From positions 1-20,254 of the forward strand of contig JAWLHR010000028.1 of assembly GCA_041690295.1 (NCBI GenBank): a stretch of DNA of 20,254 nucleotides, written 5' to 3'. The position numbers were made by a program, and so were the translations under genes. Below the pieces are notes generated by a model. That model did no database searches. It was not told the DNA's origin and saw only the letters and a list, made by a program, of their open reading frames with translations. The number at the start of each line of letters is the position of its first letter. Positions within the stretch are counted from its first letter, which is position 1. This DNA comes from Bdellovibrionales bacterium (GTDB lineage Bacteria; Bdellovibrionota; Bdellovibrionia; Bdellovibrionales; UBA1609). This document shows, piece by piece, positions 1 through 20,254 of the stretch.

Positions 1-76
1 GCAAAAACCATGAGAGCCGAATATACGATCGATTGCGCGACTCACTTGGCCAGGAAACTTTTTGTTGCACCGGGGC

Positions 77-288
77 GGGTCCATTCCATAGGCACAGTTC
101 AGAAGGCATCCGAGAAGCTCACGCACCGGTTCGGAGAAGCGGTTCTCCACGCTTGGTAGTGGGATAGACTCAGATACCTAAATGCTTGTGCTTAGTTGAT
201 TTTTGACAATGACCGACCACGAACCGAAGAGAACCAGAGAACCCCATGTGATCGGAACAATCTGTAAACTATGTGTCCGGAATGGACC
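77..288. mobile_element. Possible degenerate miniature IS481-like element (MITE-like remnant) abutting the tRNA-Pro(GGG) 3' end
   Basis: GGGTCCATTCC at 77-87 is inverted relative to GGAATGGACC at 279-288. The right end carries two tandem subterminal motifs (CCATGTGATCGGAAC and CTATGTGTCCGGAAT). There is no ORF and no target-site duplication. The IS481 assignment is from my recall of that family's end motifs, not a search. Confidence 0.4.
164..288 (-). repeat. Left copy of the long inverted repeat (partner 20125-20227)
   Basis: The reverse complement of 258-288 equals 20125-20155 (31/31). The reverse complement of 164-235 matches 20156-20227 (70/72). The left copy has 22 extra bp (236-257). 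Confidence 0.95.
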
Positions 289-297
289 GAGAGAAAA

Positions 298-374
298 TGG
301 TCGGCGCGACTGGATTTGAACCAGCGACCTCTTGCACCCCAAGCAAGTGCTCTACCGGGCTGAGCCACGCGCCG
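298..374 (-). tRNA. tRNA-Pro(GGG)
   Basis: The minus strand reads CGGCGCGTGGCTCAGCCCGGTAGAGCACTTGCTTGGGGTGCAAGAGGTCGCTGGTTCAAATCCAGTCGCGCCGACCA. It is a 77-nt cloverleaf with anticodon loop TT-GGG-GT, T-loop GTTCAAATC and an encoded CCA. Confidence 0.97.
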
Positions 375-398
375 ATCTTTTGACTCTAAGAAAGGCCG

Positions 399-428
399 AG
401 TTTAGCCATGGGCGTAACCTATTGGCAA
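399..428 (-). promoter_or_regulatory. Putative sigma70 promoter of tRNA-Pro(GGG)
   Basis: Minus strand TTGCCA-N18-TAAACT followed by a GC-rich discriminator (CGGCC), about 25 nt upstream of the tRNA 5' end. Confidence 0.6.
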
Positions 429-503
429 GGATTTCCAAGTATTTAAATGGGTTGGGGTTTCCCAAAAACCGCAAGATCCCGCCCGGACCCTTAAAAATAA
501 AAC

Positions 504-533
504 TTTACTTTCGATTCCATCGACCCGTATCCT
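504..533 (+). promoter_or_regulatory. Putative sigma70 promoter for the leader ORF and ABC transporter
   Basis: TTTACT-N18-TATCCT with an A-tract (UP-like) just upstream. The predicted start at about 540 lies directly before the SD at 545-553. Confidence 0.4.
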
Positions 534-558
534 TTTTTAATTAGAAAGGAGGTCCGAA

Positions 559-630
559 ATGATCAACTCGATTATCTGTGTCCGGCTTATGATCGGAATC
601 GACGGACTTCCTGCTTCGGACGTGCGGTAG
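559..630 (+). CDS. Putative 23-aa leader or small peptide MINSIICVRLMIGIDGLPASDVR
   Basis: A perfect SD (AAAGGAGGT, 545-553) lies 5 nt before ATG559, with TAG at 628-630. The ORF ends 70 nt upstream of the ABC transporter start. Confidence 0.5.
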   Translation: MINSIICVRLMIGIDGLPASDVR

Positions 631-700
631 TCCCGTCTTTCCGCGAAAAAAAATCCCTGAAAATTAAAATTTAACGATTTTGAAATATTGAGGTTTTTGT

Positions 701-3700
701 ATGCGCTCCCCTGTACGCTTTTTCGACATGTTGATATTCGCATCGGTGACGCCGCTGATTCGGCTGGGGGCCAAGCGTGGCTTGCAACCGGAGGATTTTC
801 CTGAGCTGCCAAGCCATTTGGATCCACGTACGGAAACAATTGATGAGCGGCGGATCGACTGGTCGAGCGGTCGACGGCTGCTCCTCAGCCATCTCCGGGC
901 CACCTTGAAGTACTGGCTCCCACCGCTGGGTTTTTACCTGCTGTTCGCGGTCATGAATCTTTCCGGGCCCGTGCTGGTGAATCTCTTTCTCACCCGGATT
1001 TCCCAGGGGCTTTCGGATTCGCACGCCCTTTGGCAGGCCGTCATTTACGGCATCGGTGTTGGTGGAGTGGGTATCGTCGGCGGTCTCGCGCTGCAGATTT
1101 ACTTTTATTACAATATGGCGCGCTGGCAGATCGTCACGAACGTGGTGAACAAGAAATTGTTTTCGCACTCGTTGCGCTTGACCAAGGAAGCCCGAGAGCG
1201 AACCCATGTCGGCGATATCGTCAACCACATGAGCGTGGACACGGATGCCATCGCCGAAGTGGGGAACGCCGTTTCCGATTTGATTTATTGCACGTTGATG
1301 ATCGGCGGTGCGATCGGCTTGCTTTTTTATTACCTGGGATCAACGGCTTGGGTGGCGGTCGTCCTTTTGCTTGTGCTCCTGCCGATCACGCGGAAAGTGG
1401 CCAAAGAATTCACTCGCTTTGATAAAGAGCTGATGAAGTGGCGGGACGAGCGGGTCACTTTAATGGCGCAAATTCTCTCGGCGATTCGGCTGGTGAAGTA
1501 TTTTGTTTGGGAGAAAAGTGTGGCCTCGGAAGTGGCACGCGTGCGACTGCGGGAGCTTGAAGCGCGCAATCGTATCGCGCGGGCCGATCTATTGGTGACC
1601 CTGTTGTATGTCTCCGTGGGAACCTTCATTCTCTTCGCGGCGCTAACCGTGTACGTTTGGCGCGGAAATCAATTCGACGCGGCTTTATTGTTCACGTGCG
1701 TCAGCTTGTTCGCCCTCCTTGAGGATCCGTTCGCTTACATCTCACGGGTGATCACGCAGATGATTAACGGCAAGGTGGGCGCGGAGCGGATCGCCGCGTA
1801 CCTCGCCTTGCCCACGGTGCCGACGATGGATCGCGCGTCCGCGACCGAAGGCGCGGCCGGGGTTGAGATTGAGAACCTCAGCGTGATTGTGGGGGAAAGC
1901 CACTTCAAAGCGTTGAAGGGAGTCTCACTTCATGTGCCCGCGGGCTCTTCGCTGGCGGTCGTCGGCTCGGTCGGAGCCGGTAAATCCTCGTTCATCCATG
2001 CGCTTTTAGGCGAAGTCCAAGTGGTGGAAGGCCGAATTCAGTTCACGGACAACCGTGGTTTGCCCATCGCCACCCCCCAACTAGGTTATGTGCCGCAGGA
2101 AGCTTATATTTTGAACGGGACTTTAAGGGAGAACCTCACCTTCGGCCGCGAAGACGTGAGTGAGGCCGAAATTCAGCGCGCCTTGTACGTTTCGGGCCTG
2201 GCCGCGGATTTGGCGAGTATGCAAGGCGGACTGGCGGTTGAAATCGGCGAAAAGGGCATTAATCTTTCAGGCGGCCAAAGGCAACGATTGAGTCTGGCGC
2301 GCGCGGTTTTGCAGAATCCCCGGATGGTCATTTTGGATGACCCTCTCTCGGCGGTGGATCCCAGCATGGAGCATCACATCGTCGAGGAATTGATCTTTGG
2401 CGAGTGGCGAAACACCACGCGCGTGATGATCACCCATCGGCTGACTCATTTGGATCGTTTCGATCGCATCGCCTTTTTTGATCATGGTCGTTTGATCGCG
2501 CTGGGAACCTATGACGAGCTTAAGGAGACATCGCCGGAATTTCGTCTTTACATGACCGAACATCTGGCGACCACGGGACATGTGGCGCCCAAAAATGCGG
2601 AAGAAAAAAACACTCCCGCGGGCGAAGCGCTCCGGGTCACCGAAGAGGAAGACCGGGAATATGGCGCCGTCAAGGGCAGCATGTACCGCGATTACATTTT
2701 ATCGCTCGGTGGAGAAAATCACCGGCTCCGTCCCGTGCTTCTTTTTCTCTTGTTGATCGCGGTGATCAGCAGTTCGGCTTTGCCGTTGTTGCAGAGGTAT
2801 TGGCTTTCGTTCACGGCCGACGTGCAGTCGGGTAAAACCCGGACCTTCGCCTTTTTGCATAGGATCGCCGAGGACCCGATGTCCTCCATGTACGCCTATG
2901 GCGTCCTCGGCTTGGTCTTATTATTGGGCGCGCTGTCCACGGATTTGTTTTGGCTTAAGAGGGGACTTGCCGCGGGCCGGATGATTCACGATCGCATGTT
3001 GAAGTCCGTCCTGGGTTCGAACCTGAGGTTTTTTGATTCGACCCCGATCGGTCGTGTGCTCCAGCGGTTTTCGCGGGATATGGAAGCGATCGATATCCAC
3101 TTGCGATGGTGCTTCGAAGTGTCCATGAAGTGCTTCGCGCAAGTGGCGGTCACACTGATCCTGATCGTCAGCGCGTTGCCGGTCGTGATCGTCTTCCTGG
3201 TGCCGGTCATGGCGCTTTATTACCGGTTTCAGAAGCTTTATCGGGCGAGCGCGCGCGAAGCCAAGCGGTTGGATTCCATCTCCCGCTCACCCCGCTACGC
3301 CCACTTTAAAGAAACGCTTCAAGGCCTGGTGGTGATTCGCGCCTTCGGCAAAACCGAGTGGTTTTTTGAGGAGTTTTATAAACGTCTGAGCCACAATCAG
3401 CGGATGTTTTACGGCCATTACATGATCAACCGATGGTTTTCTTCAAGGATTCCGGTGATCGGTGGCCTGGTGGCCATCGCCACCACCATTGGCATCGTCT
3501 GGTCCGTGAAGCAGGGGGCGCTGAATCCGGGACTCGCGGGATTGCTCACCGTTTACTCCTTAAGTTTTTGGGGAGTTTTGAATTGGGGCATTCGCATCTG
3601 GTCGGATGTGGAGTCGCAAATGACCAGCATGGAGCGGGTGAAGTTTTACATGAATCTTCCGCAGGAACCGATGACCCTGAAAGACGGCGATGTGCCCGAA

Positions 3701-4417
3701 GTCTGGCCCACGCGCGGTGAGGTCGTGTTTGAAAACGTGAAGGCGCGATATGCCGATCACATGCCGCTTGTGCTTAAAGGTTTGAGTTTTAAAGTTGAAG
3801 CCGGCACTCGTGTCGGCATCATCGGGCGGACGGGATCCGGCAAGAGCACCATCTTTCAAGCGCTTTATCGCTTCATCAACCTTGAGGAAGGCCGAATCCT
3901 GATCGATGGCGTGGATATCGCTCAAGTGCCGCTGCCGAGGCTTCGTCGGGCGCTGGCGATCATTCCACAAGATCCCACGCTCTTCATGGGAACACTTCGG
4001 TCCAATTTGGATCGGTACGGCGAGTACGATGACGCCAAACTTTGGGATGTATTGGATCGCACGAACCTCGGTGATTTCGTTCGGGCCCTGCCGAAGCGGC
4101 TGGATACCGAGTTGACCGAGAACGGTTTGAATCTTTCCCAAGGTCAGCGGCAATTGCTCTGTCTGGCCAGGGCTTTGTTGATGCGAGCCAAAATCATCAT
4201 CCTGGACGAAGCCACGGCCAGTGTGGACGTGCAAACGGACGCCGCCGTACAAAGGGTTTTGCGTGAGTCATGCAAGGGTTTGACAATGATGATCATCGCG
4301 CACCGTTTGGGAACGATCCGCGATTGCGATCAAATCATCGAGATCCGGGATGGTCATAGACATTTGGCCCCCCGGACGCCGGAACTTCACGGTGAGTTGG
4401 TGGTGCAGAGCCACTAA
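701..4417 (+). CDS. Full-length ABC exporter, ABCC/MRP-like (TMD-NBD-TMD-NBD), 1238 aa
   Basis: NBD1: GSVGAGKS, YVPQ, GEKGINLSGGQRQR, ILDDPLSAVD. NBD2: GRTGSGKS, IIPQDP, NLSQGQRQLLCLARALL, ILDEATASVD. MRP signatures: FFDSTPIGRVLQRFSRD, RLDSISRSP, WPTRGEVVF. GAGG RBS upstream. Confidence 0.95.
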   Translation: MRSPVRFFDMLIFASVTPLIRLGAKRGLQPEDFPELPSHLDPRTETIDERRIDWSSGRRLLLSHLRATLKYWLPPLGFYLLFAVMNLSGPVLVNLFLTRISQGLSDSHALWQAVIYGIGVGGVGIVGGLALQIYFYYNMARWQIVTNVVNKKLFSHSLRLTKEARERTHVGDIVNHMSVDTDAIAEVGNAVSDLIYCTLMIGGAIGLLFYYLGSTAWVAVVLLLVLLPITRKVAKEFTRFDKELMKWRDERVTLMAQILSAIRLVKYFVWEKSVASEVARVRLRELEARNRIARADLLVTLLYVSVGTFILFAALTVYVWRGNQFDAALLFTCVSLFALLEDPFAYISRVITQMINGKVGAERIAAYLALPTVPTMDRASATEGAAGVEIENLSVIVGESHFKALKGVSLHVPAGSSLAVVGSVGAGKSSFIHALLGEVQVVEGRIQFTDNRGLPIATPQLGYVPQEAYILNGTLRENLTFGREDVSEAEIQRALYVSGLAADLASMQGGLAVEIGEKGINLSGGQRQRLSLARAVLQNPRMVILDDPLSAVDPSMEHHIVEELIFGEWRNTTRVMITHRLTHLDRFDRIAFFDHGRLIALGTYDELKETSPEFRLYMTEHLATTGHVAPKNAEEKNTPAGEALRVTEEEDREYGAVKGSMYRDYILSLGGENHRLRPVLLFLLLIAVISSSALPLLQRYWLSFTADVQSGKTRTFAFLHRIAEDPMSSMYAYGVLGLVLLLGALSTDLFWLKRGLAAGRMIHDRMLKSVLGSNLRFFDSTPIGRVLQRFSRDMEAIDIHLRWCFEVSMKCFAQVAVTLILIVSALPVVIVFLVPVMALYYRFQKLYRASAREAKRLDSISRSPRYAHFKETLQGLVVIRAFGKTEWFFEEFYKRLSHNQRMFYGHYMINRWFSSRIPVIGGLVAIATTIGIVWSVKQGALNPGLAGLLTVYSLSFWGVLNWGIRIWSDVESQMTSMERVKFYMNLPQEPMTLKDGDVPEVWPTRGEVVFENVKARYADHMPLVLKGLSFKVEAGTRVGIIGRTGSGKSTIFQALYRFINLEEGRILIDGVDIAQVPLPRLRRALAIIPQDPTLFMGTLRSNLDRYGEYDDAKLWDVLDRTNLGDFVRALPKRLDTELTENGLNLSQGQRQLLCLARALLMRAKIIILDEATASVDVQTDAAVQRVLRESCKGLTMMIIAHRLGTIRDCDQIIEIRDGHRHLAPRTPELHGELVVQSH

Positions 4418-4419
4418 GT

Positions 4420-5061
4420 TTATTTGGCGTGATACTTATAAGCGAAATTCAATGTGGCTGGTCTCTGGTTGCCGGCCACGACTCCGCTGCTGCCCAGGTA
4501 AAGGTGGTTTCCATCAACCCGATAGATATTGTAGTTGGTTCGTGGAACCTGGGCGTTGTAACAGGTGGCGTCTTCCGCCACGGAAGTGACGTCCACGCTG
4601 TCGCCCCGGGCCCAGTTGTTTCTCCGGCAAAGTGAAATGGCGTTGGCCGCGGTCGCGCCCACATCGTCCGAGATGGTGACTTTAACCGAGTGGAAATTCA
4701 TATCAATGGCTTTGCCGCCGTCGGTGGTTTTTTGGTCCTCATGAATTTTGAAATCTCCGGATTCTTCAAAAACGTAGGCTTCTCCCGAGCAGTCGGCGTG
4801 ATTGAAAAGGATTGTTTTACGAATCACATTGGCGCCGGTGAATTTGTACTGCGTTCGCATGCCTTTGATCGAGGCTTGTCCGCCCGACATCAATCCTGTC
4901 ACGACGGCGTCGATCGGTCTCGTGGAGCAATCCGACTCCCACGTTCTCTGCAGGTCGGTTTCTTTGGCCGCTTCCTGAACTTGCGTCACCGGATTGGAGC
5001 GGCGGTCTTTACAGGCGGTGAGAAGAACTGGAATGATAAAAGCGAAAGCTAGAGTCTTCAA
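4420..5061 (-). CDS. Hypothetical lipoprotein, 213 aa
   Basis: TTG start with AGGAGG at 5067-5072. The signal peptide ends in lipobox LTA-C. The mature part is rich in predicted beta strands and has 4 further Cys. Confidence 0.85.
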   Translation of the reverse strand: MKTLAFAFIIPVLLTACKDRRSNPVTQVQEAAKETDLQRTWESDCSTRPIDAVVTGLMSGGQASIKGMRTQYKFTGANVIRKTILFNHADCSGEAYVFEESGDFKIHEDQKTTDGGKAIDMNFHSVKVTISDDVGATAANAISLCRRNNWARGDSVDVTSVAEDATCYNAQVPRTNYNIYRVDGNHLYLGSSGVVAGNQRPATLNFAYKYHAK

Positions 5062-5099
5062 AACGACCTCCTTTTATTCCGTGGTCAAGTGGGTAAAAG

Positions 5100-5115
5100 A
5101 GCAAAGAGGTTGCCA
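5100..5115 (-). promoter_or_regulatory. Putative sigma54 (-24/-12) promoter of the lipoprotein gene
   Basis: Minus strand TGGCAACCTCTTTGCT fits GG-N10-GC and is close to the TGGCAC-N5-TTGCW consensus; it lies about 40 nt upstream of the start. Confidence 0.65.
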
Positions 5116-5234
5116 CCCGCAGCTAAATCTTGTTGCGATCCAACGGTTCGTAAAATCGAAGCGAGGGGCAATTTGCCTCTGACGCAGGGGGAAAGCTCTT
5201 TGTTTTGCCGCGAGAAAAGGTAGAGAAGAGAACC

Positions 5235-6020
5235 ATGGACGGTGAAAAAGAATCAAATATACATCCGGTGGCCATTGGCGGCTTTTCTCGCTCCGCTGAA
5301 CTTTATGACAAAATCCGTTCGGAGTATCCGCCACAACTGGCGAAACGTCTGTTCCAACATTTGGGCGTTCAAAAAAACTCTCGCGTGTTGGAACTGGCGG
5401 CGGGGACCGGCAAGTGGACGGAACGTTTGCTTGAAGTTTGTGATGATGTCACCGTGGCCGAGCCGTTGGTTTCGATGCGGGAAGGATTGAAAAAGCGTTT
5501 TCCACGTTTGAATGTTTCGGATTCCGTGGCCGAGCGTTTGCCGTTTGAAAACGGCCAATTCGATTTTGTGTTCGCGGCCACGGCATTTCATTGGTTCGAT
5601 GCGGATGCCGCCTATTCGGAGATCAGTCGCGTGCTCAAGCCGGGTGGCGGTTTGGGCCTGCTGTGGATGGCCCGCCCGCCGAAGTTTCAATGGCCGGAAT
5701 GGTTCAAGGCCGTTCGCCGCTTGATGGAGCCGTTGGCGGGGAACACGCCCACCTATTATTCGATGGAATGGCGTAAGCCGTTTGATTCCCGACTTGATTT
5801 TCAGATTCTTCAGTTTGAGCGGCACGATGTGTCCCGTGAAATGACAAAGGAACAATTCCGTGACCGGGTGTTTTCAACCAGTTATATCGCCGCACTCCCG
5901 GAGTTGGTGAGTCTGGCGCTCAGACGGGAAATCGATCGCACGCTGAATGAATTCATGCCTGATCAATCCAAGCTGATGGTGCCCGAGGAGCTTCACCTCT
6001 ATTGGAGCTTCAAAGAATAA
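5235..6020 (+). CDS. Class I SAM-dependent methyltransferase (Methyltransf_11-like)
   Basis: Motifs VLELAAGTGK, AERLPFENGQFDFV, AFHWF and RVLKPGG. ATG5235 is preferred over the upstream alternative start at 5205. Confidence 0.9.
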   Translation: MDGEKESNIHPVAIGGFSRSAELYDKIRSEYPPQLAKRLFQHLGVQKNSRVLELAAGTGKWTERLLEVCDDVTVAEPLVSMREGLKKRFPRLNVSDSVAERLPFENGQFDFVFAATAFHWFDADAAYSEISRVLKPGGGLGLLWMARPPKFQWPEWFKAVRRLMEPLAGNTPTYYSMEWRKPFDSRLDFQILQFERHDVSREMTKEQFRDRVFSTSYIAALPELVSLALRREIDRTLNEFMPDQSKLMVPEELHLYWSFKE

Positions 6021-6024
6021 AGGC

Positions 6025-7353
6025 CTATTGCCAAACGCGGATGTAATCGACTTGTAAGGTTTGCGGAAAGCCGACGTTGCTGACGGGACTGGGAACGGTG
6101 CCGCCGACGGCCAGGTTGAGAATCAAGAAAGCGGGATCTCGCAAGATCTGACTGCCGCTGTATGAGCCGCGCAACACACCGTCCACGTAAAAGTTCACAT
6201 GGGTGGCGGTCCATTCCACGGTGAAGGTGTGATAGGAGTCGGAAAAATCCATGCCGGTGACATTGTTCACGAGTCCGCGCACCACGCCGTTAATGTCGTA
6301 GTACCTGTAGTTGAAGCTCGTGACGGTGGGCATTTGCCCGAGAGCATGCATGACGGTGATCGAAGGCGGAGAACGTTTGTTATTAGGCTCGATTTGAAAA
6401 AGCGATGAGAGCCCCTGGCCGACGGGCACGCGCAAGCGCGCCTCGACCACACCGAACGTGAAGGTGAACTTATTTCGGGTGGTGATCGCCCCTGAGGCGT
6501 AGTTCTTGGGTTCACCCCAAGTGGTTTGAGTGCTCCGTTGTTCGGCGACCAGTTGCAGGTATCCGCCGCCCACGCGCACGTTCTCGGGGCGATAAGCCTG
6601 AAGCTCGTTGTTGATCGTGGTGTTGTACCAGAATCCCGTGTTCCACCAAGTGGTGTTCAACCGGGTGCCGCTGAAATTCTCATCGAAAACAAGCGTCCAC
6701 TGGCCCGAGGGGCCAAGCGGCTGGACGTTGTCCGGGTTGGCCACGGGCGCCTGTTTAAGGGGGGGCTCAGGCTCCGCGGTCATGACCATCGAGAAATCAT
6801 CGACATCGGCGAAGGAATTAAAAGAAGATTGCTTCCAAACATAAACTTTGGCGCTGGAGGCGCCGGTCGGCACCTTCAGCGACACGGAATGCTCCTTGTA
6901 CGACGTGGTTTGAACCCGCGTTCTGAAATCGGCGATGGTGCCGTTGCTCAAATCGAAAAAGCGCACGCCCACATAAACTTCATCGCTCAGGGAAGCCACC
7001 TTGGCTTGCGCTTTCAACTGGTACGTGGCGCCGGTTTGGATCCGATAAATGACCTCTTGACCGATGCCGCCTTGGCCGCTGCCGCTGATGCGCACGGCTT
7101 TTCCGCCCGAGTGCGCGCCGACGGTGAGAAGCGAACTTCCGCCCCAGTCTTCCCAGACCGAGAGGTCGCCTTCAAACGAGGCGTTACGAACGATGTTCGC
7201 TCCGGGGGGCAGGCCGGGGTCGTTCAAAATCGGACCCGTACCGCTTCCACCACCCATTACGTCGCCGTAGTTATAGGCTTCAAAGGCTGGACCACAGGCG
7301 CATAGTATGGCGCTGCAAAACACAACGATGTAGCAAAGCGAGACGCCCCTCAT
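6025..7353 (-). CDS. Lipoprotein with a CBM4/9-like domain and a GH16-fold domain lacking the catalytic residues, 442 aa
   Basis: ATG7353 follows a GGGAG RBS, and the lipobox is LCA-C. CBM-like segment: NIVRNASFE...W...GIGQ...VDDFS. GH16 hallmarks: WTLVFDENF, NNELQAY, YASGAI, FTFGVVEARLR, YHTFTVEW, FYVDG, LILNLAVGG, VDYIRVWQ. Confidence 0.9.
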   Translation of the reverse strand: MRGVSLCYIVVFCSAILCACGPAFEAYNYGDVMGGGSGTGPILNDPGLPPGANIVRNASFEGDLSVWEDWGGSSLLTVGAHSGGKAVRISGSGQGGIGQEVIYRIQTGATYQLKAQAKVASLSDEVYVGVRFFDLSNGTIADFRTRVQTTSYKEHSVSLKVPTGASSAKVYVWKQSSFNSFADVDDFSMVMTAEPEPPLKQAPVANPDNVQPLGPSGQWTLVFDENFSGTRLNTTWWNTGFWYNTTINNELQAYRPENVRVGGGYLQLVAEQRSTQTTWGEPKNYASGAITTRNKFTFTFGVVEARLRVPVGQGLSSLFQIEPNNKRSPPSITVMHALGQMPTVTSFNYRYYDINGVVRGLVNNVTGMDFSDSYHTFTVEWTATHVNFYVDGVLRGSYSGSQILRDPAFLILNLAVGGTVPSPVSNVGFPQTLQVDYIRVWQ

Positions 7354-7379
7354 GAAGCTCCCCCCGAAGGGGCAAGCTT

Positions 7380-7395
7380 TGCATGGCGGGGGCCA
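7380..7395 (-). promoter_or_regulatory. Putative sigma54 promoter of the GH16-fold lipoprotein
   Basis: Minus strand TGGCCCCCGCCATGCA fits GG-N10-GC, about 27 nt upstream of ATG7353. Confidence 0.45.
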
Positions 7396-7514
7396 AGGCA
7401 AAATCCGCTCAATCCCCCGAGACTTGTTTGAATTGTTGAGGCGAACCGACGTGTAAATCGACTTGGCGGAAAACATGAAATTGACAAATGATCGATTAGT
7501 CGCTTTCTGGGAAT

Positions 7515-8138
7515 GTGCGAATTTTATTTCAAAATGAAAACTGGATCGCCGTTGATAAGCCGTCGGCTTGGTTGACCACACCTTCGCGCGACAAAAACGA
7601 CCCGCGCCCGTGTCTCGGCATGAAATTGCAGGAGTTCGTGGGTCGACAGGTTTTTCCCATTCATCGGCTGGATTTTGAAGTGAGCGGCATCGTGCTGTTC
7701 GCGCTTGAGCGCGACAGTCATCGTGTCTCCCAGACTTGGTTCGAAAAGGGAACCATCACCAAACACTATTGGGCGCGGACCATCGCGGGGTCTTCGCCGC
7801 CGCCGCGCGAGTGGGTGAAATGGGAAGCCAAAATACTCAGGGGCAAGCGCCGCGCTTACATTTCGCCCCATGGTAAGCCCAGTTTAACCGAAGCGCGGGT
7901 GGTGAAAACCGACGACGAAGAAAAGGTTTGGCATTGGGAGTTGATTCCCCGCACGGGGCGCTCCCACCAGCTGCGCTTTGATTTGGCCCGTTTCGGGACA
8001 CCAATTCTCAGTGACGTTCTTTACGGTGGACCGGCGCTCGCCGAAGGACACATCGCCTTGCGCGCGAAGCGACTGGATCTCAGCCGAATTCCCGAGATTG
8101 AGCGGGCCGGCTTGCCCATCACGTTGGCCGTGGACTAA
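7515..8138 (+). CDS. RluA-family RNA pseudouridine synthase
   Basis: Motif I AVDKPS, catalytic HRLD (IHRLDFEVSG), KHYWA, TGRSHQLR and PILSDVLYG. No S4 domain. Confidence 0.92.
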   Translation: MRILFQNENWIAVDKPSAWLTTPSRDKNDPRPCLGMKLQEFVGRQVFPIHRLDFEVSGIVLFALERDSHRVSQTWFEKGTITKHYWARTIAGSSPPPREWVKWEAKILRGKRRAYISPHGKPSLTEARVVKTDDEEKVWHWELIPRTGRSHQLRFDLARFGTPILSDVLYGGPALAEGHIALRAKRLDLSRIPEIERAGLPITLAVD

Positions 8139-8148
8139 GCTCAATTCC

Positions 8149-8703
8149 ATGCTGTTCTACTTTGTCCGACACGGCCAAACCGAGGCCAATGCGCGGGAAA
8201 TTTTGGCGGGCTCGGGAATCGATCACCCTCTCAATCATGTGGGCCATCGCCAAGCGAGCCTGTTGGCGGAAAGCGTGCAAAACGTCATTTCCCATCCCAT
8301 CCATCGGGTGGTGTCCAGTGATCTCATGCGCGCGCGGCAGACGGCCGCGTATATCGGCGAGCGCTTCAACCTCGAAGTCGAATTTCACTCCGGTTTGAGG
8401 GAGTGGCATCTCGGTGAGTGGGAAGGGAAGAGTTATAGCGAATTCGCCCATCTGCTCCTGGGCGGTGGCGAACCTAAAAACGGTGAGTCGCGTGAAGTGT
8501 TTTACAAGCGCGTTGAATCCGCCTGGAAAAGTGTCCACAGCGACAGTGATCCCTATATCGTCGTCAGTCACGGCGCGGTTTGGCTGGCTTTGCAGGATCT
8601 TTTGCGAATCCCGCGATTTAAAATAAACAACTGCGATCTGGTCCGGGTTTGGTCCGAGGCCCAAGCCGGTCAATGGAGCGCGGAAATTCTCAAGTTTTGC
8701 TGA
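8149..8703 (+). CDS. Histidine phosphatase family protein (phosphoglycerate mutase-like)
   Basis: FVRHGQT at the N-terminus, plus SSDLMRARQTA, LREWHLGEWEG, GES and VVSHG. The true start is ATG8149. Confidence 0.92.
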   Translation: MLFYFVRHGQTEANAREILAGSGIDHPLNHVGHRQASLLAESVQNVISHPIHRVVSSDLMRARQTAAYIGERFNLEVEFHSGLREWHLGEWEGKSYSEFAHLLLGGGEPKNGESREVFYKRVESAWKSVHSDSDPYIVVSHGAVWLALQDLLRIPRFKINNCDLVRVWSEAQAGQWSAEILKFC

Positions 8704-8705
8704 GA

Positions 8706-10184
8706 TCAAAGCGGGCGGCAGGAATCCACACAATCGAAATTCGTCGCCACCAAGGCATTGGCCCGACATTCGGGAGTTCGGCGGTGGCGGACCACGGAAA
8801 GGCTTGGTGAGTTGGGAACCCCCGAGCCGCCGAAGCGCGCCTTACAGGCGGCCACCGCGTAGTTGGTCAGTCCGGTGCGGTAGGTGCTGGATTCCGCCAG
8901 ATAATCCTTGGCCAGGTAACGATTGATCCCGACTCCGCCCTTGGACGGCGAACTTTGCGCGATCACGAAGTCGAATCCCGTGTAGGTGAGAACACTGCTC
9001 GTGCAGTCGGAAAGACTTTTGGCGCGCGCCAGTCCAAAGGGATCAGGACCGACGCTATCGACGATATTCACATGGCCGTTAATGGCGATGATGTCGCCGG
9101 GCTCGATTTGGGGCTTGCTCTGGCTGAAGACCAGCTTATCAAGACAACGAAGCCCGTTCGATTGCGGCTCTTTGTACGCCGAGGAGCCGATGCCATGGAC
9201 CAGATCGGCCTTGAGGATTTTCTTGGGATCCGGGTCCATTTTCAATCCCGCCAATGCCAGCGATGAAAAGACGAAAGCCGAACAATCGATGCCAAGAACC
9301 GAGGTGCCGCTGCCGCCGTTTTTGAACATGTTCAGCTCAGAGGGGGACGAGGCGGTGGTGTAAGGTTTGCCACCGAAATCGTAGATCAGCGGGGATTTCC
9401 TGACTTCGAAGCAGGAGTTCTTCGCCAGTTTGCGATTGGCGATGTAGTAATGGGTGGCGTTGACCTGGGCGAGTGAAGCGATTTCGCGCCTTTTCCCTCC
9501 CGCCGGATGATCACCGACGATTTTAATGCCCTGAACACTGGCGGTGTTTTTGTTCATGGGAGGCGCATCGATCACTTCACAGCTTTGATAAGCGGTGGCG
9601 ATGGTTTTAAAGATGCCTTCAAGCTCGGGATAGGGTTGGGATTTGAATTGATCCCAAACCGTGACGACTCCGGCGGGCGGAGGAGTTTCACGAGGTTCTT
9701 CCGGGGCCGCGCAACTGGAGTTCAAGCTCTTTTCCGCGGCTTCCAAGCGGGCGAGCGATTGCTTGATTTCAGCGTTCAGCTTTTTATGCGTGTCCGTGGT
9801 TTGAATACCAATTTCCAATTGCGCCAAGGCCTTCTTCCAGGTGCCGACGTCGGCCGGCGCGAAACTGCGGCGAATGCCGTCGATGGTCCGCCGGTAATTT
9901 TCAACGAAGCTTTCGACGTATTCGTCCCAAGCTTTCCCGCTAAGCCCCCTCTTTTCGCCCACGTTCAGCAATGCCGCTCGCACGTCCTCGGCGGTTGGAG
10001 GATTGAGGTTGGTCTCCACGGCCGCGTGGAGACTATTCCACATTTCGCTTTGCGCCGATTCACACCCGATGTAATCCAGTGAACGTTCAGCGATATGAAT
10101 TGCAGGTTTTCCAATTGGAGCGCAGGCGACGAGAGCGGGTGGCAACAAAATCGACGCAATTTTGCGAATTAATGAGCGTCCCAT
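8706..10184 (-). CDS. Lipoprotein with a C-terminal NlpC/P60-like papain-fold domain, 492 aa
   Basis: Lipobox LVA-C, then a helical N-domain and a Pro-rich linker. The C-terminal part has YDFGG...GIDCSAFV...PGDIIAINGHVNIV, the Cys/His pattern of NlpC/P60. Confidence 0.75.
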   Translation of the reverse strand: MGRSLIRKIASILLPPALVACAPIGKPAIHIAERSLDYIGCESAQSEMWNSLHAAVETNLNPPTAEDVRAALLNVGEKRGLSGKAWDEYVESFVENYRRTIDGIRRSFAPADVGTWKKALAQLEIGIQTTDTHKKLNAEIKQSLARLEAAEKSLNSSCAAPEEPRETPPPAGVVTVWDQFKSQPYPELEGIFKTIATAYQSCEVIDAPPMNKNTASVQGIKIVGDHPAGGKRREIASLAQVNATHYYIANRKLAKNSCFEVRKSPLIYDFGGKPYTTASSPSELNMFKNGGSGTSVLGIDCSAFVFSSLALAGLKMDPDPKKILKADLVHGIGSSAYKEPQSNGLRCLDKLVFSQSKPQIEPGDIIAINGHVNIVDSVGPDPFGLARAKSLSDCTSSVLTYTGFDFVIAQSSPSKGGVGINRYLAKDYLAESSTYRTGLTNYAVAACKARFGGSGVPNSPSLSVVRHRRTPECRANALVATNFDCVDSCRPL

Positions 10185-10195
10185 GACCGAAGCTC

Positions 10196-10222
10196 TTTTC
10201 GGCTCCCGTCGGGCGCACTTGA
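10196..10222 (-). promoter_or_regulatory. Putative sigma28 (FliA) promoter of the NlpC/P60-like lipoprotein
   Basis: Minus strand TCAA-N15-GCCGAAAA versus the consensus TAAA-N15-GCCGATAA; it ends 11 nt before the ATG. Confidence 0.65.
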
Positions 10223-10324
10223 GCTTTGGCCGCGATAGTCACAAGGCGTTAACTGCGGGTGAGAATTCACTTTGATCTGTCAAAGAGTTATTCGTAAGAC
10301 AACGTCTCGAACCAAGGATAGAAC

Positions 10325-13093
10325 ATGAACTCCTTCGAAACCTTATCCACGATTCAGATCAACGACACGAAATACCAGTATTACTCTTTGCCCGCGCTCG
10401 GCAAAAAGCTCGGAATTGATCTCGATCGCATGCCTTACGGGCATAAAATTCTGCTGGAAAACCTGTTGCGCTTCGAAGACGGCGAGGTGGTGAAAAAGTC
10501 CGATATTGAGGCGTTGCTGAATCAGGACCCCAAGAAGGAATCCACCCATGAAATTCAATTCACTCCCGGCCGCGTCTTATTACAAGATTTCACGGGCGTT
10601 CCGGTGGTGGCTGATTTGGCGGCCATGCGCGCGGCGATGGTGGCGCGAAAAGGGAATCCCGATAAAGTGAACCCGCTTCAGCCGGTGGATCTGGTGATCG
10701 ATCACTCGGTTCAGGTGGATCATTTCGGCAGCAAGGACGCGTTCGCCAAAAACCTGGAAATGGAATTCAAACGCAATCAAGAGCGCTATCAGTTTTTAAA
10801 ATGGGGCGCGCAGGCGTTCGATAATTTGAAAGTTGTTCCGCCGGGAACCGGCATCTGCCATCAGGTGAATATCGAGTATCTGGCGCATGTGGCTTTGACA
10901 TCGAAAAAGGCCAATTTGAATTACATTTATCCGGACACGCTGGTGGGTACGGATTCACACACCACCATGGTCAACGCGCTTGGCGTGGTCGGTTGGGGTG
11001 TGGGCGGTATCGAAGCCGAAGCCGCCATGCTGGGACAACCTTGCACCATGCTGATTCCGCAAGTGATCGGGTTTGAATTCACCGGACAACTGCCTCCGGG
11101 CGCGACGGCGACCGATTTAGTTCTGACCGTCACGCAAATGTTGCGTAAAAAAGGTGTGGTTGGAAAATTCGTTGAATACTTCGGTGATGGCGTGTCCACA
11201 TTGAGCGTGGCGGATCGGGCGACCATCAGCAATATGTCTCCCGAGTACGGCGCCACCATCGGTATTTTCCCGGTGGACGCCAAAACCATCGAATACTTGC
11301 GGGCCACTGGACGGGCCGATCGGGCCGAGCGCACCGAGGCTTACTTCAAGGCCCAAGGTCTTTTCACGACCAAACCGAACAAGAACGTGCAGTACAGTGA
11401 TCTGCTCCACTTGGATTTGAGCACGGTGGAGCCGTCAATGGCGGGTCCCGCGAAGCCGCATGATCGTCATTCGTTGAAAACCGTTCGCAATTCCTTCCGG
11501 AAATTCGCACTGAACCGGTTCGCCGAGGACGTTAAGAATATCGAAACCAGTAAGCTTCAGGCCTGGAGCGAAAACTCCGGAGCGTTGAACGGCAAAACTC
11601 CGGAACTGGAACCCACGCACCCGGATAAAGATTTAGGCGTCTTGGGCAAAAGTGTGGCGATTAAAGATCCCTCGGGAGCCAGCTACAATCTGACCCATGG
11701 CTCGGTGGTGATCGCGGCGATCACGTCTTGCACCAATACGTCCAATCCCGACTTGATGATGGGAGCCGCCTTGCTGGCCCGCAATGCCGTCAAAAAGGGC
11801 TTGAAGCCGAAACCTTGGGTGAAGACCAGCTTCGCTCCGGGATCAAAAGCGGTGACCGATTATCTGCGAAGCGCGGGATTGATGGATTCGTTGGCGGCGA
11901 TCGGTTTTGATTTGGTTGGTTACGGTTGCACCACTTGTATTGGTAACTCGGGACCGCTGCCGCCGCACATTCAATCCGCGATCGAGCAAGGGGGCCTGGC
12001 GACCGCGGCGGTTCTTTCGGGCAATCGCAACTTCGAAGCGCGAATTCACCCGCAGGTTCTGGGCAACTATCTCGCTTCGCCGCCCTTGGTTGTGGCCTAC
12101 GCCCTGGCGGGTAATATCCAATTGAACCTCGCCGTGGATCCCGTGGGTTACAATGACAAACACGAACCGGTTTACCTCAAAGACATTTGGCCGGATCGTG
12201 AAGAGCTCAGCCAGTTGGTGATGAAACATGTGACGTCGGCGCAGTTTCAAAAAGCTTACTCCGATGTCTTTACCGGCGACAGTAACTGGCAAAAAACGCA
12301 AAGCGCGTCGGGTGCGACTTACAATTGGTCGGCGGATTCCACCTACATTAAACAACCGCCGTTCTTCGATTCGAAACTCATTGAAGAAGCTAAAGATCGT
12401 GAAATTCGTGGCGCGCGGATCTTGGGATTGTTCGGTGATTTCATCACCACCGACCATATCTCTCCGGCGGGAAGCATCGGCAAGTCCACTCCGGCGGGAA
12501 TTTATCTGATGGATAATGGTGTGAAGCCCGAGGATTTCAATTCCTATGGTTCCCGAAGGGGGAATCATGAGGTGATGATCCGTGGAACCTTCGCCAACGT
12601 GCGAATCCGCAATAAGATGGTGGACCGTGAAGGCGGTTTCACGCGGATTTTCCCCGAAAACCGCGAGACCACCATTTACGATGCGGCCGAGGAATATCGC
12701 CGCCGCAATACGCCCCTTGTGGTCTTCGCCGGAAAAGAGTACGGCTCCGGCTCTTCACGCGACTGGGCGGCTAAAGGCACGCGCCTGTTAGGCGTGCGCG
12801 CGGTGTTGGCCGAAAGCTTCGAGCGGATTCACCGTTCGAACCTGGTGGGCATGGGTGTGTTGCCGATTCAAATCGATGGCGCCCAAGTGGCCGCCCTTGA
12901 ACTTAAAGGTGATGAGGAAGTCGATATCCTGGGACTTGATCAAATCAAGCCCGGCGGCACCATTCAGGTGAATTTGCGCAAAGACGGCAAGTCCGCCACG
13001 CTGACCGCCAAAGTCCGGATCGATACGCCTAACGAACTTAAGTACTTCCAAAGCGGCGGCATTTTGCCTTACGTGCTTAACCGCTTAGGTTAA
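10325..13093 (+). CDS. acnA: Aconitate hydratase AcnA
   Basis: Motifs RVLLQDFTGVP, VDLVIDHSVQVD, GICHQVN, GTDSHT, IAAITSCTNTSNP, GYGCTTCIGNSG, TTDHISPAG and YGSGSSRDWAAKG. AAGGA RBS upstream. Confidence 0.98.
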   Translation: MNSFETLSTIQINDTKYQYYSLPALGKKLGIDLDRMPYGHKILLENLLRFEDGEVVKKSDIEALLNQDPKKESTHEIQFTPGRVLLQDFTGVPVVADLAAMRAAMVARKGNPDKVNPLQPVDLVIDHSVQVDHFGSKDAFAKNLEMEFKRNQERYQFLKWGAQAFDNLKVVPPGTGICHQVNIEYLAHVALTSKKANLNYIYPDTLVGTDSHTTMVNALGVVGWGVGGIEAEAAMLGQPCTMLIPQVIGFEFTGQLPPGATATDLVLTVTQMLRKKGVVGKFVEYFGDGVSTLSVADRATISNMSPEYGATIGIFPVDAKTIEYLRATGRADRAERTEAYFKAQGLFTTKPNKNVQYSDLLHLDLSTVEPSMAGPAKPHDRHSLKTVRNSFRKFALNRFAEDVKNIETSKLQAWSENSGALNGKTPELEPTHPDKDLGVLGKSVAIKDPSGASYNLTHGSVVIAAITSCTNTSNPDLMMGAALLARNAVKKGLKPKPWVKTSFAPGSKAVTDYLRSAGLMDSLAAIGFDLVGYGCTTCIGNSGPLPPHIQSAIEQGGLATAAVLSGNRNFEARIHPQVLGNYLASPPLVVAYALAGNIQLNLAVDPVGYNDKHEPVYLKDIWPDREELSQLVMKHVTSAQFQKAYSDVFTGDSNWQKTQSASGATYNWSADSTYIKQPPFFDSKLIEEAKDREIRGARILGLFGDFITTDHISPAGSIGKSTPAGIYLMDNGVKPEDFNSYGSRRGNHEVMIRGTFANVRIRNKMVDREGGFTRIFPENRETTIYDAAEEYRRRNTPLVVFAGKEYGSGSSRDWAAKGTRLLGVRAVLAESFERIHRSNLVGMGVLPIQIDGAQVAALELKGDEEVDILGLDQIKPGGTIQVNLRKDGKSATLTAKVRIDTPNELKYFQSGGILPYVLNRLG

Positions 13094-14976
13094 AGTTCGA
13101 TCTGCGAGCCGATTTCGATCACTTGGTCATAGGGGATCTGAAAGAACGAGGGCGCGCGATAGGCATTGCGTGACATGAACGAGAATAGATGTTCTCGCCA
13201 GATCGCCATGCCGCCCGCTTTGCGTGAGGCGATCAAGGTTTCGCGCCCGACAAAGAACGTGACATCCTTTAAATCCACATCCAGTCCGCCGAGACGGAGG
13301 GACTGGAGCACCTCGTGAATGACCTGTGCCTCCATGAATCCGAAGGCACAGGTCACCCGCCAAAGATTATTGGGATGGCTTTCGATATGGGCCCGTTCCG
13401 CGCGGGGAACGCGCGGGACGTCCTTGGTGATCAAGCTGAGAAGAATCACGCGCTTGTGAATCACTTTATTATGTTTCAGGTTCCGGGCCAGCGCCGGCGG
13501 GATCATGTTGATATCGGTGGTTAAAAAGATCGCGGTTCCCCGGACGCGGTGGACATCCGGATCAAGTGGTGTGGTGACGAAATCATCGAAGCTTTCGCAC
13601 TGACTGCGAAGTCGGATGCCGAGGATGCGGCGACCGCGTTTCCAGGTGGTCATCAAAGTGAAAATGATTCCGGCGATGGTTAAAGGCACAAAACCGCCAT
13701 GGGGAATCTTATCCAGATTGGCGCCCACGTAAACCACATCGAGGCCGATCAGGAGTGAACCCATCAACGCCACGCTTCGGAATCGCCAACGCCATCTTTT
13801 GTAGGCCACGATCAAAGCAAAAAGCGTGGTGATCGACATGGTCATGGACACCGACAGACCGTAGAGGCCGACCAGGCTTCTTGAGTCTTTGAATTCAATC
13901 ACCAGCCAGATGGTGGCGATCATCAGTGCCCAATTCATGAAGGGGAAAAACACCTGGCCGATTTCTTTGCTGGAAGTGTGAACGATTTTAAGTCGGGGAC
14001 AAAAGCCGAGGGCGATCGCCTGGCGGGTGAGCGAGAACACTCCGGAAATCAAGGCTTGTGAAGCGATCACGGTGGCCATCGTGGCCAAGATCACCAATGG
14101 ATAAAGCGCCCATTCCGGTGCGAGAAGAAAGAAAGGATTTCGCGCGGTCTCGGGATTGTTTAAAATCAGCGCGCCTTGTCCCAGATAATTGATCACCAGG
14201 GCGGGAAAGACGACCGTTTTCCACGCTTTGCGGATCGGGGCACGGCCGAAGTGTCCCATGTCGGCGTATAAGGCTTCACATCCGGTCACCACCAAAAACA
14301 CCGAACCCATCACCCAAAATCCGTTCGCTCCCTGAGTTTCGAAAAAAAGATACGAGTAATAGGGATTGAACGCGTACAAGATGTGCGGGGTTTGAAAGAG
14401 CTGAGGAAGACCAAGCGCGATCAACGTCAGAAAATAAATAAAAATAATTGGCCCGAAGACAAATCCGATTTTGGAGGTGCCGATGTTTTGCAAATAAAAA
14501 AGTCCCGCCAAGATGGTGATGGTGATCGGCAATATGTAAGGATCAAACACGGGTGTGGCGAGACTGAGTCCTTCGACGGCGGAAAGAACCGACAAGGCGG
14601 GCGTGACCATCCCGTCGCCGCAAAGAAGTGCGGCTCCGAAAAGACCGAAATAAATGAACCAGCGTTTGCTGCCGCCGGAAGTTTTGCTGGGCGGAACGGC
14701 CAGGGCCAACAAAGATAGGATTCCACCTTCGCCTTTGTTGTCGGCGCGAAGAACAAAATAAATGTACTTCAACCAAGCGGTGAAGATGAAAGTCCAAATG
14801 ATCAGCGAGAGGATTCCGATAACATTCTCGTCGGTGATCGGGATGTTGTAACGTGATGAGAAGCTTTCGCGAACGGCGTAAAGGGGAGATGTTCCGATGT
14901 CACCGAAGACCACCCCAAGCGCGGCGAGAGTCAGCCCCCACGCTCGGGTAGAATCCTGTTGCTGATGATTAGTCAT
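13090..14976 (-). CDS. kup: KUP/HAK/KT potassium transporter
   Basis: Motifs GVVFGDIGTSPLYA, ADNKGEGG, GDGMVTPALSVLSAVEG, TGCEALYADMGHFG and ASQALISG. About 12 TM segments plus a cytoplasmic tail. Confidence 0.97.
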   Translation of the reverse strand: MTNHQQQDSTRAWGLTLAALGVVFGDIGTSPLYAVRESFSSRYNIPITDENVIGILSLIIWTFIFTAWLKYIYFVLRADNKGEGGILSLLALAVPPSKTSGGSKRWFIYFGLFGAALLCGDGMVTPALSVLSAVEGLSLATPVFDPYILPITITILAGLFYLQNIGTSKIGFVFGPIIFIYFLTLIALGLPQLFQTPHILYAFNPYYSYLFFETQGANGFWVMGSVFLVVTGCEALYADMGHFGRAPIRKAWKTVVFPALVINYLGQGALILNNPETARNPFFLLAPEWALYPLVILATMATVIASQALISGVFSLTRQAIALGFCPRLKIVHTSSKEIGQVFFPFMNWALMIATIWLVIEFKDSRSLVGLYGLSVSMTMSITTLFALIVAYKRWRWRFRSVALMGSLLIGLDVVYVGANLDKIPHGGFVPLTIAGIIFTLMTTWKRGRRILGIRLRSQCESFDDFVTTPLDPDVHRVRGTAIFLTTDINMIPPALARNLKHNKVIHKRVILLSLITKDVPRVPRAERAHIESHPNNLWRVTCAFGFMEAQVIHEVLQSLRLGGLDVDLKDVTFFVGRETLIASRKAGGMAIWREHLFSFMSRNAYRAPSFFQIPYDQVIEIGSQIEL

Positions 14977-14985
14977 CTAGATATT

Positions 14986-16974
14986 ATGGACATACTAAGT
15001 CATGACGAGCAATACGTGCAGCTAGAGCGGGAACTTAAACGCTTTGTTAGACAGATTCGACCTGGACTCATTGGCGCGACGTCGAATGCCAACGTCAATT
15101 TGGCCCAGGTCATTGAAGATCTCAAGACCATTCCGGACACACAAAAAGAATTAGCGCAAGGATTAAAAAGTTTGTTGACGACGCGGGATTTTGTCCCTGC
15201 GTTGACCGAAACGGGATTAACTCTCGAGTCGGGTGTCTTCAGCGAAATTTTTAAGCGGATCGAGTACAAGTTCTTACCCAAGGCCCATGACAGCAACGAC
15301 ATCCTGGCCCTGATCGCCACCATCTTTGATTCGAAACGAAGCGATGCCCACTGGCTGGAGAATCTGGACCGGGACCTGTTCGCGGAGTTTCTCTCGTTGA
15401 TTCTGCCGCCGAAAGAGGAACTGCTCGAAGCGCTGATCCCGCAGCTCTTTCTCAGTCTGGAAATCCTTGGCCTGCGATTGGCGGCTTTGGGTTTCGATCC
15501 TCTGGTCGGTCAACGGCTGAAGCGTCGGCCCGCTTACCAGAACGCGTTCGTGGAAGTTTCCCGCCATGTGCAAAGCCTGCTCGATGGCACCGGAGAGATT
15601 GAACCCTCTTTGGTTAAAGTGAGAAAGGCGCTTGAAACCTGTCTTGAGGGCGTGAACTGGATCCGATCACGGCGTCAAGTTGACGGCGCTTCACTGGGGT
15701 TGACCTACCGGTTGATGAAAATCCAGCAAAAAGTGCATCGGATGCAGGCACTCCTCGATGTCATCGAGGTTTCTTTCGGTGAATGGGATCCGAAGCCGGC
15801 TTTGGATTTGTTTTTTGAAATCACGCTGGCGGAAATTCAGCGATTCGACCTTTTGAAATTCCTTGGCCACAACGTCGAGATGGTCGCCTACCAGGTGACC
15901 GAACACACGGGCAAGGCCGGTGAGCACTACATCACCCGTAACCGCGAGGAATGGGTGGATATGTTTCGCTCGGCGGCCATTGGCGGAGTGATTGTGGCGG
16001 TGCTGGCGGTCCTGAAGATCATCATCGCTAATTTGCATATGCAACCCATTCCGGAAGCTTTCGCGTTTGGCACGCTTTACGCCGTGGGGTTCTTATTCAT
16101 CCTTTATGTCGGCGGCACCCTGGCGACCAAGCAGCCGGCGATGACCGCGGCCACGTTGGCGCACGCGCTGGATGCGGCGAAAACGTCAAAGGCCGCCATG
16201 GAAAACCTCGCCGAGGTGATTGTCCGGACCTTTCGTTCGCAGTTGGCGGCACTACTCGGCAATTACCTCGTGGCGTTTCCGGCGGCGGTCTTGTTGATCA
16301 TACCCTTTGAACTATTAAAGTTTCCGGTGATGTCAACGGACAAAGCCAAGTCTCTGATCGATAGCTTGCATCCGATCGGCCCTTCGTTTTGGTATGCGGC
16401 GGTGGCGGGAATCGGTTTGTTCTTATCCGGCGTGCTCGCGGGATTCGCCGATAATTGGTTTGTCTTTAACCATGTCGGTTATCGCTTAAGGCAATCCGAA
16501 CTCCTTCGCCGCATCGTGGGCCCACAGAATTTGGATCGCGCGATCAAATCCATTGATCACAATCTCGGATTTTGGGTGGGCAACGTTTCTCTCGGTTATT
16601 ATCTGGGCTCCATCGGCGCCCTTGGCAAAGCATTGGCTTTGGCGAACCCGCTCGATACCCGTCACATCACCCTTTCCACCGCGCAGTACGGGGCCGCGAT
16701 CGCGACTTTGCATTTCGCCATGCCCGCGGGCTCGGCCCTGTTGATCGCGGGCAGTGTTTTTGTGATGGGCTTGATCAATTTGGGCGTGAGCTTTTCATTG
16801 AGTCTGACCTTGGCCGTGAAATCCCGAAGGATCAAGTTTTCGCAATCGCCGGAATTGTTGCGTCTGTTGGCGCGGCGGCTGCGAGAGCGGCCCTTGGATT
16901 TTTTCATTCCACCCAAGGATCCTCAGGTGGAGCTTGAGGTTCCGGTTGAAATCCCGAAAGATCGTACATCATGA
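14986..16974 (+). CDS. Gcr/SpecificRecomb-family polytopic membrane protein (start uncertain: ATG14986 or GTG15016)
   Basis: Family motifs GEHYITR, TLATKQPAMTA and LDTRHITLST. A helical soluble N-half is followed by about 6 hydrophobic segments. Confidence 0.8.
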   Translation: MDILSHDEQYVQLERELKRFVRQIRPGLIGATSNANVNLAQVIEDLKTIPDTQKELAQGLKSLLTTRDFVPALTETGLTLESGVFSEIFKRIEYKFLPKAHDSNDILALIATIFDSKRSDAHWLENLDRDLFAEFLSLILPPKEELLEALIPQLFLSLEILGLRLAALGFDPLVGQRLKRRPAYQNAFVEVSRHVQSLLDGTGEIEPSLVKVRKALETCLEGVNWIRSRRQVDGASLGLTYRLMKIQQKVHRMQALLDVIEVSFGEWDPKPALDLFFEITLAEIQRFDLLKFLGHNVEMVAYQVTEHTGKAGEHYITRNREEWVDMFRSAAIGGVIVAVLAVLKIIIANLHMQPIPEAFAFGTLYAVGFLFILYVGGTLATKQPAMTAATLAHALDAAKTSKAAMENLAEVIVRTFRSQLAALLGNYLVAFPAAVLLIIPFELLKFPVMSTDKAKSLIDSLHPIGPSFWYAAVAGIGLFLSGVLAGFADNWFVFNHVGYRLRQSELLRRIVGPQNLDRAIKSIDHNLGFWVGNVSLGYYLGSIGALGKALALANPLDTRHITLSTAQYGAAIATLHFAMPAGSALLIAGSVFVMGLINLGVSFSLSLTLAVKSRRIKFSQSPELLRLLARRLRERPLDFFIPPKDPQVELEVPVEIPKDRTS

Positions 16975-18224
16975 AGGTCTGGCGGCTTAAAAAAGGCGCG
17001 GACGTGCGAGTCCGTCAGGGCCACCCGTGGGTGTTCGCCGGTGAACTGGCCCATTCGGCCAAGGAAATCACGCCCGGTGAACTGGTGGAGCTGCGTGATT
17101 CATCCAATCACTTCATCGCTTATGGGTATGCTCATCCCACTTCACAAATTTGTTTTCGAAAGCTCACTTCCCATTCCCGTGAAACGGACTTATTGAGCGT
17201 GGATTTTTTCTTGCGGCGGCTGCAGGCGGCCGCTGAGCACCGAATGGCTTCGGGCTTTAGTGAATTCTCCCATCGCTGGTTGAACGCCGAAGCGGACGAT
17301 GTGCCGGGCCTGGTGGTGGACCGCTTTTTAACCGACAAAAAGAATTGGATTGTGGTGGTTCAAGCTTCCACCGCGGGGATGGACCGGGCCTTGCCGAATC
17401 TTTTCGCCGCCCTTGAGGAACTGGGGACCCATTTGGGTGGCTTCACGGTCGTGGATTCACCGACCAGCCGGGCGCGAACGCTTGAAGGATTGTCCCTCGG
17501 TGAAAAGCGTGTGGTGATGGGTTCGGTCAAAGAAATTTACGATGCGGATTTGCGTTTCATCGACGGCGTTCGCCTGCGCGTGGATCTCGCGCACGGACAG
17601 AAAACCGGCTTTTTTCTGGATCAACAGTGGAACATCAAGCTGTTGAAAGGGGTCTTAAAGCATTACTTTAAGAGACCGTCCGAGCGAATTCGTATTCTTG
17701 ATATTTGTTGCTACGTGGGTCAGTGGGGCGCCCACAGCGCGGCCGCGCTGATGGCGGATGGTCGTGTATCGCAGGTCACGGCGGTGGACAGTTCGGAAGC
17801 GGCGCTCACTTTCGCTAAACATAATATTTCCCGTTACGCGAGTGAGGTGGAGTGTGTGCAGGGCGATGTGCTTGAAATGCTGGATCAGTTACCCCAGGAG
17901 CATTTTGATTTGGTGATTTGTGATCCGCCGGCTTTTGTTAAGAAGAAGGCCGATTTGGATCCGGGCTTAAGGGCTTATGTGAAGTTGAATCGGTCGGCTT
18001 TAAAGCTGTTAAAGCCCGGTGGAATTTTCGCCACCGCCAGTTGCTCGGGCCTGGTGAAAAAATCGGATTGGCGCTCGGTTCTCACCCAGGCCAGCTTGAA
18101 ATCGGGGCGAAGTTTCAAACAAATCTTCTTGGGCGGGCATGGACCCGATCACCCGTTGAAGCCGGAGTTTCCCGAGGGCGAGTATCTCAAATGCGTCATA
18201 GGGCGCGTGCAGCGCCCCAGCTAG
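16971..18224 (+). CDS. rlmI: 23S rRNA m5C1962 methyltransferase, RlmI family
   Basis: PUA-domain GHPWVF, plus EADDVPGLVVDRF, GQKTGFFLDQ, DLVICDPPAF, ASCS and PDHP...YLK. ATGA overlap with the upstream gene. Confidence 0.88.
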   Translation: MKVWRLKKGADVRVRQGHPWVFAGELAHSAKEITPGELVELRDSSNHFIAYGYAHPTSQICFRKLTSHSRETDLLSVDFFLRRLQAAAEHRMASGFSEFSHRWLNAEADDVPGLVVDRFLTDKKNWIVVVQASTAGMDRALPNLFAALEELGTHLGGFTVVDSPTSRARTLEGLSLGEKRVVMGSVKEIYDADLRFIDGVRLRVDLAHGQKTGFFLDQQWNIKLLKGVLKHYFKRPSERIRILDICCYVGQWGAHSAAALMADGRVSQVTAVDSSEAALTFAKHNISRYASEVECVQGDVLEMLDQLPQEHFDLVICDPPAFVKKKADLDPGLRAYVKLNRSALKLLKPGGIFATASCSGLVKKSDWRSVLTQASLKSGRSFKQIFLGGHGPDHPLKPEFPEGEYLKCVIGRVQRPS

Positions 18225-18240
18225 GGGCATAGGCCTTGCT
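18225..18240 (+). promoter_or_regulatory. Putative sigma54 promoter of the trehalase gene
   Basis: GGGCATAGGCCTTGCT fits GG-N10-GC with TTGCT. It sits in the intergenic gap about 35 nt before ATG18275. Confidence 0.5.
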
Positions 18241-18274
18241 TCGAAGGGCCTTATCGATTACCCGTGAGCCTTTA

Positions 18275-20008
18275 ATGTTAAAAAATCAGCGGTTCGGGGT
18301 CCGCATATTGGCCCCCGTATTGACATTATTTGTCGCACTTCCTGTAAGTGCCAAAGAGGCAACCTGCGAGCTTCTCCTGGTGCCCGATGTTTATAATCTA
18401 AACATCGTCGAGGGGCGCAGGCCTCAGCCGGTGGAGTACGCTCAGCCGCTGTCGTCGCCTGGAGTGAGCGACAGTTGGTTGAAGCTAGGCCGCCGGGCCG
18501 TGGCTTACCCTGATTTTAAATTTTTGGCCGATCTCATTCCCAATCGAATTTCCCAGCAGGAGCGGCGGGCGGTTATCCAAGACGCCAAAGTTTTTCGGCG
18601 CCGGATTTTTTCGCGATTGATTCAGTCGGGAATGACGGAGCGAAAGGCGGTGTCCCTCGCGCAAGCCGCCTATGCCCGCTACGTGATTCAGCATCTGTTC
18701 ACTTGGAAAGAAGAACTTAAGCCGCTTGCGGATCGCACTTATCCACGGCACCGCATTTCCCGCTGGGCGCGAGGATTGGATCAATCAAAAGTGAGCGCGG
18801 CTTTTGATTATGTGGATCGGACCTGGTCGGACCTGACGCGGGTTTCGCCTGAGTTTTCAAAGGGCAGTTTATTGCCAAGTCCGTTTCCCGTGATGATCGC
18901 CGGTGGACGGTTTCGAGAATCTTACTATTGGGACACTTATTTCGGCGCCCTCGGTTTGATCGAAACGGGCCGTCTGGATCTGGTGGCGGGCCAACTCGAA
19001 AACTTCCTGCACATGATTCAATTTTTTGGGCGGGTTCCCAACGGTTTTCGTGATTATTACCTGACCCGTTCGCAGCCGCCGGTGATCAGCCGCATGGCCC
19101 TTTTGGTGTTTGAAAATTCCAATCATCCGGAAAAACTCCGCTGGCTCAAAGAAAGAGTTTTTCCGATCTTACAGCACGACTATCACCGGTTTTGGATGAC
19201 TCATCGTTTGGATGAGGCCACGGGATTGAATTTTTACTCCGATGATCGAAACGAGCTCAGGCCTGAACGTCATGCCAATGATGATGAGCGTGAGTTGGGG
19301 GAAAGCTTTCGCGATGTGAGAGCCCAAGCGGAGTCCGGGCTCGACCACACCGATGCGTTGATGTACCGGACGGCGCGGGTGGCTTCCGTCAGTTTGAATG
19401 CCTTCCTCTACGGTTATGAAAACGATCTGGCGCGAATGGCGGAGCTGATCGGCGACGCGGCTTCAGCCCGGGTCTATCGGATGGCGGCCAACCGGAGAAA
19501 GATCGCCATGAACCGGCTGTTGTGGGATCGGGATTACGGGGTCTATCGCAATTTGGATCTGGATTCGGGGCGGATGACTCAAGTGATCCATGCCGATATG
19601 TTCGCCGCCCTTTATACCGGTGTGGCCAGTCCGGAGCAGGCGAGGAGTCTGCGGGACATCGCGCGGGCCATGCTGGAGCGTGAGGGTGGGTTGATGTCCT
19701 CAACCGTGCAAAGTGGGAAGCAGTGGGACGGAAATCATGGGTGGGCGCCCATTCATGTGATGGCCATTCAAGGCTTGGCGCGGTACGGGCTCAGGGAAGA
19801 TGCTCAGCGCCTGGCCCGCAAATGGGTCAATGCCCTGGCCGAGGTCCATGCGCAAACGGGGACCTTTTATGAGAAAATCGATGTTCTTCGGGTCTCACCG
19901 CCGTTTGAAGATGGCACCAAGTACCCGACGCAGACCGGGTTTTTATGGACCAACGCTTCATTTGTGTGGGCTTTAAAGTTCTTAGGTGTTGAATTCACGC
20001 CGCTTTAG
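18275..20008 (+). CDS. Secreted GH37 trehalase-family glycosidase
   Basis: Sec signal ending VSA-KE. Motifs [46 protein letters not shown] and QTGFLWTN. Confidence 0.92.
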
Positions 20009-20036
20009 AGTAAAACTGTGGCCTTTCCAAAAACGA

Positions 20037-20113
20037 CGGGGCGTGGCGCAGCCTGGTAGCGCGTTTGCTTCGGGAGCAAAAGGTCGCTGGTTCGAATCCA
20101 GTCGCCCCGACCA
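20037..20113 (+). tRNA. tRNA-Pro(CGG)
   Basis: CGGGGCGTGGCGCAGCCTGGTAGCGCGTTTGCTTCGGGAGCAAAAGGTCGCTGGTTCGAATCCAGTCGCCCCGACCA: 77 nt, anticodon loop TT-CGG-GA, CCA encoded. Confidence 0.97.
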
Positions 20114-20124
20114 TCTTAATGTAG

Positions 20125-20227
20125 GGTCCATTCCGGACACATAGTTTACAGATTGGGTTCTCTTCGGTTCGTGGTGGGTCATTGTCAAAAATCAACTAAG
20201 CACAAGCATTTAGGTATCTAAGTCTAT
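20125..20227 (+). repeat. Right copy of the long inverted repeat (partner 164-288), starting with an IS481-like end GGTCCATTCCGGACACATAGTTTACA
   Basis: 101 of 103 bp are identical to the reverse complement of 164-288, apart from a 22-bp indel. Similarity stops after AGTCTAT at 20227. Confidence 0.95.
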
Positions 20228-20254
20228 AAAATTTAAAGCTTTTAACGCCGAAAG

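Follow-up and report, generated by a model that had tools for sequence, protein, structure and literature searches.

The stretch of DNA analysed here (the window) is a complete contig of 20,254 nt (C28) from the 2.88-Mb, 30-contig assembly of a Bdellovibrionales bacterium, and both of its ends break in repeats. Near either end lies an intact tRNA-Pro gene, and behind each gene stands one of exactly two copies of a 31-nt sequence (20125-20155 on the + strand and 258-288 on the - strand), which agree without a mismatch and of which 100 shuffles of the window yielded no match. An earlier note on this DNA had placed these copies 11 and 9 bp behind the CCA ends of the two genes, in the same orientation to the tRNA and with spacers of different sequence, and exact matching together with ARAGORN confirms each of these points. 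The feature that it had drawn at 20114..20155 contains a real motif, but position 20114 belongs to the spacer and the motif begins at 20125; its description of the copies also has to be amended, the left one being really 45 nt long (244-288) and both being truncated by a second shared sequence (20156-20227 and 164-235, 97% alike). Both are dead remnants of the right end of an IS481-like element, cut off by a later ISL3-type insertion (Table 1). The transposase gene belonging to the stub at 20125..20155 would be on the - strand, and the last 3-4 nt of the spacer at 20114..20124 are likely to represent one copy of a target duplication, judging from complete relatives. The T-loop of tRNA-Pro(CGG) occupies 20089-20099, with G53 35 nt before the element end. 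An ordinary trehalase-family gene (18236-20008, + strand; PF01204, E 3e-93) lies immediately 5' of this tRNA.

Table 1. Features of the window associated with the two IS481-like right ends.
Feature	Position	Strand	Basis or remark
tRNA-Pro(CGG), target gene, intact	20037..20113	+	ARAGORN
Candidate recognition site, tRNA C48 to C62 (variable-loop end, T-stem 5' strand, T-loop)	20085..20099	+	Putative role
11-nt spacer of target DNA behind tRNA-Pro(CGG)	20114..20124	+	Sequence
IS481-like right end read inward, 31-nt stub: 11-nt terminus and first of two internal repeats of ~25-nt period	20125..20155	+	
ISL3-type element end, truncates the 31-nt stub and continues into the contig break	20156..20254	+	86-90% match to copies in relatives; ISL3 transposase adjoins in relative genome G020
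tRNA-Pro(GGG), second target gene, intact	298..374	-	ARAGORN
Candidate recognition site, tRNA C48 to C62 of tRNA-Pro(GGG)	312..326	-	Putative role; G53 33 nt before element end
9-nt spacer of target DNA behind tRNA-Pro(GGG)	289..297	-	Sequence
IS481-like right end, 45-nt stub ending within the second internal repeat	244..288	-	
Stub of an ISL3-type end (164-235) with an additional 8-nt copy of its terminal unit in front (236-243)	164..243	-	

Other mobile elements were noticed as well. The ISL3-type element, too, accumulates behind tRNA genes, at distances that vary: each of its five ends in the host genome (in the window and on contigs C13, C14 and C22) follows a tRNA or tmRNA, and in genome G020 six of nine ends, all oriented alike, are found no more than ~260 nt downstream of a full tRNA, two more standing behind remnants. 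The terminal 6-8 nt of this element form tandem arrays of up to about ten units. Islands of 20-39 kb with a serine recombinase occupy the extreme 3' end of tRNA-Ala, tmRNA and tRNA-Met genes in three genomes (G054, G046 and G169), a host locus (C19:57-1721) being grouped with them, and behind a gene restored by such an island an inverted T-loop-like stretch lies ~20 nt after the CCA. Positions 1-100 of the window and 15 host contig ends carry the end of yet another multicopy element, in two variants with a conserved target-like flank; an ORF start of this element on host contig C1 presumably belongs, by its signature, to an IS110-family transposase.

The first 20 nt of the 31-mer occur seven times in the host genome, and all seven right ends lie 9-11 nt behind a tRNA, with spacers of 9 nt at Pro-GGG, Ala-GGC and Phe, 10 nt at His and Met, and 11 nt at Pro-CGG and Pro-TGG. 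Four right-end copies run into contig breaks, and a matching left end is present at two other contig ends. Translation of the four longer right ends gives a 16-residue stretch resembling the family transposase at its C-terminus, and the first 7-8 residues of this protein can be read from the two left ends; the flanks of these left ends agree with the spacers at His and Phe in 3 nt, which suggests that the left ends pair, across contigs, with the right ends at those genes. A search of the host assembly for the transposase gene gave no match, the element body being unassembled, and placing four public sequencing runs on the window end did not recover it. The link to a transposase therefore rests on these short end peptides and on relatives.

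Complete copies in relatives are 1287-1300 nt (~1.29 kb) long and carry a single ORF of ~390 residues. Two repeats ~25 nt apart are present in each element end, ~75 nt precede the start codon, and the gene extends into the right end, so that neither a second gene nor a guide RNA could be accommodated; no TnsC ATPase, TniQ/TnsD or Cas targeting gene lies between the ends, where this ORF is the only one. Nor is the element bounded by a recombinase gene and a repeated tRNA 3' end: its gene product is a DDE protein, the duplication that it makes is 3-4 bp of the spacer, and such repeated tRNA ends as occur nearby are those of separate islands. The transposases of relatives contain the Pfam domains rve, rve_3, HTH_32 and HTH_23, with two HTH regions and a C-terminal beta-barrel, and D148, D208 and E251 are invariant in 77 sequences. 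The layout that characterizes IS481, one ORF combining an HTH at the N-terminus with a DDE (rve) core, is thus present in relatives, where the motif does flank an rve/IS481-like transposase, as the earlier note had supposed in calling it an IS481-family DDE terminal repeat; the textbook TGT terminus is what the end lacks. While TGT...ACA termini are given as a family trait in the available part of PMC11406308, the right end here reads GG or TG and rarely TGT, its first five bases at 59 loci being GGTCC (27), GGTGT (12), GGTCT (10) or others (10). TGTCC right ends are common in the end-pattern set (set 1, below), and left ends at 60 loci start with TGT (32), TGC (16), TGA (11) or otherwise (1). 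Duplications of 3-4 bp fall within the 2-15 bp reported for the family, not at its usual 6 (excerpt of PMC10045372). For two proteins, both from a branch of the family without fixed offset (see below), the best NCBIfam model was NF033577 (IS481), at 199.1 and 207.9 bits (E 1e-58 and 2e-61) and below its cut-off of 224, and the ISNCY model NF033594 scored 33-36 bits against a cut-off of 250. Several relatives carry the RefSeq name 'IS481 family transposase', and YagA/ISEc19 of Escherichia coli, the sole named IS481 relative compared, is 31% identical to the clade query. Since it behaves as IS481 but misses the TGT end and the HMM cut-off, the element is an IS481-like subgroup. The right-end pattern has no match in viral contigs, and tblastn against phage returned only two distant matches of ~30% identity. 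A resemblance between the element terminus and the tRNA T-loop was noticed in passing.

The position of the right end was counted in three collections, whose loci are partly kin rather than independent, and the figures are counts, not probabilities. Set 1 came from a scan of 4 of 64 parts of genome contigs with the right-end pattern, which gave 119 loci (~2200 stretches are estimated overall) from Pseudomonadota, Acidobacteriota, Chloroflexota, Bdellovibrionota, Bacteroidota, Omnitrophota and other phyla. After five loci with less than 60 nt of flank had been left out, 65 of 114 had a full tRNA or tmRNA within 14 nt and 24 a T-arm motif only (together 89), while 25 had neither, two of these being left ends of a related branch. 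The distance from G53 to the element end was 33 nt in 48 loci, 34 in 25, 35 in 6, 32 in 3 and 36 in 1; 33 nt was the value at 27 of 59 intact genes versus 21 of 24 3'-half remnants (p=5e-4). Set 2, the best 80 of 589 metagenome transposase matches, was chosen by protein and blind to flanks, and 59 loci were evaluable once 12 lacking a right end, 6 with short flanks and 3 duplicates had been excluded. A T-loop with at most one mismatch lay at 33-35 nt in 41 of them (43 counting called tRNAs, 48 at two mismatches), the T-loop background in the host genome being ~0.0014 per 7-nt window, and left ends, as a control, had a tRNA or T-arm at 1 of 60. The third set consisted of five rhizobial genomes picked because they already had a match; its 30 ends comprised 15 at a full tRNA, 11 at a T-loop, 2 others and 2 with short flanks, so that 26 of 28 evaluable ends were positive. 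In the host's order (30 loci) only 4 intact tRNAs were found at 10 nt, and 5 acceptor-only remnants at 9 nt. Two different elements (~69% and ~63% identical to the query) lie, with different spacers, 9 nt behind the same tRNA-Arg(CCG) of Sinorhizobium meliloti pSymB, which we take to be the only tRNA gene of that replicon. Enrichment of the end behind tRNAs, on which the earlier note had staked its proposal in advance, is strong, and we regard it as almost certain that a widespread IS481-like subgroup homes to tRNA genes by real targeting, its right end mostly 9-10 nt behind the tRNA and in one orientation.

Which part of the tRNA gene is read can be approached through sites that lack some of its parts. 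No CCA lies 8-12 nt away in 53 of 216 non-redundant right ends, 13 of which belong to the branch without fixed offset. Among the remaining 40 main-clade sites, 16 have a T-loop-like sequence at 33-34 nt, against 0.3% per window elsewhere, and 24 do not. C48 is present in 15 of these 16 sites and G49 in 13, both positions being outside the search motif; several pair only 2-3 of the 5 T-stem bases. Three of the 16 are tmRNA ends or a decayed tRNA and 13 are not called as tRNA, about half of the latter representing one related rhizobial motif. An Rfam scan of nine tRNA-like or T-loop-like loci gave no match. The CCA as a required signal is ruled out by these sites with a T-loop at the same 33-34 spacing, and the near-fixed distance from the CCA that had been claimed earlier is better described as a fixed offset set relative to the T-loop, the CCA sometimes being absent. 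That the target is a tRNA gene was likewise correct, but the restriction to tRNA-Pro was not: seven different host tRNAs and the tRNA types counted in relatives exclude it, 17 amino-acid types and tmRNA having been seen as targets. Leu accounts for 0 of 114 targeted tRNAs versus 8 of 72 untargeted ones (p=4e-4), a background that is small and derives about half from one genome, and Ser, long-armed like Leu, is hit 22 times. All four tRNA-Leu genes of the host genome carry T48. Against the same 72 tRNAs, C48 is found in 112 of 114 targeted versus 60 untargeted (p=3e-4 with Leu, p=0.19 without) and G52 in 105 of 114 versus 53 (p=0.001 with Leu, 0.005 without). Because 16 of 40 sites without CCA keep a T-loop at 33-34 nt and no tRNA-Leu is hit, the DNA sequence of the T-arm is likely to be the signal, with no need of the CCA.

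Two rhizobial sites deserve separate mention. On a plasmid of Rhizobium sp. Pop5 the element stands between rtcB and the gene of an RNA-binding protein, 9 nt downstream of a 3' end that resembles that of a tRNA; this raised the suspicion of a Y RNA, for which Rfam gave no match. A 21-nt intergenic rhizobial motif, built from a T-loop-like half and a conserved tail of 10 nt, is present without any tRNA in 12 of 151 genomes, and 13 of its 14 matches in these genomes are without the element. Two recombinase signatures tried on ORFs near the motif matched none of them; the motif is perhaps the scar of a tRNA-mimicking attachment site.

Target duplications are present in 14 of 49 set 2 elements with both ends (3 bp in 10, 4 bp in 4) and absent from 35, about one being expected by chance, and in 5 of 10 finished-plasmid copies with both ends, these having been drawn from 12 hand-picked plasmid records out of 69. 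Missing duplications may result from chimeric assembly of multicopy elements or from later deletions. All four 4-bp duplications occur at a 10-nt spacer; imprecise cutting at the right end was considered as the source of 9 versus 10 nt spacing and rejected, as 4-bp duplications explain most such cases better. Several left ends start 2-6 nt after another right end, an arrangement compatible with a circular intermediate or with repeated insertion at one site.

An AlphaFold model of the transposase (pLDDT 86, 77 sequences) has its best Foldseek matches in ShCAST TnsB and IS21 IstA. Neither the model nor the DNA between the ends of the autonomous copies examined contains an extra DNA-binding domain or a partner gene, in agreement with the earlier proposal of a DDE element with no known targeting protein. 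The C-terminal barrel (residues 326-375) is a candidate target reader: its identity is 0.70 within the fixed-offset clade and 0.29 to outgroups, compared with 0.73-0.76 and 0.50-0.60 for the catalytic core, a pattern that is a correlation only. According to the accessible text of PMC10122671, IstA and MuA share the same barrel. A Pfam search with the barrel alone gave no match, a protein atlas placed it in unnamed clusters and offered Mu-transpos_C_2 (0.87) as a lead only, and a sequence search of the PDB returned only weak retroviral integrase cores. In a quick tree with SH-aLRT support, the fixed-offset sequences and a nested branch form one group (support 99). The nested branch (11 sequences, support 100) has lost the fixed offset, many of its ends lying 12-170 nt from tRNA ends and others at none, and it differs in the barrel and in a linker at 56-60. 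Other targets were observed among the relatives. A neighbouring branch (support 100) includes four copies whose left end lies 3-5 nt behind tRNA 3' ends; three relatives of 40-45% identity, from Turneriella and Leptospira plasmids, have the right end ~20 nt from a dif-like (Xer) sequence, possibly a second origin of Xer-site targeting outside IS1202; and five more distant ones, including E. coli YagA/ISEc19, adjoin REP-like palindromes, the latter two kinds of site having been judged by eye.

On balance we favour, as reasonably probable, that the site is picked by direct readout of T-arm DNA by the lone transposase. A transpososome, predicted to be TnsB/IstA-like, would bind a motif extending from about C48-G49 through G52-G53 and the T-loop to C61-C62, whose asymmetry would turn the right end to face the tRNA; this DNA, about three helical turns from the insertion point, would be read by the C-terminal beta-barrel. 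The tRNA and its CCA stay intact, which makes the landing place safe and universal. Target arms are short in the TnsB strand-transfer structure (available part of PMC9527255), so that contact 21-33 bp from the cut would need a geometry beyond the one seen there. A wider proposal, which we hold only tentatively and at less than even chances, is that the barrel is the evolvable selector of a lone DDE transposase of ~390 residues that reads a bacterial 'B box' (the tRNA T-arm), and that different branches use it for a right end 9-10 nt or a left end 3-5 nt behind tRNAs, for dif-like sites and for REP-like sites.

Alternative explanations differ in how much of the targeting they accept. The targeting may be real and the transposase recruited by another protein at the T-arm, either a large serine recombinase on its tRNA attachment site or a host factor, as in the proposal for IS1202 and XerCD; such a partner would account for the long reach. 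Serine-recombinase islands use the same tRNA ends: sites with only an acceptor and CCA are island far ends in all three readable cases, those with the matching tRNA or tmRNA found within 40 kb, while four of the seven acceptor-only remnants have no tRNA in the stretch read. A gene for a 555-aa Resolvase/Recombinase (contig C19:57-1721) adjoins one host left end, and relatives adjoin dif-like and REP-like sites, dif and REP being protein-bound sites. Yet 17 amino-acid types, tmRNA and many phyla are more than one recombinase family should cover, the non-tRNA plasmid sites carry intact duplications, and we know of no bacterial protein that binds T-arm DNA generally; recruitment is in our estimation unlikely, if a serious contender. 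Less probable again is RNA as the signal, the transposase either binding the T-loop of the nascent tRNA or being guided by a cellular tRNA that it carries and that pairs with the T-arm DNA. The different spacing at intact genes and 3'-half remnants (33 nt in 27 of 59 versus 21 of 24) could reflect transcription, and a borrowed guide would accept stemless T-loop-like DNA too. Against this, the spacing is unchanged at sites that lack a CCA and form only 2-3 T-stem pairs, the nine such loci scanned have no Rfam match, and the element is without room for an RNA of its own.

It is very improbable that insertion is loose and that copies survive only behind tRNA genes or are carried there by islands. 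Roughly 20-25% of the sites lie away from tRNA sequences and islands do cluster at tRNA genes, but selection would not confine the ends to a 2-nt window and a single orientation (1 of 60 for left ends) with ever-different spacers, nor would it be expected to place two different elements with different spacers 9 nt behind the one pSymB tRNA-Arg. The 31-mer could finally serve an integrase as attachment arm or regulate the tRNA-Pro genes, given that both window copies lack a transposase and stand behind tRNA-Pro; this we consider negligible, as at four other host tRNA genes this end leads on into the coding sequence of the transposase, and in relatives it bounds complete elements with duplications.

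The element bears on a general point: dedicated targeting proteins or a guide RNA are considered necessary for offset targeting of the Tn7 type, and here a sharp, oriented offset is seen with an element of one gene. Natural controls are at hand in tRNA-Leu as a non-target, T-loop mimics that are not tRNAs, the nested branch without offset and relatives with other targets, and they make the choice of a distant site by a lone DDE transposase directly testable. The targeting accounts for the remains of transposons that lie behind tRNA genes in many genomes, and a compact integration tool could be derived from it. If the barrel is the selector, this would be the smallest natural safe-harbour integrator, able to work in almost any bacterium and to be retargeted by domain swap.

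Use of tRNA genes as safe landing sites is also known from Ty3 and other retroelements that target Pol III genes, and the T-loop sequence is the eukaryotic B box. The safe landing is common to both; the Ty3-like elements are retroelements that insert at the gene start and are tethered by transcription factors of the host, whereas the present one is a DDE element that inserts behind the gene. No account of IS481-like elements that target tRNA genes, at a fixed offset or otherwise, turned up in the literature searched, subscription journals, ISfinder and TnCentral lying outside its scope and possibly holding a prior note. With the IS481 family the element shares its one gene, an HTH with rve/rve_3 DDE core, short terminal repeats and a short target duplication, and it differs in duplicating 3-4 bp rather than mostly 6 (excerpt of PMC10045372) and in its fixed-offset tRNA targeting. 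An IS481 element of Pseudomonas fluorescens SBW25, with 49-bp inverted repeats, is described in the accessible portion of PMC11708052 as inserting into REP sequences with defined orientation and position; like the present one it makes an oriented insertion at a host repeat, but the repeat is REP, not tRNA. The ISAba32 subgroup of the IS1202 family is, in the available text of 10.1101/2022.12.17.520857, a single-gene DDE group distantly related to IS481, with the left end 5-6 bp from Xer sites, 5-6 bp duplications, oriented insertion at fixed distance and tandem re-insertion at one site. Its transposase is larger and of a different family, and the element studied here instead places its right end, behind a tRNA, with duplications of 3-4 bp. 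Tn7-like and CAST elements of types I-B2, I-D and V-K, as far as the available part of PMC11406308 describes them, also use tRNA genes, each type particular ones, and need TnsC and TniQ/TnsD or a guide RNA. They have in common with the present element an offset, oriented and harmless insertion beside a conserved gene and, by prediction, a TnsB-like fold, but the present element uses most tRNA types with a single gene.
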